From: Spirochaetia bacterium
GTDB lineage: Bacteria > Spirochaetota > Spirochaetia > CAKZLE01
Direction of reading: 5' to 3'
NCBI GenBank assembly: GCA_963677595.1
Contig: OY782041.1
Location: 256,001-320,000, forward strand
Length of the DNA: 64,000 nt
Shown here: one piece after another, positions 1-64,000 of the stretch
How positions within the stretch are numbered: the stretch's first letter is position 1
Layout of the letters: each line of letters begins with the position of its first letter
Translations under genes and position numbers: made by a program
Notes under the pieces: generated by a model
What the model was told of the DNA's origin: nothing
The model's input: the letters and a program-made list of their open reading frames with translations, nothing else
Databases searched by the model: none

Positions 1-617
1 GTGATCACCTCCCGTGCTGTACCGAGGGCCCCGTAATAGAGACCTGACTGTATGCTGGTCTCCGTGGTCTGCCCGCAGACACGCTCCGGGGTGGTGATCT
101 CCACCTTCGGCAGTTTTGCCGTGTTCTCCTCGAGCGCCTTCATGGAGAGCCGCATACCCGGGACGATCACGCCCCCGATATACTCCTTCCCCGCCGTGAT
201 GACATCGAAGGTCGTCGCCGTCCCGAAGTCGGCGACGATCAGGTTCTTTCCCGGGTACCTGGCGACCCCGGCGATCGCGTTGGAGATCCTGTCGGCTCCT
301 ACCGCGGCGGGGTTCTTGTACCGGATCTTCAGCCCGGTCCTGACCCCGGACTTCAGCATGAACGGCTCGTGCCCGAAGTAGCGCCTGCAGCTGTTGTAGA
401 GCGCATGGTTGAGGTCCGGTACGACCGAACAGCAGGCGACCCGCTTCACCTCTTCAGGGTCGAACCCGTTCTCCCGGATCACCCCTTTCAGGAAGAACCC
501 GAGTTCATCCGAGCTGATCCCCATATCGGTGACCTTCCTGAACCGCAGGACCACCTTCCCATCCTTGAACAACCCGGCATACAGCTGTGTGTTACCGGCA
601 TCTATACATAGAATCAT
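1..617 (-). CDS. coaX: Type III pantothenate kinase (partial, 3' end runs off window)
   Basis: Not in ORF track; manual translation from ATG 617 gives MILCIDAGNT...SVVP...YKNPAAVGADR...VADFGTATTFD...GGVIVPG...TAKLP...SIQSGLYYG, the PanK-III motifs; ATGA overlap with the coaB stop. Confidence 0.93.
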   Translation of the reverse strand, partial: MILCIDAGNTQLYAGLFKDGKVVLRFRKVTDMGISSDELGFFLKGVIRENGFDPEEVKRVACCSVVPDLNHALYNSCRRYFGHEPFMLKSGVRTGLKIRYKNPAAVGADRISNAIAGVARYPGKNLIVADFGTATTFDVITAGKEYIGGVIVPGMRLSMKALEENTAKLPKVEITTPERVCGQTTETSIQSGLYYGALGTAREVI

Positions 618-1276
618 ATTCTCTCCTTCAGGTAGTTCATCAGCCATGCGGCCATCTCTTCCTTGGTCATGGTCTCACCAAGACGGCCGGCCTGGCTGTA
701 GTAGGCAGCTTTATGGATCAGCGGCCCGATCGTAAACAGGTCGTTATGGACCACCAGGTCGCAGCAGCCCCGTGAGAGCAGGGCATCCACAGCTGCCTGC
801 TGCTCCTCTGCCGATTGCGTGTTCGTCAGCTTGAAACCGATGAGGATGATCTCTTTCTCAGAGAATGATCGTATCCTGTCTATGATCTTGTGGTTCTTCC
901 TGAACCGCACCGTGAACTCCTCGGATGACGGGAGTTTCCCGTTATATGAAGGTTCGACCCTCCTGCCGTCATCGTAGATGATCTCTGCCGGCGAGAAGTC
1001 ACTGACAGCTGCCAGGTGGATCACGGCATCGTACCGTTCCCTCCCGAGCATATACTGAAGCTTCTTCTCAAGGTCATTGAAATCATCGAAACGCAGGGAC
1101 TTCTCAGGTGTCAGGTTCAACTCCGTGAACCGGCCTTTCAGCAGATGGACGGTGTGGCCCGCCCGGGTGAACTCATTTGCCAGCACGTTACCCGTCGAGC
1201 CGCTGGAGAGGTTCGTGATCACACGGACCCCGTCAAGGTTTTCGCAGGTCCCGCCTGAAGTTATCAGCACTTTCAT
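614..1276 (-). CDS. coaB: Phosphopantothenate-cysteine ligase (stand-alone CoaB)
   Basis: VLITSGGTCENLDGVRVITNLSSG, HLAAVSDF, LIGFKL motifs; pan/coa operon context. Confidence 0.88.
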   Translation of the reverse strand: MKVLITSGGTCENLDGVRVITNLSSGSTGNVLANEFTRAGHTVHLLKGRFTELNLTPEKSLRFDDFNDLEKKLQYMLGRERYDAVIHLAAVSDFSPAEIIYDDGRRVEPSYNGKLPSSEEFTVRFRKNHKIIDRIRSFSEKEIILIGFKLTNTQSAEEQQAAVDALLSRGCCDLVVHNDLFTIGPLIHKAAYYSQAGRLGETMTKEEMAAWLMNYLKERI

Positions 1277-1815
1277 AATGAACTCCTGATGAAGGAAGCC
1301 GTACGTTCCGGCGAGATCAGCCTGCCGCTGCCGTGGACCCCGCAGGCAAGCGCCCCCTCCTCGGTCGGGAGGATGTGTGCTCCCCAGGATGCAAGGGTCT
1401 CCAGGTTCCTCACGACGGCGGGGTGTGCGAGCATGTTGCTGTTCATCGCCGGGGTCACGAGGTATGGTACTCTGAAGTTATTGGCCAGAAAGAGCGCTGA
1501 GACGAGGTCTTCCGCCGTACCTGCTGCCAGGCGGGCGATGGTCGTCGCCGATGCCGGGTAGAGGATGATGAGATCCGCCCAGTCAGCCAGGCTGATGTGG
1601 TTGATCCGGTGGGGTTCTGAGAACATCGAACTCTCCACCGGCCTTCGGGTGACCCCTTCCAGGGCCGACGGCCCGATGAACTCCAGGGCCTTCTCCGTCG
1701 CGACGCACTGCACTTCATGCCCATCCTTCCCCAGCAGGGAGGCAAGGCTTGCGGCCTTATAGGCGGCCACTGAACCTGAGATACAGAGAACTATGTGCTT
1801 ACCTGATTCTGACAT
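1273..1815 (-). CDS. coaC: Phosphopantothenoylcysteine decarboxylase (stand-alone CoaC, HFCD flavoprotein)
   Basis: ISGSVAAYKA, HISLADWAD, PASATTIA, PAMNSNM, LACGVHGSGRL. Confidence 0.9.
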   Translation of the reverse strand: MSESGKHIVLCISGSVAAYKAASLASLLGKDGHEVQCVATEKALEFIGPSALEGVTRRPVESSMFSEPHRINHISLADWADLIILYPASATTIARLAAGTAEDLVSALFLANNFRVPYLVTPAMNSNMLAHPAVVRNLETLASWGAHILPTEEGALACGVHGSGRLISPERTASFIRSSL

Positions 1816-2563
1816 TGTCTATCAACCTCACAGTACCGAGGAAGACCGCCGCAAGCAGCCGGTCCTCCCACGCTTCGATATAATCGACGATGAACCCGTG
1901 CTCCACGAGCAGGAGCTTCATCTGTTCGATCCCGACACCTGAAGAGATCACCCGGTGGAAATAGGGGGCAACCTCCTTCTCATGCTCGGTCAGCAGCAGG
2001 TTCCTCGAACTCAACGCGAGGCCGGAGGCTTCCCTGACGATGGGACAGGGAACGATCTCCGTATCGAGGAAGAAGGTCTTCACCATCCCGCTGATCAGCC
2101 GGTACTGCTGCCAGTCCTTCTCCCCGAAGTAGGCCCTGTCGGCTGAGGAGAGCATCAGGAGCTTCAGGACGACGGTCAACACCCCGGTGAAATGGCCGGG
2201 CCGTGCAGCCCCGCAGAACCGCTTGGTGACCTCGGTCTCGATCACCTGGTAGGTGAACCCGTCCGCATACATATCCTCATAGCCGGGGGTGAAGAGGAGA
2301 TCGACCCCGAGTGATTCCAGGATCGCCAGGTCCTCGTCCAGCGGCTCGGGGTAGGCTGCAAGGTCATCCGGGTTGTTGAACTGGGTAGGATTCAGGTAGA
2401 TGCTCACGGCAGTGAGGTCATTCTCAGCCAGGGACCGCTCGACGAGGCTCACATGCCCCGCATGGAGTGCCCCCATGGTCGGGACGAACCCGATGCGCTT
2501 CCCGGCAGCCTTCTCCTGCCCCAACCGCTCTTTCCATTGATACGGATCCTTGATGATGGTCAT
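1799..2563 (-). CDS. panC: Pantoate-beta-alanine ligase
   Basis: GFVPTMGALHAGH, NPTQF, RPGHFTGV, FGEKDWQQ, GLALSSRN, RLIDN. Confidence 0.96.
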   Translation of the reverse strand: MTIIKDPYQWKERLGQEKAAGKRIGFVPTMGALHAGHVSLVERSLAENDLTAVSIYLNPTQFNNPDDLAAYPEPLDEDLAILESLGVDLLFTPGYEDMYADGFTYQVIETEVTKRFCGAARPGHFTGVLTVVLKLLMLSSADRAYFGEKDWQQYRLISGMVKTFFLDTEIVPCPIVREASGLALSSRNLLLTEHEKEVAPYFHRVISSGVGIEQMKLLLVEHGFIVDYIEAWEDRLLAAVFLGTVRLIDNVRIR

Positions 2564-3348
2564 CGGTAACTCTCCTTCTTGGACGGGAACACACGTTCCT
2601 TTGACTCCTGATCATAACGATTCAGCGCATCGATCATGAGCGATGCACCATCCATATACTGTCTCACGAACTTGGGCGGCTCCGCCTCGATGAGGCCGAG
2701 CATGTCATGCAGCACCAGGACCTGCCCGTCGACCATGCTGCCTGCCCCGATCCCGATCGTCGGGATCCTCAAAGCCTCGGTGATCTCCTGCCCGAGCGAT
2801 GCCGGGATGCACTCGAGCACGACTGAGAAGCAGCCGAGCTCCTGGAGCTTCAGAGCCTCCTCCATGATCCTCTGCTGGTCCCCGCTCTTCTTTCCCTGGA
2901 CCCTGAACCCGCCGAACTGGTGCACGGACTGCGGGGTCAGCCCGAGATGCCCCATGACCGGGACACCGGATCCCACGATGTGGGAGATGATCTCCTCATG
3001 GCCTGACACACCCTCGAGCTTCACGGCATTGGCTCCGGCACGCATCAAGACCTCTACCGTCTCCATCGCCTGGGTGAGTCCCTTGCGGTAGCTCAAGAAC
3101 GGCATGTCCCCGATGATGAACCCCTTCGGGGCTCCCCGCCTGACTGCCCTGACATGCATCGCCATCATCTGCGTGTCTGCGAGGATGGTGGTATCATCCC
3201 CATGCATGACCATGGCGAGGCTGTCGCCTACCAGTATGGTGTCTACCGATGAGCGCTCGATGAGGGCGGCACTCCAGCTGTCGTAGGAGGTGACCATCGT
3301 GATCGGGATGCCTTCTGTCTTTCTACGAATGAAATCCTGGGAATTCAC
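2560..3348 (-). CDS. panB: 3-methyl-2-oxobutanoate hydroxymethyltransferase
   Basis: ILVGDSLAM, GDMPFLSY, VKLEG, GHLGLTPQS, IGIGAG..DGQVLVLHDMLG. Confidence 0.97.
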   Translation of the reverse strand: MNSQDFIRRKTEGIPITMVTSYDSWSAALIERSSVDTILVGDSLAMVMHGDDTTILADTQMMAMHVRAVRRGAPKGFIIGDMPFLSYRKGLTQAMETVEVLMRAGANAVKLEGVSGHEEIISHIVGSGVPVMGHLGLTPQSVHQFGGFRVQGKKSGDQQRIMEEALKLQELGCFSVVLECIPASLGQEITEALRIPTIGIGAGSMVDGQVLVLHDMLGLIEAEPPKFVRQYMDGASLMIDALNRYDQESKERVFPSKKESYR

Positions 3349-3417
3349 AGTACTGCTCCTTGCGGCCAGAAAGGAGGAGAGGTATGTGCTGTCTTTGAAG
3401 TGGATGATTGGGGTACT

Positions 3418-3444
3418 GGTACCTGTCCGTCATAGATCAAGTCC
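3418..3444 (-). ncRNA. Probable pan RNA motif hairpin in panB leader
   Basis: Minus strand GGACTTGATCTATGACGGACAGGTACC forms a bulged-A hairpin (CTTGATCY...GGACAGG) resembling, from memory, the pan motif upstream of pantothenate operons; lies between a TTGACG -35 (~3496-3501) and panB. Confidence 0.55.
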
Positions 3445-3545
3445 TTCCTGTGGTTTTTTTAGTCGGAGAGATCATTACCGGTCGTTGCGGCAAGCCGTCA
3501 ACGCCTGATCTCACGCTACAACTATACTCATACAGGAGAAGAAAA

Positions 3546-4247
3546 TCAAGCGCCGAACTGCCGTATCACCAGGACTGCGGCAAGGAGGATCCCGTTCGAG
3601 AGGTTGTGAATGAGGATCGGGCCGAGCAGGGAATGGGAGTACTCGAACATGACGGCATAGAGGACCCCCATCGCGAGGGCAAGGGACTGGGAGAGCGGGT
3701 CGATGGTGCTGATCGAGAAGGGAGTGAACGAGATGGCCACCCCGGCGGCAGCGAAGAGGACCACCGAGATGAGGCCCGCGACGGAGATCCCCTTCCTGAA
3801 GAGCGGGAAGGTATGGGCGAATACTGGATGGAGCATGCCGATCACGAAGGCACGGAAGAGTACCTCATCCGAGAGCCCTGAGAGGGTGAAGGCGTATACG
3901 AGGTCCCCTGCTCCCGGGTCCAGGGGGGATGAGAAAAGCAGGACCCAGAGCGTCGCCGCAGCGGTCCAGAACAGCGTGAATAATCCTGCAGTCTTCAGGC
4001 TCCAGGACGCATGGTTGAGGTTGAAGCCTATATCACGGAAGCTGAAGGAACGGGAGAGCAGCAGCATGACCGCCAAGGAGAGGAGGAGCTGCACCCCGCT
4101 GCGGGCCGCATCCCAGAGTGCTCCCCATCGTTCGATGGGAAGGAGGTCTGCGATCAGCACCCCTGCACGCGGGAAGATCCTGATGCAGATGATCACGAAG
4201 GCGAGACGGATTATCCTGTGTGCCCATAACTCCGATCGTTGACTCAT
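3546..4247 (-). CDS. CPBP/Abi (CAAX protease-like) membrane protein with degenerate motifs
   Basis: Multi-TM; SDEVLFR (motif 1) and HNLSN (motif 4); start at ATG 4247 after GAGGAGG. Confidence 0.75.
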   Translation of the reverse strand: MSQRSELWAHRIIRLAFVIICIRIFPRAGVLIADLLPIERWGALWDAARSGVQLLLSLAVMLLLSRSFSFRDIGFNLNHASWSLKTAGLFTLFWTAAATLWVLLFSSPLDPGAGDLVYAFTLSGLSDEVLFRAFVIGMLHPVFAHTFPLFRKGISVAGLISVVLFAAAGVAISFTPFSISTIDPLSQSLALAMGVLYAVMFEYSHSLLGPILIHNLSNGILLAAVLVIRQFGA

Positions 4248-4376
4248 GCATCCTCCTCGGTCCATCATAGCATGAGGGAGGAGGCCTGTGCAAATCCTGC
4301 TTGAAGTAAAAGTTTAGCTACCACAGAGGGTGAGTTCTGTATATAATGGTCTTATTACACAAAGGCAGGTGCATCC

Positions 4377-5723
4377 ATGAGTCCAGTCACACGAAAGACC
4401 AAATTCGGGTTCGGTATAGGCGATCTTGGGGGAAATCTCTTCTTCACTATCATCGGGTTCTACCTGCTCTACTACCTTACCGATATCGTGGGGCTCTCAG
4501 CCGCCCTGGCAGGCACCGTCCTCATGATCGGGAAGATCTGGGACGCGGTCACCGACCCGGTCACCGGCTTCCTCTCTGACAGGACCCGGTCCCGCTGGGG
4601 GCGCAGGCGCCCCTATATGTTCGTCGGGTCGATCATCGCCTTCTTCGCCATGGGACTCATGTTCACCGACCCGGGCATCACGAGCCAGCTGCCGCTCTTC
4701 TTCTATATGACCGGTATCTTCTGCCTGCTCAACACCGCCTACACCCTGGTGAACATCCCCTATGCGGCACTGCTGCCGGAGCTCACCAGCGACTTCAACG
4801 AACGGACAGTCCTCACCGGGTACCGCATGAGCTTTGCCGTCATCGGCACCTTCCTCGGTGCGGGAGCGGTCTTCCCCATCATCGGGCTCTTCGGTGACCC
4901 CACACGGGGATGGAGCATCATGGGCTATATCATGGGGGGCATCATGCTCGCCTCCTGCATGGTCACCATCCTGACGATCAGGGAACCGGACCATGTCCAT
5001 GACCACGGGCAGACCGGGTTCCTCCAGACCTACCGGGAAGCCCTCAGGAACACGGTCTTCCTCCGTGCACTCATTCCCTGGGCCCTCTTCATCACCGGGA
5101 CCACCATGGTCCAGGGAGCCCTGGTCTACTATTTCGCCAATATATTCGGGGACGAGGGACTCTTCCAGATCGCCCTGCTCTTCCTACTCACCATGAGCCT
5201 CCTCTTCATCCCGATCTGGGTGAGGATCTCGAAGCGCATCGGGAAGAAGAACAGCTACAACATCGGCATGGGCATCATGTCGGTCGGGGTCCTGCTCTTC
5301 TCCCTGGCAGGGGAACAGCTCGGCCCGATAGTCGCCTGCGTGATCATGGCTGCTGCGGGCATCGGGCTCTCGACCCATTACGTCATGCCCCACTCCATCC
5401 TCCCGGATGTCGTGGAACACGACAGCATCCACTACGGCGGGGTACGCCGGGAGGGTGTATTCTCGAGTCTCTGGACCTTCTTGAGCAAGATCGGCCAGGC
5501 TTTGGCCCTGGCGCTCAACGGCTGGATCCTCTCCATCGCCGGGTACCAGCCCGACACGGTCGCTACCGATTCCGCCATCCTGGGGATCAAGCTGGTGTGC
5601 GGGCCCTTCCCGGTCATCTTCTACCTTATCGGGATCATCATCCTCGCACAGTACCCGATCAGCCGGGAGTATTATGAGAAGATGATCGCCAACCGGCTCG
5701 AACCGGCTGAGGCAGGGGAATAG
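4377..5723 (+). CDS. MFS transporter, GPH/MelB cation symporter family
   Basis: ~12 TM; WDAVTDPVTGFLSDRTRSRWGRRRPY, NIPYAALLPELT, RREGVF. Confidence 0.9.
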   Translation: MSPVTRKTKFGFGIGDLGGNLFFTIIGFYLLYYLTDIVGLSAALAGTVLMIGKIWDAVTDPVTGFLSDRTRSRWGRRRPYMFVGSIIAFFAMGLMFTDPGITSQLPLFFYMTGIFCLLNTAYTLVNIPYAALLPELTSDFNERTVLTGYRMSFAVIGTFLGAGAVFPIIGLFGDPTRGWSIMGYIMGGIMLASCMVTILTIREPDHVHDHGQTGFLQTYREALRNTVFLRALIPWALFITGTTMVQGALVYYFANIFGDEGLFQIALLFLLTMSLLFIPIWVRISKRIGKKNSYNIGMGIMSVGVLLFSLAGEQLGPIVACVIMAAAGIGLSTHYVMPHSILPDVVEHDSIHYGGVRREGVFSSLWTFLSKIGQALALALNGWILSIAGYQPDTVATDSAILGIKLVCGPFPVIFYLIGIIILAQYPISREYYEKMIANRLEPAEAGE

Positions 5724-5724
5724 C

Positions 5725-7101
5725 ATGGGAAAAGAGAAGAAGACACAGACGCTTCCCCGGGCGACCTACGGGATCGGGTTCGTCGCTCCCCGCTACTCCG
5801 CTGCTGCGAGGAGATTCATGACCATCGTCGGCGGGGCCTATATGAGACTGTTCGAGGGGGTGCGGTCGGTAGGCATCATGCATGAGGAGATCCTGATCCA
5901 GGAATTGCAGAAGTTCTATGACGGGGAAGGACGGCTCATCCTTGCGTTCAGGCATGTCGCGAAGGAAGATGCTCCGGTCATGATGTATGCCCTCTCGAAG
6001 CGGCTCAACCGATCCATACGCAAGCTCAACCGGTCGCGGAAGAAGGGAGAGAAGATCATCCCCCATGCACGATTCCTCTATGGCAGGGATGTACTGAACT
6101 GGGCAGGCCGTGCTGCCGTATGGCTCTTTCCCAGGATCGGCTGCGTTCCTGTCCAGAACCGGTGGTCCAACAGGAAGGGGCTCGATATCCTGCGGGAAGA
6201 GATGAAGGACGGCACATTCCCGCTGGCCCTCGCCCCCGAGAGCCAGGTGACCTACCATATGTACAAGTGCTCCGATATCTCCTCGGGGATCTCCTCCCTT
6301 GCCTCCTGGGGGGAGGCCAGTACCAAGGATGTCTCGATCATCCCGATCGCCGTGGGCTATAAGCACAGCGAGCACCGGGAGCAGTTCATCCGCGATATGG
6401 TGGACCGCTGGGAGGAGGAGACCGGCATCAGGATCCTCGGCAAGGAACACGCACCGGTGATCGACCTGCTCAGGGAGCTCACCGACAGGACCTTATCCCT
6501 CCTGGAAGAGTTCTACCACCTGGAGTGTGGGGAATCCTTCGAGAAACGGATCGCCTCGATCTGCGAGGCCGGCCTCGACACGGCTGAGAAGCTCGCCGGG
6601 CTCACTCCCGAAGAGAGCTGGCTCGACCGGCTCTTCCGCATCAGGTATACCGGCGCCTATGCGCTCAAGCCCGAGGACCGGGACCCCGCAGCCCTGCCGC
6701 CGCTGGGCAGGAGCCTGGCTGACCTGGATGCCGTGCAGGCCCATATCTACCTGCGCCACTCCCAGATCATCGATGTGCTCGAGTATCTTGACCCGTCCTA
6801 TATCTACCCGGGATGCTCCCTCGGCAGGTGCTGTGAGTATGCCCTGAACCTCCTCGACGTCCTCAACCGGATGAAAGGAGGCAACATCAATACCCGCTAC
6901 ACCCCGAAGAACAAGGATGCAGTCATCCTCATGGGAGAACCGATCCAGCTCTCACGGCTGCTCGAGGACCAGGAGATGAACCGTAAGCAGAGGCTCACCT
7001 TCATCACTGACACGACCCAGTACCTGCTGCAGCAGGTCTCCGAACAGCTCGAGGGGCTGTGGGAGACCGAGTACACTACTGCAGCTTCAGATGATGGATG
7101 A
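5725..7101 (+). CDS. Glycerolipid acyltransferase (PlsC/LPLAT superfamily)
   Basis: HxxxxD motif (RHVAKED), LALAPES block, IIPIAVGY; starts 1 nt after the MFS stop. Confidence 0.75.
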   Translation: MGKEKKTQTLPRATYGIGFVAPRYSAAARRFMTIVGGAYMRLFEGVRSVGIMHEEILIQELQKFYDGEGRLILAFRHVAKEDAPVMMYALSKRLNRSIRKLNRSRKKGEKIIPHARFLYGRDVLNWAGRAAVWLFPRIGCVPVQNRWSNRKGLDILREEMKDGTFPLALAPESQVTYHMYKCSDISSGISSLASWGEASTKDVSIIPIAVGYKHSEHREQFIRDMVDRWEEETGIRILGKEHAPVIDLLRELTDRTLSLLEEFYHLECGESFEKRIASICEAGLDTAEKLAGLTPEESWLDRLFRIRYTGAYALKPEDRDPAALPPLGRSLADLDAVQAHIYLRHSQIIDVLEYLDPSYIYPGCSLGRCCEYALNLLDVLNRMKGGNINTRYTPKNKDAVILMGEPIQLSRLLEDQEMNRKQRLTFITDTTQYLLQQVSEQLEGLWETEYTTAASDDG

Positions 7102-7564
7102 TCTCGGCCGTATAGAGCGTATGGTAGTCCCCTTGCGGGTAGTGTTTGTCCAGGGAACGGTCAGTATGATCCTTCTCCATGACTGAGGTGTTCACGATCT
7201 TCCCGAAGAGGTGATCCCCCGGGATTGCCACGTAGGGTATATGCCCCTCTTCATGGTACTGCAGCGGCAGACTGCAGACGGCGAACTTGTCGTGGTCCCG
7301 CCCGGACTCAGTCCCGCAGAAGGCCAGCTCCTTCGCGAACTGCTTTGGTCGGGGGACTGTCACGGAATAGTGAGAAGCCCCTTCCATGAGCGCGAAGGTA
7401 TGGCGTGACGGACGGACCCCCACGGTCATGACCTCCCTCCTCCAGAAGAACCCGAGTTCAAACCAGCCGATCGTCATGGTATTGAGTCCTGTCGGTGTCT
7501 CCACCGTGAGGAACGCCCCTCTCTGTACCTGCTCCATCAGTTCCGCGTACTGTATATCGATCAT
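7076..7564 (-). CDS. Flavin reductase-like FMN-binding split-barrel protein
   Basis: NTMTIGW, VRPSRHT, CGTESGRDHDK, YPQGDYHTLY. Confidence 0.85.
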   Translation of the reverse strand: MIDIQYAELMEQVQRGAFLTVETPTGLNTMTIGWFELGFFWRREVMTVGVRPSRHTFALMEGASHYSVTVPRPKQFAKELAFCGTESGRDHDKFAVCSLPLQYHEEGHIPYVAIPGDHLFGKIVNTSVMEKDHTDRSLDKHYPQGDYHTLYTAEIIHHLKLQ

Positions 7565-7656
7565 GGTCTATACCCCCTTATTGCTGTCCCCCATGATACC
7601 AGAAATCCCGGGGGAGCATCTACATGGGAATCGAGGAAAATCTTCAGCGGCAAAGC

Positions 7657-7685
7657 TTGACGGCACCATCTACTTGTACTATAGT
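7657..7685 (+). promoter_or_regulatory. Sigma70 promoter of the YtrA-like operon
   Basis: TTGACG (7657-7662), 17 nt spacer, TATAGT (7680-7685). Confidence 0.7.
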
Positions 7686-7717
7686 ATTATTGTACTAATC
7701 CTTTAGTACAATAATAC
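7684..7717. promoter_or_regulatory. YtrA-family GntR operator (perfect 15-bp inverted repeat)
   Basis: GTATTATTGTACTAA-tcct-TTAGTACAATAATAC overlapping the -10/start region, upstream of a YtrA-type gene. Confidence 0.85.
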
Positions 7718-7728
7718 AAAGAAGGAGC

Positions 7729-8142
7729 TTGACTGTTGTGACAGATCTAGGATTACAGAGACTTGAATTCAGTCTCGATCCCAAGAGCGGCGTCCCCTAC
7801 TACAAGCAGGTCATCCTGCAAGTGGAGATGGCTATCGCCGACGGGCGGCTGACCCAGGGGGACCAGCTGCCGACCGTTCGTTCGCTTGCAGTAGACCTGA
7901 GCATCAATCCCAATACCGTCGCACGTGCCTATAACGAGCTTGAGATACGCGGGATCGTGACGACCCAGCAGGGGACCGGGACGTTCATCAGTGACAAGCA
8001 GATCGAACTGACAGCAGTCCAGCGGGAAGAGGTTCTCGCTGAACTCTCGAAATCGTTCGTGTCGAAAGCGAACTCCTACGGGTTCACCATTGATGAACTC
8101 CTGGATTATCTAGAGGAACTCGGCCGCGACGGCAGCCGATAA
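7729..8142 (+). CDS. GntR family regulator, YtrA subfamily
   Basis: PYYKQV, GDQLPTVRSLA, INPNTVARAY, QQGTGTF; short C-terminus. Confidence 0.92.
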   Translation: MTVVTDLGLQRLEFSLDPKSGVPYYKQVILQVEMAIADGRLTQGDQLPTVRSLAVDLSINPNTVARAYNELEIRGIVTTQQGTGTFISDKQIELTAVQREEVLAELSKSFVSKANSYGFTIDELLDYLEELGRDGSR

Positions 8143-8158
8143 GGGAGGATACGAAAAG

Positions 8159-9262
8159 ATGAATTTCTTTGAATCGAAGAATGAGAAGATCAAGAACTTC
8201 AAACCGAAGAAACTGAACAAGGACTACTCATACCATGCATTGTCTCTGCTGGTGCTCGCACTGTTCATCGTTGCGGGCATCGTGGTACAGCTCGGCATCT
8301 ACCCCGACAGCAACACCATGAGTATCGTCGAGATAGCAATCGGGATCCTCTTCGGGGGGATCATCATGTCGCTGCTGCCGGTATGGGTGGTCACCGTCCT
8401 GCTCACCATCGGCCTGTGGGTCTCGTTGATGGCGAACTTCGACCTCTCCTATTCCATCATGGGCCTGGCAGGCTCCCTCGGCTTCCTCGTCTCCTCCTCC
8501 GTGCAGCTGATCTACCAATGGGATAAGGTGGTCATCCTGAGGATGGGAAAGTTCAAGAAGGTCCATGGTCCGGGCCTCTTCTTCCTCATCCCCTTCATCG
8601 ACCGGATCGCCGCCTTCGTCGATACCCGTATCAGGGCGACGGACTTCAGCGCCGAGAAGACCATCACCCGGGACACTGTCCCGGTCCATGTCGATGCCCT
8701 GGCCTTCTGGATGATCTGGGATGCAAAGAAGGCCGTCCTCGAGGTCGAGGATTATGTGGATGCGGTCATCCTCTCAGCCCAGACAGCCCTGCGGGATGCC
8801 ATCGGGCAGAATGACCTGAGCTCCCTGCTCTCCGAGCGGGATGAGCTCGGCAAGAGGATCCAGCAGACGCTCGATAAGAAGACGAACCCCTGGGGAGTCA
8901 CCATCCTCTCGATTGAGATCACCGAGATCATCATCCCGAAGGAGCTGGAGAACGCCATGAGCAAGCAGGCCCAGGCTGAACGGGAGCGGCAGTCGAGGGT
9001 CATCCTCAGTACCGCCGAGGTAGAGATAGCAAAGAAGTTCGAGGAGGCTGCGAAGCGGTATGAGAACAACCCGACCGCCCTGCAGCTGAGATCCATGAAC
9101 ATGGTGTACGAGGGGATCAGGCAGAACAGTACGTTGATGATGCTCCCCTCCTCCGCCCTGGACCAGATGAACCTGGGAGCAGCCTTGGGAACTGCCGCAC
9201 TGCAGAAGTCGCAGCAGCTCGAACAGAAGAACGAGAAAACTAACGAGAAGAAAGAGCAATAA
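8159..9262 (+). CDS. SPFH/band 7 (stomatin-like) protein with extra N-terminal TM helices
   Basis: GPGLFFLIPFID, ITRDTVPVHVDA, AQTALRDAIG, QAQAERERQSRVI, PTALQLR. Confidence 0.9.
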   Translation: MNFFESKNEKIKNFKPKKLNKDYSYHALSLLVLALFIVAGIVVQLGIYPDSNTMSIVEIAIGILFGGIIMSLLPVWVVTVLLTIGLWVSLMANFDLSYSIMGLAGSLGFLVSSSVQLIYQWDKVVILRMGKFKKVHGPGLFFLIPFIDRIAAFVDTRIRATDFSAEKTITRDTVPVHVDALAFWMIWDAKKAVLEVEDYVDAVILSAQTALRDAIGQNDLSSLLSERDELGKRIQQTLDKKTNPWGVTILSIEITEIIIPKELENAMSKQAQAERERQSRVILSTAEVEIAKKFEEAAKRYENNPTALQLRSMNMVYEGIRQNSTLMMLPSSALDQMNLGAALGTAALQKSQQLEQKNEKTNEKKEQ

Positions 9263-9277
9263 GAGGGAGGCAATGCA

Positions 9278-9958
9278 ATGATCAAGATCGACAGCGTGAT
9301 CCGGGACTACCATGCGGGGGAGTCAGTCGTACATGCACTGAGAGGGGTATCGCTCGATATCGAGCAGGGGGAGTTCATCTCCATCGCCGGGCCGTCAGGC
9401 TCAGGGAAGACAACCCTGCTCAACCTGATCGGGTGTATCGACGCCCTTGACGGCGGGGACATCACGATCAACGGGGAGAAGGTATCCACCATGGGGAAGA
9501 AGGAGAAGACCAACTTCAGGAGGATCAACCTTGGGTTCATCTTCCAGACCTACAACCTCATCCCGGTACTCACCGCCTATGAGAACGTCTCGTTCGTCCT
9601 CTCCCTGCTCGATGTACCTGAAGCCGAAGTAAAGAGCAGGACGTTGGGACTGCTGAAGGAGGTCGGGCTCGAGGGGATGGAGTACAGGAGGCCCGACCGG
9701 CTCTCGGGAGGGCAGCAGCAGCGGGTGGCCATCGCCCGCGCGCTCATCAAGCAGCCGGACATCGTGCTGGCGGATGAGCCGACGGCAAACCTCGACTCGA
9801 AGACCGGCGAAGATATCCTGAAACTGATGAAGGAGATGAACCGGAAGCATAATACGACGTTCGTCTTCTCGACCCATGACAGGATGGTCATGGACTACGC
9901 TGACCGGCTGGTCATGCTCCATGACGGACAGATCATGAGTGATGAAAGGAGGCCATGA
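9278..9958 (+). CDS. ABC ATPase, LolD/MacB type
   Basis: GPSGSGKTT, LSGGQQQRVAIAR, LADEPTANLD, STHD. Confidence 0.95.
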   Translation: MIKIDSVIRDYHAGESVVHALRGVSLDIEQGEFISIAGPSGSGKTTLLNLIGCIDALDGGDITINGEKVSTMGKKEKTNFRRINLGFIFQTYNLIPVLTAYENVSFVLSLLDVPEAEVKSRTLGLLKEVGLEGMEYRRPDRLSGGQQQRVAIARALIKQPDIVLADEPTANLDSKTGEDILKLMKEMNRKHNTTFVFSTHDRMVMDYADRLVMLHDGQIMSDERRP

Positions 9959-11205
9959 TGAAATTCCTCATTTCCCTGGCGTTCAAGAACCTGACCAGGT
10001 ATAAGAGAAGGACCCTCATCACCGCAGGCGCTATCGCTGTCGGCATCATGATGTACATCTTCATAGACGCCATGCTCATGGGGGCTGAATATGAGTCAGT
10101 CAGGAACCTCAAGTGGTATGAGACAGCTTCAGCGAGGATCCTCCATGAGGATTACTGGGACGATCGCTTTCAGTACCCGCTCGATGTCAACATCGAGGAT
10201 CCAGATAAGATCCTAGACCGGCTCGATGAGGCCGGGATCACCGCCACGAAGCGCATCCGCTTCACCGGTGACCTGATCCTCAGCGCTGCTGAGTTCGGGG
10301 AGGACGGGAACATGCCGGTGACCGTCACGGCCATCGACCCGGACCGCGATTATGATGTCTACCATTTCTCCGACACCCTGATCGACGGGCGGTTCCTCGA
10401 ACCGGGAGAGGACGCTGCCGTCCTCGGTTCCTGGTTCGCCGAGGATATAAACGCATCGGTGGGCAACTGGGTAACGGTCGTCACCCGCGGCAACGGGGGG
10501 TTCTATGAGGCGATCGACCTCGAGATCGTCGGTATCGTCAACTGCCCGAACCCGAACGTGAACAGGGCCCTCCTGATGATCCCCATCGATACGGCAGACT
10601 ACTACCTCGCCATGGACGGGGCCGCGACGGAGATCAACATCAAGCTGCCCGACCAGGCAGATGTCGATGCCGAACTGCCGAAGATCCAGGAACTGCTCAA
10701 CGGCGACCACCTTTCCGTCATGAGCTGGGAGGCTATGGCCTTCGACTACCTGGCACTGGCAGAGGCAAAGCGGGGAGGGACGAGCGTCATCCTCCTGCTC
10801 ATCTTCGTGATCGCCGCAGTCGGTATCTCCAATACGATGCTCATGGCTATCTTCGAGCGTATCAGGGAACTCGGCATGATGCGCTCCCTCGGCATGGCTG
10901 ATTCCAAGATCAGGATCGCCTTCATCATCGAGGCAGCCGGGATAGGCATGGTCGGTTCGTTCCTGGGGGTCATCCTCGGCATCCTCGCCGACTACTGGAT
11001 CGTCAACTACGGGATCGACTTCACCTTCATCATGCGGGAGATGGATATCGGGTACAGGATCCAGGGGATCTTCAGGGGAGCCTGGAACCCCGGAACGATC
11101 ATACGGGCGTTCTTCGCCGGGACGATCATCTCGACCTTCGTCGCCATCCTGCCGACGAACCGGGCTCTGCGGATGGATATCCCATCATGCCTGAGACACC
11201 AGTAG
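9955..11205 (+). CDS. FtsX/MacB-type ABC permease
   Basis: N-terminal TM, large periplasmic loop, NTMLMAIFERIRELGMMRSLG. Confidence 0.9.
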   Translation: MMKFLISLAFKNLTRYKRRTLITAGAIAVGIMMYIFIDAMLMGAEYESVRNLKWYETASARILHEDYWDDRFQYPLDVNIEDPDKILDRLDEAGITATKRIRFTGDLILSAAEFGEDGNMPVTVTAIDPDRDYDVYHFSDTLIDGRFLEPGEDAAVLGSWFAEDINASVGNWVTVVTRGNGGFYEAIDLEIVGIVNCPNPNVNRALLMIPIDTADYYLAMDGAATEINIKLPDQADVDAELPKIQELLNGDHLSVMSWEAMAFDYLALAEAKRGGTSVILLLIFVIAAVGISNTMLMAIFERIRELGMMRSLGMADSKIRIAFIIEAAGIGMVGSFLGVILGILADYWIVNYGIDFTFIMREMDIGYRIQGIFRGAWNPGTIIRAFFAGTIISTFVAILPTNRALRMDIPSCLRHQ

Positions 11206-11214
11206 GAGGACCGT

Positions 11215-12453
11215 ATGAACAAGAAACTGATGATGACAGCATTGAAGAACATATCACGGAACAAGCGGAGATCGATCCTCTCAGCCGTGGCGATCGCGGT
11301 CGCGGCCATGAGCATCGTCATGCTCTTCGCCATGATCGCGGGCATGTCGAACGATATGGAGTACAATCTCAAGAACTACTACACCGGGAACATCCAGATC
11401 CAGCATAGGGATTTCGAGGAGTATGAGCGGTACAACCCGGTACACCTGACCGTCGACTGGGATGCGATCGCCCCGGTGCTCGGTTCCATCGACGGTGTCG
11501 AGGCCTATACGCCGAGGATCAACTTCCCCGTGAGTATCTATATCGACGAGGAGACCCATGGAGCGCTCGGGGTCGGCGTCGACCTCGAGCAGGAGGCTGC
11601 CTACAATAAGGATATCGAAGCTATCGTCTACGACGGCAGGCTCCCTGCAGCTGGGCAGAATGAGATCATCATGGGAGGGCTGCTGGCGAACAACCTCGGC
11701 TTAGCGATCGGGGACAGGGTCACCCTGCTCTCCACCACCGCCGCACGGGGGACCAACGCGATCACCGTGGAACTCGTCGGGATCGCCTCCTATCCGGTGA
11801 CCAACATGAACGCATCCACCTTCTGGATGCCGCTCGGCCGGGCCCAGTACTTCCTGAAGATGGACGGAGGGGTCTCTAACATCCTTATCAAGACTGCTGA
11901 GGATGCCAAGGAGAAGGACCTCATCCCCGTGATCGGCGAGGCACTCATGCAGACGACCGGGACGGAGTTCGACATACAGGCATGGACAGACCTCAATGTC
12001 ATGTACGGGTTCCTGAAGATCGCCCAGTACATCTACTACTTCATGGGTGTCTTCTTCTTCCTCCTCGGGAGCACGGTCATCATCAATACCACGATGATGG
12101 TCATTTTCGAGCGTATGCGGGAGATCGGGACCCTGGCAGCGCTCGGGATGCACGGCAAGGAACTGGTACGCCTCTTCCTGCTGGAAGGCATGTTCATCTC
12201 GACGATCGGCTCGTTCTTCGGGGTCACGCTCGGGGTAGTCTTCACCAACATCCTGAGCAGGGTGGGGATAGACTTCACCGATGCCCTCTCCGGCATGGAC
12301 TTCGAGATGTCATCGATCCTCTACCCGGAGGTCAATGTCCCGATCACGATCATCGTATTCTTCTATGCGATCGCCATCGCATCCCTGGCTACGCTGATCC
12401 CGTCCAAGAAGGCTTCACGGATCGAACCGGTTGAAGCGTTGCGTTACATCTAG
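11215..12453 (+). CDS. FtsX/MacB-type ABC permease (second subunit)
   Basis: NTTMMVIFERMREIGTLAALG, PSKKASRIEPVEALR. Confidence 0.9.
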   Translation: MNKKLMMTALKNISRNKRRSILSAVAIAVAAMSIVMLFAMIAGMSNDMEYNLKNYYTGNIQIQHRDFEEYERYNPVHLTVDWDAIAPVLGSIDGVEAYTPRINFPVSIYIDEETHGALGVGVDLEQEAAYNKDIEAIVYDGRLPAAGQNEIIMGGLLANNLGLAIGDRVTLLSTTAARGTNAITVELVGIASYPVTNMNASTFWMPLGRAQYFLKMDGGVSNILIKTAEDAKEKDLIPVIGEALMQTTGTEFDIQAWTDLNVMYGFLKIAQYIYYFMGVFFFLLGSTVIINTTMMVIFERMREIGTLAALGMHGKELVRLFLLEGMFISTIGSFFGVTLGVVFTNILSRVGIDFTDALSGMDFEMSSILYPEVNVPITIIVFFYAIAIASLATLIPSKKASRIEPVEALRYI

Positions 12454-12465
12454 AGAGGTTACGAA

Positions 12466-13206
12466 ATGAAACGATACAGAATCATGACAAGCATGGTACT
12501 CCTCCTGCTCTCAGTCTCACTCCTGTCTGCCATGACGGCAGAGGAGATCATGCGAAAAGCCGACGAGCTCCAGACCTTCGACAGCTCCTACTCGACCGGG
12601 GAGTTCAGGATCTCAGACCGGTTCGGGACCAAGGTCACGACCTTCAACGCCTGGTCTCGGGGGGCCGAGGAGTCCCTGATCGAGTTCACCAGTGTCGCCG
12701 AACGGGGCCAGAAGGTCCTGAGGACTGATGACTCCATCTACCTCTACTACCCGGATGCTGAGGAACTCATCAGGATGCAGGGCTCAGCCCTGCGCCAGGG
12801 GATGCTCGGGTCCGATATCTCCTACGAGGACATGACCGGCGGGAAGGACCGCCTCTCCCAGTACGACATCGTCCTGAGCGGGGAGGAGGCCCTCCTTGGG
12901 AGGGACTGCTACGTCCTGACCTTGACGGCAAAGACCAGGTCCGTCCCCTACCCCAAGGAGATCGTCTGGATCTCCAAGGACAACTACCTCGTTATGAAGG
13001 GGGAGTACTACACGAAATCAGGGAGGCTGCTCAAGGAGCTTGAGGTCCTTGAGACCGGCACCTTCGACGGGCTCGAGGTGGCCGTGGAGACGAGGATCTC
13101 GGACAAGATGAAGACCGATACCGAGACGATCATGGTCCTTGAGAGCCTTGATCTCGATGCGCGGGTCGATGATGATATCTTCTCGCTCGAAGAACTCTCC
13201 TGGTAG
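12466..13206 (+). CDS. LolA-like outer membrane lipoprotein-sorting protein
   Basis: Signal peptide; GSDISYEDM motif, C-terminal DDDIFSLEEL; follows LolCDE-like genes. Confidence 0.8.
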   Translation: MKRYRIMTSMVLLLLSVSLLSAMTAEEIMRKADELQTFDSSYSTGEFRISDRFGTKVTTFNAWSRGAEESLIEFTSVAERGQKVLRTDDSIYLYYPDAEELIRMQGSALRQGMLGSDISYEDMTGGKDRLSQYDIVLSGEEALLGRDCYVLTLTAKTRSVPYPKEIVWISKDNYLVMKGEYYTKSGRLLKELEVLETGTFDGLEVAVETRISDKMKTDTETIMVLESLDLDARVDDDIFSLEELSW

Positions 13207-13215
13207 GAGTACCGT

Positions 13216-14352
13216 ATGAAGAAGTTCCTGACCATAGTACTTGCCCTGCTGGTCGCGATTCCTGCGGCTGTGTATGCAGACGGGACCCTCACCATGGACT
13301 ACTCGCTGTTCGAGACCGTCCTGCGGACTATCGATACCGCAGGAGACGTCTCCTGGCTTACCACCCCTGCCGGGAGTGCGGAGCTGTCCTACAGTTCGAC
13401 CGGCAACAGGAACGTGAAGAGTGAGGTCGCCCTCTCGATCGTCATGCCTGACATCTCCACTGCGGACTTCGGACTGCCCAAGGACCTCTCCTTCGCCCTG
13501 GTCTCCCTCGACAAGGCCTACGTCAAAGCCCGGTTCCCCGAGTTCAGGCTCACGGCGGGGAAGACCCGCCTCAGCTGGGGGGACGGGTTCGTCTTCAACG
13601 CCGGGGACATCCTCTTCGACAGCCTGAGCACCGCAGTGGACCTGACCTCGAGTGAAGTCAGGAGTGACACAGACTGGCTGGTCTCGGTGAATGTCCCCCT
13701 GGGACGGTTCTCCTTCGCCGAGGCGGTCCTCCTTCCGCCGGACGATATGGATCTCGGGCACCTCTCAGCAGGAGGGAGGCTCTATACCACCATCGAGAGC
13801 CTGAAACTCGAGACCGGCTACATGTTCACCTATGATGCTGCCCAGACAGGTTATGAGCACCGCCTGTCCTTGGGACTGCAGGGGAATCTCGAGGCTGACT
13901 GGTACCTCTCGGGTGCCGTGAGCCTTCCCGGCCCCGGCTATGATACGGCCGGGACCCTCTTCGAGGACTCCCTCGATATTACCGCAGGGCTCTTCTACAT
14001 CCACCAGATTGACTCGGTACGAACGCTCACCCTGGGGCTCGAGTCACTGATCCAGCCCTATGAGAGCTGGGCAGAGAGTGCCGGGGGGAAGGACTACGGT
14101 ATCTTCCTCTATCCCGAGATCGGTTTCACCCCGAATGACACCGTATCGCTCTCCCTGCGGTCGATCTATTCCCCGATCGACGGATCAGCACAGGTCACCG
14201 CGGGCGGGTCCTGGAATGTGTTTCAGGGGTTCTCCCTCCTGGGGTACCTCATCGGGCAAGTCGGGGATGATGACGACCTCTTCTCCTGGGGGAATACCGA
14301 TCCCGGCTGGACATCCCTGACCTGCATGGTCGGGGTCAACTATATCTACTGA
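13216..14352 (+). CDS. Probable outer-membrane beta-barrel protein
   Basis: Signal peptide; LDKAYV..LTAGKTRLSWGDG, alternating amphipathic strands, aromatic C-terminus (GVNYIY). Confidence 0.6.
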   Translation: MKKFLTIVLALLVAIPAAVYADGTLTMDYSLFETVLRTIDTAGDVSWLTTPAGSAELSYSSTGNRNVKSEVALSIVMPDISTADFGLPKDLSFALVSLDKAYVKARFPEFRLTAGKTRLSWGDGFVFNAGDILFDSLSTAVDLTSSEVRSDTDWLVSVNVPLGRFSFAEAVLLPPDDMDLGHLSAGGRLYTTIESLKLETGYMFTYDAAQTGYEHRLSLGLQGNLEADWYLSGAVSLPGPGYDTAGTLFEDSLDITAGLFYIHQIDSVRTLTLGLESLIQPYESWAESAGGKDYGIFLYPEIGFTPNDTVSLSLRSIYSPIDGSAQVTAGGSWNVFQGFSLLGYLIGQVGDDDDLFSWGNTDPGWTSLTCMVGVNYIY

Positions 14353-14369
14353 TAAGGAGGTCTGGTGCC

Positions 14370-15572
14370 GTGTTCGAGAAGCTGATGGATCGCTGGTTCT
14401 TCTACGCCTGCCTGCTCGGGGCAGTGCTCAGCACCAGGATCCAGCCGGTCATACCCGATGATACTGCCGAGGGGCTGATGCTCATCCCCTTCATACTCAT
14501 CCTGGCTTCCCCGGCTGCCATCTTCATCAGTCGACACGGGTACCGGGTATATGCGGCCCTCAGTGCCCTGGGGCTCGGGGCAGCGCTGTCTATCGAGATC
14601 CTGATCCATCAGAATCTCTTCCTGATCGACAGCCTGCTCCTGCTCCTGATCATCACCACCCTCGTCTACGAGGTCTATGCCGGGGACCAGCAGCGTTCGG
14701 GGATCGACCTCTCCGCCGGAAACCTCCTCCTCATACTCCTGGCAGTGGTATCGGTCTACTCCGCAGCACACTGGTACGGGCCGGACCTCATCTGGTTCAG
14801 GCTGCTGCCGTTCATCCTCACCTTCTTCGTGATCTCCTACCCCGTCGCGAACCGGGTCCTCCTGCGGACAGCTGGGGGGCTGACCCTCACGGTCATCGTC
14901 TATCACAGCCTGATCATCTACCAGCGGGACCAGGAGCTGCTGAAGACCCTGGTATCGATCCCTCATTTCCTCATCTGCCTCACCGCAGTGATCAGGTCGC
15001 TGAACATGCCCACACCGCAGGAGATAGACCTCCGCATGACAGACTGGATCGAGTCGAACAGAGAGTTGCCGGTCGCCGATGTGGAGGAGTATGGTGACTG
15101 TTCAGCCAAGATCACGATCTACCCCTGGACGAAGAATCCCAACAGGTTCATACCCCATCACTACCGTACCCAGGCCCTGCGGGGGCTTGATGCCATCCTC
15201 ACCTCCTGGGAGGGCATGAAAGGTTCATATGCCGGGGACACCGACCTCCAGCTCTGGGTCTTCGGGACCTACCCGGGACTCTCAGAGGCAGTATGCGCGG
15301 GGGTACCACAGCCGGGGGACCGCAGGACGAACTACTTCGATCCCGTGGCTGAACCGCTGCGCTTCTCTCCCCCTCCCCGGTACCTTACCATGTCCCTGCC
15401 CGGGTATGCCTGGGAACGGTGGCAGGTCATCGACCGTGAGTATGAGTATCTTGATGACCTGACGGCAGCACAGATGCGGAGGCTGCGCAGGAAGGGGTAT
15501 CATGAGGTGCCTGGTCCTGAACGATCGTTCCAGAAGGTGATCGACACGGTATGGGTCGGGAGAAAAAAATGA
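14370..15572 (+). CDS. Hypothetical protein: N-terminal multi-TM region plus soluble C-terminal domain
   Basis: GTG start after AAGGAGG; ~210 hydrophobic residues then a Trp/Tyr-rich soluble domain. Confidence 0.6.
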   Translation: MFEKLMDRWFFYACLLGAVLSTRIQPVIPDDTAEGLMLIPFILILASPAAIFISRHGYRVYAALSALGLGAALSIEILIHQNLFLIDSLLLLLIITTLVYEVYAGDQQRSGIDLSAGNLLLILLAVVSVYSAAHWYGPDLIWFRLLPFILTFFVISYPVANRVLLRTAGGLTLTVIVYHSLIIYQRDQELLKTLVSIPHFLICLTAVIRSLNMPTPQEIDLRMTDWIESNRELPVADVEEYGDCSAKITIYPWTKNPNRFIPHHYRTQALRGLDAILTSWEGMKGSYAGDTDLQLWVFGTYPGLSEAVCAGVPQPGDRRTNYFDPVAEPLRFSPPPRYLTMSLPGYAWERWQVIDREYEYLDDLTAAQMRRLRRKGYHEVPGPERSFQKVIDTVWVGRKK

Positions 15573-15743
15573 GCCATGATACAGAGGGGCTGTACCATGA
15601 CCCGGTATGTTAGTAAAAACCATCAAACTGATAAGTTTTTCTTTTCCTGTTGTTCTTTGTTGCATTACCATTATTAGGGCAAAGTGACTATCTGTCAAAC
15701 TATTTATTGAAAAAAATATCTATTTCTCACAGTCAATAACCAC

Positions 15744-15772
15744 TTGTCTCCAAGCCCGCACTACGTTACAAT
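15744..15772 (+). promoter_or_regulatory. Sigma70 promoter upstream of the Moco-type riboswitch
   Basis: TTGTCT (15744-15749), 17 nt, TACAAT (15767-15772); AT-rich upstream region; start site would fall just before the RNA motif. Confidence 0.6.
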
Positions 15773-15781
15773 GAGTGCGTA

Positions 15782-15876
15782 CTTCCGAGTCAGCAAGTCC
15801 TACGGCCCCTGCTATGGACTGCGACCGTTAGAGGTCACCTGGGAAACTGGTGCCCTTCCCGTATTTGGAAAGGAAG
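15782..15876 (+). ncRNA. Molybdenum/tungsten cofactor (Moco/Wco) riboswitch-like RNA motif
   Basis: P1 CTTCC/GGAAG; TCCGAG start; P2 GTC-GCA-GTCC...GGAC-TGC-GAC containing CCTA.G and CTATGG; GAAA-tetraloop stem CACCtGG-GAAA-CTGGTG; terminal CCCTTCCCGTATTTGGAAAGGAAG overlapping the SD of the next gene. Confidence 0.82.
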
Positions 15877-15878
15877 CG

Positions 15879-17363
15879 ATGTTTGGTAGAAGAACTCTCT
15901 CTTGCGGTATCATGATCCTGTGCTGTGTGGTCTTCCCGCTGTCCGGTCTCGAAGTCAGCGTGAACGGAAAGCCATACCAGTCCTTGCATGATACTGAACT
16001 CACAGAACTCATCTCACCCCTCCCCGCCGGGCTGGTCTCTTCGGAGTCCTCTTTGGGTATTGCTGTGTCACAGCTCATCCCCGTGATGTTCGAGGCATGG
16101 CGGATCACCATTGACGGGGTTGTTATATCGGACGACAGCCTGGCAGAACGGCTTGAGCACTCCTACCTCTTCCGGGATGCCGGGGTATGGTCCATTCAGC
16201 TCGATGACGGTCTTATATTCCAGAACACTGAGAGCTTATCGGTCGAGGGGGAAGAACTCCTCGATGATGAGCTAGAGATATGGGTCAGCTGGGAGGGCGA
16301 GGATGAGCTGAGAACCGAGATCTCAGCCTTCGCGGACCGCAATGGTATCGAGGTCACGGTGCTCCATATCCCGAACCCGGAATCCCGCCTGGTCTCCGTT
16401 CTCAGGGGTGGGGGGAACCCTCCCGACCTTATCATGTGCTCTCCCGGGAATCTCTACAGCCTCGTCGAGTCAGGGGCCCTGCAGCCCCTTCCTGCATACC
16501 TCTCGACGGGCCTGGGCCGACAGGGGCTTGACACCTTCTCCTACCAGGGAAAGCAATGGGCCCTTCCGTTCTACTATGACACTCAGCTTCTGATCTACAA
16601 CCCGGAACTCATAGACCTGCCGGGAGGATCGAGTCTCACCCTTTCCGACCTGGAGCGGGCAGTCGCTGCGCTTGTCGGGACTGTCCCGGTCCCCATGAGC
16701 TGGAATGCCTACTCCTCCTATTGGCTGATGCCCTTCCAGGCAAGCTTCGGGAAGGCGCGCCTCACCGAACCGGACGGGTCGATCATCCTTGACGATGCCC
16801 AGACTGAGGCAGCCCTCTCCTACATCGTGAAGCTCGCGCAGCAGGAATACTTCACGCCGCTCGAGCGTGATGCCATGATCTCGTTCTTCGCCTCAGGCCG
16901 TGCCGGGGTGATCTACTCGGCTTCCTACTCGATCCCCTACTTCCAGGAACTTAGGATCCCGTTCGCCGTAGCCCCGGCACTGGTCAATGACCGGACAGGC
17001 TTGCCTGTCTCCCCCATGCTCGATTACAAGGCGATCGGCCTCACCCGGCAGTCAAAGCACCCGGTCCTCGCATACCGGCTGCTCTCCTACCTCATGGGAA
17101 TCGAGGTCCAGACCCGTTTCAACCAGCAGCTCTTCAAGCTCCCGGCCAACACCTATGCACAGCAGCTGCTTGAGGAGAGCACTGCCTACTACCGGACCAT
17201 AACCGACCAGGCTTCCCACGGCCAGACAGTACCGTCGACGGCATCCTATGCAGCCTACAAGAACATCATGTGGAAGCTGCTGAGGTTCGCCCTCTCCGGG
17301 CAGCTGAGCCCTTCCGCAGTCCTGGAACAGGGAGAGCGATTACTGAAGGAGACACTGCCGTAG
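15879..17363 (+). CDS. ABC solute-binding protein (family 1, MalE-like) with extra N-terminal domain
   Basis: Start corrected to ATG 15879 directly after the riboswitch; signal peptide; PPDLIM, GALQPL, WALPFYYDTQLLIYNPELI, FASGRAGVI; ~130 aa extra region before the SBP domain. Confidence 0.8.
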   Translation: MFGRRTLSCGIMILCCVVFPLSGLEVSVNGKPYQSLHDTELTELISPLPAGLVSSESSLGIAVSQLIPVMFEAWRITIDGVVISDDSLAERLEHSYLFRDAGVWSIQLDDGLIFQNTESLSVEGEELLDDELEIWVSWEGEDELRTEISAFADRNGIEVTVLHIPNPESRLVSVLRGGGNPPDLIMCSPGNLYSLVESGALQPLPAYLSTGLGRQGLDTFSYQGKQWALPFYYDTQLLIYNPELIDLPGGSSLTLSDLERAVAALVGTVPVPMSWNAYSSYWLMPFQASFGKARLTEPDGSIILDDAQTEAALSYIVKLAQQEYFTPLERDAMISFFASGRAGVIYSASYSIPYFQELRIPFAVAPALVNDRTGLPVSPMLDYKAIGLTRQSKHPVLAYRLLSYLMGIEVQTRFNQQLFKLPANTYAQQLLEESTAYYRTITDQASHGQTVPSTASYAAYKNIMWKLLRFALSGQLSPSAVLEQGERLLKETLP

Positions 17364-17408
17364 CAGTGTAATACCGAATATAAGAAAAAACTTTAACAGG
17401 AGTAACTG

Positions 17409-18791
17409 ATGAACAAGAGATTCTTAGGCGTTCTTTTACTGATGCTGGGCATCCTGCTGCTGGCAGGCTGCACCACCACCGAAAGCGGGACTTCCGTCGA
17501 GGTGACAGCAGAGACTGAAGTCGATGCAGTCGCCCATGCGACACCGGCAGGTGAAGGGTGGCATGTGACCCTCACAGGGGTCCGGACGGACGAGCTGTGG
17601 GAATCACAGGCAGCTGCAGATCCCAAATGGCTGGAGACTGTCCAGTTCGAGAAGAAGGGGGAGCTGAGGACCTATACGGCCCTCGCCTTCTCGGAAGTGA
17701 TCGCCATGATCGACGATGCGGACGGGTCCATGCCCTATAGCTTCCAGCAGGGGGCTTGGGATGCAGGTTATGACATCACCGTGACCGCCGCGGACGGGTT
17801 TGCCGCGACCTTCAACACGGCTGACTACCCGGCAGAAGGGATCTACCTCGCAGTGACTCAGGACGGGGAGAGCACCCTCCCCATGCTCGTCGGCGATATC
17901 CCGGGGCAGATCCAGGTCAAGGACATCGTCTCCATCGAGACCTCACTCGCACCGGTGGCGCTCGAGGAGAACCAGTTCGAGTTCATCCTCGAGATCGGGG
18001 ATAAGACAGCGACCTTCACCCTTGCCGAGCTCGAGGATCATCCCTACTTCATCGAAGGTCCCGGGGAGTACAAGAACACCTATGACAACGTCTTCACCCA
18101 CGTCTGGGGCGGGGTCAAGCTCGTGGACCTCATCAGCGACGTGTTCCCGCTCACGGCTGACCAGAGTGTGACCATCATCGCCACTGACGGCTACGAGATG
18201 GACTACAGCGGGTCACAGCTGCTTGACCAGGCAGACGGGACCTGGATCCTCGCATTCATCGAAGACGGGGAGTATATGCCGGAAGACCCGGGATACATCC
18301 GCCTGGTGAAGGTCGGCCCCGACACACCCCAGATCACCGGTCACATCTCTGCACGTATGGTGAAGAAGGTGCAGATCAAGGATGTCTCCTTCACTGACTT
18401 CACCCTCTCCATCGACAGCGCTGCAGGGACCGAGGAGCTCGACCGGCAGACGATCCAGAGCGGCGTGACTTCACAGAGAACGACCGTGAACTACTTCAAC
18501 AAGAAGAGCGGGGAGACTGTCAGCTACCTGGGTCTTCCCCTGTTCGAATTCCTTGCACACTATGACGGCTACGACACGGTCACCGTCGAAGCTTCGGACA
18601 GGTACTCGATCACCCTCGCTGCAGATGAGGTAGCCGGGAACAGCGATGTCATCCTGGCCATGTACTACGGTGACGGGAGTGAGCTCTCTGAGAATGAAGC
18701 CCCCCTCATCATCGTATGGGATGCCGAAGCTGACCTCGTGCCTGCCGGCATCAAGGCAGTCAGGAGCGTGACCCGCCTCATCCTGGACTGA
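17409..18791 (+). CDS. Lipoprotein with three tandem molybdopterin-binding (sulfite-oxidase-fold-like) repeats
   Basis: Lipobox LLAGC; three repeats with [YW]xG-like, A[AST]D[GR][FY], [IY]LA..DG and V[KR]xVxxI-like motifs; no Cys besides the lipobox. Confidence 0.7.
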   Translation: MNKRFLGVLLLMLGILLLAGCTTTESGTSVEVTAETEVDAVAHATPAGEGWHVTLTGVRTDELWESQAAADPKWLETVQFEKKGELRTYTALAFSEVIAMIDDADGSMPYSFQQGAWDAGYDITVTAADGFAATFNTADYPAEGIYLAVTQDGESTLPMLVGDIPGQIQVKDIVSIETSLAPVALEENQFEFILEIGDKTATFTLAELEDHPYFIEGPGEYKNTYDNVFTHVWGGVKLVDLISDVFPLTADQSVTIIATDGYEMDYSGSQLLDQADGTWILAFIEDGEYMPEDPGYIRLVKVGPDTPQITGHISARMVKKVQIKDVSFTDFTLSIDSAAGTEELDRQTIQSGVTSQRTTVNYFNKKSGETVSYLGLPLFEFLAHYDGYDTVTVEASDRYSITLAADEVAGNSDVILAMYYGDGSELSENEAPLIIVWDAEADLVPAGIKAVRSVTRLILD

Positions 18792-18793
18792 CC

Positions 18794-20794
18794 ATGAGGA
18801 TACGACCATCGCTTCACACCAGGTGGCAGCTGCTGCTTCCGGCGGCGCTCATCGTCGCAGCTGCAGGAGTCGCCCCGTTCGCTGAAGCGGTGGTCACCTC
18901 ATTCTTCCACGACATCTACGGGCAGAGAAGCCCCGCAGGGTTCGACAACTACCGGTACCTCCTCTCAGACCGGGGCTTCTCCTACAGTCTCAGGATCAGT
19001 CTGGTCTGGGCACTAGGGAACACGGTCCTGGGGTTAGGAACTTCCCTCCTGCTGGCCTGGCGGATCTTCATGCGGGGAAGGAGGGGCAAGCTCCTCTACC
19101 TCTCCCTGGTCATCCCCTGGGCAGTCCCCGTCTATATCGCCGTCCCGGTCTGGAGGTCCTTCTTCCATGGGGACGGGGGCACCTCGCTCTTCTCCACGCT
19201 CACGGGGATCCATATAAACCTGCTCACCGACCCGATTGCGGCATTCTGCTCGACACTGTGGGTAAGCGTCTGGCTTTCGGTCCCCTTTACCGGGTTCGTC
19301 CTCCTGAGCAGCCTCAAGCGCATCCCCGGGAGCCTCAGGGAAGCCGCCATGATCGACGGGGCAGACAGCAGGCAGGTCCTGCAGTATGTCTACCTGCCGC
19401 AGATCAGGAATGCGATCGCCGTCATGTCGGTGCTGAACGTCATCAAGTTCCTGAAGGAGTTCAATGTCATCTTCCTCATGACCTCGGGCGGCCCGCCGCT
19501 GGTCTCGGGGATCACTGACCGGTTCATCATCGGGGCAACGACCACCCTCGATGTCCTGGTCTACGAGATCTTCCAGACCCGGGAGGATATAGGGATCTCA
19601 TCAGCCTATGCCGTGCTCCTCGCGGGGGTGGTCATCCTTATCATGCTCCTCTGGCTGCGGGCCCGGAAGGGGAACAGCTCACGGATCCTGCCGGCAGTGC
19701 TCACCGGTCTCGCGCAGGTACCCTTTTCCGGCATCCCGGGCATCATCCTTGCTGTTCTTTATCCGGTCAGCGGGATCGTTTCCAGGAAGGCCTTCAGGCT
19801 TACGCTCATCCTGCACGCGGGACTGACCTGCTTCATGGTCATCTCCAGGGGATTCCTGGAAGGCTTCTCCCCGGGGTTCCCCCTCGCCCTGCTGGTGTAC
19901 CTGATCATCTTCTCGAAAGACGGGGCAGCTTCCCGCCCGGTGAGGACCCCACAGGGCTTCTCACGGACTGCCACCAGACTGTTCACCCTGACCACGCTGG
20001 TCCTCTCCTGTCTGTTCATCATCGCGGCCCTGCTCATGGTGTTCATCGTCATCTGGCTGAGCTTCTCCGGCCTCGGCAGCAGCTACATAGACTCGCTCAT
20101 TCCCCCCTTCCCGACGGTTACCAACTATGTGAAGATCATCGTGGATGAGGGGATCCTCAGGCACTTCCTCAACACCCTGCTGCTCTCAGGCTCCACTGCC
20201 CTACTGCTTCCCCTCATCATCATGCCTGCTGCCTACTACCTGCTGCACCGGGGGAACAGGACCGCCTTCGGCGTCATGACCTTTCTCCAGATCCTCGGGC
20301 TCTATGGCGGTATGCACTCCCTCATCCCGCTCTACTCATTCTTCCGGCGGCTTCACTTGATCGACTCGTACATCCCGCTCGTCATGATCTACCTCAACCA
20401 CGCGATCCCCTCTGCCTTGTTCACGACGCTCGCCTATATGGAGAAGATCCCTGCTTCCTTCGAGGACCAGGCGCGCCTCGAGGGGGTAAGCGCGTTCCAG
20501 TACCTTCGGCTGATCCTCTTCCCGGTCAGTCTCCCGATCATCGGGGTGAACATGGTCCTGGCATTCATCGCAGCATGGAACGGGTTCATGGCTCCCCTGC
20601 TCTTCCTCAACACGGAGGGCAGCTTCCCCATCAGCGTCAAGCTCTTCTCCCTCGTGGGAAATCTCGCGTCAGGCTTCCCGAAGTGGAATCTCTTCGCCGC
20701 TGCATCGCTCATCAACTGCCTGATCCTCTCAGTGCTCCTCCACCGGGTACGTAAACCGATCAATGACAGCAGTCTGCAGTCCATCATGGAATGA
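18794..20794 (+). CDS. Fused MalF+MalG-type carbohydrate (CUT1) ABC permease
   Basis: 666 aa with two EAA loops (LREAAMIDGAD; FEDQARLEGVS), GFDNYRYLL, FIAAWNGF. Confidence 0.85.
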   Translation: MRIRPSLHTRWQLLLPAALIVAAAGVAPFAEAVVTSFFHDIYGQRSPAGFDNYRYLLSDRGFSYSLRISLVWALGNTVLGLGTSLLLAWRIFMRGRRGKLLYLSLVIPWAVPVYIAVPVWRSFFHGDGGTSLFSTLTGIHINLLTDPIAAFCSTLWVSVWLSVPFTGFVLLSSLKRIPGSLREAAMIDGADSRQVLQYVYLPQIRNAIAVMSVLNVIKFLKEFNVIFLMTSGGPPLVSGITDRFIIGATTTLDVLVYEIFQTREDIGISSAYAVLLAGVVILIMLLWLRARKGNSSRILPAVLTGLAQVPFSGIPGIILAVLYPVSGIVSRKAFRLTLILHAGLTCFMVISRGFLEGFSPGFPLALLVYLIIFSKDGAASRPVRTPQGFSRTATRLFTLTTLVLSCLFIIAALLMVFIVIWLSFSGLGSSYIDSLIPPFPTVTNYVKIIVDEGILRHFLNTLLLSGSTALLLPLIIMPAAYYLLHRGNRTAFGVMTFLQILGLYGGMHSLIPLYSFFRRLHLIDSYIPLVMIYLNHAIPSALFTTLAYMEKIPASFEDQARLEGVSAFQYLRLILFPVSLPIIGVNMVLAFIAAWNGFMAPLLFLNTEGSFPISVKLFSLVGNLASGFPKWNLFAAASLINCLILSVLLHRVRKPINDSSLQSIME

Positions 20795-20797
20795 AAG

Positions 20798-21298
20798 TTA
20801 GAAATCAGCATCCTTCACGATCGTGATGAAGAGCCCGCTCTTCCTCTTCTCGACCTTCATCCTTTTGAGGTACTCCTTCCTCAAGTGCTCAGGCAGTCCC
20901 CCGGCCTGCCATGCATACTCCTCGGCTACCCGATGCTCCGCATCATCAGGGAATGCGGCTGCCACGGCCCTCAGGGCATAGAAGACCCCGAAGGCATGCT
21001 GGGGGACATGTGCAGTCCCGACCGCCTGTCCTGCGGCCCGTGCCGCATTGAAGGCAGCATCATGCCCCTTCACCTCCCGGGCAGCTGCATGGGCCCCAAG
21101 TGATGCCGCCCTGATCACCGCCATGCTGAACACGCCTGTTCGGACCCACTCCCTGCAGGCTCTCAAAGCCTCCCTAGGCCTGGTATCTGCCGGGAAGGAC
21201 TCCTCGAAGAACGGGAGCACCCGTTCTACGCAGTCAGCAGCCCATGAGGCGAGGATCTTCTTGTCTTCGAGACTGTATTTCTTCATGGAACTCTCCAT
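20798..21298 (-). CDS. Imm5-like helical protein
   Basis: LASWAADCVERVLPFF..DTRPREAL..AHAAAR..AARAAGQAVGTAHVPQHA. Confidence 0.7.
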   Translation of the reverse strand: MESSMKKYSLEDKKILASWAADCVERVLPFFEESFPADTRPREALRACREWVRTGVFSMAVIRAASLGAHAAAREVKGHDAAFNAARAAGQAVGTAHVPQHAFGVFYALRAVAAAFPDDAEHRVAEEYAWQAGGLPEHLRKEYLKRMKVEKRKSGLFITIVKDADF

Positions 21299-21365
21299 CT
21301 ACAAAAGTACCAGTACTATACCGCACAAGTCCATCTCGCGGCAGCTTCTTTTCCGAAGAATCGAA

Positions 21366-21393
21366 TTTACACGTTCTTTACACACTGTTTACA
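21366..21393 (+). promoter_or_regulatory. Three TTTACA direct repeats at 11-bp period (OmpR/PhoB-family-like site)
   Basis: TTTACA at 21366, 21377 and 21388, upstream of the 4Fe-4S/FMN gene pair. Confidence 0.6.
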
Positions 21394-21456
21394 AAACCAT
21401 GATGACGTACAGCTCGGGAACCGTTATCTTTAGCTAAATACTAAGGTAATACAGGA

Positions 21457-22206
21457 ATGACTATGAGAAAGAAAGGAAGATTCTACCAGACACGATTCAC
21501 CTGGTACCAGGGACTGAGGCTGCTGTTCCAGCTGCTCTACCTCACAGCGACCGTGTTCGCCATAGTCGGCAAGGACTTCATCGTCGCGATTGCCCTTATG
21601 GCGATCGCCCTGATCGGCGGGGCATGGTTCTGCGGCTGGCTCTGCCCCTTCGGGATGGTGCAGGAATGGTTGGGGAGGCTCGGCAACCGGCTGTTCCGGT
21701 TCAAGCTCACGATCCCGCAGAAGGCGGAGAAGTACCTGAGGCTGCTTCGGTATCTCCTGCTGGCCGCCGGGACAGCAGGGCTGATGGCCCTGGGATTCCT
21801 CAGTGCCCCCTATAACACCTTCATCAGTTCGATCAGCGGCGTCGCCGCATCGATCACGGTGACTGCCTGGGTACTGCTAGGACTCTTCCTGGCAGCTTCC
21901 CTGGTCATAGACCGCCCGTTCTGCAGGTACTTCTGCACTGAAGGGGCACGATACGGGGTGCTTAGCCTGGGCAGGCTCTTCACCATACGCAGGAATGAAG
22001 AGAGCTGTGTCAGCTGCGGGATCTGTGACAGGGCCTGCCCGACACAGGTAGTGATATCGACGAAGAGGCAGGTACGGAATGCACAGTGTATCAACTGCAT
22101 GGAGTGCATCGCATCCTGCCCGAAACCGGGAACCCTCACCTACGGGTTCGCATTCACGAGAAAGAAGAAGGGACAAGGAGAAGATACAGATGAGAAAGAT
22201 GAGTAA
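21457..22206 (+). CDS. NapH/MauN-like membrane 4Fe-4S protein
   Basis: FCGWLCPFG, RPFCRYFC, CVSCGICDRACP, CINCMECIASCP. Confidence 0.88.
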   Translation: MTMRKKGRFYQTRFTWYQGLRLLFQLLYLTATVFAIVGKDFIVAIALMAIALIGGAWFCGWLCPFGMVQEWLGRLGNRLFRFKLTIPQKAEKYLRLLRYLLLAAGTAGLMALGFLSAPYNTFISSISGVAASITVTAWVLLGLFLAASLVIDRPFCRYFCTEGARYGVLSLGRLFTIRRNEESCVSCGICDRACPTQVVISTKRQVRNAQCINCMECIASCPKPGTLTYGFAFTRKKKGQGEDTDEKDE

Positions 22207-22600
22207 GGTTTCATTGGCAGTCACGATACTGCTTGTAGCGGGGATCACCATGCTGTTTAGCTCAGCACGGTTCTTCGGGCACGCATCATATGCGGAAGTG
22301 CTCGGGATCAATGTGACTGAACAGTCCTATACTGACGGTATCTACACTGGTACTGCCGACGGGTTCCGCCCCGGTATTGTGGTGGAAGTAGCGATCGAGG
22401 AGAGCTCGGTAGCATCGGTAACGGTTACCGAACACCACGAGATCGGCCCGATGTACTGGAGCAGGCCTGTATCACTGATCCCGGCAAGCGTGGTAGAGCA
22501 GCAGAGTACTGCAGTGGACACGATCTCAGGGGCAACAGCCACCAGCAAGGGAATCCTTGCCGCCGTGGAGGATGCCCTGGGCAAGGCCCAGGTGCAGTAG
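22190..22600 (+). CDS. Extracytoplasmic FMN-binding (flavinylation) domain protein
   Basis: YTDGIYTGTADG, VDTISGATATS flavinylation motif; start ATG 22190 after AAGGAG. Confidence 0.85.
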   Translation: MRKMSKVSLAVTILLVAGITMLFSSARFFGHASYAEVLGINVTEQSYTDGIYTGTADGFRPGIVVEVAIEESSVASVTVTEHHEIGPMYWSRPVSLIPASVVEQQSTAVDTISGATATSKGILAAVEDALGKAQVQ

Positions 22601-22615
22601 CACAGCAGGTGTGAC

Positions 22616-22645
22616 AGGGTCTCCCTTCAAGAGAAGGGAGACCCT
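22616..22645. terminator. Hairpin terminator between convergent genes
   Basis: AGGGTCTCCCTTC-aaga-GAAGGGAGACCCT perfect 13-bp stem. Confidence 0.75.
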
Positions 22646-22653
22646 TATTCTTG

Positions 22654-23181
22654 TTACAGCAGCGCCTCGATATCGGAGGCGATGGTCTCGGGTGTGACCA
22701 TAGGCTCATACCGCCGGATCACCTTCCCTTCCCGGTCAACGAGGAACTTGGTGAAGTTCCACCGGACCTCGCCCTCGGCAAGACCGGCACCTACCTTCCG
22801 GAGGAACTCAGCCTTCTCGCCCTCTTCCTCGACAACATTGCCCAGGGACTCCTTCTTCAGGAGGGTGAAGAGCGGGGATGCATCCTCGCCGTTGACATTT
22901 ACTTTCGCGAAGGTCCTGAACGAGACGCCGTAGTTGAGCTGGCAGAACTCAAGGATCTCCTCATCCGTCCCCGGAGCCTCGTTGAACTGGTTGCTCGGGA
23001 AGCTGAGGATCTCGAACCCCTTGCCGGAGAACTGCTTGTAGATCTTCTCCAGCCCCTCGATCTGTGGTGTGAACCCGCAGATCGTGGCAGTGTTCACGAC
23101 CAGCAGGACCTTTCCCTGGTACTCACTCAGTGAGACATCTTCATGTTTCGAGGTTTTTACGGTTATATCATATAGTTTCAT
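22654..23181 (-). CDS. Glutathione peroxidase family peroxidase (Cys type)
   Basis: VNTATICGFTPQ, FPSNQF, WNFTKFLVDREG. Confidence 0.93.
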   Translation of the reverse strand: MKLYDITVKTSKHEDVSLSEYQGKVLLVVNTATICGFTPQIEGLEKIYKQFSGKGFEILSFPSNQFNEAPGTDEEILEFCQLNYGVSFRTFAKVNVNGEDASPLFTLLKKESLGNVVEEEGEKAEFLRKVGAGLAEGEVRWNFTKFLVDREGKVIRRYEPMVTPETIASDIEALL

Positions 23182-23238
23182 AATAATTCTCCCTTGTATG
23201 TAATATCATCATAGAGTAGAGATAAATCAACACAAAAC

Positions 23239-24267
23239 TTACGGGGCGGTGGAATCATTGGTGAACGAGGGCATGAACGGGTGGAAACCCCAGTCACCGT
23301 ACTTTTCCTCGTTTCCAGAGACTGACGGATCATCATAGTCAGGTCCCAAGTCGATGACGTCCAGGTCAGATGCCATGGTCGCCGACATCTTCGAGGCATC
23401 CGTCTCATACCAGAAATTCAGGGTATTCGTAATAATCGGGGTACAGCTGATCGTATATCCTGTGTGGAATGTGAAATCATCCCAGGAGGCGTTCAAGCCG
23501 CCGACATCATTGTATGTATCGATGACCGTCTCATGCGTGGCATCATCATAGTCTTCTTCAGCACCCCAGAATACGGAGTTATCAAACTGGTCGATGATGG
23601 ATTCCGGCCCTATCCCGGAAGCAGGATGTGTAGGACTGAACGATGCTGCATCATCTTCAGCCAGGATGAAGAAATCGGTATCTGCCCCAGGTTCGATGAC
23701 TCTCCGGAGCCAGTACCACCCGTCAGGATATGCCGCAACTGGGGTACCTGTTCCATCTTCAATCCCAGAAAGATAGATCGCGATATCGCGTCTCCAATAA
23801 TCATGATCAGGGTCAGGATTGAAGTAGAATCGTACCAATGTCTGGCTCTCATCCCCATCTGCTGAAAAGATCAGATTGTACCCAGTCTCATCGGCGCTGG
23901 AAGGAACATGAAAGGCAATCTCCAGTTCCATCTCGATATAGAGGGGGGTGATGATACACTCATCATAGGTCGCACCATCAGCTAATGCATCATACGGATT
24001 GTTCAGGATGTACGCAAGGGAACCGACACCGCTGGTGAGGGTCAGGTCTATGATCTCAGGATTCGTGCTGCTTGCATTGATGATCTGCCGGTCATGTAAG
24101 GAATCTGAAGTATCATTCAGTTCCATGTTTATCACTGCGATCTTGTATTCCGTGGGGGTGACATCCCGGCTGTCATCCGTCTTCCCGGAACCGAACAGGC
24201 AGCAGGATGCTGCCGTGAAGGTGATGATCACTGCCAGGATCAGCAGTACTGCAGGTTCTCGTTTCAT
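23239..24267 (-). CDS. Hypothetical acidic lipoprotein
   Basis: Signal peptide ending TAASCC; Asp/Trp/Tyr-rich; no family recognised. Confidence 0.65.
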   Translation of the reverse strand: MKREPAVLLILAVIITFTAASCCLFGSGKTDDSRDVTPTEYKIAVINMELNDTSDSLHDRQIINASSTNPEIIDLTLTSGVGSLAYILNNPYDALADGATYDECIITPLYIEMELEIAFHVPSSADETGYNLIFSADGDESQTLVRFYFNPDPDHDYWRRDIAIYLSGIEDGTGTPVAAYPDGWYWLRRVIEPGADTDFFILAEDDAASFSPTHPASGIGPESIIDQFDNSVFWGAEEDYDDATHETVIDTYNDVGGLNASWDDFTFHTGYTISCTPIITNTLNFWYETDASKMSATMASDLDVIDLGPDYDDPSVSGNEEKYGDWGFHPFMPSFTNDSTAP

Positions 24268-24368
24268 ACATATCCCCCATGGTATCAGGTTGATGTGCAG
24301 ACTTCGTGTGCAGGCTTTTATTACTGACAGTATACCATACCGGGAGCGTCACAGACATGGTTCACGGG

Positions 24369-25136
24369 TCAATTCTCTGTTTCGGTTGTGTACCAGGCTA
24401 TGGCATCAGAGATGAAGGCAGCCAACCCTGCAGCGATCTGCTCGTAATAGTCCGTGAACCGCAGGTCATGGACATACAGGGATCCAAGCCCCTTGAAGAC
24501 CTCCATGCTGCAGCTGTAGAAGCTGCGGTCTATGTAGGCATGGTAGCGCTTCACCTGTTCCTGGACTTCAGGATCAGACGGGAGGGCCCCAGCCTGCATG
24601 AGCCGGGCTATCTCCTGGTTTATCTTCCCGCCCTCTTCCAAGACCTGTTTCCAGTCATCCTTCGAGTACTTACCGGTTCGCTTCCTGCTCTCGGCGACCA
24701 GCTTGGGATCATACGTTCGGTCGACCTCTTCGTCATACTGTTTCTGGTCCTGCAGGATCTCATCAATATCGAGCCCGTTGAACCGGTCCTTGTCACTCAT
24801 AACAGCCTCCCCCCTCAATTCTGCCAATGTCCTGTCGATGGTACCGATCACTGAACCCAGGCGGTTCCGCTTCGCACTGATCAGCCTCCTCTGTTCCAGC
24901 AGGGAAGCTTCCAGGTCGAATCCCGGGGTATACAGGACTTCCCTGATCTGTCGCAGTGAGTACCCGAGCTCCTTGTAGAGCAGGACCTGCTGCAGGTACT
25001 TCAGTTCACGAGGGCCATAAGAGCGATATCCGTTGCTCTGTGTCTCGGCCGGCTTGAGCAGGCCTATCTCATCATAATACTGCAGCGTCCTCACCGAGAT
25101 GCCGGCAAGACCTGCGAGTTCACTGATCGTGTACAT
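24369..25136 (-). CDS. MerR family regulator with TipAS antibiotic-recognition domain
   Basis: ISVRTLQYYDEIGLLKP HTH; C-terminal GLGSLYVHDLRFTDYYEQIAAGLAAFISDAI. Confidence 0.9.
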   Translation of the reverse strand: MYTISELAGLAGISVRTLQYYDEIGLLKPAETQSNGYRSYGPRELKYLQQVLLYKELGYSLRQIREVLYTPGFDLEASLLEQRRLISAKRNRLGSVIGTIDRTLAELRGEAVMSDKDRFNGLDIDEILQDQKQYDEEVDRTYDPKLVAESRKRTGKYSKDDWKQVLEEGGKINQEIARLMQAGALPSDPEVQEQVKRYHAYIDRSFYSCSMEVFKGLGSLYVHDLRFTDYYEQIAAGLAAFISDAIAWYTTETEN

Positions 25137-25155
25137 CGTTGACTCCTCTGTACCG

Positions 25156-25186
25156 ATACTACCGTATCACGGTACGTGAGGGTCAA
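25156..25186 (-). promoter_or_regulatory. MerR-type promoter/operator with 19-bp spacer
   Basis: Minus strand TTGACC-ctcacgtaccgtgatacgg(19 nt)-TAGTAT with TCACG/CGTGA dyad in the spacer. Confidence 0.8.
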
Positions 25187-25686
25187 GGGATAACTTTCAC
25201 GATCTCTGAAAAGACCGGATCATCGTCCAGTCCCACGATGAAGGCCCCCTCCGGCTCCTCCAAGTCGGCAAACTGGCTTTTGAGCATATCAGGGGAGAAG
25301 AAGTGCCCAGACCTCTGGGAAATCATCCGGTGGATCGTATCGTAGGTCCCACGCAGGTAGACCAGGAGACAGGCTCCAGAGAGCCTTCCGGTAAGGGTCG
25401 TGCGGTAGGAGGCCTTCAAAGCAGAGCAAGCCAGGACGACCCCGTCCTGCTCATGCTCTTCGAGTATCTCAGCAAGACGTTCGAGCCAGGGCTGACGGTC
25501 CCGGTCATCCAGGGGGATCCCCTCCCGCATCTTCCTGATGTTCTCGGGTGGATGCACATCATCTGCATCAATGAACGGGATTCCTTTCTGTTTGGCAAGG
25601 AGCTTCCCGAAGGTGGACTTCCCCGACCCCGATACTCCCATGACGATATAGACCATATAGGATTCTACCATAACCAAAGCTTTCAC
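25183..25686 (-). CDS. gntK: Gluconokinase (GntK/IdnK family)
   Basis: MGVSGSGKST, DADDVHP.ENIRKM..GIPLDDRDRQPWL, CSALKASYR, SQFADLEEP. Confidence 0.9.
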   Translation of the reverse strand: MKALVMVESYMVYIVMGVSGSGKSTFGKLLAKQKGIPFIDADDVHPPENIRKMREGIPLDDRDRQPWLERLAEILEEHEQDGVVLACSALKASYRTTLTGRLSGACLLVYLRGTYDTIHRMISQRSGHFFSPDMLKSQFADLEEPEGAFIVGLDDDPVFSEIVKVIP

Positions 25687-25754
25687 TGCTAATATAATCG
25701 ATAAAAAATCCTTTATTTAGCATATGCTACCTTGAATCATGTGATTATATAGTA

Positions 25755-25773
25755 AATAATGATAATCATTCTC
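25755..25773 (+). promoter_or_regulatory. Fur/PerR-family box
   Basis: AATAATGATAATCATTCTC matches the classical GATAATGATAATCATTATC at 17/19, just upstream of the SD. Confidence 0.75.
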
Positions 25774-25797
25774 AAAAAAAATAAAGGAGCCGCAATC

Positions 25798-27156
25798 ATG
25801 CGAAATGTTGACGTATTGATCATCGGAGGCGGAGCATCAGGCCTCCAGTCTGCCATCACCACCAAACAGACCTACCCCGACAAGGAAGTAGTCCTCGTCA
25901 GGAGAGAGGAGAAAGTCCTCATCCCCTGCGGGATCCCCTATATCTTCGGAACACTGGAGAGCAGCGACAAGAACATCCTGCCGGATGCCCTGCTCACGAA
26001 CCTGGGTGTCAGCATCGTCGTGGACACCCTGACCTCAATCAACAGGGAGGAGTATGAATGCACCTTCGAAAGCGGAGAGAAGATCTACTACAAGAAGCTC
26101 GTCCTCGCCCTCGGCTCAAAGCCCTCCAAACCGGGCTGGCTCAAGGGTGCTGATGCGAAGAACGTGTTCACCATCCCGAAGAACAAGGTCTATCTCGATG
26201 CCATGCTCGAGTCGATCTCCTCACTGAAGAAGATCGTCGTCGTCGGAGCAGGGTTCATCGGGGTCGAAGTCTCCGATGAGCTGAACAAGCGGGATTTCGA
26301 GGTGACCCTCATCGAACTCGAGGAGACCATCCTGAGCAAGGCATTCGACCCGGAGTTCGGGAAGATCGCTGAAGAACACCTCACCGAGCGCGGGGTGAAG
26401 ATCATCACCGGTAAGGGGATCACCGAGATCAACGAGGAAGATGGTATGGTGAAGAGCATCACTCTCTCCACCTGGGAGACCATCGAGGCTGACGCCGTCG
26501 TCCTCTCCATGGGCTATGTCCCCAATACCGATATCCTCAAGGATACCGGGATCGAGATGAACGGGCGAGGCTTCATCAAGACCTGTGAATACATGCGAGT
26601 GCTGCCCTGCAGCTCCGATATCGTGGCAGTCGGCGACTGTGCCGAGAAGCACGATTTCGTCACACGACAGGTAGACGGGACCATGCTGGCATCGACAGCC
26701 TGTGCCGAGGCCAGGATCGCGGCCATGAACCTCTACGGCCTGAGCCCCTGCAAGTCCTTCACCGGGACCATCGCCATCTACTCCACGGCGATCGGGGACC
26801 ATGCATTCGGTACAGCGGGCATCACCGAATCACGGGCTACCCAGGAAGGGTTCGATATCGTGAGTGCGAGCTTCACGGGAGTGGACACACATCCCGGCAA
26901 CCTTGCCCACACCCATAAGCAGACGGTCAAGCTGATCGTGGCAAATGACTGCGGGCTGATCCTCGGCGGGGAAGTCTATGGCGGTCACAGTATCGGGGAG
27001 CTGATCAATGCGATCGGGTTCCTCATCCAGAGCCGGGTCACGGTGAAGACGCTGGTGACCATGCAGATCGGGACACAGCCGCTCCTTACCGGGTCACCTG
27101 CCGGGTATCCGCTGATGAAGTGTGCTGAATTGTTGGTAAAAAAGATGAGAGGGTAA
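25798..27156 (+). CDS. FAD-dependent pyridine nucleotide-disulfide oxidoreductase (CoA-disulfide reductase/NADH oxidase family)
   Basis: IIGGGASG, redox CGIPY, VVGAGFIGVE, AVGDCAE, dimerisation domain; start ATG 25798 after AAAGGAG. Confidence 0.88.
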   Translation: MRNVDVLIIGGGASGLQSAITTKQTYPDKEVVLVRREEKVLIPCGIPYIFGTLESSDKNILPDALLTNLGVSIVVDTLTSINREEYECTFESGEKIYYKKLVLALGSKPSKPGWLKGADAKNVFTIPKNKVYLDAMLESISSLKKIVVVGAGFIGVEVSDELNKRDFEVTLIELEETILSKAFDPEFGKIAEEHLTERGVKIITGKGITEINEEDGMVKSITLSTWETIEADAVVLSMGYVPNTDILKDTGIEMNGRGFIKTCEYMRVLPCSSDIVAVGDCAEKHDFVTRQVDGTMLASTACAEARIAAMNLYGLSPCKSFTGTIAIYSTAIGDHAFGTAGITESRATQEGFDIVSASFTGVDTHPGNLAHTHKQTVKLIVANDCGLILGGEVYGGHSIGELINAIGFLIQSRVTVKTLVTMQIGTQPLLTGSPAGYPLMKCAELLVKKMRG

Positions 27157-27183
27157 CTCCCTTATCTCCTTCTTTTAACTTCT

Positions 27184-27210
27184 ATGCAGGATGACGTTGT
27201 CATCCTGCAT
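27184..27210. terminator. Hairpin between convergent genes
   Basis: ATGCAGGATGAC-gtt-GTCATCCTGCAT perfect 12-bp stem. Confidence 0.65.
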
Positions 27211-27213
27211 TCT

Positions 27214-28104
27214 TTATGCCCTGATGTAGTTGTAGATCTGCTGGGAGAACTTCTCGAGCTGGCTCAAGCCGGTGATCGGCTTCCCGTAGGTGGAGATGAT
27301 CTCGATGACCGTATCCGGGAAAGCTTTCGCAACCTGGTCAGGCCAGGGGGAACCGGGCAGGCACTTGTTCAGCATGATCCGCTGCAGGCGTATGCCCGAC
27401 ACGGCAAGCTGCTCCCTGATCTCCACGGCCTCCTCGAGGTTCATGACGTCCTTATTGAGTACGAGGACGAACTCCGCAGCCACGGGGTCCTGGAGCTTCC
27501 TGTTCAATGTCTGGTACTGGGTCTGCATCTTCTGCAGGCGGGTGTATACCGGGTCTTCCAGGACGTAGCCCGTATCCATCCCCTTATGGGCAAGGTGTGC
27601 CTTCCGCGCCAGGATATCAGCCCGCTTCGCGAGCAGGGATTCGATCCAGTAGAGGGAGAGCCCGGGTAAAGTCAGGGCCTTGATCGTGAGGTGGGTCGAT
27701 AACGTGTCGATCGCTATATCATCGAAGGTGTCTGAGAGGAGTGCATCCTGCATGATCATCAGGGTGGACATCTCATCGAGGCCGGGCGAGAACTGCAGGA
27801 GATCATAGGCAGGTTCATCATGGGTCCCCCGCCTTCGGAATACCTTCTTCAGCTCCTTCTCCCTGCCGGTGAGGTACTCACGGCTGTACCTGGACACATC
27901 AGTCTGGGTCAGCGTCAGGTTCGAGGAGATCTTCCGGTTCTTCCTGCCAAGGACGACCTCGAAGATCTGGTCTAGTCCCTTATGCATATCCATCGAGTTC
28001 AGGAGCGTACGGCTCCCGTCGAGCGCTGACCGCATGGTATCCAATGCAGCGCAGGTAGTCTTTCCTGAGCCTTCCTTCCCAAGGTATACATGTAGTTTTG
28101 CCAT
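27214..28104 (-). CDS. Divergent ArsA/GET3-like P-loop protein
   Basis: GKEGSGKTT, FSPGLDE, IAIDT, IMLNK; overall ArsA layout with altered signature motifs. Confidence 0.7.
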   Translation of the reverse strand: MAKLHVYLGKEGSGKTTCAALDTMRSALDGSRTLLNSMDMHKGLDQIFEVVLGRKNRKISSNLTLTQTDVSRYSREYLTGREKELKKVFRRRGTHDEPAYDLLQFSPGLDEMSTLMIMQDALLSDTFDDIAIDTLSTHLTIKALTLPGLSLYWIESLLAKRADILARKAHLAHKGMDTGYVLEDPVYTRLQKMQTQYQTLNRKLQDPVAAEFVLVLNKDVMNLEEAVEIREQLAVSGIRLQRIMLNKCLPGSPWPDQVAKAFPDTVIEIISTYGKPITGLSQLEKFSQQIYNYIRA

Positions 28105-28116
28105 AATCCCGCCTTG

Positions 28117-28377
28117 TTACGTGAGAGTCCTGTAGGGAATGCAGTCATCGAGTTTCGGGTTGTGCCCGATCATCTCGAACAGTTCCTCCTCCAGGTACGG
28201 AAGCAGTTCAAACGCTACCATACATGGAGGGCCGGGCAGGCCGAAGAAGGCACCGTAGACCTCAATGGTGAAAGCATGCTCCATCTCCGTGATCCTGCGG
28301 ACTGCCAGACGATCCATGAACCCAAGCTTCTTGTTCTGTTCCTGCAGGCCTTCACTGCCTGTCATGGGGTCTGTCAC
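28117..28377 (-). CDS. Small protein resembling the partner encoded beside ArsA-like ATPases in cstA loci
   Basis: EMEHAF..YGAFFGLPGPP..FELLPYLEEEL; GTG start after GAGGT. Confidence 0.5.
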   Translation of the reverse strand: MTDPMTGSEGLQEQNKKLGFMDRLAVRRITEMEHAFTIEVYGAFFGLPGPPCMVAFELLPYLEEELFEMIGHNPKLDDCIPYRTLT

Positions 28378-28549
28378 GTCTACAACCTCACACACCAGTT
28401 AGTTTTTACTTTTAGTCGTCATACTTTCTGTTCGTAGCAGGGTATCTGATTTCGATTATAATAACATATAATAGGAAAAAAAGTTACTTAAATGTATAAG
28501 CATACAGGAAAAATCTTAGCGTTCTGTGAACTTTTTGCGGTGAATACCC

Positions 28550-29146
28550 TCACAAGACCTGCTGCAACTCACTCCGGATCAGGGTATCTGCCAGCTTGAG
28601 ATAGGATACGATCTCATCGGAGTCCTCCCTGAAGTCGTTCTGTATCCAGTTCGTGACGATGGCGATCATCCCGCCCTCCCCGAAGAGGTAGATCTTCTCG
28701 AGCCTTCCTGCATGAACCGGCCCGACCTTCCGCTTCCACTCTTCGAGAAACTGTTCCCGGGTAGACTGCAGGATCTTCTTCATGAGGTTCCCTCCCCCGT
28801 GACCGGAGAAGACCAGCCTGCTGAGCTCCTTGTTGTCGAGCAGGGCACCCAACAGGTCACGGCTCATGCTGTCTATATCATCAGGAGTGCTGATCGCCAG
28901 GGTGATGATCTTCATGAACCTATCCTCGATGGTGGACAACAGGTGCTCGGGCCCATAGTAATACCGGTAGAAGGTATTGCGGTTGATGTCAGCCTCCCGG
29001 CAGATCTCAGTAACCGTGATCTGCCCGATCTCCTTCTCCTGCAGCAGGGCAAGCAGGCTCTGGGCAAGCACCATCTTCGTATACCGGGTCCTCCGGTCCT
29101 CTTTCCCGTCAGGTTCGAATACTGCCTCAATATGCTTCATAGGCAC
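28550..29146 (-). CDS. TetR/AcrR family regulator
   Basis: EDRRTRYTK, ITVTEICREADINRNTFYRYY HTH. Confidence 0.92.
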   Translation of the reverse strand: MPMKHIEAVFEPDGKEDRRTRYTKMVLAQSLLALLQEKEIGQITVTEICREADINRNTFYRYYYGPEHLLSTIEDRFMKIITLAISTPDDIDSMSRDLLGALLDNKELSRLVFSGHGGGNLMKKILQSTREQFLEEWKRKVGPVHAGRLEKIYLFGEGGMIAIVTNWIQNDFREDSDEIVSYLKLADTLIRSELQQVL

Positions 29147-29189
29147 TCCTCCTTGATCAATGGCTGTTTGCAGCCATTCTGGATGTAAT

Positions 29190-29215
29190 CGAACAGAACA
29201 TACCTGACCTGTTCG
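29190..29215. promoter_or_regulatory. Candidate TetR operator
   Basis: CGAACAG-N12-CTGTTCG inverted repeat between divergent tetR and SDR genes. Confidence 0.45.
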
Positions 29216-29280
29216 GGAACAGACAGGCTACAGCCAAGTCCTCATTGTCCTGTCAGTCATGCTGTCTCTATTATATAGGT

Positions 29281-30315
29281 ATGTATAGAAACCAACAAGC
29301 TGTCGCTTTTCATGGCAACAGAAAGATCCTGGTCACCGGGGCATTCGGGAACCTCGGGGAGAAGACCCTTGCGGAGGCACTGCGGCGGGGGTATGAGGTG
29401 AGCGTCTTCGATCTCCCCACGGTGAGGAACAAGAAGAAGGCAGCAAGCCTAAAGGATGCGCAGGTCCATCTCTTTTGGGGGGACCTGCGTGAACCCGGGG
29501 TGATCGCAGAGGCAGTCAGGGGGCAGGATGCAGTCATCCACCTGGCAGCGGTGACCCCGCCGTTCAGTGAACGCAACCCAGACCTCTCCCGGGAGGTCAA
29601 TGTGGGTGGGACGGAGAGGCTCCTCGAAGCTATCGAGGGGTGCATGCCCCATCCGGCCCTGGTGTTCTCCTCCTCCATGAGCATCATGGGGGCAGATGCC
29701 GATCGCACCCCTCCCCTCCACGTCGATGATCTGTTGAGACCGAGCTCCTGCTACACGGAGCAGAAGATCGCGTGTGAACAGCTGATTAGGAAGTCGTCGA
29801 TCCCCTGGATCATCGAACGGTTCGGGGCCGTGATCAACACCGAGCTGTCTGCCGAGACCGGCTCCCTGAAGGACTTCATGTCGGAGGTCTTCTCGATGAA
29901 CCTTGATACCAGGATCGAGGCGATCTGGAATATCGATGCGGCAGCAGCTCTGCTCAATGCCGCTGACCTGCTCTGCCGGGAACCGGAGACAGCAGGCAGC
30001 AGGACCCTCTTCATCGGGGGCGGGGCATCAGGGGGCTGGCAGCTCACTGCGAGGGAGTTCTACACCGCGATCTTCGAGGCTGTCGGTTTCGGCATGCTCG
30101 ATGAACACAAGTTCAGTGACCAGCCCTACCCTGCAGACTGGCTCGACACCGAGGAAGGCCAGGAACTCCTCGGCTACCAGAAGCATTCGTTCGACCAGTT
30201 CATCTTGGCATTAAAAGAGCATATGGGCTTCAAGCGGCACATGGCCAGGCTCCTTAAGGTATTGATCAGGTACATCCTCGAACACCAGGCCAAGGCCAGG
30301 TCAGGATTGGAGTGA
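29281..30315 (+). CDS. NAD-dependent epimerase/dehydratase (extended SDR)
   Basis: LVTGAFGNLG, VIHLAA, VNVGGT, YTEQK (YxxxK). Confidence 0.85.
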   Translation: MYRNQQAVAFHGNRKILVTGAFGNLGEKTLAEALRRGYEVSVFDLPTVRNKKKAASLKDAQVHLFWGDLREPGVIAEAVRGQDAVIHLAAVTPPFSERNPDLSREVNVGGTERLLEAIEGCMPHPALVFSSSMSIMGADADRTPPLHVDDLLRPSSCYTEQKIACEQLIRKSSIPWIIERFGAVINTELSAETGSLKDFMSEVFSMNLDTRIEAIWNIDAAAALLNAADLLCREPETAGSRTLFIGGGASGGWQLTAREFYTAIFEAVGFGMLDEHKFSDQPYPADWLDTEEGQELLGYQKHSFDQFILALKEHMGFKRHMARLLKVLIRYILEHQAKARSGLE

Positions 30316-31008
30316 GAAGAGCTTTGCCAGGGCCTTCCGGTCCAGCTTCCCCCATGGGTTCTCCTCCACCTTGAACGGCGTGATGAACATCCAGTCATAG
30401 ACCGGGTTCAGCAGCTTCTTCACCAGCCGCCCTTTGACCCTCTGTTCGAGGACCAGACAGCCCAGCTCCATACGCTTGTTCAGGTGCGATAGGGCATCGA
30501 GTTGTATGACGGAATCCGTGAGGGTCGGGTACTCCCGGTTCTCCCAGCTGATGACCACGGAGAACGGCAGGTCCGTGACCTTCCGCGACACCTCGAAGCG
30601 CATCCCCGGATTGATCACATAGCATGTGTCAGTCTCAGCGAACAGCCTGCACCGCTCTGCGGCTGCCTGATCATAGGAAGAGGGGAACTCGTCGAGGAAT
30701 ATCCCGTCGATCCCGGGGTACCACGCGAACCAGTCCGCGAGCATGGACTTGACCTGCTCAGACGGGGTCTTCAGATACCCCACGGGCAGATAGCCGAGGA
30801 CCCGGATCCCGGAAGCCTTGAGGAGACCGATACCTCTCGTGTAATGCTCCTGCACCCCGGGCCCAGGCCCGTTGTACGGATTGATCACGGCCATGACCGG
30901 TATCGCTGGATGATCATGCCCGAGCTGTGCCAGGTGCTCCCAGTCAGTGGTCGGGCTCCCCCCAGGCTTGTGGTTGGGGTCTATATAGAGCGGTATGAAG
31001 ATTCCCAT
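30301..31008 (-). CDS. Spherulation-specific family 4 (Sph3/GH135-like) protein
   Basis: IPLYIDP, AVINPYNGPG, VLGYL, IDGIFLDE, VINPG; start corrected to ATG 31008. Confidence 0.78.
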   Translation of the reverse strand: MGIFIPLYIDPNHKPGGSPTTDWEHLAQLGHDHPAIPVMAVINPYNGPGPGVQEHYTRGIGLLKASGIRVLGYLPVGYLKTPSEQVKSMLADWFAWYPGIDGIFLDEFPSSYDQAAAERCRLFAETDTCYVINPGMRFEVSRKVTDLPFSVVISWENREYPTLTDSVIQLDALSHLNKRMELGCLVLEQRVKGRLVKKLLNPVYDWMFITPFKVEENPWGKLDRKALAKLFSLQS

Positions 31009-31125
31009 ACCTAGAGTGTACCACAGGCAGGGCTGGTTTAGGTATGAAAAGTCCGGCACTGGACCTTGAATAATGGGTTCCAAACATTGTAATCTTGCAT
31101 ATCTTACGGTAAGGGGTGGAAATAG

Positions 31126-32019
31126 ATGAAGGTTGCCTGTTTTGGAGAATTGCTGTTTGACCATATCGAGGGAGTCTACTACCTGGGGGGAGCCCCCACG
31201 AACTTCGCGGGGCACTGCGCTAAACTGGGAGCCGAAGTCTACCTGTTCACCGCCATCGGGGATGACGATCTTGGGAGCCGAGGCCTGGCAGAAGCAAAGG
31301 CGCACGGGATCAGGGACCAGTTCATCACCGTCAACGACCATAAGACCGGGACGGTGGAAGTCACCCTCAAGGAGGGGATCCCCAGCTATGACATCGAGTT
31401 CAGTGCCTGGGACCATATCTCCTTCGATCCTGAGCAGCAAGAAGCCGTGAAAGCGATCGATTTCGACCTCTTCTACTTCGGGTCCCTTGCCCAGCGTACC
31501 GAGGACAACCGAGAGTTCCTCCACTCGCTCATACCACAGCTCTCCTTCAAGGAGGCCTTCCTCGATGTGAACCTCAGGCAGGAGTTCTACTCCGCCGCAG
31601 TCATCAGGGACTCCTTCACCTATGCGACCATCGTGAAGGTGAATGACGAGGAGCTGCCGGTCATCTCAAGACTGCTCTTCGATGAAGAGCTCGGGGCGGA
31701 GGATTTCTACCGACGGGCTGCCGGGCAGTACAACATCAGGACACTCATCCTCACCTGCGGCAAGGACGGGGCATACTACTATACTGCTGAGGACTCAGGG
31801 CATATACAGCCTAGTGACGTCAAGGTCGTCGATACCGTCGGTGCCGGGGACAGCTTCTCCGCCGGCTTCATGAGCGCGCTCTTCCAGACCGGGGATGTGA
31901 AGAAAGCCGTGATCTTCGCCACCTATCTGGCCGATTTCGTCGTCTCGAGCCAGGGAGCATTACCGGATTACCCGGCACGGATCGAAGAGAAGCTTGAGGA
32001 GCTGAAGGCTGCTCACTGA
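31126..32019 (+). CDS. PfkB carbohydrate kinase (fructokinase-like)
   Basis: GGAPTNFA, DVNLR, KVNDEEL, VVDTVGAGDSF. Confidence 0.92.
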   Translation: MKVACFGELLFDHIEGVYYLGGAPTNFAGHCAKLGAEVYLFTAIGDDDLGSRGLAEAKAHGIRDQFITVNDHKTGTVEVTLKEGIPSYDIEFSAWDHISFDPEQQEAVKAIDFDLFYFGSLAQRTEDNREFLHSLIPQLSFKEAFLDVNLRQEFYSAAVIRDSFTYATIVKVNDEELPVISRLLFDEELGAEDFYRRAAGQYNIRTLILTCGKDGAYYYTAEDSGHIQPSDVKVVDTVGAGDSFSAGFMSALFQTGDVKKAVIFATYLADFVVSSQGALPDYPARIEEKLEELKAAH

Positions 32020-34274
32020 TCCAGCTTGTCAGCAGCCTCTCTGGCCTGTGCAGCGAGATCGAGCAGGTCAGGATCCTGTGAGTACTTCTCGATGGAGGCG
32101 GCCATGTCACGATAGCTCTCGGCGGCTTTCTTCATATTACCAAGCCCCTCATACGCATTCCCAAGCAGCTGGTACTGCTGGTAGACCGAGTCATTCAGCC
32201 CGATAAGGATGTAGATATCCTTTAGGGCCTCATCATACTTCCCAAGCTGCGTATTGGCATACGCACGGTAGTACATCTCCTCTGTCCAGGTGGTGACCAT
32301 CCCATCAGGGAACATGAGATCCAGTGAATGGGTGAGATCGTCGACTGCTGCCGTGTAATCACCGCCCTGGAATGAGATCCTCCCTACGTGTGCCCAGTAG
32401 ATGGGATTCCCCGGCTTCAGTTCCGTCAGCTTCCTGAAGGTGTCCCTGCTCTTCCTTGCATCCCCGGAGTTGAAGGAACATTCAGCCAGGCCTTCCAGTG
32501 CCGCGATATCCCCCGGGTGCCGGGAGAGGAACTCCTCGTAATCGGGAACCGCCTGGGCGGGGTTCCCCATAGCCCGGTACAGCTCAGCCCGGTTGAAGTA
32601 TGCCTCGCTGCTCCCGAACACGATCGCCGAGCCGTAACTCCCGGCGGCTAAAAGCTCCTGGGAGAGCTCCCGGTAGCAGTCCCCCTGCCCCAGATAATAC
32701 TCATCCAGCTTATCGAAGGGACCGCTGGCATCGATGGCTGACTGGTAATGGTCCAAAGCCTCATCGTAGTGCCCCTGCTCCTGAAGGATCCCCGCGATAT
32801 CGGCATAGGAATCGGGGGAGACCTCGGAATCGAGCTCATCGAGCCTGAGGGCTTCCCGGTAGTCCGAGAGGGCCTCATCGGACCTTCCCATGTCTTCGAA
32901 CAGCCCTCCCCTCGCCGAGAAGTAGTCGGCTACCGGGTACTGGCTGTGCAGGATCGCCTGGGTTATATCAGAAAGGGCGGCTTCCAGGTTCCCGAGCTTG
33001 ACCTGGGTCATGTACCTGAGGTAGTAGTCGTTCTCAAGGTCCCTGCCCCCGAGCTCGATGACCCGGGTGAAGTCTGAAAGGGCTTCCTCATACCGTTCTG
33101 TCAGGAAATAGGACCGGGCCCTCATGTTGCAGAGTTCGGTCGTCTCCCCGACATGGGCTATCCCGTCGGAGTAGACAGCCTCAGCCTCCTCATACTCCCA
33201 GTTCGTGAAGAGGAGGTTCCCCAGCCTGATATAGTTGTATTCCCGTGCAGGTTCCAGTTCCACCGCCTTCCGGTAATCGGCCTCGGCAGCAGCATCCTCA
33301 CCGAGGGCCTCATAGGAGATGCCGCGGTAGTAATAGTACCGGTAGTCAGCCTCACTGCTGCCGATCCCGTCGGTATAGGCATCGACTGCTTCCTGGTAGT
33401 CACCCCTCGTGCGGTAGTACTTCCCGATATAGATGTAGCCATAGCCGTATGAGGGGTCTATCGAGACCGCCTTCTTATAATCAGCGAGAGCCTTATCCTC
33501 ATCCCCGTTCTTATCATGGATCTCCGCCCGCAAGGTACGGAGCTCACGGTCATTGGGGAACTTTGCTATGGCATCATCACAGGTCGTCAGGGCCCAGTTC
33601 AGGTCAGAGAGTTTCAAGTATGCATCGACGATCATCTTGTAGATCTCAAGGTGGCTCGCGCTCCCTGTCTGCAGGGCCTTGCGGTAATCCCCGATCTCGT
33701 TGAGGTATTCCCCTTTGTTGTAGTAGATGTACGCACGCTTCAGGTAGAGCTTCTGGCTGTTCGGGTACTTCTGCAGGGCAGTGTTCGCCTTCTTCAGGGC
33801 AGTATCGAACTTCTCCTGCTTCAAGTAGGCATCAACAAGGTCGAAGTAGGTGCCCTCGAGGTCGTTCCCGCCGATAGAGACCGCCCATTCCAGGGCCCCT
33901 GCGGCATATGCGTATTGTCCCTTCCGGCTGTAGTTCTTCGCCCGCAGGACATAGATCCCATACCTGATATCATCCGAGACGGCGTACTCGAGGGCCCGGG
34001 ACAGGTTCTTCCCGGCATCCTCGGTGTACCCCTTGTCGAGGTAGAGCCCGCCGATGAGGTAGTACCCCATGGCATACATGTTCTTCTTGTCATCGTTGTA
34101 CTGGGGATTCCCAAGGACATCTTTGAGATCCTGGAAGTAGCGTTCCACGGATTCGACCTGCCTCCGGTCGAAGGCATCGAGCATGTTCTGGTAGAGGTCA
34201 CTGATCTGGTTACCGAATAGTGATGAGGCTGCCGTAAGCAGCAGTATGATGAGGATACCTTTCAATCGTTTCAA
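32013..34274 (-). CDS. Exported multi-TPR protein
   Basis: TTG start after GGAGG; signal peptide; many 34-aa repeats (RG..Y..LG..A..DY..A..L.P). Confidence 0.85.
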   Translation of the reverse strand: MKRLKGILIILLLTAASSLFGNQISDLYQNMLDAFDRRQVESVERYFQDLKDVLGNPQYNDDKKNMYAMGYYLIGGLYLDKGYTEDAGKNLSRALEYAVSDDIRYGIYVLRAKNYSRKGQYAYAAGALEWAVSIGGNDLEGTYFDLVDAYLKQEKFDTALKKANTALQKYPNSQKLYLKRAYIYYNKGEYLNEIGDYRKALQTGSASHLEIYKMIVDAYLKLSDLNWALTTCDDAIAKFPNDRELRTLRAEIHDKNGDEDKALADYKKAVSIDPSYGYGYIYIGKYYRTRGDYQEAVDAYTDGIGSSEADYRYYYYRGISYEALGEDAAAEADYRKAVELEPAREYNYIRLGNLLFTNWEYEEAEAVYSDGIAHVGETTELCNMRARSYFLTERYEEALSDFTRVIELGGRDLENDYYLRYMTQVKLGNLEAALSDITQAILHSQYPVADYFSARGGLFEDMGRSDEALSDYREALRLDELDSEVSPDSYADIAGILQEQGHYDEALDHYQSAIDASGPFDKLDEYYLGQGDCYRELSQELLAAGSYGSAIVFGSSEAYFNRAELYRAMGNPAQAVPDYEEFLSRHPGDIAALEGLAECSFNSGDARKSRDTFRKLTELKPGNPIYWAHVGRISFQGGDYTAAVDDLTHSLDLMFPDGMVTTWTEEMYYRAYANTQLGKYDEALKDIYILIGLNDSVYQQYQLLGNAYEGLGNMKKAAESYRDMAASIEKYSQDPDLLDLAAQAREAADKLDQ

Positions 34275-34380
34275 TGTCGCAACCTCCAGGACGTGAATCA
34301 CGGGTCCGGGCCGTTCCAGGCCCCCCTGTGATTATACCATATGGGGCAGTAATGAAAAGGGGGTGGGAAGGAGCAGCCGG

Positions 34381-36663
34381 TCAGTCCTGGAGTACGGGAA
34401 AATAGATCCTGATCTCCGTCCCAGCCGACTCCTCACTGCTTACGTCGATATAGCCGTTATGCTCATTGACGATCCCGTAGATGATCGACAGCCCGAGCCC
34501 GGCACCGGCTGCAGCATCCTTCGTCGAGAAGAACGGGTCGAACAGGTTAGCCACCTGCTCCCGGCTCATCCCGATTCCGGTATCCCCCATGGTGAGGCAG
34601 ACATACTGGCCAGGCGGCATCATCTTCCCGTATACGGGCATCCTCCCCTCCAGGATCAGCTCTGAGGTCGCTATTGCGAACTCCCCTCCCGCTGACATGG
34701 CATCATTGGCATTCATGCAGATGTTCAGCAGCAGGTGTTCGAGCTGCTGGGGATCGGCGAGGATGTCAGGGAGGGTTTCCGTCTCGAAGAGCTTGAGTTC
34801 CACCCCGTCATGGAACAGGGGGTAGATACTCGGCATCAGCTGCATGATGAGTTCCTGGAGGTTCAGCCGCCGGAGTTCGAGTTCGTTATTCCGGCTGAAC
34901 CTGAGCAGCTGCTCCACAAGACTCTTAGCCTTAGTCCCGGCATCGATGATCGATCTCATCATCACCTGCTCGGCAGGCTCCCCTTCCATCGAATCGAGGA
35001 CGAGTTCACTGTAGCCGAGGATCACCTGGAGGAGGTTGTTGAAATCATGCGCCACACCGCCGGCGAGCCTGCTGACCGACTCTATCCGCTGGGTATGCCG
35101 CAGCTGTTCCTCCAGCCGTTTCCGGTCAGTCATGTCTCTTCCGATGACCAGGTACCCGAACAGGCCTTCCCCCTCCTCCTCGAGGGGGGTGATCACGAGG
35201 TCTATGGGGATCGTGGTGCCGTCCTTCCTGACGGCAGTGATCTCCACCTGCCTGCTGAGCATCCTGCGGCCATGGTCTCTCCGGCCGGCAGACTCCTCCA
35301 GCTCATCGAAGGTCTCGAGGACGACCTGCCGGGATTCCTCGGTCATCAGCGTCCTCACGGGGAGTGAGGCAAGCTCACCTGCAGAATACCCCAGGAGCCT
35401 CTCCGCAGAGGGGGAGATGAACTCAGTCACGAACTGTGAGTCGATCGTCCAGATGATATCGCTCGAGGAGTCGAGGATCGCCTGGATCCTCCCTTCATTC
35501 TCCCTGAGCTGCTGCTCGATGCGCTTCAGCTCGCTGATGTCCGTATAGACACCGAGGATCCCGAAGACCTCACCCTCGGAGTTGATCAGCGGGACCTTGC
35601 TGGTGTAGGACCAGCCTCTTTGCCCCTCTGCATCGAAGAGCTGGTTCACCTCATGGATGACGGGTACCCTGCTCTCCATGATGCGCTGGTCCTGCGCACG
35701 GTAGTACTCATATTCGGCGGTGATATAGGGAAGCTCCCTATCGGTCTTCCCGATGACATCCCTATAGGATGCTACCCCGGTATCATGGGCGAAGACATCA
35801 TTCGCTCCCTGGTAGACAGACTCCGTATCCTTCCAGAAGACCCCGGAAGGCATGTTCGCCAGGATCGTCTTCAGCAGGTTGTTGGTATGTTCGAGTTCCA
35901 CCTTCTTCAGGTGGGCATCCGTGATATCGCGGTTGAGGCCAATGATCTTCGTCGGCTGCCCGTCCTCATCATATGCCGCTGCCAGGGCGAACCCCTCAAG
36001 CCAGATGAGTCCCTTCTCCTCGCTGTCGAAGGGAAAAACAACATGGTAGGAGTCAATCCTCCCGGAGAGGTAGTCATGCATCGTCCGGTAGAGCATCGCA
36101 CTCACCTCTGAGGTGATATGCTCTTCGAAATAGTCATGGAAGTCATCCAGGTCAACCGCTTCAGGCACCCCGTAGAGGGCTTTCCAGTTCTCATCGACCT
36201 GGTTCTCCTCCGTCCTCACATCATAGATCCATCGTGCTCCCTTCCAGAGCTTCATCATCATCCTGAACTGGCTGCTCTCATCAGCCAGGCCGTCCCGGCA
36301 GTCGCAGGGAGAGTTCTGTACCGTATCCAGGAGGAGCGAGATTCCTGAGGCTGCAGCCTGGAGAGTGTTTCTTCCGGGGTCAGTATCGACCCCCGTGATG
36401 ATGAGCATCTGTTCACCTGCTCCGATGTGCAAGGGGCAGAAGAGTGTGGTCCCCGACTGGTCATGTCCTGGGAGTACCCGCATCGGGTCGAACCCCTCGA
36501 GCGGGACCGCCTCGCTGAAGCGACTGAGGAGTTCACCGGCACTGGTGTGATCCACGGTGCCGGAGATGACCTCCTGTCCCTGCAGGAGGATGCACCTGAG
36601 GCCGTAGAGGTCCTCAAGGCGGGGAATACGTTCATTGAGATGGTGCAGCGGATCGTGTTCCAT
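34381..36663 (-). CDS. Cytoplasmic multi-PAS sensor histidine kinase
   Basis: Three PAS/PAC domains; H-box LAGGVAHDFNNLL, N-box NICMNANDAM, DTGIGM, GAGLGLS. Confidence 0.92.
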   Translation of the reverse strand: MEHDPLHHLNERIPRLEDLYGLRCILLQGQEVISGTVDHTSAGELLSRFSEAVPLEGFDPMRVLPGHDQSGTTLFCPLHIGAGEQMLIITGVDTDPGRNTLQAAASGISLLLDTVQNSPCDCRDGLADESSQFRMMMKLWKGARWIYDVRTEENQVDENWKALYGVPEAVDLDDFHDYFEEHITSEVSAMLYRTMHDYLSGRIDSYHVVFPFDSEEKGLIWLEGFALAAAYDEDGQPTKIIGLNRDITDAHLKKVELEHTNNLLKTILANMPSGVFWKDTESVYQGANDVFAHDTGVASYRDVIGKTDRELPYITAEYEYYRAQDQRIMESRVPVIHEVNQLFDAEGQRGWSYTSKVPLINSEGEVFGILGVYTDISELKRIEQQLRENEGRIQAILDSSSDIIWTIDSQFVTEFISPSAERLLGYSAGELASLPVRTLMTEESRQVVLETFDELEESAGRRDHGRRMLSRQVEITAVRKDGTTIPIDLVITPLEEEGEGLFGYLVIGRDMTDRKRLEEQLRHTQRIESVSRLAGGVAHDFNNLLQVILGYSELVLDSMEGEPAEQVMMRSIIDAGTKAKSLVEQLLRFSRNNELELRRLNLQELIMQLMPSIYPLFHDGVELKLFETETLPDILADPQQLEHLLLNICMNANDAMSAGGEFAIATSELILEGRMPVYGKMMPPGQYVCLTMGDTGIGMSREQVANLFDPFFSTKDAAAGAGLGLSIIYGIVNEHNGYIDVSSEESAGTEIRIYFPVLQD

Positions 36664-36723
36664 GGTATCCCCATTCTACCACAGTGTGCTGCCTATGTGG
36701 TAACAGTTTTCCTGGATTCTCCC

Positions 36724-38403
36724 CTACCTCGGGGCAAGGTCCTCGAGAACCCGGAGGATCTCAGGCAGGAGCTGCTTCTTCCTCGAGAGGATTCCCGGGA
36801 GCAGGTACTTGCCGGCTGACTCTTTCTTGTAGACAAGATTCTGCTCAGCCTTCGGGAACTCCGTGGTAAGCAGTACACTGTCCTCCTTGATCACGTTGGT
36901 CACGAGCAGCATGGCCCAGTCAAGGTGGTGCAGCAGCCTCACCCCCTCAAGAGCGGTGATGAACCGTTCCTTGACCTCATCGATGTTCTCCAGCGTCGAC
37001 ACTTCGACCTGCCCGATCCCGAGCCTGACTCCCAACTCCTCGTACTTCTTGAAGTCTGCTTCGATGAGCTCCTTCGGGTCAGCTTCGGTGATCACGGTGC
37101 TGTTGCTGAAGAGCCGCTCCCCGAACTCCCGGTACTCGACATCGAGGATGGCACAGAGGGCATCTACGACGACTTTATCCTCATGCGTGGTCGTCGGGGA
37201 CTTCAGGATCACGGTATCCGAAAGGATCCCCGCAAGCAGCAGGTGGGCGATGTGCTTCTCCACCTCTACTCCGAATCGCTGGTAATGCTGATAGACGAGG
37301 GTGCAGGTCGACCCCACAGGAGCTGCCGAGATATAGATCGGGTACCGGGTCTTCTCTGCCCCAAGCCTATGGTGATCGATGATCTCCACCACATCAGTAT
37401 CCTCGAGCCCGACCACACTCTGGGAGAGTTCGTTATGGTCCATGAGGATCACCTGCTTGCGAGGCCTCCGAATGAAGCACCGCCTCGTGACCGTCCCGAT
37501 GAACTGTTCGCCGGAGAAGACCGGCAGACCACGGAACCCGGACCCGATCAGGGTCTCGAGTGTGTCATCGAAGAGGTCTGTACCCTGGGGTCTTGGGATA
37601 TCGTCCAGGAGGAGGTTCTTGATCGGGAGGCTCAGCCGCATCAGGCGGATGGTCTCTGCTGTATCGAGGTAGGAGATGAAGACACTCCCCTCATAGGAAG
37701 AGAAATCATAATCGATGAGCTCACCCCTGCCGTAGCCGGTGATGATGATGGCCGGGAACTGCTTCCTCACGGCATAGTCGATCAGGTCACGTCGCATGCC
37801 GATGACGAGCACCGGCTTGACCGGCTCGAGTTCGCTGATCCGCTGCATGCTGATCTCATAGGGCATCGCACCGGTCATGATGAAGGTGGAGAACTCACGC
37901 TCGGCTCCTGCCTTGTAGAGGATCCCGTCCACGACCTTGCCGAAGTTCTCGATGAGGAAGTGGTACATCGGGCGGCCGATGCTGTTCTCCCGCATGAAGA
38001 GGCCGGTGATCTCATCGACACTGATGAGCCCGGCATACTGGTCGAGCTCATCGAAGACCGGAACCACGCTGAGGGTCCGGTGGTTGAGCAGGTTGACCGC
38101 GGAGTAGACCGGGTCGTTGATATGGAGCCGCTCATCCGGGAGCTTCGCGATGTCACGAACACGGGGCCTGAGGTCCTTCTCGAACTCCGGAGGCTCGATA
38201 CCTATCTCATGAAAGGCCTCCTTCGTCGCGTTGTTCATATGACCGCACCTGATCGGGATATACTCCTTCGCAGGGTCGATCCTGTTCTTCAGATCGGCAT
38301 AACAGTATGCCGAGCAGACTGAATCCATATCGGGGTTCTTATGCCCCGTTATATACACTTGCACTCTTGCCAAAAGTTCCCCCGTTTTTTTATCCGTACC
38401 CAT
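36724..38403 (-). CDS. ppaC: Mn-dependent inorganic pyrophosphatase with CBS-DRTGG-CBS insert
   Basis: GHKNPDMDS, LMDHNE, IIDHH, ILSDT, SRKKQ; start at ATG 38403 or TTG 38373 rather than 39120. Confidence 0.9.
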   Translation of the reverse strand: MGTDKKTGELLARVQVYITGHKNPDMDSVCSAYCYADLKNRIDPAKEYIPIRCGHMNNATKEAFHEIGIEPPEFEKDLRPRVRDIAKLPDERLHINDPVYSAVNLLNHRTLSVVPVFDELDQYAGLISVDEITGLFMRENSIGRPMYHFLIENFGKVVDGILYKAGAEREFSTFIMTGAMPYEISMQRISELEPVKPVLVIGMRRDLIDYAVRKQFPAIIITGYGRGELIDYDFSSYEGSVFISYLDTAETIRLMRLSLPIKNLLLDDIPRPQGTDLFDDTLETLIGSGFRGLPVFSGEQFIGTVTRRCFIRRPRKQVILMDHNELSQSVVGLEDTDVVEIIDHHRLGAEKTRYPIYISAAPVGSTCTLVYQHYQRFGVEVEKHIAHLLLAGILSDTVILKSPTTTHEDKVVVDALCAILDVEYREFGERLFSNSTVITEADPKELIEADFKKYEELGVRLGIGQVEVSTLENIDEVKERFITALEGVRLLHHLDWAMLLVTNVIKEDSVLLTTEFPKAEQNLVYKKESAGKYLLPGILSRKKQLLPEILRVLEDLAPR

Positions 38404-38469
38404 CCTGTATACTTGCATATAGTACCTGAAAGTAGCTACTATGACAACAAACCAGACAAGGGGAATACA

Positions 38470-38913
38470 ATGGGAAAGAAAATAGTGATAGCAAACGACC
38501 ATGGCGCGATCGAGCTCAAGAGCGAGATCGCTGCACACCTGGCAGCACGGGGATTCGAGGTCGTGAACCTCGGTGTCGATGCCAATGAGTCGGTCGACTA
38601 CCCTGATATAGCGGAGAAAGCCTGCAGGGAATACCTCAAAGGGGGGTATGAGTTCGGGATCGTCTGTTGCGGTACCGGGATCGGCATCTCCATCTCTGCC
38701 AACAAGATCGACGGCATCAGGTGCGCCCTGCCGCAGAACATCTTCGCTGCTACCATGGCCAAGGAGCACAACAATGCGAACTTCCTCTCCTTCGGCGGAA
38801 GGATCGAGTACGGTGAGGCAGTCGTCGACATGGTCGATGCCTTCATCGATACCGAGTTCGAGGGCGGACGCCATGCGAACCGCGTCAACAAGATGATGGA
38901 TCTCGAGGGGTAA
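38470..38913 (+). CDS. rpiB: Ribose-5-phosphate isomerase B
   Basis: ANDHG, SVDYPD, CGTGIGISISANK, EHNNAN, FEGGRHANRV. Confidence 0.96.
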   Translation: MGKKIVIANDHGAIELKSEIAAHLAARGFEVVNLGVDANESVDYPDIAEKACREYLKGGYEFGIVCCGTGIGISISANKIDGIRCALPQNIFAATMAKEHNNANFLSFGGRIEYGEAVVDMVDAFIDTEFEGGRHANRVNKMMDLEG

Positions 38914-38930
38914 CCAACCCTGAACCGGGA

Positions 38931-38963
38931 AAGGCAGCTGTTTGTGAAGGCAGCTGCTTTTTT
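38931..38963. terminator. Intrinsic terminator between rpiB and cdd
   Basis: AAGGCAGCTGTTT-gtg-AAGGCAGCTGCTTT followed by a T run. Confidence 0.7.
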
Positions 38964-38966
38964 GTC

Positions 38967-39383
38967 CTACACGCCCTCCTTCTTCAGGCTGCTCCCGTCG
39001 AATGGGTGCGGGAGGAGGTCTGAGAGGTGGTAGCCGATCTCGATGCCCTCGAGGGTCCCGAGGTAGACCTCGAAGCCCGGGGTACAGAACTCTGTCATGA
39101 CCTGCAGGCACATCGCGCACGGCGGCGCCGGCGGTAAGTCGTCGCTGACGATCACGATAGCGGAGAACTCCCGATACCCTTCTGCCACCGCATGGAGGAT
39201 GGCATTCCGCTCGGCACAGATCGTCGCCCCGTAACTCGCGTTCTCCACATTACAGCCGGTGAAGATGGTATTCCCATCCTTCGTCACCAGTGCAGCACCG
39301 ACCTTGAACCCGGAATAGGGAGCATAAGCAGCATCACGTACGGCCTTCGCCTCTTCGTAGGCATCTTTGATTATCTGTCTCAT
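38967..39383 (-). CDS. cdd: Cytidine deaminase (homotetrameric type)
   Basis: AYAPYSGFKVGAAL, GCNVENASYG, CAER, PCAMCLQ. Confidence 0.95.
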   Translation of the reverse strand: MRQIIKDAYEEAKAVRDAAYAPYSGFKVGAALVTKDGNTIFTGCNVENASYGATICAERNAILHAVAEGYREFSAIVIVSDDLPPAPPCAMCLQVMTEFCTPGFEVYLGTLEGIEIGYHLSDLLPHPFDGSSLKKEGV

Positions 39384-39428
39384 AGTACTACAAGTATACT
39401 ATGATACCTGCCTGCCAGGCAAAGATTA

Positions 39429-40400
39429 TCATGAATCGGATCTTCTCAACCGTGAGAGAGCACGACGGACAGGATCCACCTCATCAGGGAAGACGGTACT
39501 GAAGAAGAGGTCGACCGCCTCGTCATACTCAAGCCCCATACAGGCTTTCACGTTCGGGTCGGGTGAGTCTGTATCCGCTGCCGTGTGCCCGTGGGAATCA
39601 CCTCCTTCATGGACCACGGTGACCCGGGCATCGACGGTCCGGAGGAGACGGGGGGCCAAGAGGTAGAGGATGACCAGTACGTCATGGGGGATGAAGCCGG
39701 GCAGGCAGTCGGATTCCCAGTAGAAGTCCGTATAGACCCGCGAGATGCGGTAGAGCATCGTCGATACCGGTGTGCCGATCTGGCGAAGGATCTCCCTGAG
39801 GTTCGCATCGAAGAGGAACTGTGTGGTGGCATCAAGGCCCACCATGACGATCTCCCTAATCCCGGAGGAGAAGACCGCAGCGGCGGCTTCCGGGGCATTG
39901 TAGATGTTCGCTTCGGCGTTATGGGTGATGTTGCCGCCCTTCACTGCCCCTCCCATGATGACGATGCGTTTAAGCAGCCGAACGATATCGGGGGCTTTCT
40001 GAATCGCCTGCGCGATGTTCTCCAGCGGGCCGAGCGTCGCAAGCGTGATCTCATGGGGATGCTCCCTGACGGTCCTGATGATGAAATCCACGGCATGTTC
40101 GTCCTCACATACGGCATCACCGGGCAGGTAGTCGGGCACGTCACCGAGCGCATCCTTCCCGTGGATCTCCTTCACTTCCGTGGTATCGTGGTCCTTGAGG
40201 GAACAGCCCTTATAGACCTTCACATCCAGCCGTCCTGCCGCCTTCAGGATCCTCAAGGCATTGTTCGTCACCTGTTCGAGGGTGCCGTTCCCCTCGACCG
40301 TGGTGATCCCCTCAACTTTCAGAACCTTCGCATGCAGGGCAAGCATGATCGCGAATGCGTCATCCACCCCGGGATCGGTGTCTATGATGATCCTCTCCAT
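39429..40400 (-). CDS. Nucleoside hydrolase (IUNH family)
   Basis: DTDPGVDD, IHGKDALG, LGPLENIA, AEANIY, HD. Confidence 0.92.
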   Translation of the reverse strand: MERIIIDTDPGVDDAFAIMLALHAKVLKVEGITTVEGNGTLEQVTNNALRILKAAGRLDVKVYKGCSLKDHDTTEVKEIHGKDALGDVPDYLPGDAVCEDEHAVDFIIRTVREHPHEITLATLGPLENIAQAIQKAPDIVRLLKRIVIMGGAVKGGNITHNAEANIYNAPEAAAAVFSSGIREIVMVGLDATTQFLFDANLREILRQIGTPVSTMLYRISRVYTDFYWESDCLPGFIPHDVLVILYLLAPRLLRTVDARVTVVHEGGDSHGHTAADTDSPDPNVKACMGLEYDEAVDLFFSTVFPDEVDPVRRALSRLRRSDS

Positions 40401-40525
40401 ACTGACCTCACTTCATCGGGACTTTGCATAAACTATAGCACAAGAGCGGGGAATCACCAAAGAGGCCTTCAAGTTCCCGCCCCGTTCCGGTAGAATGGGT
40501 ATACGAAACCATCCAGGAGAGCATA

Positions 40526-41038
40526 ATGATAGTACCTATTCATGATAAGAGACCGGTGATCGCCGAGAGCGCGTTCATCTTCGATTCAGCCGATATCGTC
40601 GCGGAGGTGACCATCGGCGAGCACTGTTCGGTCTGGTGCAATGCCACCCTCAGGGGAGACCTTGCCCCCATCACCATCGGGGACGGCACCAACGTCCAGG
40701 ACAATGCCTGCGTCCATGTCAACACCGATATGCCGACTGTCGTCGGGAAAAACGTCACGATCGGCCATACCGCGATCATCCACGGCTGCACCATCGGTGA
40801 CCACTGCCTCATCGGCATGGGAGCCATCATCCTCAATGAGGCCGTGATCGGGGAGAACTCGATCGTCGGGGCAGGGGCGATGGTGACAGCAAGGAAGAAC
40901 TTTCCCCCCAACTCCCTGATCCTCGGCTCACCGGCCAAGGTGGTCAGGCAGCTGACCGATGAGGAGGTCGAGGGAATCAGGGAGAATGCAGCCCACTACA
41001 TCGAGACTGCAGCCGAGTTCAAGGCAGCCCTGGCTTAA
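40526..41038 (+). CDS. Gamma carbonic anhydrase family protein
   Basis: LRGD, NVQDNACVH, VTIGHTAIIHGC, hexapeptide repeats. Confidence 0.92.
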   Translation: MIVPIHDKRPVIAESAFIFDSADIVAEVTIGEHCSVWCNATLRGDLAPITIGDGTNVQDNACVHVNTDMPTVVGKNVTIGHTAIIHGCTIGDHCLIGMGAIILNEAVIGENSIVGAGAMVTARKNFPPNSLILGSPAKVVRQLTDEEVEGIRENAAHYIETAAEFKAALA

Positions 41039-41060
41039 GAGCCCGTGACACTGTCGACAG

Positions 41061-42464
41061 TCAGTGTACGTGCCGCTTATAGACACCCGGGATACCGGCT
41101 CGGATGAACCGGCCCGGTCCCGGGTCGGCAGTATAGACCCCATCCTCTACGAGGATCTCACCCCGCCTGATCGTCATGACACACTTCCCCTGCACCTCGG
41201 TCCCGTTGAAGGGGGTGTACCCCGCAGCGGTATGCTCTGATTCATTGGTGATCGTCCAGGAGGCCTCATCATCGAAGATCATGATGTCGGCATCGGTACC
41301 GACCTGGAGGGACCCCTTCTGGGGGTAGATCCCGAAGGTCTTCGCCGGGTTCACCGAGAGGAGTCCCGCCATCTGCTGGAGCGTTATGAGGCCCCGCTTC
41401 ACACCGAAGGTATGGATGATCGGGAGCATCTCCTCCGTTCCCGGGATCCCGGGGAAGATCGTCCTGCTGTCATTTGATTCGAGCTTCTGCGCATGCGTGA
41501 AGGAGCAGTGGTCGGTCGCGACGATCCGGATCGCCCCGGATGCTATCCCCTGCCAAAGGGCCGCATTGTCATCAGCTGTACGAAGGGGCGGGGTCATGAT
41601 GTAGAGGGAGGCATCCTCGCCATCGAGCAGCTCCCTGGTAAGCATCAGGTAGTGGGGTGTCGTCTCTGCCGAGACCAGCACGCCCTTCACCCTGAGGGAC
41701 TGGACCTCCTTCAGCCCGGCAGCAGAGGAGAGATGGACGATATAGATCGGCATGCCGAGTTCCCCGGCAAGCGACCCTACGGAGCGCACCGCCCTGGCTT
41801 CTGCCTCTGCAGGCCTGAGGTCTGGATGGGTATCAGGGGTGAACGGCCGGTCCCCGTGGGCTTCGAGCAGCTCTTCGATCAGGTCATTATCCTCTGCATG
41901 GACGGTGACCATCAGTTCCAGGTCCCGGCAGGCAGTGAAGAGGTCCCGCAGGCCGGCATGCTCGATGATGTACCCCTCATCCTTATAGGTCGTGAAGATC
42001 TTGATGGTGCGTATCCCCGCCTGCTTCAGCTCCTCGAGCTCCTTCGGTATGCCCTCATGCATCCCGTACACGCCCTGGTGCAAGGCGAAGTCTATAGCCA
42101 TCCCGTCGAGCAGCGTCTGGGTACGCTCTTCGGCAGCATGAAGCAACGTCGTCGATTTGTCGTGGTCGGCAAAATCGATGATGGTGGTGACCCCGCCGAA
42201 CGCAGCGAGCCTGCTGCCCTCGGCGGAACTGTCTGCGGTGACAGTCCCTCGGGAAACCAGGTGGTAGTGGGTATGGGCATCGATGAGCCCGGGAAGCAGG
42301 TACTTCCCCTTCGCGTCGATCACGCGCAGCTCATCTGCATAGTCATGTTCATTGATCTGGTCAGCGATACGGCTGATCAACCCATCGACGATGAGCAGGT
42401 CCGCGTTTCTCACCTGTTCAGAATCAACGAGTGTACCATGTTTGATAAGTAAATTCATCTTCAC
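41061..42464 (-). CDS. hydA: Dihydropyrimidinase/hydantoinase
   Basis: PGLIDAHTH, FGGVTTIIDF, VHAED, VHLSS, ETTPHYL, ATDHCSF, NPAKTFG. Confidence 0.85.
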   Translation of the reverse strand: MKMNLLIKHGTLVDSEQVRNADLLIVDGLISRIADQINEHDYADELRVIDAKGKYLLPGLIDAHTHYHLVSRGTVTADSSAEGSRLAAFGGVTTIIDFADHDKSTTLLHAAEERTQTLLDGMAIDFALHQGVYGMHEGIPKELEELKQAGIRTIKIFTTYKDEGYIIEHAGLRDLFTACRDLELMVTVHAEDNDLIEELLEAHGDRPFTPDTHPDLRPAEAEARAVRSVGSLAGELGMPIYIVHLSSAAGLKEVQSLRVKGVLVSAETTPHYLMLTRELLDGEDASLYIMTPPLRTADDNAALWQGIASGAIRIVATDHCSFTHAQKLESNDSRTIFPGIPGTEEMLPIIHTFGVKRGLITLQQMAGLLSVNPAKTFGIYPQKGSLQVGTDADIMIFDDEASWTITNESEHTAAGYTPFNGTEVQGKCVMTIRRGEILVEDGVYTADPGPGRFIRAGIPGVYKRHVH

Positions 42465-42544
42465 ATCTCCAGTACATTAAGATAATACAAATTATCGTAA
42501 TATTCTCCTTGTTGTGGGCACAGTATGGAAGTACATTTAAGAGT

Positions 42545-44380
42545 ATGAATACGATAACCTATACTAAACATAACACACTCCTCGGAGAATATCAGATAAA
42601 AAAACTCGAGGAGGAGCGCTCCTTCCTCGACCTGATCCACGATCACGGCATCGAGGGCTTCGATGCCCCCTGCGGGGGCAACGGTACCTGCGGGAAGTGT
42701 CGGATCACGATCGTCTCGGGGTCGGTCTCCCATGTGACCGAGAACGAGAAGAAACGCCTCAGCTCCAGGGAGCTGTCCGCCGGTATCCGCCTTGCCTGCA
42801 GCTGCTCGCCGAGGAGCGATGTGGTCATAGACTTATCGCACCACGACCTGGAATCTGCGGTCATCTCAGCTGCCAGCAGCGGGGGGCGGCAAGTCTCACG
42901 CATAAAGCCGAGAATCACCCGCAAGCCCCTGGACATGCTCCCCGACGGATCTCTCGAGGATCAGAGAGCCCTCCTGAGCAAAGCCATCGGGAACGCTTCG
43001 GCTTCCCTTTCCATGAAGGTGCCGTCTGCACTCCTTAGCTCCCTCCACTCCCATATCGGCACGGAAGCTGACCTGGTCCTCAAGGACGGCGTACCGAAGC
43101 GGATCGCACACCGCGGGGAGAAGCTCTACAGTATCGCTGTCGACATCGGGACTACCACCGTGGTCTGCTACCTCGTGGACCTGGAATTCGGGGAGGTCAT
43201 TGACAACTTCTCGGGCCTGAATGCACAGAAGAAGTTCGGTGCGGACGTCATCAGCCGGATCGCCTATGCCACCTCCTCTGTCGAACAGCAGGTACGCCTG
43301 CAGAGAGCCATCGTCTCCCAGATCGATTCAGGGATCAGGGCCCTTGCTGAACGCCATACTATCAGCCCGGAACAGATCATGCAGATCACGATAGCCGGGA
43401 ATACCACGATGATGCACCTGCTCGCAGGTGCCGACACCTCGGGGATCGCCGCATCTCCCTTCATACCGGTATTTACCGACTTCCTCACCGTCCCTGCGGT
43501 GGAGCTGGGTTTCACCTTCACACCGAACCTTGAGGTAGAGCTCCTTCCATCGGTAGCTGCCTATGTCGGGGCTGACATCACGGCAGGCATCCATGTCGCC
43601 GGGATCCATGTGGACAACACCCCCTCCATCCTCCTCGATATCGGGACGAACGGGGAGATGGCCTTCTCCATCTCTGATCATATCATCTGCTGCTCGACAG
43701 CAGCAGGCCCCGCATTCGAGGGGGCGAACATCACCTTCGGGACGGGAGGCGTGAGAGGGGCGATCGATACGGTGAAGCTCGATGACCATACGGTATCCTA
43801 TACCACCATCGGTGGTATTGACCCGATCGGCATCTGCGGTTCGGGGATCATCGACTGTGTCGCCGAGCTGATCAGGACAGGCCTCGTCGATTATACCGGG
43901 AGGCTGCTCACCCCGGAGGAGACTGACCATCCGGGCATCAAGTATTGTGACGGGGACCCGGTATTCTGCATCACGGCACTCGATGAGGAGTCCGCAGACC
44001 ATGCCGTCTACCTGACCCAGAAAGATATCAGGGAGGTACAGCTCGCGAAGGCGGCAATCGCTGCCGGGCTGCAGACCCTGCTTTCCGAGGCCGGGGTCGC
44101 AGAAGCTGACGTGGAACATCTCTACCTTGCCGGCGGGTTCGGGAGCTACATACGTCCCGAGAGTGCCGGGGAGATCGGGCTCATCCCGAAGCAGCTGGTA
44201 GCAAGGACGAAAGCCATCGGAAACAGTTCCGGTGAGGGAGCGGTCCGATTCAGTTGTTGGGAGGACCATGCCCATGATATACTGACGGTAGCACAGCATT
44301 GCCAGTATATCGAGTTATCAGGGCACAGGGAGTTCCAGGATTTCTATATCCAGGAGATGCTCTTCCCGATGGAGGACTAA
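42545..44380 (+). CDS. ATP-dependent reductive activator of corrinoid proteins (RACo-type, 2Fe-2S + ASKHA/DUF4445)
   Basis: CGGNGTCGKC..RLAC, VDIGTTT, GADVISRI, DIGTNGE, AAGPAFEG, GICGSG, LTQKDIREVQLAKAAI. Confidence 0.92.
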   Translation: MNTITYTKHNTLLGEYQIKKLEEERSFLDLIHDHGIEGFDAPCGGNGTCGKCRITIVSGSVSHVTENEKKRLSSRELSAGIRLACSCSPRSDVVIDLSHHDLESAVISAASSGGRQVSRIKPRITRKPLDMLPDGSLEDQRALLSKAIGNASASLSMKVPSALLSSLHSHIGTEADLVLKDGVPKRIAHRGEKLYSIAVDIGTTTVVCYLVDLEFGEVIDNFSGLNAQKKFGADVISRIAYATSSVEQQVRLQRAIVSQIDSGIRALAERHTISPEQIMQITIAGNTTMMHLLAGADTSGIAASPFIPVFTDFLTVPAVELGFTFTPNLEVELLPSVAAYVGADITAGIHVAGIHVDNTPSILLDIGTNGEMAFSISDHIICCSTAAGPAFEGANITFGTGGVRGAIDTVKLDDHTVSYTTIGGIDPIGICGSGIIDCVAELIRTGLVDYTGRLLTPEETDHPGIKYCDGDPVFCITALDEESADHAVYLTQKDIREVQLAKAAIAAGLQTLLSEAGVAEADVEHLYLAGGFGSYIRPESAGEIGLIPKQLVARTKAIGNSSGEGAVRFSCWEDHAHDILTVAQHCQYIELSGHREFQDFYIQEMLFPMED

Positions 44381-44381
44381 T

Positions 44382-45656
44382 TTGGCTTCACGTCAGCATA
44401 CCGTCAGCAGGGACGAAATATTCGCCAGGGCTGCGGAGATCGCGCATCACTACAGTCTCAGTACGGGGATCAAGGTGAGGATCCTCACCGACGATTCCAC
44501 TTCAGGTTCCTTCTGTGACGTCTGCCTCTCCGGCAAGGAGGATACCTGCCTCGAGGTCCACCGGTACAACGCGAAACAGGCGGAACGGTTCGGCGGGAGC
44601 TACATGTACTTCTGCCACTCCTCCATGCTCTACTGGACGAGCCCGGTCATCTTCGAAGGGGTCATGATCGGCTCCTTCACTGCCGGGCCTGCCACGATCA
44701 TCAGCCGGGATGAGATGATCCAGGACATCATCCCGGGAGGTTCGGAAGAAGAACGGTCCCATGCCCATGACCTGCTTGCCGAGGTCCCCTCGGTAACGCC
44801 TGAGCAGTCCAGGTCCTTGGCCGAGATGCTGCTCATGTGTGCCGGCTGGGTCAACAACAGCACCGACCACCAGATCATCGAGAGCAAGGAGTACCAGAAC
44901 CAGCAGGACAGGATCTCGGAGTACATCCACCAGCTGAAGCAGCATGAGTCGACTGAAGAGCTCTCCTACCCGATCGAGCTCGAGGACGAGCTCTACAGCG
45001 CGATATCACAGGGGAAGAAACAGCAGGCGCAGAAGACGCTCAACGAGATCCTCGGTAATGTCTTCTTCGCTTCCGGCAACAAGATGGAACTGATCTCCTT
45101 CCGGGTGACAGAACTCATCGTCCTGCTCTCCCGCGCGGCGATAGGGGGTGGTGCCGACCCTGAGGAGACGCTGAGCATGAACTTCACCTACCTCAGGCAG
45201 GTGACCCAGTTCAGGTCGATCGACAGCCTCGCCTACTGGCTCTCGAAGGTCCTCAATGACTACTCCTCGCTGGTCTTCGACCTCCAGGATACCAAGCATG
45301 TGGACAGGCTCGAGAGGACACTCCACTACATCCATACCCACTACACGGAGAAGGTCACCCTCGTGGAGGCGGCCAAGCGCGCCAACCTGAGCCTGACCTA
45401 CTTCAGCAAGGTCTTCAAGGAGGAGATGGGGCAGAGCTTCACCACCTATATCAACCAGATACGGGTGAACCATGCGAAGACGCTCCTGAAGACCACCCCG
45501 TGCACACTCATCGAGATCGCCGGGATGGTGGGCTTCGATGACCAGAGCTACTTTTCCCGGGTATTCAAGCAGGAGGTTGGGACCTCTCCGGGCAAGTACC
45601 GGTCAAAGAGCGTCAAATGGCTCAAGGACGCCCCGGAGATCCACAGCGAACCGTAG
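44382..45656 (+). CDS. AraC family activator with N-terminal PocR sensory domain
   Basis: FCDVC..C, YMYFCHSSML..SPV; C-terminal double HTH (YFSKVFKEEMG; GFDDQSYFSRVFK). Confidence 0.88.
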   Translation: MASRQHTVSRDEIFARAAEIAHHYSLSTGIKVRILTDDSTSGSFCDVCLSGKEDTCLEVHRYNAKQAERFGGSYMYFCHSSMLYWTSPVIFEGVMIGSFTAGPATIISRDEMIQDIIPGGSEEERSHAHDLLAEVPSVTPEQSRSLAEMLLMCAGWVNNSTDHQIIESKEYQNQQDRISEYIHQLKQHESTEELSYPIELEDELYSAISQGKKQQAQKTLNEILGNVFFASGNKMELISFRVTELIVLLSRAAIGGGADPEETLSMNFTYLRQVTQFRSIDSLAYWLSKVLNDYSSLVFDLQDTKHVDRLERTLHYIHTHYTEKVTLVEAAKRANLSLTYFSKVFKEEMGQSFTTYINQIRVNHAKTLLKTTPCTLIEIAGMVGFDDQSYFSRVFKQEVGTSPGKYRSKSVKWLKDAPEIHSEP

Positions 45657-45743
45657 GATCCATATCTTTGGATTGAGCTCCAAAGGATGAAATATCCTAA
45701 AATAGTCCAAAAAAAATAAAAATAATCAAAGATTTCTCCCATA

Positions 45744-45891
45744 TTTCAGCGTACTCTTGTCCTATACCAAGGGGAAAGAGGTGAGAATCCTCTGCGAGCC
45801 CGTCACTGTGAACATGGGGATGCATGCAATTCATCCAAGCCATGTAAGCCAGGTTACCTTGAGAAAACAGAGAAGCTTCGTGGATCAAGCT
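45744..45891 (+). ncRNA. Cobalamin riboswitch (short form) with kissing-loop hairpin
   Basis: AAGGGGAA, AGAGG-TGAGAAT-CCTCT T-loop stem, CACTGTGA, B12 box TAAGCCAGGTTACCT; downstream AGCTT-CGTGGATC-AAGCT hairpin whose TTCGTGGA can pair with TCTGCGAG. Confidence 0.82.
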
Positions 45892-45915
45892 GGAATACAT
45901 TAAGGAGTTAACGGT

Positions 45916-46554
45916 ATGGCAGTAGATTTGATGGCGCTTTCTGAATTCCTGCAGAAAGGTCGGGCAAAAGAGGTAACGGAACTGGTTCAGCAGGCACTTG
46001 ATGAAGGCATGAGCGCAAAGGAGATCCTTCATGACGGTCTCATGCACGGCATGAACATCATCGGTGAGAAGTTCAAGAACAATGAGGTCTTCGTCCCTGA
46101 GGTACTGATCGCCGCACGTGCGATGAACATGGGGACTGCGATCCTCAAGCCGTTCCTCGCTGATGCAGGGGTACAGGCAGCAGGCAAGGTCGTCATCGGC
46201 ACCGTCAAGGGCGACCTCCATGATATCGGGAAGAACCTGGTAGCCATGATGATGGAAGGGAAAGGCCTCGAGATCATCGACCTCGGCACAGACGTTCCCC
46301 CGCAGAAGTACGTGGACACCGCTATCGAGCAGGGTGCGAACATCATCGCTTGTTCAGCGCTCCTGACCACCACCATGACCCAGATGAAGGCTGTCGTCGC
46401 AGCTGCTGATGCTGCAGGGATCAGGGACAAGGTCAAGATCATGATCGGCGGCGCCCCGGTGACCGAGTCGTTCAAGGAGAGCGTCGGGGCTGACTTCTAC
46501 ACCGCTGACGCTGCTTCCGCAGCGAACGTTGCGGTAGAGATCTGCCAGGCGTAG
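45916..46554 (+). CDS. Methyltransferase corrinoid protein (MtaC/MttC-like)
   Basis: FVPEVLIAARAM cap domain; GTVKGDLHDIGKNLV (DxHxxG), SALLTTTM, MIGGAPV. Confidence 0.95.
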   Translation: MAVDLMALSEFLQKGRAKEVTELVQQALDEGMSAKEILHDGLMHGMNIIGEKFKNNEVFVPEVLIAARAMNMGTAILKPFLADAGVQAAGKVVIGTVKGDLHDIGKNLVAMMMEGKGLEIIDLGTDVPPQKYVDTAIEQGANIIACSALLTTTMTQMKAVVAAADAAGIRDKVKIMIGGAPVTESFKESVGADFYTADAASAANVAVEICQA

Positions 46555-46568
46555 ATACAACTAAAAAC

Positions 46569-46600
46569 CCGCAGCTGTGGCCGGTGAGGCCGCAGCTGTT
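46569..46600 (+). terminator. Intergenic stem-loop after the corrinoid gene (attenuator or mRNA stabiliser)
   Basis: GCAGCTGTGGCC-ggtga-GGCCGCAGCTGT followed by TTT. Confidence 0.55.
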
Positions 46601-46616
46601 TTCTTAGGAGAGAGGT

Positions 46617-47963
46617 ATGACAGGAAAAGAGCGTATTACTGCAGTGATGCAGGGGAAGGAGACCGACAAGACTCCCTGGGTCCCCTTCGCCGGTGTCCAT
46701 TCAGGGAAACTGAAGGGGTACACCGCACGAGAGGTCTCACAGGATGGGGACAAACTGTTCGAGTCACTGCTGGAGGTCAACAGACTCTACAAACCAGATG
46801 GACAGCCGGTGATGTTCGATCTTCAGATCGAAGCTGAACTCATGGGCTGTGACCTGGTCTGGGCAGAGGATGCCCCCCCGACCGTATCGACCCATCCGCT
46901 GGAATCGACGGCAGACATCCCGGACTACATCCCTGCAGCCGATGAGGGCCGGCTTGCCCTCGAGATCGATGTGATGAAGCGGATGAAAGAGGCAGTCGGT
47001 GATGAGACCGCCCTCTACGGCCTCTTCACCGGCCCGTTCACCCTTGCTTCCCACCTCCGGGGAACCAACATCTTCATGGACATGATGCTCGATCCCGACT
47101 ATGTCCACAAACTGCTTGCCTACTGCACCGATGTAGCCATCGCCCTGAGCGACTACTTCATCGAAGCCGGCATGGATGTGATCGCAGCGGTCGACCCGCT
47201 CATCTCACAGATCTCCCCTGCCCACTTCAAGGAGTTCATGCACGAGCCGTTCTCACGACTCTTCACCGCGATCAGGGAGAAGGGAGCCTACTCCTCGTTC
47301 TTCGTCTGCGGGAATGCTACCATGAACATCGGTCCCATGTGCGAGACGAAGCCTGACAGCCTATCAGTGGATGAGAACGTCAACCTGGCCGAGGCGAAGA
47401 AGGTCACCGACACCTACGGCGTCGTGATCGGCGGGAACATCCCGCTGACCTCCGTCATGCTCTTCGGGAACCAGCAGGACAACATGAAAGCTGTCGTGGA
47501 CCTGGTCGATTCCGTCACAAAGGAGCGACTGATCATTGCACCCGGCTGCGATATGCCGTATGATATCCCCGTAGAGAACACTATAGCGATCGAACAGGCT
47601 GTGCATGAGACCGAGTCAGTCCGCGAGATGATCAGGAACTATGAGGGTTCGGACCTGGTATTCGAGGGAGAACTCCCCGATTACGAGAACCTCGCAAGGC
47701 CCCTCGTGGAGGTCTTCACCCTCGACTCCGCGACCTGCGCTGCCTGCACCTACATGCTGGCTACTGCCATGGACGCGAAGGCCCATTACGGGGATGCGAT
47801 CGATGTGGTGGAATACAAATACACTACTCCCCAGAATATCGCGCGATGCGGGGCTATGGGAGTCAAGCAGCTGCCGAGTATCTATATCAACGGTGAGCTG
47901 AAGTACTCCTCGATCATCCCGAGCCGTGAGGAGATCCTGGGAGAGATCGGGAAGTACCTGTAA
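46617..47963 (+). CDS. UroD/MtaA-family methyltransferase fused to a C-terminal thioredoxin-like domain
   Basis: MTGKERI, EAELMGC, GPFTLASHLRG, GGNIP, APGCD; C-terminal ~90 aa with CAAC and GVKQLPSIYINGE. Confidence 0.85.
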   Translation: MTGKERITAVMQGKETDKTPWVPFAGVHSGKLKGYTAREVSQDGDKLFESLLEVNRLYKPDGQPVMFDLQIEAELMGCDLVWAEDAPPTVSTHPLESTADIPDYIPAADEGRLALEIDVMKRMKEAVGDETALYGLFTGPFTLASHLRGTNIFMDMMLDPDYVHKLLAYCTDVAIALSDYFIEAGMDVIAAVDPLISQISPAHFKEFMHEPFSRLFTAIREKGAYSSFFVCGNATMNIGPMCETKPDSLSVDENVNLAEAKKVTDTYGVVIGGNIPLTSVMLFGNQQDNMKAVVDLVDSVTKERLIIAPGCDMPYDIPVENTIAIEQAVHETESVREMIRNYEGSDLVFEGELPDYENLARPLVEVFTLDSATCAACTYMLATAMDAKAHYGDAIDVVEYKYTTPQNIARCGAMGVKQLPSIYINGELKYSSIIPSREEILGEIGKYL

Positions 47964-48952
47964 TGCAAGAGAACGAGCAGAAGATAACCGGCAAGATACC
48001 ACTGTACATCATCATCGGGTTCCTTGGATCCGGGAAGACCTCCATGCTGAACAATCTGCTCGAACAGCACGGATGGGATAATGTGGGGGTCATCGTCAAT
48101 GAGTTCGGCTCATTGGACATCGACTCCTCACTAATCACATCCGACTCTGATATCATCAAGACGGAACTCTCCGGGGGGCAGATCTTCTGTTCCTGCCTCT
48201 CCGGCAGTTTCGTTGAGACTATCGGTAAGTATGCCGACCTGCCAATTCAGGCACTCTTCGTCGAGGCCTCAGGCCTCGCGAAGCCAAACCCCCTGCTCGA
48301 GATCATGGAATGGGCTGAACGCACCTCCAACCATGCATTCGAGTACCAAGGCATGATCTGCATCATCGATGCAGAACGCTACCACGCACTCTCACAGGCC
48401 CTGATGACCCTCAAGGAGCAGATCGTCTACAGCGATCTCTTCATCATCAACAAGTGCGACCTTGTCTCGGAAGAGGAGCTCTCTTCCCTTGAGCAGGAGC
48501 TCAATGCCATGAAACCCGAGGTCGACATCGTGAAGACCACCTATGGGAAGGTACCGGCAGAGCTGGTGAAGCACCTGAAGCATAATGCGGATGTGCTGCA
48601 TACCTATGATCAGGAACTCTACAAAGGCTGGGGAAAGCAGGGACGACCGGTGCCGCTGAGGCTCACCCCGGAGAGACCGGTAGCCTTCGATGCCCTTGAT
48701 GCCTTCATGAAGACCTACGGGTCAGAGGCGTTTCGGATGAAGGGGTATCTTGAGACCGAGGAACACGGCCTCATCCTTGCGAACGGGGTCGGCACCCACA
48801 TCGAGTATGACCTGGACCTGCCGCATGATGTACGCAAGACCCTGCAGCCGGGGCTGGTGGTCATCGTACCCGGCAACAGCATGCTGAAAGTCTCACTCGG
48901 TACCCACTGGAGGACACAGACGGGTGTGGATGTGGCTGTCCATACAGGCTGA
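47963..48952 (+). CDS. CobW/COG0523 metallochaperone GTPase
   Basis: GFLGSGKT, IVNEFG, IFCSC, VEASGLA, INKCD, RMKG. Confidence 0.88.
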   Translation: MQENEQKITGKIPLYIIIGFLGSGKTSMLNNLLEQHGWDNVGVIVNEFGSLDIDSSLITSDSDIIKTELSGGQIFCSCLSGSFVETIGKYADLPIQALFVEASGLAKPNPLLEIMEWAERTSNHAFEYQGMICIIDAERYHALSQALMTLKEQIVYSDLFIINKCDLVSEEELSSLEQELNAMKPEVDIVKTTYGKVPAELVKHLKHNADVLHTYDQELYKGWGKQGRPVPLRLTPERPVAFDALDAFMKTYGSEAFRMKGYLETEEHGLILANGVGTHIEYDLDLPHDVRKTLQPGLVVIVPGNSMLKVSLGTHWRTQTGVDVAVHTG

Positions 48953-48958
48953 CCTGTC

Positions 48959-49642
48959 ATGAAGAAATCATTGATCCACCTGAGGACGAGCTTCGACGCC
49001 TCTTTCGACTGGTTCGCGAAGCAGATACGCCTCGAGCAGTTCCCTGAGTTGACCTCTGAGGCCGAAGACCTGTACGACAAGGCCTCACGGCTGCTGATCC
49101 CGCAATCGGTCCACCTGCAGGCTGACGTTGACTCGTTCGCTGCCGAACAGGACGGTACGTTCACCGTCGTGATCGAGGGTACCCAGTTCAACGGGAAAGT
49201 GCTTGACCGCCTTGACGGGGTACATAGGGTCTTCCCCTATGTCGTCACCTGCGGAACGGGCCTCGAGGACCTCGACCTCTCCACCTATGACTTCTTCGCC
49301 CCCTACTGGGTCGATGCCCTGAAGGTAAAGGCACTGAGGATCGGGATGAGACAGATAAACTCCTATATGCGGGAGACCTACCACCTCAGCAGGGTTAACA
49401 CCCTCAACCCGGGATCCGGCAATGTCGATATCTGGCCGATCGAGCAGCTGCGTGATGTGTTCAGCATCCTTGGTAATGTAGCTGGGGAGACCGGGGTCAC
49501 GATGACCGAGAGCTGCCTCATGATCCCGAACAAGACACTCGCAGGCTTCTTCTTCGACCGGGACCATCTCTATGAGAGCTGTGCCTACTGTGAGCGGGCG
49601 AACTGCCCGGACCGGAGGGTCCCCTACTCGGAGACCCTGTAA
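48959..49642 (+). CDS. Stand-alone B12-dependent methionine synthase activation-domain-like protein
   Basis: FPYVVTCG, NPGSG..WPIEQ, ESCLMIPNKT, C-terminal CAYCERANCPDRR. Confidence 0.75.
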   Translation: MKKSLIHLRTSFDASFDWFAKQIRLEQFPELTSEAEDLYDKASRLLIPQSVHLQADVDSFAAEQDGTFTVVIEGTQFNGKVLDRLDGVHRVFPYVVTCGTGLEDLDLSTYDFFAPYWVDALKVKALRIGMRQINSYMRETYHLSRVNTLNPGSGNVDIWPIEQLRDVFSILGNVAGETGVTMTESCLMIPNKTLAGFFFDRDHLYESCAYCERANCPDRRVPYSETL

Positions 49643-49735
49643 TGGTAGTAGATTTTCAATGCAATTTGCCGTGCTGAACCAAGGGGAGAAAGCAGTTTTT
49701 CACTTCAAGGCGGGTAATCGTATCAGTTTGGTTTC

Positions 49736-51208
<1,473 letters not shown>

Positions 51209-52585
51209 TTATCGCTCCCACGGAGGATGCACGTTCCTATGTCCCTCTGTAGGGATCACAGGCGCCTTGATGATCTCAGCCTCAGGTTCCCCTGCTGCAC
51301 GCATATGCGCAAGCAGGCGCTTCCCCATTACTTCTGTGATGTCTTCATACCCTTCCATACCGATGAGATTTGTCAATTCATAAGGATCTGATTCAAGATC
51401 ATATAGAGATTCTTCATAATACGTCCCGGCATAGGGAGTACTCTCTTTGGCCATCTCATTGTTGGAGACACAGTATTTCCATCGATCAGTCCGTACAGCC
51501 CTGCCGATCTGTGATTCGCTGATCTGAATATAGATGTCATCAGGCCAGGCAGGGTCTTCATGCCTGATCAGTGGCATAGCAGATCTCCCGCTCATTGTCT
51601 CGGGGACTTCAATCCCTGCTGCTTCGAGAAGAGTCGGGGCAATATCAATGATACTCGTGAGAGCTTTTATCCTTCCCCCATGTTCAAACCCAGGACCACG
51701 TGCGGCTACAGGAATACGTATCGAACTCTCATGACATGAGCGTTTGTATTCATCATTGCGAGTTTTAAAATGGCATCCATGATCAGACACAAAGAGTACT
51801 ATGGTGTTCTCAAGAAGCTCAATACTTTTCAGGGTATCCATGATCCGGCCGAATGCTTCATCCAGCCGCTTGATCATTCCATAGTATCCACCAATCTGTT
51901 GATATGCGTTCCCCCCTAGGGATGCAAGATCAGGAGGCAGCCATCTACCGGTATATTTCTCAGCATATCCATCAGGTGCTGGGAAATCATCCCGATGATT
52001 CTGAAAATGAGGTTCCAGGTATGATACACAAAGGAAGAATTGTTCTTGCTTGTGGTCCTCTAAGAATCGTACTGCAGCATCGGTATAGGCATCAGCCCGA
52101 TATCCTGGGAGAAAGACCTTCTTATTCTCATTATCAAATAAGACTGTATGATAGGCATCTGAGATGAATTCCGGCAAATCCGATGCGAGCCAATACTCAT
52201 ACCCCCCTCTCCGTTCTTCCGGGACGGGTTGCTGTCCACCATAGAACCCGGGATCTACTCCACCAAGATGCCACTTCCCGATATACCCGGTGCGGTACCC
52301 TTCTTTTCCGAATAGGGTGGCAAGCGTTTGGGCATCATCCTGTAATGGTATGCCATTCTGGTACACCCCTGTCTCTGTCGCATATAAGCCGGTCTGCAAG
52401 CAGGACCTTGCAGGACCGCATAACGGCTGGCACGTAAACGCATTATAGAAATGGGTCCCTTCCTGGGCTATCCTGTCGAAGTTTGGCATCAGATCCAGGG
52501 GGTTCCCATAGAGACTCGAGGCATCCCAACGATGCTGATCAGTGAAGAAAATGATTACATTCGGTCTGTTCGTAGTAGTATGCAT
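51209..52585 (-). CDS. Cys-type formylglycine-dependent sulfatase
   Basis: PNVIIFFTDQHR, CGPARSCLQTG (CxPxR), GKWHLG, SDHG, YDLESDPYE. Confidence 0.93.
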   Translation of the reverse strand: MHTTTNRPNVIIFFTDQHRWDASSLYGNPLDLMPNFDRIAQEGTHFYNAFTCQPLCGPARSCLQTGLYATETGVYQNGIPLQDDAQTLATLFGKEGYRTGYIGKWHLGGVDPGFYGGQQPVPEERRGGYEYWLASDLPEFISDAYHTVLFDNENKKVFLPGYRADAYTDAAVRFLEDHKQEQFFLCVSYLEPHFQNHRDDFPAPDGYAEKYTGRWLPPDLASLGGNAYQQIGGYYGMIKRLDEAFGRIMDTLKSIELLENTIVLFVSDHGCHFKTRNDEYKRSCHESSIRIPVAARGPGFEHGGRIKALTSIIDIAPTLLEAAGIEVPETMSGRSAMPLIRHEDPAWPDDIYIQISESQIGRAVRTDRWKYCVSNNEMAKESTPYAGTYYEESLYDLESDPYELTNLIGMEGYEDITEVMGKRLLAHMRAAGEPEAEIIKAPVIPTEGHRNVHPPWER

Positions 52586-52642
52586 AACAACTTCCTATAT
52601 CTTATTGGATACGAGAGCATATCCCACATAAATTCCCAGGAT

Positions 52643-53419
52643 TCACAGCATGAACTGTTTGATATATTTCTGTGTTAATTGAATATATTTTTTCCTATGT
52701 TCATCCGGAGATGCCCAGAAAGGCCCATGTGGTTCGATTACAACATATTCGTCATACTCATGATGGTATAGGATGCTCATGAACTTACCCCATTCTAGGG
52801 TATCCATACCTGGAGGTGGTTCCAGTTCACCTGCCGGCAATTGGGTGAGTCCCTTAACGTGGAAATGTGTGAGTTTATCACCATATCGGTATAGGACATC
52901 ATATGGATCAGCCTTCACATTACGAATGATACCGACAGGGTCCAGCTTCAATCCTATATCCGGGATCATACGATACGTCTGCTGCAAAAGGGCTTCAGAC
53001 GTGATATAGCTCCCTTTATGCCCGAGATAGACCGAAAGCACCAACTGATATGATTCAGCAAGATCCTTCCATGCATTATATTTGGCTGCAAGATACCCTG
53101 GCTTATCCTCAACATCAGGCTCACCTGCCCCGGTAAAGAAATTCACAGCGTTGATGTCGGAAGCGAACTTCATAGCAGTTTTTATGATCTCTGCATCTGC
53201 CCCTTCATTGATATCCGAAAGGCCTACTGCCCATACGCCGAGCGCTGCTACTTCTATCTCGTATCGCTCAAAAATAGCTCGAACTTCTTCAGCATTATCA
53301 AAATCTTCTGCTTTTGGCTCATAGATCATCAACTCAATCCCGTCGATGTGGTGTTGTTTTGCAAATGCTGCCCACATCTCAAGATCACTCTTTAAATCAG
53401 CAATGAATGCAAGTTTCAT
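52643..53419 (-). CDS. Sugar phosphate isomerase/epimerase TIM-barrel protein (AP2-like)
   Basis: DGIEL, GLKLDP, HFHVKG, PGMDTLEW, VVIEPH. Confidence 0.8.
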   Translation of the reverse strand: MKLAFIADLKSDLEMWAAFAKQHHIDGIELMIYEPKAEDFDNAEEVRAIFERYEIEVAALGVWAVGLSDINEGADAEIIKTAMKFASDINAVNFFTGAGEPDVEDKPGYLAAKYNAWKDLAESYQLVLSVYLGHKGSYITSEALLQQTYRMIPDIGLKLDPVGIIRNVKADPYDVLYRYGDKLTHFHVKGLTQLPAGELEPPPGMDTLEWGKFMSILYHHEYDEYVVIEPHGPFWASPDEHRKKYIQLTQKYIKQFML

Positions 53420-53443
53420 CAGAATCTCCCTTTATAGTATTTC

Positions 53444-54487
53444 CTAATTGAGTACTTCGACCCAGCCATGCTCCCTGTTGGAACGCCGTGCAGCTTCACA
53501 TACCTGGATGACTGCTAGCCCGTCTTTACCACTCTGGGCAGAGTTATCCGCATTCCGTAAGCTTTCTATGATGGTCTTATGATGGGTATACCCGAAAAAA
53601 GATTTAGCGACATCAGGATAATGCCATGTATACTCCATTGAATCACTTCCACCTTTGCGTGTTGTATACGCTAACGAATGTCCAGTTTCTGGGGTAAAGA
53701 GAAAGATCGTCCCTGATGTCCCATAGATCTCAGCCTCAAACCGCTTCGTCCCGCCAATCTGAGACCATTGAATCTCATGTGATATTGTCGCACCATTACT
53801 CAACCCATATAACATCCAGGCATTTACCTCATTACCAAGCAGGTTCACCTCTTCACGTTCAATCCCTGTAACTGAAGGCTGGCTTTCTTCTTCAAACGTA
53901 AATCGGGAACATACTGTAGAAACTTCCGCACCGGTAAGAAACCGTATCAGGTCTATACCATGGGCCCCGATATCCATGAAGGACCCTCCATAAGACCCGA
54001 CACTTTCCCTCGTGTTCCCGGTAGCATTCCTAAATCGTATGAATTCAATCTCTCCGATTGTTTTTTCTGCAATCAATTTCCTTGCCATCATCGATTCATC
54101 AAAATAATGGTGCATAAAACTGGGGATAATCCTCACATGGTTATCTTGAAAAGCCTGTACAATCTTTCTTCCTTCAGCAACACTCTTCGAGAATGGTTTC
54201 TGCATGAAGACATGCTTCCCAACTTGTGCTGAAGCGATTGCAATCTCAGCATGAGCCTCGATCTTGGTGAAGATACAGACAAGATCTATATCTTCTCTGC
54301 TGAGCACTTCATAATAGTCAGTACAGTATATCTCAGCATGATAGTGTTCTTTTGCCTGTCTTGCCCGCTCCTCAATCAGATCACAGGCTACAATGAACTC
54401 TGCATGCTCTACTTTTGCCAATGCTGGCATATGATAATCATTTGCTATATTCCCGCAGCCTATAACGGCATATCTAATATTCTTCAT
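53444..54487 (-). CDS. Gfo/Idh/MocA oxidoreductase
   Basis: VIGCGNIA, GKHVFMQKP, GGSFMDIGAHGID. Confidence 0.92.
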   Translation of the reverse strand: MKNIRYAVIGCGNIANDYHMPALAKVEHAEFIVACDLIEERARQAKEHYHAEIYCTDYYEVLSREDIDLVCIFTKIEAHAEIAIASAQVGKHVFMQKPFSKSVAEGRKIVQAFQDNHVRIIPSFMHHYFDESMMARKLIAEKTIGEIEFIRFRNATGNTRESVGSYGGSFMDIGAHGIDLIRFLTGAEVSTVCSRFTFEEESQPSVTGIEREEVNLLGNEVNAWMLYGLSNGATISHEIQWSQIGGTKRFEAEIYGTSGTIFLFTPETGHSLAYTTRKGGSDSMEYTWHYPDVAKSFFGYTHHKTIIESLRNADNSAQSGKDGLAVIQVCEAARRSNREHGWVEVLN

Positions 54488-54498
54488 CTTTTCTTCTC

Positions 54499-55323
54499 CT
54501 ACCTGCTGATGTTTCCCATGCTTCCAAGACCTTTATCCATTGAGGGCTTCACCGAGAAGTAGAACACTATCAACGGGATCAGATAGATAAAGCAGATAGC
54601 GGCCAATAACGAATAGTCGATCTCTCCCGGATCTGTACCAAACGCTGAAAACAATCCAACGGATATCGGGTATTTTGATTTTGAACTAATAAGAATCAAC
54701 GGCATGAGGAACTGACTCCATGAGGACATGAATGACATCATACTCACTGTTGCCAACCCAGGTCTCATCAAGGGGAAGATGATTGAGAAGAACCGTTTCA
54801 GCTTAGAAGCCCCTTCAATCATAGCTGCCTCTTCTATCTCCATGGGTATATTGTCAATAGAACCTTTCATGATCCAGAGATTCAATGGGGTAGCTAACCC
54901 GACAAAGACAAGTACCAGGCCAGAATGTGTATCCATAAGGTTCATCATCAGCATCATACTGAATAGGGGGACCACAAGCAACGTATTCGGGATAATCCTG
55001 CTGAGAAGAATCCCATACATAAGCGTCCCTTTCCCTTTGAATGCCATGCGAGAAAGTGCATACCCGGCAAACCCCGATGTCGAGACTGCGAGAACAACCG
55101 TCGTCAAGGAAATGAATAGACTGTTCTTGATCCACTGGAATACTTCACCGGTAAACAGCGCTTCAAAGCTCTTGAATGTCGGCTCTTTTGGGATCTGGAC
55201 GGAGAGATTTGCTGCCGGATGAATAGATGCAAAAATGATCCAGGTATAGGGAGCCAGTATAATAACCAGAGTTACTCCAAATATGAAATATATGATAGTT
55301 TTTTTTATCAGACTAAATTTCAA
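54499..55323 (-). CDS. Carbohydrate ABC permease (MalG-like)
   Basis: IPMEIEEAAMIEGAS EAA loop, FMSSWSQF. Confidence 0.92.
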   Translation of the reverse strand: MKFSLIKKTIIYFIFGVTLVIILAPYTWIIFASIHPAANLSVQIPKEPTFKSFEALFTGEVFQWIKNSLFISLTTVVLAVSTSGFAGYALSRMAFKGKGTLMYGILLSRIIPNTLLVVPLFSMMLMMNLMDTHSGLVLVFVGLATPLNLWIMKGSIDNIPMEIEEAAMIEGASKLKRFFSIIFPLMRPGLATVSMMSFMSSWSQFLMPLILISSKSKYPISVGLFSAFGTDPGEIDYSLLAAICFIYLIPLIVFYFSVKPSMDKGLGSMGNISR

Positions 55324-56182
55324 CTCTCATACTCCTTATGTAGAACATGCCAAGCAAAAGTGAAATAATAAGAATGATAGTACTAACTGCTCCTGCATAC
55401 CCTAACTGCATATCCTGGAATGCATTATTGTATATAAAAATCGTGAAGACCTCTGTTTTCCCCATAGGCCCTCCCCCTGTCAGCCCATAGATCATATCGA
55501 AGGCTAACAAGGTACTGAACGTACTCACAAGCAACGTCACGAGAATACTGTATTTAATCATTGGCAGCTTGATATGCAAAAGTGTCTGCAGGGTATTGGT
55601 TCCATCAATCTTTGCTGCTTCATAGACACTGACCGGGATATCGGATAGTGCTGAAGAGAGAAGCAGGTAAGCCATCGCTGTCCCACGCGTCCAGTTGACC
55701 AACAGGATGCACATCAGGGGATGTACCTTCAGCCAATCCACAGGATCGTGCCCAAAGAACCCGATGAAGGTGTTAAGCCAACCATACGTTCCATCGAAGA
55801 CGCTGCGCCACATATAGGCAGCGACTAATCCAGGTGTTAACCAGGCTATCAACAACGCAGCTGACACAAGCCCCTTGAACCTTATCTCTTTAAGCCGTAG
55901 AAGATTCGCAAATAAGAATCCGAAAACCAGATGTCCAGAAATGGCTGCAAAGACGAATGATAATGTCACTTTTATGCTGTTCAAGAATGCTACATCTTTG
56001 AACAGACGTTTATAGTTTGCCAATCCAATGAATTTTGTCATCTCACCTGCTGGGGCCCAAAGGTTAAAATTGGTGAACCCCATGATGATGGTCCAAATAA
56101 ATGGGAAAGCAAACAACGCCACCATCAGCAATAAAGATGGCGCAAGTAATCCAATAAATGTTCGCTTTTTCTCAATACTCAC
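55313..56182 (-). CDS. Carbohydrate ABC permease (MalF-like)
   Basis: FIGLANY, YEAAKIDG, LTGGGP. Confidence 0.92.
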   Translation of the reverse strand: MSIEKKRTFIGLLAPSLLLMVALFAFPFIWTIIMGFTNFNLWAPAGEMTKFIGLANYKRLFKDVAFLNSIKVTLSFVFAAISGHLVFGFLFANLLRLKEIRFKGLVSAALLIAWLTPGLVAAYMWRSVFDGTYGWLNTFIGFFGHDPVDWLKVHPLMCILLVNWTRGTAMAYLLLSSALSDIPVSVYEAAKIDGTNTLQTLLHIKLPMIKYSILVTLLVSTFSTLLAFDMIYGLTGGGPMGKTEVFTIFIYNNAFQDMQLGYAGAVSTIILIISLLLGMFYIRSMRVEI

Positions 56183-56205
56183 ACTATCCTCCTAGTGGAT
56201 GGGGC

Positions 56206-56238
56206 GATCACTCTGGCCGGACAACGGCCAGGGTGATC
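56206..56238 (-). other. Intergenic stem-loop after the SBP gene (mRNA stabiliser)
   Basis: GATCACTCTGGCCG-gacaa-CGGCCAGGGTGATC 14-bp stem. Confidence 0.6.
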
Positions 56239-56255
56239 TTTCTTGGTTTATAGAA

Positions 56256-57632
56256 TTAGAAAGCGATCTTTGTAATCTGATCCGCGCCTAAAGCATCTTC
56301 TGAGAGCTTTGCATAATTCTCAAGAGCTTCTTCAGCAGTCCATTCGCCTACCATAAGGTGCCCAAGCGCATCAGAGATTCTCTGCTGAGGGCCACTAGCA
56401 TATCCGGGATAGATTCCTGGGCTCAGGTATGTATAGTCCAGCCATGTGCTGATGTCTGATATGAATGCATTCGACTGATAGTTAGGGTTCTCAATTACAT
56501 CAGTTCGTGTGCCAACCTGACCTTTTGCAGCATTGAAGCTTGCCTGCCTGTCAGCTGCTGTCATGAATTCGAGGAATTCATATGCCAGGTCAGGATTCTT
56601 TGATTTTGCCGAGATAGTATAGGCCCATCCACCGGACTGGGTAACATAGTCCTCCCCACGGACACTTGAACCAGGTTCCATTGCCGGCATCTTCACATAC
56701 CCTACGACATCTTCCAGGTTAGGGATCTCATAGCTCTTGCCTTTACCCCAATAAGAAATGTATCCCCAGGGACCATAGCTGCTGATTGCGCCACTTCCAT
56801 CTGCGAAAGCCTGGTATGCCCATTCATCAGCGCTTGCACCCACTCCATGGACTGGATCGATCAACCCTTTTGCTGCTAACTCTTCATAGAATTTAAACGT
56901 ATCATACAGGGGTTTGCTGGAAACGATCCACTTGCCGGTTGATTCATCCATCAGTGTACCGCCTGCGCCATGCAGCAAGAGGTTGAACCTGGTGAACATA
57001 ACCTGGATCCCAGCTTCCTTTCCACCGATGTACAGCAGGGGGGTTACCGTATCAGGGAAGGCTTCCTTGATCTTCACAGCAGCATCGATGATATCCTGCC
57101 AGCTTTTCGGGTTCCAGTCAGCACTCATTCCAGCTTGCACAAACAAGTCTTTTCGGTAGTAGAGAGGGACTGCTGCTGTCTGGAAAGGAATCATATAGGT
57201 ATGTCCGTCAAACCCCATCTTATCTGCAATAGGTTTGAACGTGTATTCCCAAGTATCCGATGTTTTCAGGTAATCATCCAACGGTAACAGGTAACCAGCC
57301 CTCATATAATTCTGGCCTCGCCCAACTTCAACGACAGTCACATCAGCTGCCGTCCCTGATCTCCATAACAAAGTCTTTTTTGTTGCATATTCACCGGAAG
57401 TACCGCCAACGTTGTCCCAATCGACATGAACCGGGGTCCCTTTATCTGCCATCATCTGCTCGAAGTCTGCTATCTCTGCTTCAAGAATCTCCGGGGGAAC
57501 AGGGTTTGTACCTAAATTCATAAAAGAGATCGTAGGAGTCGTATCCTCTTCCTGTCCTCCATTTGCCCATACAGTAAAGCTAACTGCAATCAGCAATACA
57601 AGGATCATACATCGTCTTAGTTTCTTTCGCAT
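56256..57632 (-). CDS. Sugar ABC solute-binding protein
   Basis: Signal VWANGGQEE; LLPLDDY, LYYRKDLF, PKSWQDI, GGWAYTIS. Confidence 0.92.
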   Translation of the reverse strand: MRKKLRRCMILVLLIAVSFTVWANGGQEEDTTPTISFMNLGTNPVPPEILEAEIADFEQMMADKGTPVHVDWDNVGGTSGEYATKKTLLWRSGTAADVTVVEVGRGQNYMRAGYLLPLDDYLKTSDTWEYTFKPIADKMGFDGHTYMIPFQTAAVPLYYRKDLFVQAGMSADWNPKSWQDIIDAAVKIKEAFPDTVTPLLYIGGKEAGIQVMFTRFNLLLHGAGGTLMDESTGKWIVSSKPLYDTFKFYEELAAKGLIDPVHGVGASADEWAYQAFADGSGAISSYGPWGYISYWGKGKSYEIPNLEDVVGYVKMPAMEPGSSVRGEDYVTQSGGWAYTISAKSKNPDLAYEFLEFMTAADRQASFNAAKGQVGTRTDVIENPNYQSNAFISDISTWLDYTYLSPGIYPGYASGPQQRISDALGHLMVGEWTAEEALENYAKLSEDALGADQITKIAF

Positions 57633-57691
57633 AATTTACTCCTTTTTGTTTATCTTCAACTGGCGCCCTTGTGCATTTGATGTTCAAGTGG

Positions 57692-58948
57692 TTAAAAAGT
57701 AGGACTCATTACCCTGATTTCCTTAGAGTTTATTTCAAGTTCCGGACCTTTGAAAAACTCTTTCTGAATCGGGATAACTGCACCTCGTGCACCAGCATAC
57801 GAATCGTCTAGACTTGCATATTCAACTATCAGATCCTCTCTGAGAATAGGTTGAACATGTTTCTCTATGGTATCTTTGACAAGCTTGAGAAAGCTCTCTC
57901 CACAGGAGACAATACTTCCTCCGATCAAGATGGTATGGGATTCAAGAATGGTAATCAGGTTCGAGATCCCAATACCCAGGTAACGAGCAGCCTCTTCGAG
58001 AACAGGACAGACAACAGGATCGCCTTCTTTATAAAGGCTATAGATTTCCTCTATTGAAATACCTCCATCATCACCAGATCTCTTCTCCTGCAATCGATAG
58101 GCATCAATCACATTCTTGATTACGCCTCTTTCTGACGCATAGGTTTCCAAACAGCCGGAGTTGCCACAAATACACGTTTTCCCATGGCTCTCAACTTTCT
58201 GATGGCTGATAGATCCAGCATTCCCGAACCTTCCACTAATCAGTTCCCCGCTCTGGAAGATAGCGGCGCCAATACCTTCATTGAAAGCAATATATAACAG
58301 GTCATCAGTATCGATGCTTGCATGATGTCCAAACTCGATCTCGGCCAATGCCCTGCTGTCCGTGTCATTAACCAACTGCACCGGCACATGAAAACGCTTT
58401 TGAAACGGATCTATGATAGGAACATTCTTCCAATTCAAGATCCTGGGCGTCATCAAGGAGATCCCATGCACCTGATCGATAAAACCCGAAATAGAGACGC
58501 CAATACCTATGAGTTTTCTCCGATGCCTAGTGTTTGCATTGTTAAGGACTTCATCAACGGCACGTAAGATCATTTCCATGATCAAGGGAGATTCACTTCC
58601 TGTATCAATCTTGAAGCTCTTTCTTTCGATAATATTATCAGCCAGGTCGACAGCAACAATACGTATTCTTGGAATCTCGATATCGACGCCTATAGCGATC
58701 CTGGCATCAGTCTTAAGCTTATAGAGGTCAGGCCTTCTTCCTCCGATAGAATCTCCTTTTCCAATTATCTCGATATAATCATCCTGCAGCAGTTCTTTCA
58801 GTATCTTGGTTACAGTCGGCTTACTGATTCCCGACCCCATCACGATATTATCTACTGATAATGAATCTTGCTGCTTTAACAGCTTGAAAACGATGTACTT
58901 GTTGATCCGTGGGAGAAATTGGCTTTTATTATAGACTCTCTTTTGCAT
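57692..58948 (-). CDS. ROK family transcriptional repressor
   Basis: N-terminal HTH (ISKPTVTKIL), GGRRP, VNDTD, CICGNSGCLE. Confidence 0.92.
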   Translation of the reverse strand: MQKRVYNKSQFLPRINKYIVFKLLKQQDSLSVDNIVMGSGISKPTVTKILKELLQDDYIEIIGKGDSIGGRRPDLYKLKTDARIAIGVDIEIPRIRIVAVDLADNIIERKSFKIDTGSESPLIMEMILRAVDEVLNNANTRHRRKLIGIGVSISGFIDQVHGISLMTPRILNWKNVPIIDPFQKRFHVPVQLVNDTDSRALAEIEFGHHASIDTDDLLYIAFNEGIGAAIFQSGELISGRFGNAGSISHQKVESHGKTCICGNSGCLETYASERGVIKNVIDAYRLQEKRSGDDGGISIEEIYSLYKEGDPVVCPVLEEAARYLGIGISNLITILESHTILIGGSIVSCGESFLKLVKDTIEKHVQPILREDLIVEYASLDDSYAGARGAVIPIQKEFFKGPELEINSKEIRVMSPTF

Positions 58949-58965
58949 GCTACCCTTCCTGTAAA

Positions 58966-58994
58966 TACTTTACCTAAACTTATTGACTTAAGTA
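58966..58994. promoter_or_regulatory. Candidate ROK operator 1
   Basis: TACTT-N19-AAGTA upstream of the ROK gene; same layout recurs at 60115. Confidence 0.6.
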
Positions 58995-59054
58995 GGTATA
59001 CGATAATACACCTAATCCCCTACGTCAACATGTTCCCAAAGTGTTACCAGGCAC

Positions 59055-60059
59055 CTACCTTACCAGGACTGCCTTCTCCCTGAATTTTTCTATACAGGCT
59101 ATTGCCTGTAATCCATCTAAACCATTACATGGAGGGACGGTATCCTGCATGATGCAATCTATGAACTCCTGATGTTGCCTCAAACCCATCGGGATATCCT
59201 TCAATTCAGGCTTCTTCATCTCTCCATTCTTCATACACACTGCCAACGTCCCATATCCTGAACGGAGGAACGCACTCCCCTCTTCTCCATGAATCTCAAG
59301 CCAGAATCTGTTACAGTATGCGACCTGGGTCCAGCTCATCTCATGGGAGACCAGAGCCCCAGTCTCCAACCGGTATAATGCATGGGCATAGTCCTCATTA
59401 TCGGGATGGATCACTTCACCGAGTACATACCGTTCAGAAAGGATCTGTCTGGTACTGCAGGAGATTACCTCTTCAATAGCACCAAGCAGATACTGTATCA
59501 GGTCCACTCCATGAACACCGATATCGATCATAACCCCACCCTTACCACACAATCCGCTGTCATACTGCCAGGAAGAGTAATCAGATCCAGGAATTGCATT
59601 CCTGATACGTACCGAATGGATAGTTCCCAAACCGCCATCCTGCAGAAAATCCCTTATCCACCGAGATTCTTCAAAATATCGATGCATATAACTCTGGAAC
59701 AGTTTCACCCCATTACGTTCAGCAGCTTCAATCATATCAGTACATTCTTGAGAGGACGTAGCCATAGGTTTCTGTACGAATATATGCTTCCCAGCTGCAG
59801 CTGCAGCAATGGTCATCTCTTTATGCAGATAGTTTGGGGTCAATATGCATACTGCATCAATAGCCGGATCCAAGAGGAGTTCATGATAATCGGCACACCA
59901 GCCAGCATCAACGCCTGCTGCTGCCTCAGCCTTTGCCGTATCAACATCACAATATGTCGAGATATGAGCCTCAGGAATCAACCGTAACGCATTAATATGA
60001 TAACTACTGATCGACCCGCATCCGATGATTCCTATGTTTACTCTCTTACCCTTCTGCAT
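59055..60059 (-). CDS. Gfo/Idh/MocA oxidoreductase
   Basis: IIGCGSIS, TPNYLH, GKHIFVQKP, GGVMIDIGVHGVD. Confidence 0.92.
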   Translation of the reverse strand: MQKGKRVNIGIIGCGSISSYHINALRLIPEAHISTYCDVDTAKAEAAAGVDAGWCADYHELLLDPAIDAVCILTPNYLHKEMTIAAAAAGKHIFVQKPMATSSQECTDMIEAAERNGVKLFQSYMHRYFEESRWIRDFLQDGGLGTIHSVRIRNAIPGSDYSSWQYDSGLCGKGGVMIDIGVHGVDLIQYLLGAIEEVISCSTRQILSERYVLGEVIHPDNEDYAHALYRLETGALVSHEMSWTQVAYCNRFWLEIHGEEGSAFLRSGYGTLAVCMKNGEMKKPELKDIPMGLRQHQEFIDCIMQDTVPPCNGLDGLQAIACIEKFREKAVLVR

Positions 60060-60114
60060 AGCTTCTCCCCTGCAACTTGAACGTAGTATACCATCACTTT
60101 CTATTTAATGCAAA

Positions 60115-60143
60115 TACTTTTTTATATGCCTTTTACTAAAGTT
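60115..60143. promoter_or_regulatory. Candidate ROK operator 2
   Basis: TACTT-N19-AAGTT in the divergent intergenic region; shares AAATACTTT and ACT.AAGT with operator 1. Confidence 0.55.
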
Positions 60144-60293
60144 CTTTTATTTTAAAGAGATCTACGTTAGAATATAACTCAGGCAATACACAGCGGTGTA
60201 TTCTTGCGGCAAGAGGTTAGAACCATATTGCATCGATAGCTGCCCCAAAGAACTATACGCTATTGATTATTATATCCTACAGGAGGAAGAACC

Positions 60294-61328
60294 ATGAAGG
60301 CATTAGTTTTGCATAAATCCTTGGAGTTATCGATTGAGGATTTACCACTATACAAAGACCTGGGTGATAATGACATACGGATACGAATCCGAAACGTCGG
60401 TATTTGCGGCAGTGATATCCATTACGTTACCCATGGAGCCATCGGAGACTATGTCGTGAGAGCCCCCATGGTCTTAGGCCATGAAGCTTCTGGGGAAGTG
60501 ATAGAAATTGGGGAACAGGTAACATCACTACAAGTAGGCGATAGGGTGTGTATGGAACCGGGCATACCAAATCAACAGAGTAAAGAGACACGTCTTGGCT
60601 TATACAATCTGGATCCCGATGTAAAATTATGGGCAACCCCACCTGTACATGGCTGCTTATGTGAAACGGTGGTGCATCCTGAATCTCTCACATATAAGCT
60701 GCCGGATACTGTCAGTCTTGAAGAGGGGGCCATGGTTGAGCCGCTGGCAATTGGGCTGCAGGCAGTAAGCAAAGCACATATTAACCTTGGTGATATTGGA
60801 TTGGTTTTTGGGTGTGGAACTATCGGTATCATGGTTGCTCTTGCAGCTCTTGCTGGGGGCTGCAGCAAAGTCTTTATCTCTGACATCAATCAGGAAAAAT
60901 TGAAAATCTTAGAGAATTATAGGAATCTGATACCGGTTAACCCAACTCGAGAAGACCTTCTTAGTAAAGTTAACGAGGATTCTTCAAATTGGGGGGTTGA
61001 TATTGCTTTCGATGCAACCGGAGCACTCTCAATATATAAGGATATACACCGATATGTCTGTCCCGGGGGAAAGGTTGTATTAGTGGGCATCCCCCCTTCC
61101 GGATACGGGGAATTCAATATTTGTGGATTACAGGCTAAAGAAATCACCTTATCAACGGTATTCAGATATGCCCATAAGTTTGAGAAGACAATCAATCTCA
61201 TCTCCTCCGGGGATATCAACGTTAGACCGTTAATCTCTAAAATTTATCCTTTCGAGAAATGCATTGAGGCGTTCCATCATGCGGCGAACCCGGAAAATAC
61301 TGACGTGAAGATCCAGATCTCCCTTTAA
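60294..61328 (+). CDS. Zn-dependent polyol dehydrogenase (xylitol/sorbitol dehydrogenase-like)
   Basis: [44 protein letters not shown]. Confidence 0.9.
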
Positions 61329-61387
61329 GACCCTACATACACTGGTATGGATTTGGGATTGTCTATACCATCTTCATCAGGGATTAC

Positions 61388-61413
61388 CCCAATGGGACGT
61401 ATGTCCCATTGGG
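61388..61413. terminator. Hairpin between convergent genes near the island's right edge
   Basis: CCCAATGGGAC-gtat-GTCCCATTGGG perfect 11-bp stem. Confidence 0.6.
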
Positions 61414-61472
61414 TATGCGTCTTTTCAGGTTCCCATAGTAGTATGTAAACCCCTTTACAGTTGGGAGGTTCC

Positions 61473-62762
61473 CTACAAGCTTGAGATCATCCCCTCTGCC
61501 GCCCTGATGCCGCTCGCCCAGGCTGCGGTGATGCCCCGGCTCGTGCCGGCACCGTCACCTGCCAGGTATACCCCGTCTGCCACCTTGAAGTGTTTGTCGA
61601 GGTAGGTCGGTTTGTTCGCATAGAGCTTGATCTCAGGGTAATACATGATCGTCGATGGATGGAGGATCCCCGGCACGATGGTATCGAGGCGCTTCATCGC
61701 CTTCCAGATGCTCCGGAGGATCCTCGAGGGCATAGCCAGGGAGATGTCTCCCGGGCAGCAGCTGCGCAGGCTCGGCTCGAAGTCATAGAGGTCGGCATTG
61801 AAGCTTGCAGCCTTGGAGCGTGAACCCATCCGGAAGTCCCCTACCCGCTGCATGAGCGGCATCCCGCCTCCCATAAGCATCGCCTGGATCCCGAGGTTCT
61901 CGGCGAACTGCTGGCCGCTGGCCAGTGGTTCGGTAAGCCCCACGGTGTTCAGCATGGCGAAGTTCACCAGGCCGTTCTCCTTCCCGTGGCTCACCGAGTA
62001 GGCATGACCGTTGACGGAGTTGTAGGGAAGGCCTGATGAGGTCTTGTAGTGCTCCTTCACGACATGGGCGTTCCCGCTGTTGGTACAGAAGGTCCGGACC
62101 TTGTCGGGGAAGTGGAACTTCGGGTCGTAGTAGTCCTTCACGATCGGGTAGTGCTCGATGCGCGTCTCTACCCGAATCCCGATATCCACGATATTGTCGA
62201 TGTAGGGGACTCCAAGGGTATCGAGGGTCTCCTGCAGGAACCTGAACCCCTGCCTTCCCGGGGCAACGAGCAGCATTCCGTAGGAGATGGTACGTTTGTT
62301 CGTCTCGATCTTCCTGGCTGCTGCGTCGATGCCTATCATCTCCTCCTCGAGAGCAAGCTCGACATCCCTGGATGAGAGTTCCTTCTGCAGCTGCTTGATC
62401 AGCTTCAGCCCCCCGTCAGTTCCGAGATGGGTCTGCTTGATCTCCAGCAGCTTCGTATCGAGCCGCTCGGCCCGGTGCTGGTAGATCCCGATCCTCGATT
62501 TCGGCAGGATGGAGGGCTTGAGGAACTCCGAGACCTTGTCGAGGTACTCCTCAGCCTGGTACTCATCCCAGTACTCCTTCGGGAACCCGATGGGATAGGT
62601 GAAGTTCATCTTGCAGTCATTGCGCATACCGCCTGATGAGTATTTGAGTTTATCGAGTATGACGATACTCTTCTGCGGGACCTTCTCGCTCAGTTCGAAG
62701 GCGGTACCCATGCCCGCCGGCCCTGAACCGATGATCACCACATCATATGAATCATGCTTCAT
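61473..62762 (-). CDS. Uncharacterised FAD-dependent oxidoreductase (COG2509-like)
   Basis: IIGSGPAG, HLGTD, DIGIRVE, VRTFCTN, VNGHA, AGDGAGTSRG. Confidence 0.82.
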   Translation of the reverse strand: MKHDSYDVVIIGSGPAGMGTAFELSEKVPQKSIVILDKLKYSSGGMRNDCKMNFTYPIGFPKEYWDEYQAEEYLDKVSEFLKPSILPKSRIGIYQHRAERLDTKLLEIKQTHLGTDGGLKLIKQLQKELSSRDVELALEEEMIGIDAAARKIETNKRTISYGMLLVAPGRQGFRFLQETLDTLGVPYIDNIVDIGIRVETRIEHYPIVKDYYDPKFHFPDKVRTFCTNSGNAHVVKEHYKTSSGLPYNSVNGHAYSVSHGKENGLVNFAMLNTVGLTEPLASGQQFAENLGIQAMLMGGGMPLMQRVGDFRMGSRSKAASFNADLYDFEPSLRSCCPGDISLAMPSRILRSIWKAMKRLDTIVPGILHPSTIMYYPEIKLYANKPTYLDKHFKVADGVYLAGDGAGTSRGITAAWASGIRAAEGMISSL

Positions 62763-63597
62763 TGCAGTCTCCTGGTTGTGTTTCTGATACTCCCTCTGGA
62801 GGATTGAAGATCGTATTGCCTTCTATCGCTGATATCCTCTGCATCGAGTCGATCGAGAGGTGGAAGTCGAATATATCTATGTTCTGCTCGATCCGATCCC
62901 GGTGGGTCGACTTCGGCAGGGGGATGATTCCCAGCTGGTAGTGCCATCTCAGGACTACCTGTGAAGGGCTCTTGCCCACTGACTCCGCGATCTCGATGAT
63001 CACGGGGTCCGTGAAGATATTCCCCCGCCCAAGGGGTGCGGATGCAGACACATGGATCCCGTGCCGGTCGCAGTACCGCCTGAGGTCATCCCGAGCGAAT
63101 CCCGGGTGGATCTCCACCTGGTTGATCATCGGCTTGATATGGTTGGACTCCACGATCTCACGGAGGTGGCTGCAGGAGAAGTTGCTCACCCCGATCGATC
63201 GCACCTTCCCCTCCGCGTAGAGTCTCTCCAAAGCCATCCAGGTACTCATGGTACGCTCAGTCGGCCAATGGATGAGATAGAGGTCAAGGTAGTCGGTCCC
63301 GAGCGCCTTGCAGGAACGCTCGAACGCCTTGAGGGTCCCGTCGTACCCGTCCTCATCGAACCAGACCTTGCTGGTGATGAACAGCTCATCCCTCGGGATC
63401 TCCAACTGGCGGATCGCGGCCCCGATCTCCGTCTCGTTCTCATAGAACGAGGCGGTGTCTATATGCCGGTACCCCGTCTCATAGGCTGCCCGGATCGCCT
63501 CGAGGACAGCCGTCTTCCCATTGATCTTATAGGTCCCGAAGCCGATCGCGGGCATGGTCACCCCATTCCCGATCGGTATATCGTTAGGATCGTTCAT
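62752..63597 (-). CDS. Aldo/keto reductase (2,5-DKG reductase-like)
   Basis: GYRHIDTASFY, LFITSK, DLYLIHWP, IGVSNF, NQVEIHP, LPKS. Confidence 0.93.
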   Translation of the reverse strand: MNDPNDIPIGNGVTMPAIGFGTYKINGKTAVLEAIRAAYETGYRHIDTASFYENETEIGAAIRQLEIPRDELFITSKVWFDEDGYDGTLKAFERSCKALGTDYLDLYLIHWPTERTMSTWMALERLYAEGKVRSIGVSNFSCSHLREIVESNHIKPMINQVEIHPGFARDDLRRYCDRHGIHVSASAPLGRGNIFTDPVIIEIAESVGKSPSQVVLRWHYQLGIIPLPKSTHRDRIEQNIDIFDFHLSIDSMQRISAIEGNTIFNPPEGVSETQPGDCNEA

Positions 63598-64000
63598 CCG
63601 TTTGCTCCTTCTCTTCCTTCCTCATGCTGAACTCGCATCCGCAGTACTCCTGCCGGTAGAGCCCATATGCTTTGCTGAGCTCTATACTCCGGTAGAACCC
63701 GCCCTTCTTCTTGAAATCATCAGTGACGAACCCATCCATACCTTCAGCCTCTGCGAATATCTGGGAGGAGCGCTTGTGGGGGCTTATGGTGAGGGTCGTA
63801 GAGAATCTCGGGATCCCAAGCTCCTCAGCCTTCAGCTTCGTCCTGTACAGGCTGTATGCGAAGCAGAGGGAACAGCGTGACCCCTTCTCCGGTTCCTGTT
63901 CATACCCCTTGATGTGAGACAGCCACGCATCATGGTCATACGCATCGACCACCAGTTCGAGAGAGTAGATCCCGGCCATGCGTTCCGCCTCCCCGAGTCG
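63584..64000 (-). CDS. queH: Epoxyqueuosine reductase QueH (partial, 5' end off window)
   Basis: EPEKGSRCSLCF, FSTTLTISPHK, YRQEYCGCEFS; frame stays open to 64000. Confidence 0.88.
   Translation of the reverse strand, partial: RLGEAERMAGIYSLELVVDAYDHDAWLSHIKGYEQEPEKGSRCSLCFAYSLYRTKLKAEELGIPRFSTTLTISPHKRSSQIFAEAEGMDGFVTDDFKKKGGFYRSIELSKAYGLYRQEYCGCEFSMRKEEKEQTDERS

What the first reader, a model, noticed from the sequence alone, without database searches (positions are those of the whole stretch)
15744..20794. Moco/Wco-riboswitch-controlled sugar-type ABC system: candidate importer for intact Mo/W-pterin cofactor
Seen: promoter, then a Moco-type RNA whose P1 overlaps the SD, then a MalE-like SBP with an extra N-terminal domain, a lipoprotein with three molybdopterin-binding-like repeats, and a fused MalF-MalG permease. 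Known: Moco RNAs normally precede moa/moe biosynthesis genes, Mod/Tup/Wtp oxyanion transporters or Mo/W enzymes, while CUT1 transporters carry sugars and similar organic solutes. Inference: a sugar-transporter scaffold under cofactor feedback, paired with a pterin-binding-fold surface protein, suggests scavenging of Moco/Wco, molybdopterin or cPMP from the community. I know of no characterised bacterial importer of this type.
Basis: partly seen in the sequence, partly recalled or inferred. Interest (0 to 1): 0.9.

Follow-up and report, generated by a model that had tools for sequence, protein, structure and literature searches.

The report
Candidate tungsten-cofactor salvage importer
A tungsten/molybdenum-cofactor-type RNA switch sits in front of a three-gene uptake system found almost only in spirochaetes that have tungsten enzymes, half of which show no genes for making the cofactor, so the system likely imports the ready-made cofactor, a route not found described for bacteria in the literature searched.

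Summary
Observation confirmed. An Rfam Moco RNA of the P3-less, tungsten-linked type (53.7 bits) holds the ribosome site of a MalE-like binding protein. A lipoprotein of three cysteine-less sulfite-oxidase/PruR-fold repeats and a fused MalF-MalG permease follow; there is no ATPase gene. The RNA leads the module in 61 of 61 homologous loci with upstream DNA. Among 281 related genomes, 47 of 49 module carriers encode tungsten-type aldehyde oxidoreductases (AOR), against 2 carriers among 167 AOR-less genomes. 24 of those 47 show no MoaC and no MoeA_C match, and no TupA where tested (15). The module is in 24 of 36 AOR genomes lacking MoaC but 23 of 78 that have it. This fits import of the intact, metal-loaded pterin cofactor better than tungstate, cPMP, MPT or sugar. 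Distant lipoprotein homologues sit in ECF vitamin-type importers. Against: no binding or transport data; the genomes are drafts and moa/moe/tup genes cluster; 12 MoaC-less AOR genomes lack the module; this genome keeps its own pathway. The scan noted this module before on other DNA (e1-6741754, e1-9746655). Confidence about 0.7.

The parts
15744..15772 (+). Sigma-70-like promoter candidate (TTGTCT-17-TACAAT)
   Evidence: 9 of 12 matches, not above chance alone
15771..15891 (+). Moco/Wco RNA motif RF01055, P3-less form; the 3' strand of P1 (15872-15876) is the ribosome site of the next gene
15879..17363 (+). MalE-fold (CUT1) solute-binding protein, 494 aa; signal peptide, extra domain at residues ~19-128, core 129-494 with a re-made cleft (invariant W138, E139, D234, D382, K384, K461, W465)
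17409..18791 (+). Lipoprotein, 460 aa (lipobox Cys21 is its only Cys), three sulfite-oxidase/PruR-fold repeats (~48-182, 186-326, 328-460), each with a D-G-Y/F motif in the family
18794..20794 (+). Fused MalF-MalG-type permease, 666 aa, two EAA-type loops (residues 183, 557); no ATPase gene follows

Best explanation
This is a three-gene ABC-type uptake unit behind a tungsten-type Moco RNA, and it likely salvages the ready-made, metal-loaded pterin cofactor (probably tungstopterin) for the cell's aldehyde oxidoreductases. Shown: the RNA, its overlap with the ribosome site, the gene order, the folds (as predicted models) and the genome co-occurrence. Inferred step 1: when cofactor is scarce P1 opens and the operon is translated; cofactor closes it. 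Inferred step 2: the membrane-anchored lipoprotein catches the pterin in its cysteine-less sulfite-oxidase-fold pockets, as PruR binds pterins, and shields the labile cofactor. Inferred step 3: it passes the cofactor to the MalE-like protein, whose cleft has lost two of MalE's sugar-stacking tryptophans and gained invariant lysines suited to a phosphorylated anion. Inferred step 4: the fused permease imports it, powered by a shared MalK/MsmX-type ATPase encoded elsewhere (candidate G000:C1:607926-609020). In lineages that lost moa/moe it would be the only supply; in this genome it would spare synthesis.
For: (1) The RNA precedes the binding protein in 61 of 61 loci with at least 250 nt upstream: 45 of 45 clusters at 90% and 30 of 30 at 70% identity. 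The model was built from 24 of them; independent Rfam hits are. P3-less RNAs track tungsten-cofactor genes (PMC2408646, passages). (2) 47 of 49 module genomes have AOR, against 2 modules in 167 AOR-less genomes and 1 in 37 genomes that have MoaC but no AOR. (3) Among AOR genomes the module is in 24 of 36 without MoaC and 23 of 78 with it (odds ratio 4.8; 14 of 21 vs 13 of 51 in genomes at least 90% complete; family-stratified odds ratio 5.0). In genus g235, among AOR genomes, all 4 carriers lack MoaC and all 4 MoaC-positive genomes lack the module. (4) MoeA_C was found in 0 of these 24 against 71 of 78. MoeA_N was found in 1 of 15 tested and TupA in 0 of 15 tested; ModA over cut-off in 0 of 5. 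Their AORs look intact: CxxCxxxC and D/NxxGL motifs were seen in the AORs of the 7 such genomes fetched, with one G417 copy lacking the tag. MoaC status changes at least 8 times on the module tree. (5) The lipoprotein model matches PruR structures (target TM 0.64-0.71). The family profile's best PDB sequence match is PruR 7kom (E 0.16), aligning its N-D-Y with the invariant D260-G-Y262; PruR stacks the pterin on that tyrosine (PMC11194511, section 12). (6) Distant homologues lie beside an ECF importer whose YkoE-family S component is itself fused to this domain (8 loci). (7) MBP W62 is V/I/L and W340 is K in 52 of 52 rows.
Against: No binding, transport or expression data. The MoaC-less genomes are all drafts, and moa, moe and tup genes sit in one cluster, so one assembly gap removes them together; G417 lacks MoaC while G479 of the same genus has it. 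Kin are not independent, so the p-values overstate. 12 of 36 AOR genomes without MoaC lack the module, and the 5 checked have no Moco RNA. 23 of 47 AOR-positive carriers, this genome included, keep MoaC. Free Moco is described as unstable outside proteins (PMC9026282, passages), and PruR's pocket is said to be too short for Moco (PMC11194511). This lipoprotein is the only one of 86 that has lost both aromatic residues of repeat 1 (F131, Q169). Moco RNAs also precede cofactor-using enzymes (an AOR in G417), so the RNA alone does not prove a supply function.
Confidence: 0.7

Rival explanations
1. It imports a metal-free precursor (cPMP or molybdopterin) that the cell finishes itself.
For: cPMP and MPT are phosphorylated pyranopterins, which fits a sugar-type scaffold with a basic cleft. 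G443 has the module and MoeA_N but no MoaC. G415 has a MoaE match interrupted by stops.
Against: MoeA, the metal insertase, was not found in the 24 MoaC-less carriers (MoeA_C 0 of 24, MoeA_N 1 of 15), nor TupA (0 of 15); the MoCF_biosynth matches in 3 of 5 tested are CinA-like (2 confirmed). They could neither finish nor load a precursor by the known route.
Confidence: 0.1
2. It imports tungstate, molybdate or a thiometallate, replacing Tup/Mod.
For: Moco RNAs commonly precede oxyanion transporters (PMC2408646, passages; tupABC in this genome). MoaC-less carriers show no TupA. The cleft has invariant lysines.
Against: The metal is useless without pterin synthesis and MoeA, yet the module is enriched where those are missing. 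This genome, G406, G411 and G435 carry TupA as well. The binding protein is MalE-fold, not ModA/TupA-like, and pterin-fold partner domains would be unexplained.
Confidence: 0.06
3. It imports an organic substrate linked to AOR metabolism (a sugar derivative, aldehyde or nucleotide), and the lipoprotein is a periplasmic pterin sensor or redox partner.
For: Tight co-occurrence with AOR fits any AOR-linked function. The scaffold is CUT1, with MBP D14, E111, Y155 and W230 positions kept as E, D, Y and Y; a dinucleotide-binding protein (7c0f) shares the fold. PruR is a sensor, not a transporter subunit. A D-x-x-S/T-x-A-T/S motif in the lipoprotein linker resembles flavinylation sites.
Against: It does not explain the enrichment in genomes without MoaC/MoeA, nor how those genomes arm their AORs, nor the pairing of the same domain with an unrelated ECF importer. 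No conserved catabolic or signalling gene flanks the module.
Confidence: 0.11
4. It is an ordinary maltodextrin/sugar importer that happens to lie behind the RNA.
For: Nearest solved relatives are maltose-binding proteins (about 20% identity); permease halves resemble MalF and MalG.
Against: All MalE/MalF/MalG scores are far below their cut-offs. The RNA is kept in 30 of 30 clusters at 70% identity. 1 of 50 flanking proteins is a glycosidase, and it is not the adjacent gene.
Confidence: 0.03

Closest known systems
Moco RNA motif RF01055, P3-lacking (Tuco-linked) subclass (PMC2408646)
   Same: Above the gathering score, P3 absent, ribosome site inside P1, host rich in tungsten-type AORs.
   Different: Described targets are molybdate/tungstate transporters, biosynthesis genes and cofactor-using enzymes; a CUT1 importer with pterin-fold domains is not among them in the passages read.
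CUT1 sugar ABC importers (MalEFGK, MsmX-energised systems)
   Same: MalE-fold binding protein, MalF-like and MalG-like permease halves with EAA-type loops, no ATPase gene in the operon.
   Different: Fused permease, extra N-terminal domain, re-made cleft (W62 lost, W340 to invariant Lys), obligate lipoprotein partner, cofactor-RNA control, no conserved glycosidase.
PruR pterin-binding proteins (PDB 7kom, 7kos, 7rkb, 7kp2; PMC11194511)
   Same: Exported sulfite-oxidase fold without the Mo-ligating cysteine; the pterin-stacking tyrosine position is kept.
   Different: PruR is one ~170-aa domain paired with a DcpA-type signalling protein and binds small non-Moco pterins; here three repeats on a lipid anchor are paired with an importer.
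Riboswitch-controlled cofactor importers, e.g. cobalamin BtuFCD and thiamine/HMP YkoEDC (recalled; PF09819 match)
   Same: Logic: a cofactor-sensing RNA shuts off uptake; uptake is kept where synthesis is lost; accessory capture proteins.
   Different: Proposed cargo is the Mo/W pyranopterin cofactor, for which no importer was found in the searches; different scaffold.
Dietary Moco uptake in C. elegans (PMC9026282 passages; PMC7849362 search listing only)
   Same: Use of cofactor made by another organism.
   Different: Animal, protein-bound Moco, transporter unknown; named there as the only known exception to de novo synthesis.

Membership tests
Moco RNA motif (RF01055) | Score above the Rfam gathering threshold over the full model | tested here: met
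   53.7 vs 36 bits, model 1-135
Moco RNA motif (RF01055) | Covarying P1, P2, P4 and P5 stems; P3 absent in the tungsten-linked subclass | tested here: met
Moco RNA motif (RF01055) | Represses expression in response to Moco/Wco | not testable with these tools
   needs a reporter assay
CUT1 ABC importer | SBP_bac_1/MalE-fold binding protein | tested here: met
CUT1 ABC importer | Two BPD_transp_1 permease units with EAA loops | tested here: met
   fused in one gene
CUT1 ABC importer | MalK/MsmX-type ATPase | tested here: inconclusive
   none in the operon; an orphan one at C1:607926-609020 is about 70% identical to ATPases next to the module in 6 loci; partnership untested
MalE/MalF/MalG maltose importer (equivalogs) | Scores above NCBIfam cut-offs and conserved maltodextrin-stacking residues | tested here: not met
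   51.8 vs 291, 70.7 vs 392, 65.8 vs 261 bits; W62 and W340 not kept
Sulfite-oxidase-family molybdoenzyme (MsrP/SorA type) | Sulfite-oxidase Moco-binding fold | tested here: met
   PF00174 32.4 vs 24 bits; Foldseek
Sulfite-oxidase-family molybdoenzyme (MsrP/SorA type) | Conserved Mo-ligating cysteine | tested here: not met
   only Cys is lipobox Cys21; no conserved Cys column among 86 rows besides it
PruR family | Cys-less exported SUOX fold with pterin-stacking Tyr, Trp and Asn | tested here: inconclusive
   Tyr kept (repeat 2: 86 of 86; repeat 1: 83 of 86), Asn replaced by Asp, Trp kept only in repeat 1 (79 of 86, not in this protein); Trp position mapped by motif only
PruR family | Single small domain in an operon with a DcpA-type regulator | tested here: not met
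   three repeats, operon with binding protein and permease in 51 of 52 loci; the miss is a permease cut at a contig end
ModABC/TupABC/WtpABC oxyanion importers | ModA/TupA/WtpA-type binding protein and dedicated ATPase | tested here: not met
   no such family matched the binding protein; a separate tupABC exists in this genome
Mo/W-cofactor importer (proposed) | Binds and transports metal-loaded pyranopterin | not testable with these tools
   needs binding and uptake assays

The most novel reading that the evidence does not exclude
Many anaerobic spirochaetes are tungsten-cofactor auxotrophs that run up to nine AORs on cofactor taken from neighbours. This module is their dedicated importer of intact tungstopterin. 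Its cysteine-less sulfite-oxidase repeats belong to a widespread class of surface cofactor-capture domains (1 to about 9 copies per protein, also on SLH- and PKD-bearing surface proteins) that plug into unrelated importers (CUT1-type ABC here, ECF elsewhere). The Mo/W cofactor would then be a community-shared vitamin like B12.
Probability: 0.65. Interest if true: 0.93.

Novelty: new variant of a known kind. Interest (0 to 1): 0.85.

Why it matters
A review states that Moco must be made by the cell that uses it, with C. elegans the only known exception and its mechanism unknown (PMC9026282, passages read). A bacterial importer, and lineages that depend on it, would overturn that and add the Mo/W cofactor to the vitamins exchanged in anaerobic communities. 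It would explain genomes with tungsten enzymes but no moa/moe genes, suggest a missing growth factor for uncultured spirochaetes, and supply proteins that may bind and stabilise a labile cofactor. The machine type (riboswitch-controlled cofactor importer) is known; the cargo, the capture protein and the auxotrophy were not found described in seven literature searches, which cover open-licence papers only.

Tried and rejected
Is the binding protein's N-terminal domain a fourth sulfite-oxidase-type repeat? Its predicted strand/helix order matches a repeat, but profile comparisons gave only 3% probability (E 0.015; reversed control 0.15%), the Atlas gave no usable hit and fold searches were filled by the MalE core: left open. 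Mapping MsrP's cysteine onto the repeats gave alignments of 0.2-5% probability, so it was not used. PF06463 as a MoaA marker missed this genome's short MoaA and was dropped; MoaE was too rarely detected to use (6 of 61). An even sample of 400 genomes of the phylum had no full-length module; the counts therefore use the family-spread sample. A first regular expression missed the GAAAAG variant of the RNA and wrongly suggested a clade without it (corrected). No Moco RNA was found at the ECF-type loci L083-L092 and L094; 7 of the distant loci cluster an XRE-type gene. No RNA holder was listed for the region. Complex prediction of binding protein with lipoprotein was not available, so that contact is untested; the VIA-align look at the lipoprotein could not be run. 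Flavinylation of the lipoprotein linker: only 5 of 86 rows have the canonical [S/T]GA[S/T] (PMC8238504, passages), so it is not claimed. G439 and G420 were left out of the tree as too short. Supplements of PMC2408646 and PMC3766115 (gene lists behind Moco RNAs) were not read and could mention such loci.
Full report
Observation. Rfam finds the Moco/Wco RNA at 15771-15891 (53.7 bits, gathering 36), with the P3 stem missing. The 3' strand of P1 is the ribosome site of the next gene, 5 nt before the ATG at 15879. Three genes follow on the same strand with 45 and 2 nt between them: a 494-aa MalE-fold binding protein with an extra N-terminal domain, a 460-aa lipoprotein with a PF00174 match, and a 666-aa fused MalF-MalG permease. 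A convergent Imm5-like gene ends the unit, and no ATPase gene is present. The host is a member of Spirochaetia, judged from the titles and names of the closest homologues.

Conservation. I gathered 3 genome loci, 80 metagenome loci and stretches from G-handle genomes. Where the close lipoprotein had at least 1 kb on both sides, binding protein and permease were present in 51 of 52 loci; the miss is a permease cut by a contig end. A covariance model built from 24 of the RNAs found the RNA before the binding protein in 61 of 61 loci with room upstream. These reduce to 45 clusters at 90% and 30 at 70% identity, all with the RNA, and the ribosome site lies a few bases before the start in nearly all. 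Rfam's own model confirms this independently at the window, L001, L003, four loci of the divergent clade and five genomes (one under the cut-off). A second set of 16 genome loci gave 14 hits; the two misses have no upstream DNA. Flanking genes vary. Of 50 flanking proteins scanned (chosen from 92 listed), 1 was a glycosidase, 2 were AORs and 2 ThiF/MoeB-like.

The lipoprotein. It has three internal repeats. The model (mean pLDDT 87.8) matches sulfite oxidases, MsrP and four PruR proteins. Its only cysteine is the lipid anchor, so it is not a sulfite-oxidase-type enzyme. PruR is the known cysteine-less case: it binds pterins between a tyrosine and a tryptophan (PMC11194511, passages and section 12 read). 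The family profile aligns PruR's N-D-Y with D260-G-Y262 (D260 and Y262 in 86 of 86 rows), though at E 0.16. Repeat 1 keeps both aromatics in most homologues, but this protein has F131 and Q169, alone among 86 in losing both. The same paper says PruR's pocket is too short for Moco; I could not measure the pocket here.

The binding protein. The core is a MalE fold (Z about 40) at about 20% identity and far below MalE's cut-off. Mapped through the alignment (MBP residue numbers and roles recalled), the W62 position is V/I/L and the W340 position is lysine in 52 of 52 rows. K384, D382, W138 and W465 are also invariant, while the D14, E111, Y155 and W230 positions stay acidic or mostly aromatic. 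That suits a phosphorylated, partly aromatic anion better than maltodextrin; this is inference. The extra domain may be a degenerate fourth repeat, but the test was inconclusive.

This genome. It has 9 AORs and three Moco RNAs: this one, one before tupABC and one before a FecCD/BtuCD-type ABC system. It also has moeA, a short moaA, moaC, a mog/moaB-like gene and a MoaE match. It therefore looks able to make the cofactor, and already has a tungstate importer. An orphan MalK-type ATPase at C1:607926-609020 is about 70% identical to ATPases lying divergently beside the module in 6 loci (two of them duplicates), and is the likely motor.

The decisive comparison. In 281 genomes of the class, 49 carry the lipoprotein, 114 an AOR and 115 MoaC. 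47 of 49 carriers have AOR; only 2 of 167 AOR-less genomes and 1 of 37 MoaC-positive AOR-less genomes carry the module. The two AOR-less carriers have PF00384-family matches. Among AOR genomes, the module is in 24 of 36 without MoaC and 23 of 78 with it. The odds ratio is 4.8; among genomes at least 90% complete and at most 5% contaminated the counts are 14 of 21 and 13 of 51; stratified by family the odds ratio is 5.0. Kin are not independent, so I treat the p-values (2e-4, 0.003, 0.03) as rough. None of the 24 has a MoeA_C match, against 71 of 78 MoaC-positive AOR genomes. Of 15 tested further, 1 has MoeA_N and none has TupA, which in the 61-genome set occurs only with MoaC. Their AORs keep the iron-sulfur and pterin-binding motifs where I looked (motif roles recalled). 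On a tree of 40 lipoproteins MoaC status changes 11 times, at least 8 forced by strong branches. A cell with AORs but no pterin synthesis, no metal insertase and no tungstate importer needs the finished cofactor, and in four of five such genomes this module carries the only Moco RNA; in the fifth, G417, the other precedes an AOR.

Limits of that comparison. All MoaC-less carriers are draft genomes, and the moa, moe and tup genes are clustered, so some absences may be gaps; G417 against G479 is a possible case. Gaps should not favour carriers, however: 24 of 47 carriers lack MoaC against 12 of 67 non-carriers, and the absence covers all 5 other genomes of family f1 and all 5 of f77. 12 AOR genomes lack both MoaC and the module, and the 5 checked have no Moco RNA; they may have gaps, another importer or idle AORs.

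Wider family. More distant homologues (one named as Bipolaricaulota) lie before an ECF importer: a PF09819 S component fused to a C-terminal copy of this domain, a double ATPase, a CbiQ-type T component and, in 3 loci, a further single-domain protein. No Moco RNA was found there. A profile search found 701 clusters at E up to 0.001, including a four-repeat Mesotoga protein and large SLH- or PKD-bearing surface proteins with several repeats, one named from a Methanoregulaceae archaeon. The same domain coupled to two unrelated importer types argues that it captures a micronutrient.

Mechanism and rivals. Best reading (0.7): riboswitch-gated salvage of the intact, probably tungsten-loaded, pyranopterin cofactor, with capture by the lipoprotein, hand-off to the binding protein and import by the fused permease with a shared ATPase. 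All four steps are inferred. Rivals: a metal-free precursor (0.10), an AOR-linked organic solute with a sensing lipoprotein (0.11), an oxyanion (0.06), ordinary sugar (0.03).

Relation to what is known. It works like the riboswitch-controlled vitamin importers and is built on a CUT1 scaffold, but it is not a maltose importer, not a sulfite-oxidase enzyme and not a PruR-DcpA system by the tests above. PMC9026282 (passages) says Moco is not taken up except by C. elegans. PMC2408646, PMC3766115, PMC13259868 and PMC9246946 (passages of each) describe no such importer; 'Moco transporter' with 'bacteri' gave 0 papers, and searches listed none. Their supplements were not read. Earlier notes of this scan reach the same reading for this module and for ECF versions in other genomes; they are unchecked AI notes, seen after my analysis, and I do not count them as support.

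Verdict. A real, conserved system with strong comparative-genomic support for an undescribed cargo and no experimental test. Interest 0.85.

Noticed in passing
G000:C1:3998682-4003263 (L004): A third Moco RNA precedes a small exported protein and a FecCD/BtuCD-type ABC system (permease, ATPase, binding protein), followed by a DDTD-motif protein and a MoaE match on the other strand; possibly a MolABC-like oxyanion importer (label recalled) or a second cofactor importer.
   Followed up: partly
window 17409-18791, residues 37-45 of the lipoprotein: A D-x-x-S/T/A-x-A-T/S motif is kept in the disordered linker in 67 of 86 homologues; it resembles ApbE flavinylation sites but only 5 have the canonical [S/T]GA[S/T].
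   Followed up: partly
window 21457-22600: A NapH-like Fer4_5 membrane protein followed by a short protein with a TISGAT motif, a likely flavinylation-linked redox pair; it follows the permease directly in L001 and L002 but is not conserved more widely.
   Followed up: partly
L083-L094: ECF importer with a YkoE-family S component fused to a sulfite-oxidase-fold domain, beside two- or three-repeat proteins and an XRE-type gene in place of the RNA; repeat 3 there carries a C-P-C-H motif.
   Followed up: partly
L061/L062:11763-11897, L068:8149-8269, L078:4619-4774: A second Moco RNA lies just downstream of the permease in these loci; the gene it controls was not examined.
   Followed up: no
L181:3053-3205, L046/L059/L063/L074: Rearranged modules: in G462 the RNA leads a shortened lipoprotein directly; in four metagenome loci the permease is divergent and upstream of the RNA.
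   Followed up: no
G403, G410, G414, G442, G444 and seven more: AOR genomes with neither MoaC, MoeA_C nor the module; candidates for another uptake route, or assembly gaps.
   Followed up: partly
G000:C1:1784242-1785042: MoaA here is only 266 aa and lacks a Mob_synth_C match; most MoaC-positive spirochaetes also gave no PF06463 match, suggesting a short MoaA form in the class.
   Followed up: partly
window 45728-45879: Cobalamin riboswitch (41.3 bits); the downstream genes were not examined.
   Followed up: no

Follow-up and report, generated by a model that had tools for sequence, protein, structure and literature searches.

The SUOX fold is shared by a group of enzymes that includes MsrP/YedY, SorA, SorT, SoxC and sulfite oxidase (PF00174), and the SUOX arginine binds the phosphate of the cofactor. 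In sulfite oxidase a lysine is also described as contacting the cofactor (PMC10673323). The only characterised Cys-free SUOX protein is PruR (Agrobacterium, Vibrio, Klebsiella; PDB 7kos, 7kom, 7kp2, 7rkb), an exported protein of one soluble domain (about 170 aa) that lacks the Mo-ligating Cys (PMC11194511); it carries a PW motif at the Cys position, and its partner is DcpA/DTB or a kinase regulator. An Asn and a Tyr of its pocket hold the pterin ring, and the cleft is reported as too short for Moco, small pterins such as monapterin being bound (PMC11194511); Asp and Phe variants of this N-x-Y motif are described among PruR groups (PMC13259868). Because PruR, although Cys-free, has so short a cleft, loss of the Cys alone does not imply Moco binding.

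Moco RNA motifs (RF01055) are described as preceding synthesis genes, metal transporters and enzymes, and the targets given in the main text of that account (PMC2408646) include no sugar-type importer. The same source reports that the E. coli RNA blocks translation when Moco is present, that RNAs lacking stem P3 are associated with tungsten-cofactor genes, and that in S. wolfei two P3-less RNAs lie ahead of genes called 'putative sulphite oxidase' (PMC2408646). Two kinds of importer also bear comparison. CUT1 importers (MalEFGK) pair a MalE-fold binding protein with MalF/MalG-like permeases carrying EAA loops, and MalK-type ATPases are shared between importers. Cobalamin uptake by BtuFCD with accessory capture lipoproteins is a riboswitch-controlled form of cofactor salvage.

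The locus described here lies in a 64,000-nucleotide stretch of a Spirochaetia genome (the window) and consists of a riboswitch followed by genes for a solute-binding protein (15879..17363, 494 aa), a lipoprotein (17409..18791, 460 aa) and a fused MalF/MalG-type permease with two EAA-type loops in its sequence (18794..20794, 666 aa), all on the + strand. We propose, with a probability of about 65%, that the lipoprotein is the capture component of an ABC importer of W/Mo-molybdopterin, its role toward the ligand being putative. The operon has the MalE fold and the EAA-bearing permease in common with MalEFGK but differs in that its permease is fused, its binding protein has an extra N-terminal domain, a lipoprotein is added and no ATPase gene is present in the operon; TOBE_2-bearing ATPase candidates lie elsewhere in the genome in five of five genomes. 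The binding protein matches T. maritima MalE at E 2.7e-27 with about 20% identity, and the system stays below every NCBIfam cut-off. We compared 24 loci, namely the window, three more and 20 chosen to span families among the 51 genomes with a match. In 22 of them the genes run binding protein, lipoprotein, fused permease, including L045, where the lipoprotein is placed by its sequence match rather than by ORF picking; the other two are cut by contig ends. Other gene clusters beside the operon each occur in six of the 24 loci at most, and no catabolic, DcpA-type or kinase gene is conserved there; the operon itself contains no MsrQ or cytochrome partner. In two genomes (L044:746-6579 and L046) the operon runs into genes of cobalamin salvage (cobD/cbiB, cobS and cobU) together with a Vut_1 transporter, and in two others an AOR gene lies just upstream of it, divergently in one (L043:4008-6146, G198) and on the same strand in the other (L053:3093-4952, G060).

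The lipoprotein is acidic (75 D+E against 23 K+R) and begins with a signal peptide and lipobox motif (LAGC, Cys21; 17409..17471). An earlier note on this DNA had described three repeats of about 130 residues with AADGF, ATDGY and ASDRY cores, a sulfite-oxidase fold, no Cys beyond that of the lipobox, no Mo-ligating Cys, and export as a Sec lipoprotein rather than through Tat; all of this is borne out below. The three cores start at residues 127, 258 and 395 (spacing 131 and 137). The repetition is more than chance would give: profile-profile comparison in local mode relates domain 1 (residues 48-180, 17550..17948) to domain 3 (residues 329-460, 18393..18788) at a probability of 98.7%, domain 3 to domain 2 (residues 187-327, 17967..18389) at 96.4%, and domain 1 to domain 2 at 82%.

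Homologs were drawn from a protein search that gave 96 matches including the query; 91 near-full-length sequences were aligned and five short ones dropped. Their sources bear names in the Spirochaetales and label the proteins 'molybdopterin-dependent oxidoreductase'. C21 is the sole Cys of the window's lipoprotein, and its column holds Cys in 74 of the 91 homologs. A Cys somewhere in the mature part occurs in 43 of the 91 (25 at position 355, 11 at 352, 10 at 161); a wholly Cys-free mature part is a property of the window's copy and not of the family. By contrast, Cys is found in at most one homolog at each of the positions mapped, approximately, to the Mo-ligating Cys (about 79, 223 and 363). 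We mapped these by counting from a conserved hairpin glycine because the domain alignment to E. coli MsrP is weak (probability at most 5%). None of the 91 homologs has a strict twin-arginine motif. Two substitutions, W169Q and G398R, set the window's copy apart from its family: residue 169 (17913-17915) is Gln where 83 of 91 homologs keep Trp, and residue 398 (18600-18602) is Arg where 89 keep Gly. Perhaps this reflects relaxed selection in a genome able to make the cofactor.

Pfam PF00174 matches the middle repeat of the lipoprotein (E 8.6e-8) as well as 90 of the 91 homologs. The earlier note had proposed an AlphaFold model and a structure search as a check on the fold. In the resulting model (pLDDT 88.6), residues 184-326 (domain 2) match at Z 15.8 (rmsd 2.7, 133 aligned) and residues 331-460 (domain 3) at Z 15.7 (rmsd 2.6, 125 aligned); the matches are SUOX enzymes and PruR, the latter at Z 15.7-15.8 for these two domains, and no unrelated fold competes with them (Z 15.8 against 5.7). 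Foldseek matches the lipoprotein to SorA at E 8.7e-7. Domain 1 is probably of SUOX type as well, an assignment based on its homology to domain 3. Against solved structures, a single-sequence search with the lipoprotein returned nothing relevant and a profile search gave weak matches only (best E 0.092). Among the fold matches are the chicken C185S and C185A structures, which we take to have retained Moco; the literature searched gave no source for this.

The fold is therefore that of the sulfite-oxidase family, as had been claimed, but the best precedent is PruR and not the enzymes. R298 and K319 can be aligned with the enzymes, yet the lipoprotein has no Mo-ligating Cys, Tat signal, dimerisation domain or redox partner, and its domains are shorter and repeated; with neither Cys nor Tat signal it falls outside the SUOX enzymes. 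Unlike PruR, it has three domains and a lipid anchor, has no PW where the hairpins map, retains the Arg and Lys of SUOX enzymes in domain 2, is under Moco riboswitch control and has an ABC importer as its partner (24 loci). By size and partner it is not PruR proper, yet by analogy it is most plausibly PruR-like in binding a pterin.

The best conserved pocket is that of domain 2, where 27 of 141 columns are conserved at 95% or above (12 of 133 in domain 1 and 19 of 132 in domain 3). D260, Y262, R298, S314 and M317 are invariant in all 91 homologs, H312 is present in 90 and K319 in 74; in the hairpin T-N-S of the same domain S224 is kept in 87 and T222 in 82. The motif Asp of domains 1, 2 and 3 is found in 90, 91 and 91 homologs, respectively, and domain 3 has both D397 and Y/F399 in 91 of 91. 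Profile alignment sets D260-G-Y262 against N-D-Y of Vibrio PruR, that is, against the N-x-Y pocket motif, and sets R298 and K319 against the LRLV arginine and the WVKH lysine of SorA. The equivalent of PruR W160 is kept only in domain 1 (83 of 91 homologs). Read from the alignment, R298 and K319 point to a phosphorylated pterin rather than monapterin as the likely ligand.

The family extends well beyond these homologs, a profile search giving 796 representatives at E 0.001 or better. Among 148 wider relatives examined, the number of such domains ranges from 1 to 10 per protein, and a Cys lies near 8 of the 418 hairpin-type motifs. PKD or Ig domains are present in some of these proteins, and a protein of Methanoregulaceae (methanogen) falls in one cluster. 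Very large proteins containing as many as 10 Cys-free SUOX repeats (P0117, P0129, P0133, P0149, P0263) are possible surface capture arrays. The 'putative sulphite oxidase' genes of S. wolfei may be relatives of the lipoprotein too.

The binding protein starts at the ATG at 15879 and has a signal peptide without a lipobox and a MalE fold (pLDDT 92.4). We rejected a 539-aa reading frame from 15744 as its gene because that frame merely reads through the riboswitch. Its extra N-terminal domain (residues 21-128, 15939..16262) is probably a fourth, eroded SUOX-fold domain: hhalign relates it to lipoprotein domain 2 with a probability of 59.8% (E 8.8e-5, 103 columns), and 15 control comparisons gave 1.4% or less. 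An Atlas search with this domain gave no usable match. Four basic residues (K292, K384, K420 and K461) are invariant in the binding protein, as is Q202. When modelled as a complex, lipoprotein and binding protein scored 0.67, the best of three controls scoring 0.00; in a benchmark 116 of 157 solved complexes scored this high, as did 2 of 215 mismatched pairs, counts that apply only roughly to a model built from alignments of our own. At least 92% of the contacts recur between runs, and the partner has a pLDDT of 88. On the lipoprotein side the predicted interface comprises domain 1 residues 122-136, which include the D-G-F motif, and 165-167; on the other side it comprises residues 202-205 and 390-396 and the N-terminal domain. 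The model supports docking of lipoprotein domain 1 on the binding protein.

What looks like a conserved upstream 'peptide' ahead of the binding protein is the Moco RNA motif (RF01055; 15771..15891), well above its gathering score (53.7 bits against a cut-off of 36, E 4.6e-10) and without the P3 stem ('Tuco' type). A sigma-70-like promoter (15744..15772; TTGTCT, 17 nt, TACAAT; 9/12) ends where the riboswitch begins; it is a consensus match alone, the region having two such sites against 0.6 expected. The start codon of the binding protein lies inside the 3' end of the RF01055 match, and the gene's ribosome-binding site is overlapped by the 3' strand of P1 (15872-15876), which places it within the aptamer. 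Plain RNA folding of the leader did not recover the aptamer (z 0.14). The motif lies ahead of the operon in the window and in 20 of 23 related loci. Of the three misses, two occur at loci whose contig stops short of the operon start, and in one of these genomes the riboswitch precedes the binding-protein gene on another contig; the third (L048) genuinely fails to reach the cut-off. P3 was assessed in 13 of the 21 matches and is lacking from 12. This leader heads a sugar-type importer, unlike the targets described for Moco RNAs in the account cited above. The window's genome has two more Moco RNA copies, one of them P3-less and ahead of tupABC. The riboswitch is not confined to supply genes: in two genomes (G015 and G153) copies of it precede AOR genes.

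A second P3-less Moco RNA (L058:683-4899; G000:C1:3998682-4003263) lies ahead of a gene for an Ig-domain protein; after it come an unknown ORF, an ABC ATPase of the BtuD/heme type and a binding protein of the Peripla_BP_2 family, while moaE is close by in the opposite orientation. This is possibly a second cofactor-related uptake system. Within the window, a near-consensus promoter (15698-15571, - strand; 11/12) faces away from the operon and has a terminator-like hairpin no more than about 70 nt beyond it, possibly marking a short RNA or arising by chance. The window further contains a cobalamin riboswitch (45728-45879, 41.3 bits) and a segment (50000-62000) with negative skew and a GC content of 43-48% against about 57%, possibly an acquired island.

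We surveyed 301 genomes of the class, mostly drafts, and found lipoprotein matches in 51 (48 full or contig-cut, two partial, one weak), MoaC in 123, MoeA in 122 (one match below the cut-off being counted as absent) and AOR in 140. Strong, full-length AOR, defined as E below 1e-60 by a threshold chosen after seeing the data, is present in 46 of the 48 full carriers and in 67 of 253 non-carriers. Among strong-AOR genomes the lipoprotein occurs in 21 of 30 without MoaC and MoeA against 25 of 83 with them (14 of 19 against 19 of 61 at a completeness of at least 90%), but the enrichment vanishes when all AOR matches are counted (21 of 52 against 25 of 88, p 0.19). Stratified by family, since related genomes are not independent, it has an odds ratio of 4.5 (CMH p 0.052; p 0.022 by permutation) and depends largely on two families; within families, then, the enrichment in non-synthesisers is modest. 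None of the 144 genomes lacking both synthesis and strong AOR carries the lipoprotein, and 27 of the 48 full carriers, the window's genome included, have synthesis genes.

The non-synthesising carriers number 23 (21 full, from 10 families, and two partial), none of them a closed genome. In these we found no MoaC, no MoeA and no match at the level of MoaA (best E 1e-35, then 7e-21, against 1.7e-67 or better in seven of seven synthesising controls). TupA was found in none of the 23 but in seven of seven controls, and ModA in none of the 23 but in six of seven controls. MoaE was found in none of four tested, and the cofactor chaperone XdhC in all four; xanthine-dehydrogenase-family matches are present in 23 of 23. 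In the window's genome the synthesis and metal-uptake genes sit at four separate places, and all of them are missing from a genome of the same genus (G094; 40 contigs, 97% complete), more than a single gap in an assembly could account for. To carriers without MoaA, MoaC, MoeA, TupA and ModA, only a finished, metal-loaded cofactor would be useful. PF12849 (TupA) and PF00994 (MogA) were rejected as tests because they are too broad, matching 27 and 24 of 30 genomes, respectively; by score and length their matches in non-synthesisers look like phosphate-binding proteins and CinA. PF13531 gave moderate matches only, so WtpA is not strictly excluded, and PF02738, present in 253 of 301 genomes, was discarded as a marker for want of discrimination. 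The window genome's own MoaA is short (L060:9246-10055, a 270-aa frame) and matches positions 1-198 of 336, as do those of G063 and G195.

The operon does not account for every orphan enzyme. Seven of the 30 strong-AOR non-synthesisers have no lipoprotein match at all, and in one family (f12) xanthine-dehydrogenase-type genes are present in 21 of 21 genomes, with MoeA and the lipoprotein gene in 0 of 21 each; orphan enzymes thus exist without the operon. Neither the riboswitch nor PF00174 was found in five genomes of this family, and the riboswitch was found in 0 of 10 orphan genomes without the operon, the candidates in seven of these being scored only partly. Five f12 genomes (G012, G157, G199, G224, G268) are 99% complete and have divergent AOR genes and no MoeA. 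This family may have another cofactor route or cofactor-free enzymes.

Taken together, the Moco/Tuco riboswitch, the fixed operon, the gene pattern and the modelled docking, none of them in the earlier note, favour its proposal that a non-catalytic lipoprotein could capture or protect a labile pterin cofactor and pass it to the binding protein, and its overall reading is supported. At low cofactor levels, we envisage, the riboswitch would keep the ribosome site accessible, in the manner of E. coli moaA. Outside the cell membrane domain 2, with its pterin-stacking D-x-Y motif and SUOX-type Arg and Lys, would hold a phosphorylated, metal-loaded pterin non-covalently and hence releasably; domain 1, docked on the binding protein, would bring the captured cofactor there; and the fused permease, together with a shared ATPase of the MalK type, would carry it into the cell, where it could supply enzymes of the AOR and xanthine-dehydrogenase families. 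In the window's genome, which also makes the cofactor, the importer would be a salvage route. The logic would be that of cobalamin salvage, with a cofactor-sensing riboswitch, an importer and an extra capture protein in auxotrophs and prototrophs alike, but with a different cargo, a transporter of the MalEFG class and capture domains that stem from the fold of an enzyme family using the cofactor.

Among other readings, the least unlikely has the transporter take up a pterin without metal (cPMP, bare molybdopterin or something left by breakdown of the cofactor) that the cell completes or otherwise uses. PruR binds metal-free pterins through the same N/D-x-Y motif, the lipoprotein has no metal-ligating Cys, the riboswitch ligand in these cells may be other than the finished cofactor, and the 27 full carriers with synthesis genes could finish a precursor. 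The 23 non-synthesising carriers, however, could not do so by known routes because they lack MoeA, TupA and ModA, and MoaE as well in the four tested; we consider this reading unlikely. Only a little less credible is import of an organic substrate of W/Mo enzymes (a sugar derivative, aldehyde or nucleoside) by a merely co-regulated transporter, with the lipoprotein as an accessory or sensor. The sugar-type (MalEFG) class of binding protein and permease would suit this, as would the riboswitches ahead of AOR genes in G015 and G153 and the co-occurrence with AOR; but it gives no role to three, probably four, pterin-type domains, leaves the enrichment in non-synthesisers unexplained, and finds no catabolic gene or other frequent cluster conserved beside the operon.

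It is improbable that the operon encodes a new importer of tungstate, molybdate or a chelated metal in place of TupABC/ModABC. Metal alone would be useless without MoaA, MoaC and MoeA, TupA is kept in seven of seven synthesising carriers tested, and the binding protein has a large MalE fold, even though the P3-less riboswitch heads tupABC in the window's genome, Tup and Mod are missing from the non-synthesising carriers and the binding protein keeps its four invariant lysines. We give a fainter chance to a PruR-like pterin sensor signalling to a membrane regulator: PruR is among the top structure matches and the motif is common to both, but the constant partners are transporter genes and not a conserved DcpA-type or kinase neighbour, the W160 equivalent is confined to domain 1, and domain 2 has SUOX-like R and K. 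Faintest is the reading implied by the database label 'molybdopterin-dependent oxidoreductase', a molybdo- or tungsto-enzyme of the periplasm whose metal is bound by a residue other than Cys, for instance in the T-N-S hairpin of domain 2, where S224 and T222 are indeed well kept; the missing Cys, the lack of a twin-arginine motif in all 91 homologs and the lack of an MsrQ or cytochrome partner in the operon speak against it.

A survey of about 5900 genomes reports several hundred organisms with molybdoenzyme genes and no cofactor pathway, mostly without Mo transporters, and its main text offers synthesis genes yet to be recognised or metal-free enzymes as explanations (PMC6147048). C. elegans is described as taking up mature Moco by mechanisms that are incompletely characterised (PMC13653925). 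In the literature searched, mainly open-access articles, we found no bacterial Moco/Tuco importer, although the operon may figure in the gene lists that accompany PMC2408646 and PMC6147048. Import of the cofactor would be a third explanation for orphan molybdoenzymes, one that the operon makes testable with three genes. If it is correct, PF00174 proteins of this type should lose the 'oxidoreductase' label, and a protein that binds and stabilises Moco/Tuco would be a useful reagent. We lean slightly toward the wider claim that the operon encodes the first importer of intact W/Mo-molybdopterin to be identifiable in bacteria, and that a dead SUOX domain has become a repeated capture module (up to 10 copies in distant relatives); the labile cofactor would then be traded like a vitamin within anaerobic communities, and auxotrophs would contain many 'orphan' tungsto- and molybdoenzymes in active form.

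Follow-up and report, generated by a model that had tools for sequence, protein, structure and literature searches.

A predicted activating cobalamin riboswitch without P2 before a corrinoid-protein gene in Spirochaetia

Can a cobalamin riboswitch turn on a gene whose product uses the cofactor? The question is raised by a locus in the window, the whole 64,000-nucleotide stretch of DNA analysed here (Spirochaetia bacterium, contig OY782041.1, positions 256,001 to 320,000). A first-pass annotation, made from the letters alone, had described a possible ON switch in which ligand binding frees the Shine-Dalgarno (SD) sequence, so that expression would need both the PocR ligand and B12. An ON sign, as predicted here, would be unusual: almost all B12 riboswitches that have been tested shut their genes off. 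In the available part of PMC10653944, the Alkalihalobacillus halodurans cobT switch is given as the first activating corrinoid switch, whose P13 excludes a terminator, and all others known repress. The switch in 10.1101/2024.07.19.603033 is a repressing one in the part available. The literature searched, which also includes parts of PMC9600662, PMC10907184 and PMC9481103 and has most subscription papers outside it, contained neither a description of this element nor one of a natural cobalamin switch that is ON at the level of translation.

The element, its neighbours and its relatives

The locus has the following features.

42509..44380, + strand: RACo/RamA-like corrinoid reductive activase (2Fe-2S and ASKHA; Pfam RACo_C_ter, Raco_middle and Fer2; start codon as predicted)
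44382..45656, + strand: AraC-family regulator with a PocR sensory domain (Pfam PocR, E 2e-14; HTH_18, E 2e-24)
45694..45734, + strand: conserved A-rich tandem repeat (consensus) with a period of about 20, whose end falls in the -35 position; its self-similarity peaks at lag 20
45752..45757, + strand: predicted -10 box TACTCT, overlapping ACTCTT; predicted transcription start near 45764
45768..45861, + strand: cobalamin aptamer without P2 (covariance-model match and structure comparison)
45768-45772/45857-45861, + strand: aptamer P3, 5 bp, with about 4 nt 5' of it
45777-45781/45789-45793, + strand: aptamer P4
45796-45797/45803-45804, + strand: aptamer P5, with L5 at 45798-45802
45806-45808/45850-45852, + strand: aptamer P6, with a short P6 hairpin at 45812-45845 (34 nt)
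45853-45856, + strand: aptamer J6/3, sequence GUUA
45868..45943, + strand: predicted ligand-free hairpin (45868-45903 with 45908-45943), helix probabilities 0.67-0.98
45874..45891, + strand: P13 hairpin, whose loop (45879-45886) can kiss L5 with 4 pairs and 1 bulge
45902..45907, + strand: SD AAGGAG, 10 nt 3' of P13, with the ATG at 45916
45916..46554, + strand: standalone methyltransferase corrinoid protein of 212 aa, the regulated gene (Pfam B12-binding and B12-binding_2)
46617..47963, + strand: MtaA/CmuA-like UroD-fold methyltransferase with a C-terminal thioredoxin-like domain (domain and model matches)
47963..48952, + strand: CobW-family GTPase (domain and model matches)
48959..49642, + strand: protein resembling the methionine-synthase B12 activation domain (ESM Atlas features, 0.97)

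Is the aptamer real? An Rfam covariance-model search gave an RF00174 (Cobalamin) match at 45728-45879 on the + strand only, which scored 41.3 bits where the gathering score is 31.5 (E 5e-7), and no Cobalamin match on the - strand of the locus. It is the sole riboswitch family match at E<=5 within 45600-46000, one lower-scoring match of the same clan being suppressed. The annotated aptamer was thus recovered, and so were the corrinoid-protein gene that it precedes and the PocR-AraC gene upstream, by their Pfam domains. Its start had been put at 45744, which is wrong; from the sequence comparison, the true start is placed at about 45768, with P2 absent. The score is low because Rfam forces its P1/P2 columns onto promoter DNA and because P2 and the long P6 extension are missing. 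The first J6/3 adenosine is absent as well. The three other cobalamin switches of the genome are canonical and score 93-113 bits.

The activase gene sits upstream of the switch, outside its control. The nearest NCBIfam models to the corrinoid protein are MtgC and MtbC, every one below cut-off. The protein at 48959..49642 has no Pfam match, and PF02965 lies on 57-77% of the members in its two best ESM Atlas clusters. The genome carries CbiC and CobS matches, 23 URO-D-family genes and two standalone corrinoid proteins. The regulated corrinoid protein may be a shared methyl carrier, in which case matching its supply to the cofactor would be useful. The cluster resembles mlp gene clusters of Type 1, as far as the available part of PMC10418091 describes them, in combining a corrinoid protein, a Ram/RACE activase and a UroD-fold MtaA-like methyltransferase; it differs in having one UroD-fold gene, where Type 1 calls for at least one Mlp2 and one Mlp3. 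In the available parts of that paper and three supplements there is no mention of a riboswitch or of PocR, and an earlier preprint version mentions 'riboswitch' twice. As to the His-Cys-Cys zinc site by which Type 1 is also recognised, Cys231 and Cys311 are present and a Phe stands two residues before Cys231, as read without alignment to a solved enzyme. I take the spacing at the start of this site to be H-x-C.

Is the element common in Spirochaetia? I performed pattern searches of metagenome contigs, of a 401-genome sample of the phylum (11 with the pattern) and of family f12, which groups with Sphaerochaeta contigs (26 of 258 genomes). In all, the element was located before the same corrinoid-protein gene at 43 distinct loci, all the named ones being spirochaetal; the five other genomes of the window's family each have it before the orthologous gene. 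After removal of duplicates, truncated copies and chance matches, 40 distinct leaders were analysed, and three more loci (L196-L198) were added later. Left out of the leader set were 13 pattern matches without other riboswitch motifs (among them L119, a truncated true member), L125 (a truncated duplicate of L104), exact duplicates, and 11 riboswitches preceding other genes, some of which were reused as controls. L102, a second pattern match in the window's own genome, had no other riboswitch motifs and was rejected as a chance match. L121 and L131 are absent from the tree and from the whole-leader sign set. A profile of the element had an upstream match at 7 of 78 corrinoid-gene loci, all seven spirochaetal, and no match at the other 71, mostly from Bacillota.

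In a 38-sequence alignment, 93.8% of cells are paired across the aptamer, P13 and the kissing loop, with two-sided change at 8 pairs. This level was reached by none of 500 shuffles, and slid controls gave 24-56%. By helix, the paired cells amount to 96% for P3, 85% for P4, and 100% for both P5 and P6. The L5-L13 kissing pairs are kept in 98% of cells and never covary; since the search pattern fixes the L5 region, the invariance of L5 in the leader set is partly by construction. P2 is absent from every member in the alignment. The P6 is short like that of the window in 9 of the 40 leaders and has the long extension in 31. The long-form members score 70-90 bits on the Cobalamin model, and automatic annotation has likely marked them as cobalamin riboswitches already.

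Might the short form bind weakly, or no longer regulate, so that PocR alone sets expression? The window's 41 bits against 93-113, the absence of P2 and of the long P6 extension, the missing first J6/3 adenosine, and the fall of four of the five family relatives under the Cobalamin gathering cut-off would suit such decay, as would the neutral folding of several short-form loci (see below). However, the linkers drift while P4, P5, L5, the P6 core, P3, P13 and the kissing pairs stay intact throughout the six family members and also in other lineages of the short form, and the low score comes from a missing P2 and P6 extension that are also absent in class II (PMC7367189, in the part available). 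I consider this decay quite unlikely. The window element is, as predicted from sequence, a genuine conserved P2-less riboswitch of the cobalamin family before a cofactor-using gene.

The promoter and the PocR repeat

Where does the transcript begin? A consensus sigma-70 scan of 44000-47000 returned no promoters, and the promoter was found through comparison of homologous leaders. Of the 40 leaders, 32 carry the motif NAGA[AT]N-17-TANNNT in the 90 nt upstream of J3/4; base-shuffled sequences gave a mean of 1.7 and a maximum of 6 in 1000 shuffles, and spacings of 13-16 and 18-21 gave 0-2. Since the motif was first noticed in six family sequences, the independent count is 26 of 34. The three later loci carry a one-letter variant of it. 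The aptamer begins within about 5 nt of the predicted transcription start.

The position of the promoter bears on the hexamer ACTCTT (45753-45758), which the first-pass annotation had placed in the aptamer as an alternative partner of the SD. It was supposed to sequester the SD until the ligand binds, and it can pair with AGGAGT (-4.4 kcal/mol) and is present in any read-through RNA from the activase-pocR genes. However, it lies outside the aptamer and overlaps the conserved -10 box, which makes its transcription improbable; relatives do not conserve the hexamer, and its pairing probability with the SD is about 0.05 in read-through RNA. This sequestration can hardly be right.

AraC-type activators bind a tandem site overlapping the -35 position. 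A matrix built from 25 non-family sites found the window repeat at 27.8 bits and the repeat in all six family leaders, with 0 of 100 resamples in each case. With the full repeat matrix, a site above all 30 resamples was also found in 26 of 69 loci without the riboswitch, a count that A-rich promoter DNA may inflate. The pocR gene is the immediate upstream neighbour, on the same strand, in 27 of 40 loci, and it lies downstream in at least L078, as counted in flanking DNA that covered part of the loci. The repeat at 45694-45734 is likely a PocR operator, and the PocR-AraC protein is likely the activator of the promoter preceding the riboswitch. It would bind the repeat, and transcription would start near 45764 when the PocR inducer is present. 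If the riboswitch adds a demand for corrinoid, the predicted outcome is an AND gate for PocR inducer and corrinoid, which is plausible and, as a prediction, is supported by the comparison of loci.

A comparable logic is known from the pocR antisense B12 riboswitch of Listeria monocytogenes, as described in the available part of PMC9943018. There, PocR-controlled B12-dependent enzymes are made only with B12, and the switch lies just 3' of pocR. In contrast, the Listeria switch is an OFF switch on the opposite strand that ends an antisense RNA, while the window switch is on the sense strand in the leader of its own target. An antisense arrangement of the Listeria type was rejected for the window; there is no - strand match at the locus, and the switch is on the + strand like pocR.

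The predicted sign and the start-codon hairpin

Is the switch ON or OFF? In agreement with the first-pass annotation, the terminator scan of 44000-47000 found no terminator-like site between the aptamer and the start codon (the sole site is 46571-46599, 3' of the corrinoid-protein gene), and the SD lies outside the kissing-loop hairpin. An intrinsic terminator overlapping P13 was not found in the window and is not evident in the 40 leaders, and the SD is 3' of P13 at all loci. These two traits do not alone imply an ON switch: among the 16 platform controls, the SD is likewise outside the called P13 in 13, of which 7 score OFF in the first setting.

The sign was computed by folding: the bound fold was imposed, and the measure was how much easier the opening of the ribosome site then becomes (positive meaning ON; thresholds +0.5 and -0.5 kcal/mol). 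ViennaRNA has no term for the ligand or for the energy of the kissing loop, a pseudoknot. The controls, unannotated and presumed OFF, were other cobalamin switches that these pattern searches had also returned, most of them in front of genes with signal-peptide-like starts. In the platform-only set, 16 of 26 controls were scored, 3 of them set to OFF since the SD overlaps P13. Under strict parsing, 8 of 10 extra controls fell outside the scored sets, and at least two controls (L170 and L173) have a mis-called P13. Looser parsing of 40 controls scored 24 (15 below -0.5 and 2 above +0.5) and left 10 unparsed; 6 of the 40 had the SD inside P13, three of these through a wrong start.

With the platform only, from the SD to AUG+6, 31 of 40 targets were above +0.5 and 5 below -0.5 (median +2.7), versus 4 and 10 of the 16 controls (median -2.1). 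Targets and controls differed at p<=4e-4 in all five settings of the folded segment, also when thinned to 28 and 14, although these p-values overstate the case because related loci are treated as independent even after thinning. With the whole leader, 29 of 38 targets opened and 3 were negative, versus 13 of 17 controls that closed; the family values were +5.3 for the window and +4.1, +0.1, +3.3, +2.1 and +6.5 for the other five. The own coding start beat foreign starts in 31 of 40 targets versus 3 of 13 controls. The null of the sign measure is itself above zero, synonymous recodings having a median of +1.5. The five nearest relatives (L006-L010) and L015 scored -0.5 to -2.9 with the platform only in the first setting, turned positive only with 60 nt of the gene or the aptamer included, and did not beat foreign starts in five of the six. 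The later loci L196-L198 gave no replication with the platform only (-0.3, -3.1 and -1.4) and mixed values with the whole leader (+2.4, +0.3 and -0.6).

Which part of the ribosome site opens? For the SD hexamer alone, 15 of 40 targets went up and 9 down, with a median of +0.1 kcal/mol, and opening of the SD alone was rejected as the switch since the change is near zero. Thus, the idea that ligand binding frees the SD survives in its sign, ON being predicted by comparative folding of both conformations, but not in its target; the SD core hardly changes, and the start codon and first codons are predicted to switch instead.

Would an ordinary OFF switch explain the locus as well? It would act through Rho, through RNase access, or through a local SD hairpin once P13 is locked. 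All tested corrinoid switches but one repress (PMC10653944, in the part available), Rho- or RNase-based control is invisible to folding, and small local hairpins cover the SD in the bound fold of several homologs, 9 of 40 being negative on the SD alone. Against these points, there is no terminator, and the same calculation scores OFF in 10 of 16 and 13 of 17 controls but in 5 of 40 and 3 of 38 targets. Moreover, repressing a cofactor carrier when the cofactor is abundant would have no clear benefit. An OFF switch is fairly unlikely, and the ON sign, by whichever of the two routes discussed below, is judged probable from the folding.

What would close the start codon? In the ligand-free fold of the window, P13 is melted, the AUG and codons 2-10 are buried, and GGAG lies in a 4-nt loop; the A and U of the start codon have unpaired probabilities of 0.01-0.04. 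Similar folds appear in long-form leaders. In the window, P13 would take 10.6 kcal/mol to form. Synonymous recodings need 3.7 +/- 2.8, with 12 of 500 reaching the higher value, and among 200 foreign gene starts one reaches it. With 60 nt of the gene, the cost is 6.5 kcal/mol, which 25 of 200 foreign starts reach. Since the ligand may not repay 6.5-10.6 kcal/mol once the coding part is made, switching would need to be co-transcriptional. Mutual exclusivity of P13 and the repressive structure is predicted in the window and most long-form loci and is weak in several short-form loci.

The pairing was assessed with a double-centred own-versus-cross duplex test of the P13 5' strand plus loop against codons 3-9, a hypothesis picked after viewing the folds and one of 15 segment pairs tested. 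In 24 long-form loci, the strand pairs better with its own codons 3-9 (-10.0 kcal/mol) than with codons 3-9 from the other loci (-8.3 kcal/mol; p<1e-4); the effect holds at 18 loci under stricter thinning (p=0.0008) and in 31 mixed loci (p<1e-4). Codons 11-20 and 21-30 gave no effect in these three sets. The 'control' codons 11-20 gave a signal too when the 9 short-form loci were tested (p=0.0006). At the base level, the base just 5' of P13 and the wobble position of the conserved Ala codon form a pair in 16 of 27 haplotypes, where 11.0 were expected (p=0.009); the pairs are U-A, U-G, C-G and A-U and lie on separate branches. The three neighbouring positions showed no covariation in the full set, so that one of four positions covaries.

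These folds and the covariation suggest the following course. Without corrinoid, the weak 5-bp P13 would come apart, and its sequence would instead base-pair with the start codon and codons 2-10, so that the ribosome site would be closed. Bound corrinoid would lock the L5-L13 kissing loop, stabilise P3-P6 and P13, and free the start codon, by homology with solved and mutated cobalamin switches. Production of the carrier protein would then depend on the presence of both inducer and cofactor. I give this translational ON switch, acting by release of the start codon through P13, a probability of roughly 0.6 on the folding models.

The competing strand may differ between lineages because in L006, L007 and L010 the free fold joins the SD to the P3 3' strand (0.33-0.99 at +30), and in some close relatives this pairing would replace the coding hairpin. 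Could the ON sign come about more generally by another route, through an anti-SD in the 3' strand of P3 or of L4/P4, or with a folded aptamer at the 5' end protecting the mRNA from decay? The same SD-P3 pairing reaches 0.41 at +15 in the nascent RNA of the window, own-versus-cross values were p=0.012 for P3 3' strand and SD in the 9 short-form loci and p=0.01-0.03 for P4 3' strand and SD in larger sets, and the closeness of the aptamer to the predicted start site would suit protection from decay. On the other side, both anti-SD signals fail correction for 15 tests, long-form loci show nothing for P3 (p about 0.5), and the P13/coding hairpin prevails in the window as soon as the RNA includes 30 nt of the gene. 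The P4 3' strand as a general anti-SD, strong by eye, was rejected and is retained as a minor alternative; its p=0.01-0.03 stands among 15 tests, and short forms show nothing. Such a route is unlikely, and release of the start codon by P13 is preferred.

Riboswitch class, ligand and meaning

To which class does the element belong? It shares with RF00174 (clan CL00101) the four-way P3-P6 core, the 7-nt L4, the L5 CCCG and the bulged L5-L13 kissing loop with P13; the bulge rule for this loop is given in the available part of PMC5028336. It differs in that no member has P2, the aptamer comes directly after the -10 box and before a cofactor-using gene, and activation is predicted. With the cobT switch of A. 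halodurans, as described in the available part of PMC10653944, it shares the L5 GCCCG, the bulged kissing loop and, by prediction, a P13 exclusive with the repressive structure. Unlike this element, the cobT switch works on transcription, setting P13 against a terminator; it lies before a biosynthesis gene, and its preferred ligand is cobinamide. Here there is no terminator, and the predicted competitor is a start-codon hairpin using the coding sequence.

Of the Cbl-I traits, the window's element lacks the P2 arm, whose region is promoter DNA, the long P7-P11 extension and the J6/3 adenosines. In its form, it has no P2 arm and only a short P6 hairpin, like class II (Cbl-IIa env8 and Cbl-IIb) in the available parts of PMC7367189, PMC6158498 and PMC5028336. 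Against that class as described there, it has no J1/3 loop as in Cbl-IIa (the 5-bp P3 has about 4 nt 5' of it), and its ribosome-binding site is not in L13 as in env8. Because the J1/3 loop is absent, the window form resembles Cbl-IIb more than Cbl-IIa, and it fits the description of Cbl-IIb in the available part of PMC7367189 (a short J1/3, paired or mismatched, and a short P6 hairpin), by description only. The 31 long-form relatives combine the long class I P6 extension with the lack of P2, a combination outside both classes as described in these parts.

According to the available part of PMC7367189, Cbl-IIb binds AdoCbl, and two J6/3 adenosines are part of the class I adenosyl pocket. I found that the second J6/3 base is U in 12 of 12 short forms (9 plus 3 later) and A in 31 of 31 long forms. 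Given the role of the J6/3 adenosines in that pocket, this U makes a shift of the short form toward methyl- or hydroxo-cobalamin possible, by analogy and with the residue correspondence inferred.

What would these results mean? Taken as one joint claim, which I hold tentatively and at somewhat less than even odds, there is a natural family of translational ON cobalamin riboswitches in several spirochaete lineages, with P13 held open by the first codons of the regulated gene; a PocR-AraC gate would require substrate and cofactor for a carrier that possibly serves many of the 23 UroD-fold genes; and the short form, having lost the P6 extension and the J6/3 adenosine together, may have shifted from adenosyl- to methyl- or hydroxo-cobalamin. 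The literature searched describes one natural activating corrinoid riboswitch, which is transcriptional (PMC10653944, in the part available). The long and short forms, with their matched J6/3 change, would be a ready pair for the study of adenosyl versus methyl selectivity without P2, and the element would offer corrinoid biosensors a natural, compact ON part of about 180 nt. If the prediction is true, the coding sequence itself serves as a switching strand, and a 43-locus translational ON family would mean that B12 switches also license the proteins that use the cofactor.

RNA elements in the window and predicted pairing with the coding region

In a longer free fold of the window, that is, the fold predicted without ligand, the L5 segment of the cobalamin riboswitch (45798-45802) pairs with 45961-45965, in codons 16-17 of the corrinoid-protein gene, with a probability of 0.87. 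As modeled, this pairing could be a second possible route by which the coding region blocks the kissing loop between L5 and P13. Two other RNA elements were found in the window.

15771-15891, + strand: molybdenum/tungsten cofactor riboswitch (match of 53.7 bits)
46571-46599, + strand: strong hairpin followed by a U run, between the corrinoid-protein gene and the methyltransferase gene

With the hairpin and U run, the mRNA of the carrier could exceed that of the downstream genes.

Related aptamers and irregular loci

At two comparison loci (L091 and L092; pattern at 1501), I found cobalamin aptamers that also lack P2 and share this L5. About 240 nt downstream of them is a gene with a start that resembles the ethanolamine ammonia-lyase EutB, and an apparent separate promoter lies between the aptamer and this gene. 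These aptamers could control a small RNA. At three further loci (L094-L096), the L5 region is as in the riboswitch under study, yet the SD sequence overlaps the 3′ strand of P13. They are apparent OFF counterparts of the predicted ON switch and would be of use as experimental controls.

Two homologous loci are irregular. In L165 a second P4/L4-like hairpin, possibly left over from a tandem aptamer, occupies the expected place of the promoter motif, about 40 nt 5′ of the aptamer. The L107 corrinoid gene can be read in frame for only 21 codons, owing to a frameshift or an assembly error.

The operator-like repeat in and beyond the genome

The whole genome has 23 URO-D-family genes versus two standalone corrinoid-protein genes, and the second of the latter (start C1:418213, − strand) has no riboswitch match. 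The operator matrix scores the window's own site, which belonged to the training set, at 36 bits, and the next-best matches (C1:1913887, 3255338, 426766, and 1534944) at 10-15 bits. Their positions are next to other URO-D gene clusters, about 9 kb away from the second corrinoid gene, and immediately upstream of the riboswitch that belongs to the cobalamin synthesis genes. These matches may represent a PocR regulon.

The operator-like repeat is retained upstream of the corrinoid gene in 26 of the 69 riboswitch-less loci among L013-L090 (mostly Bacillota), where pocR is often divergent. Within the loci sampled, the riboswitch layer appears to be specific to spirochaetes.
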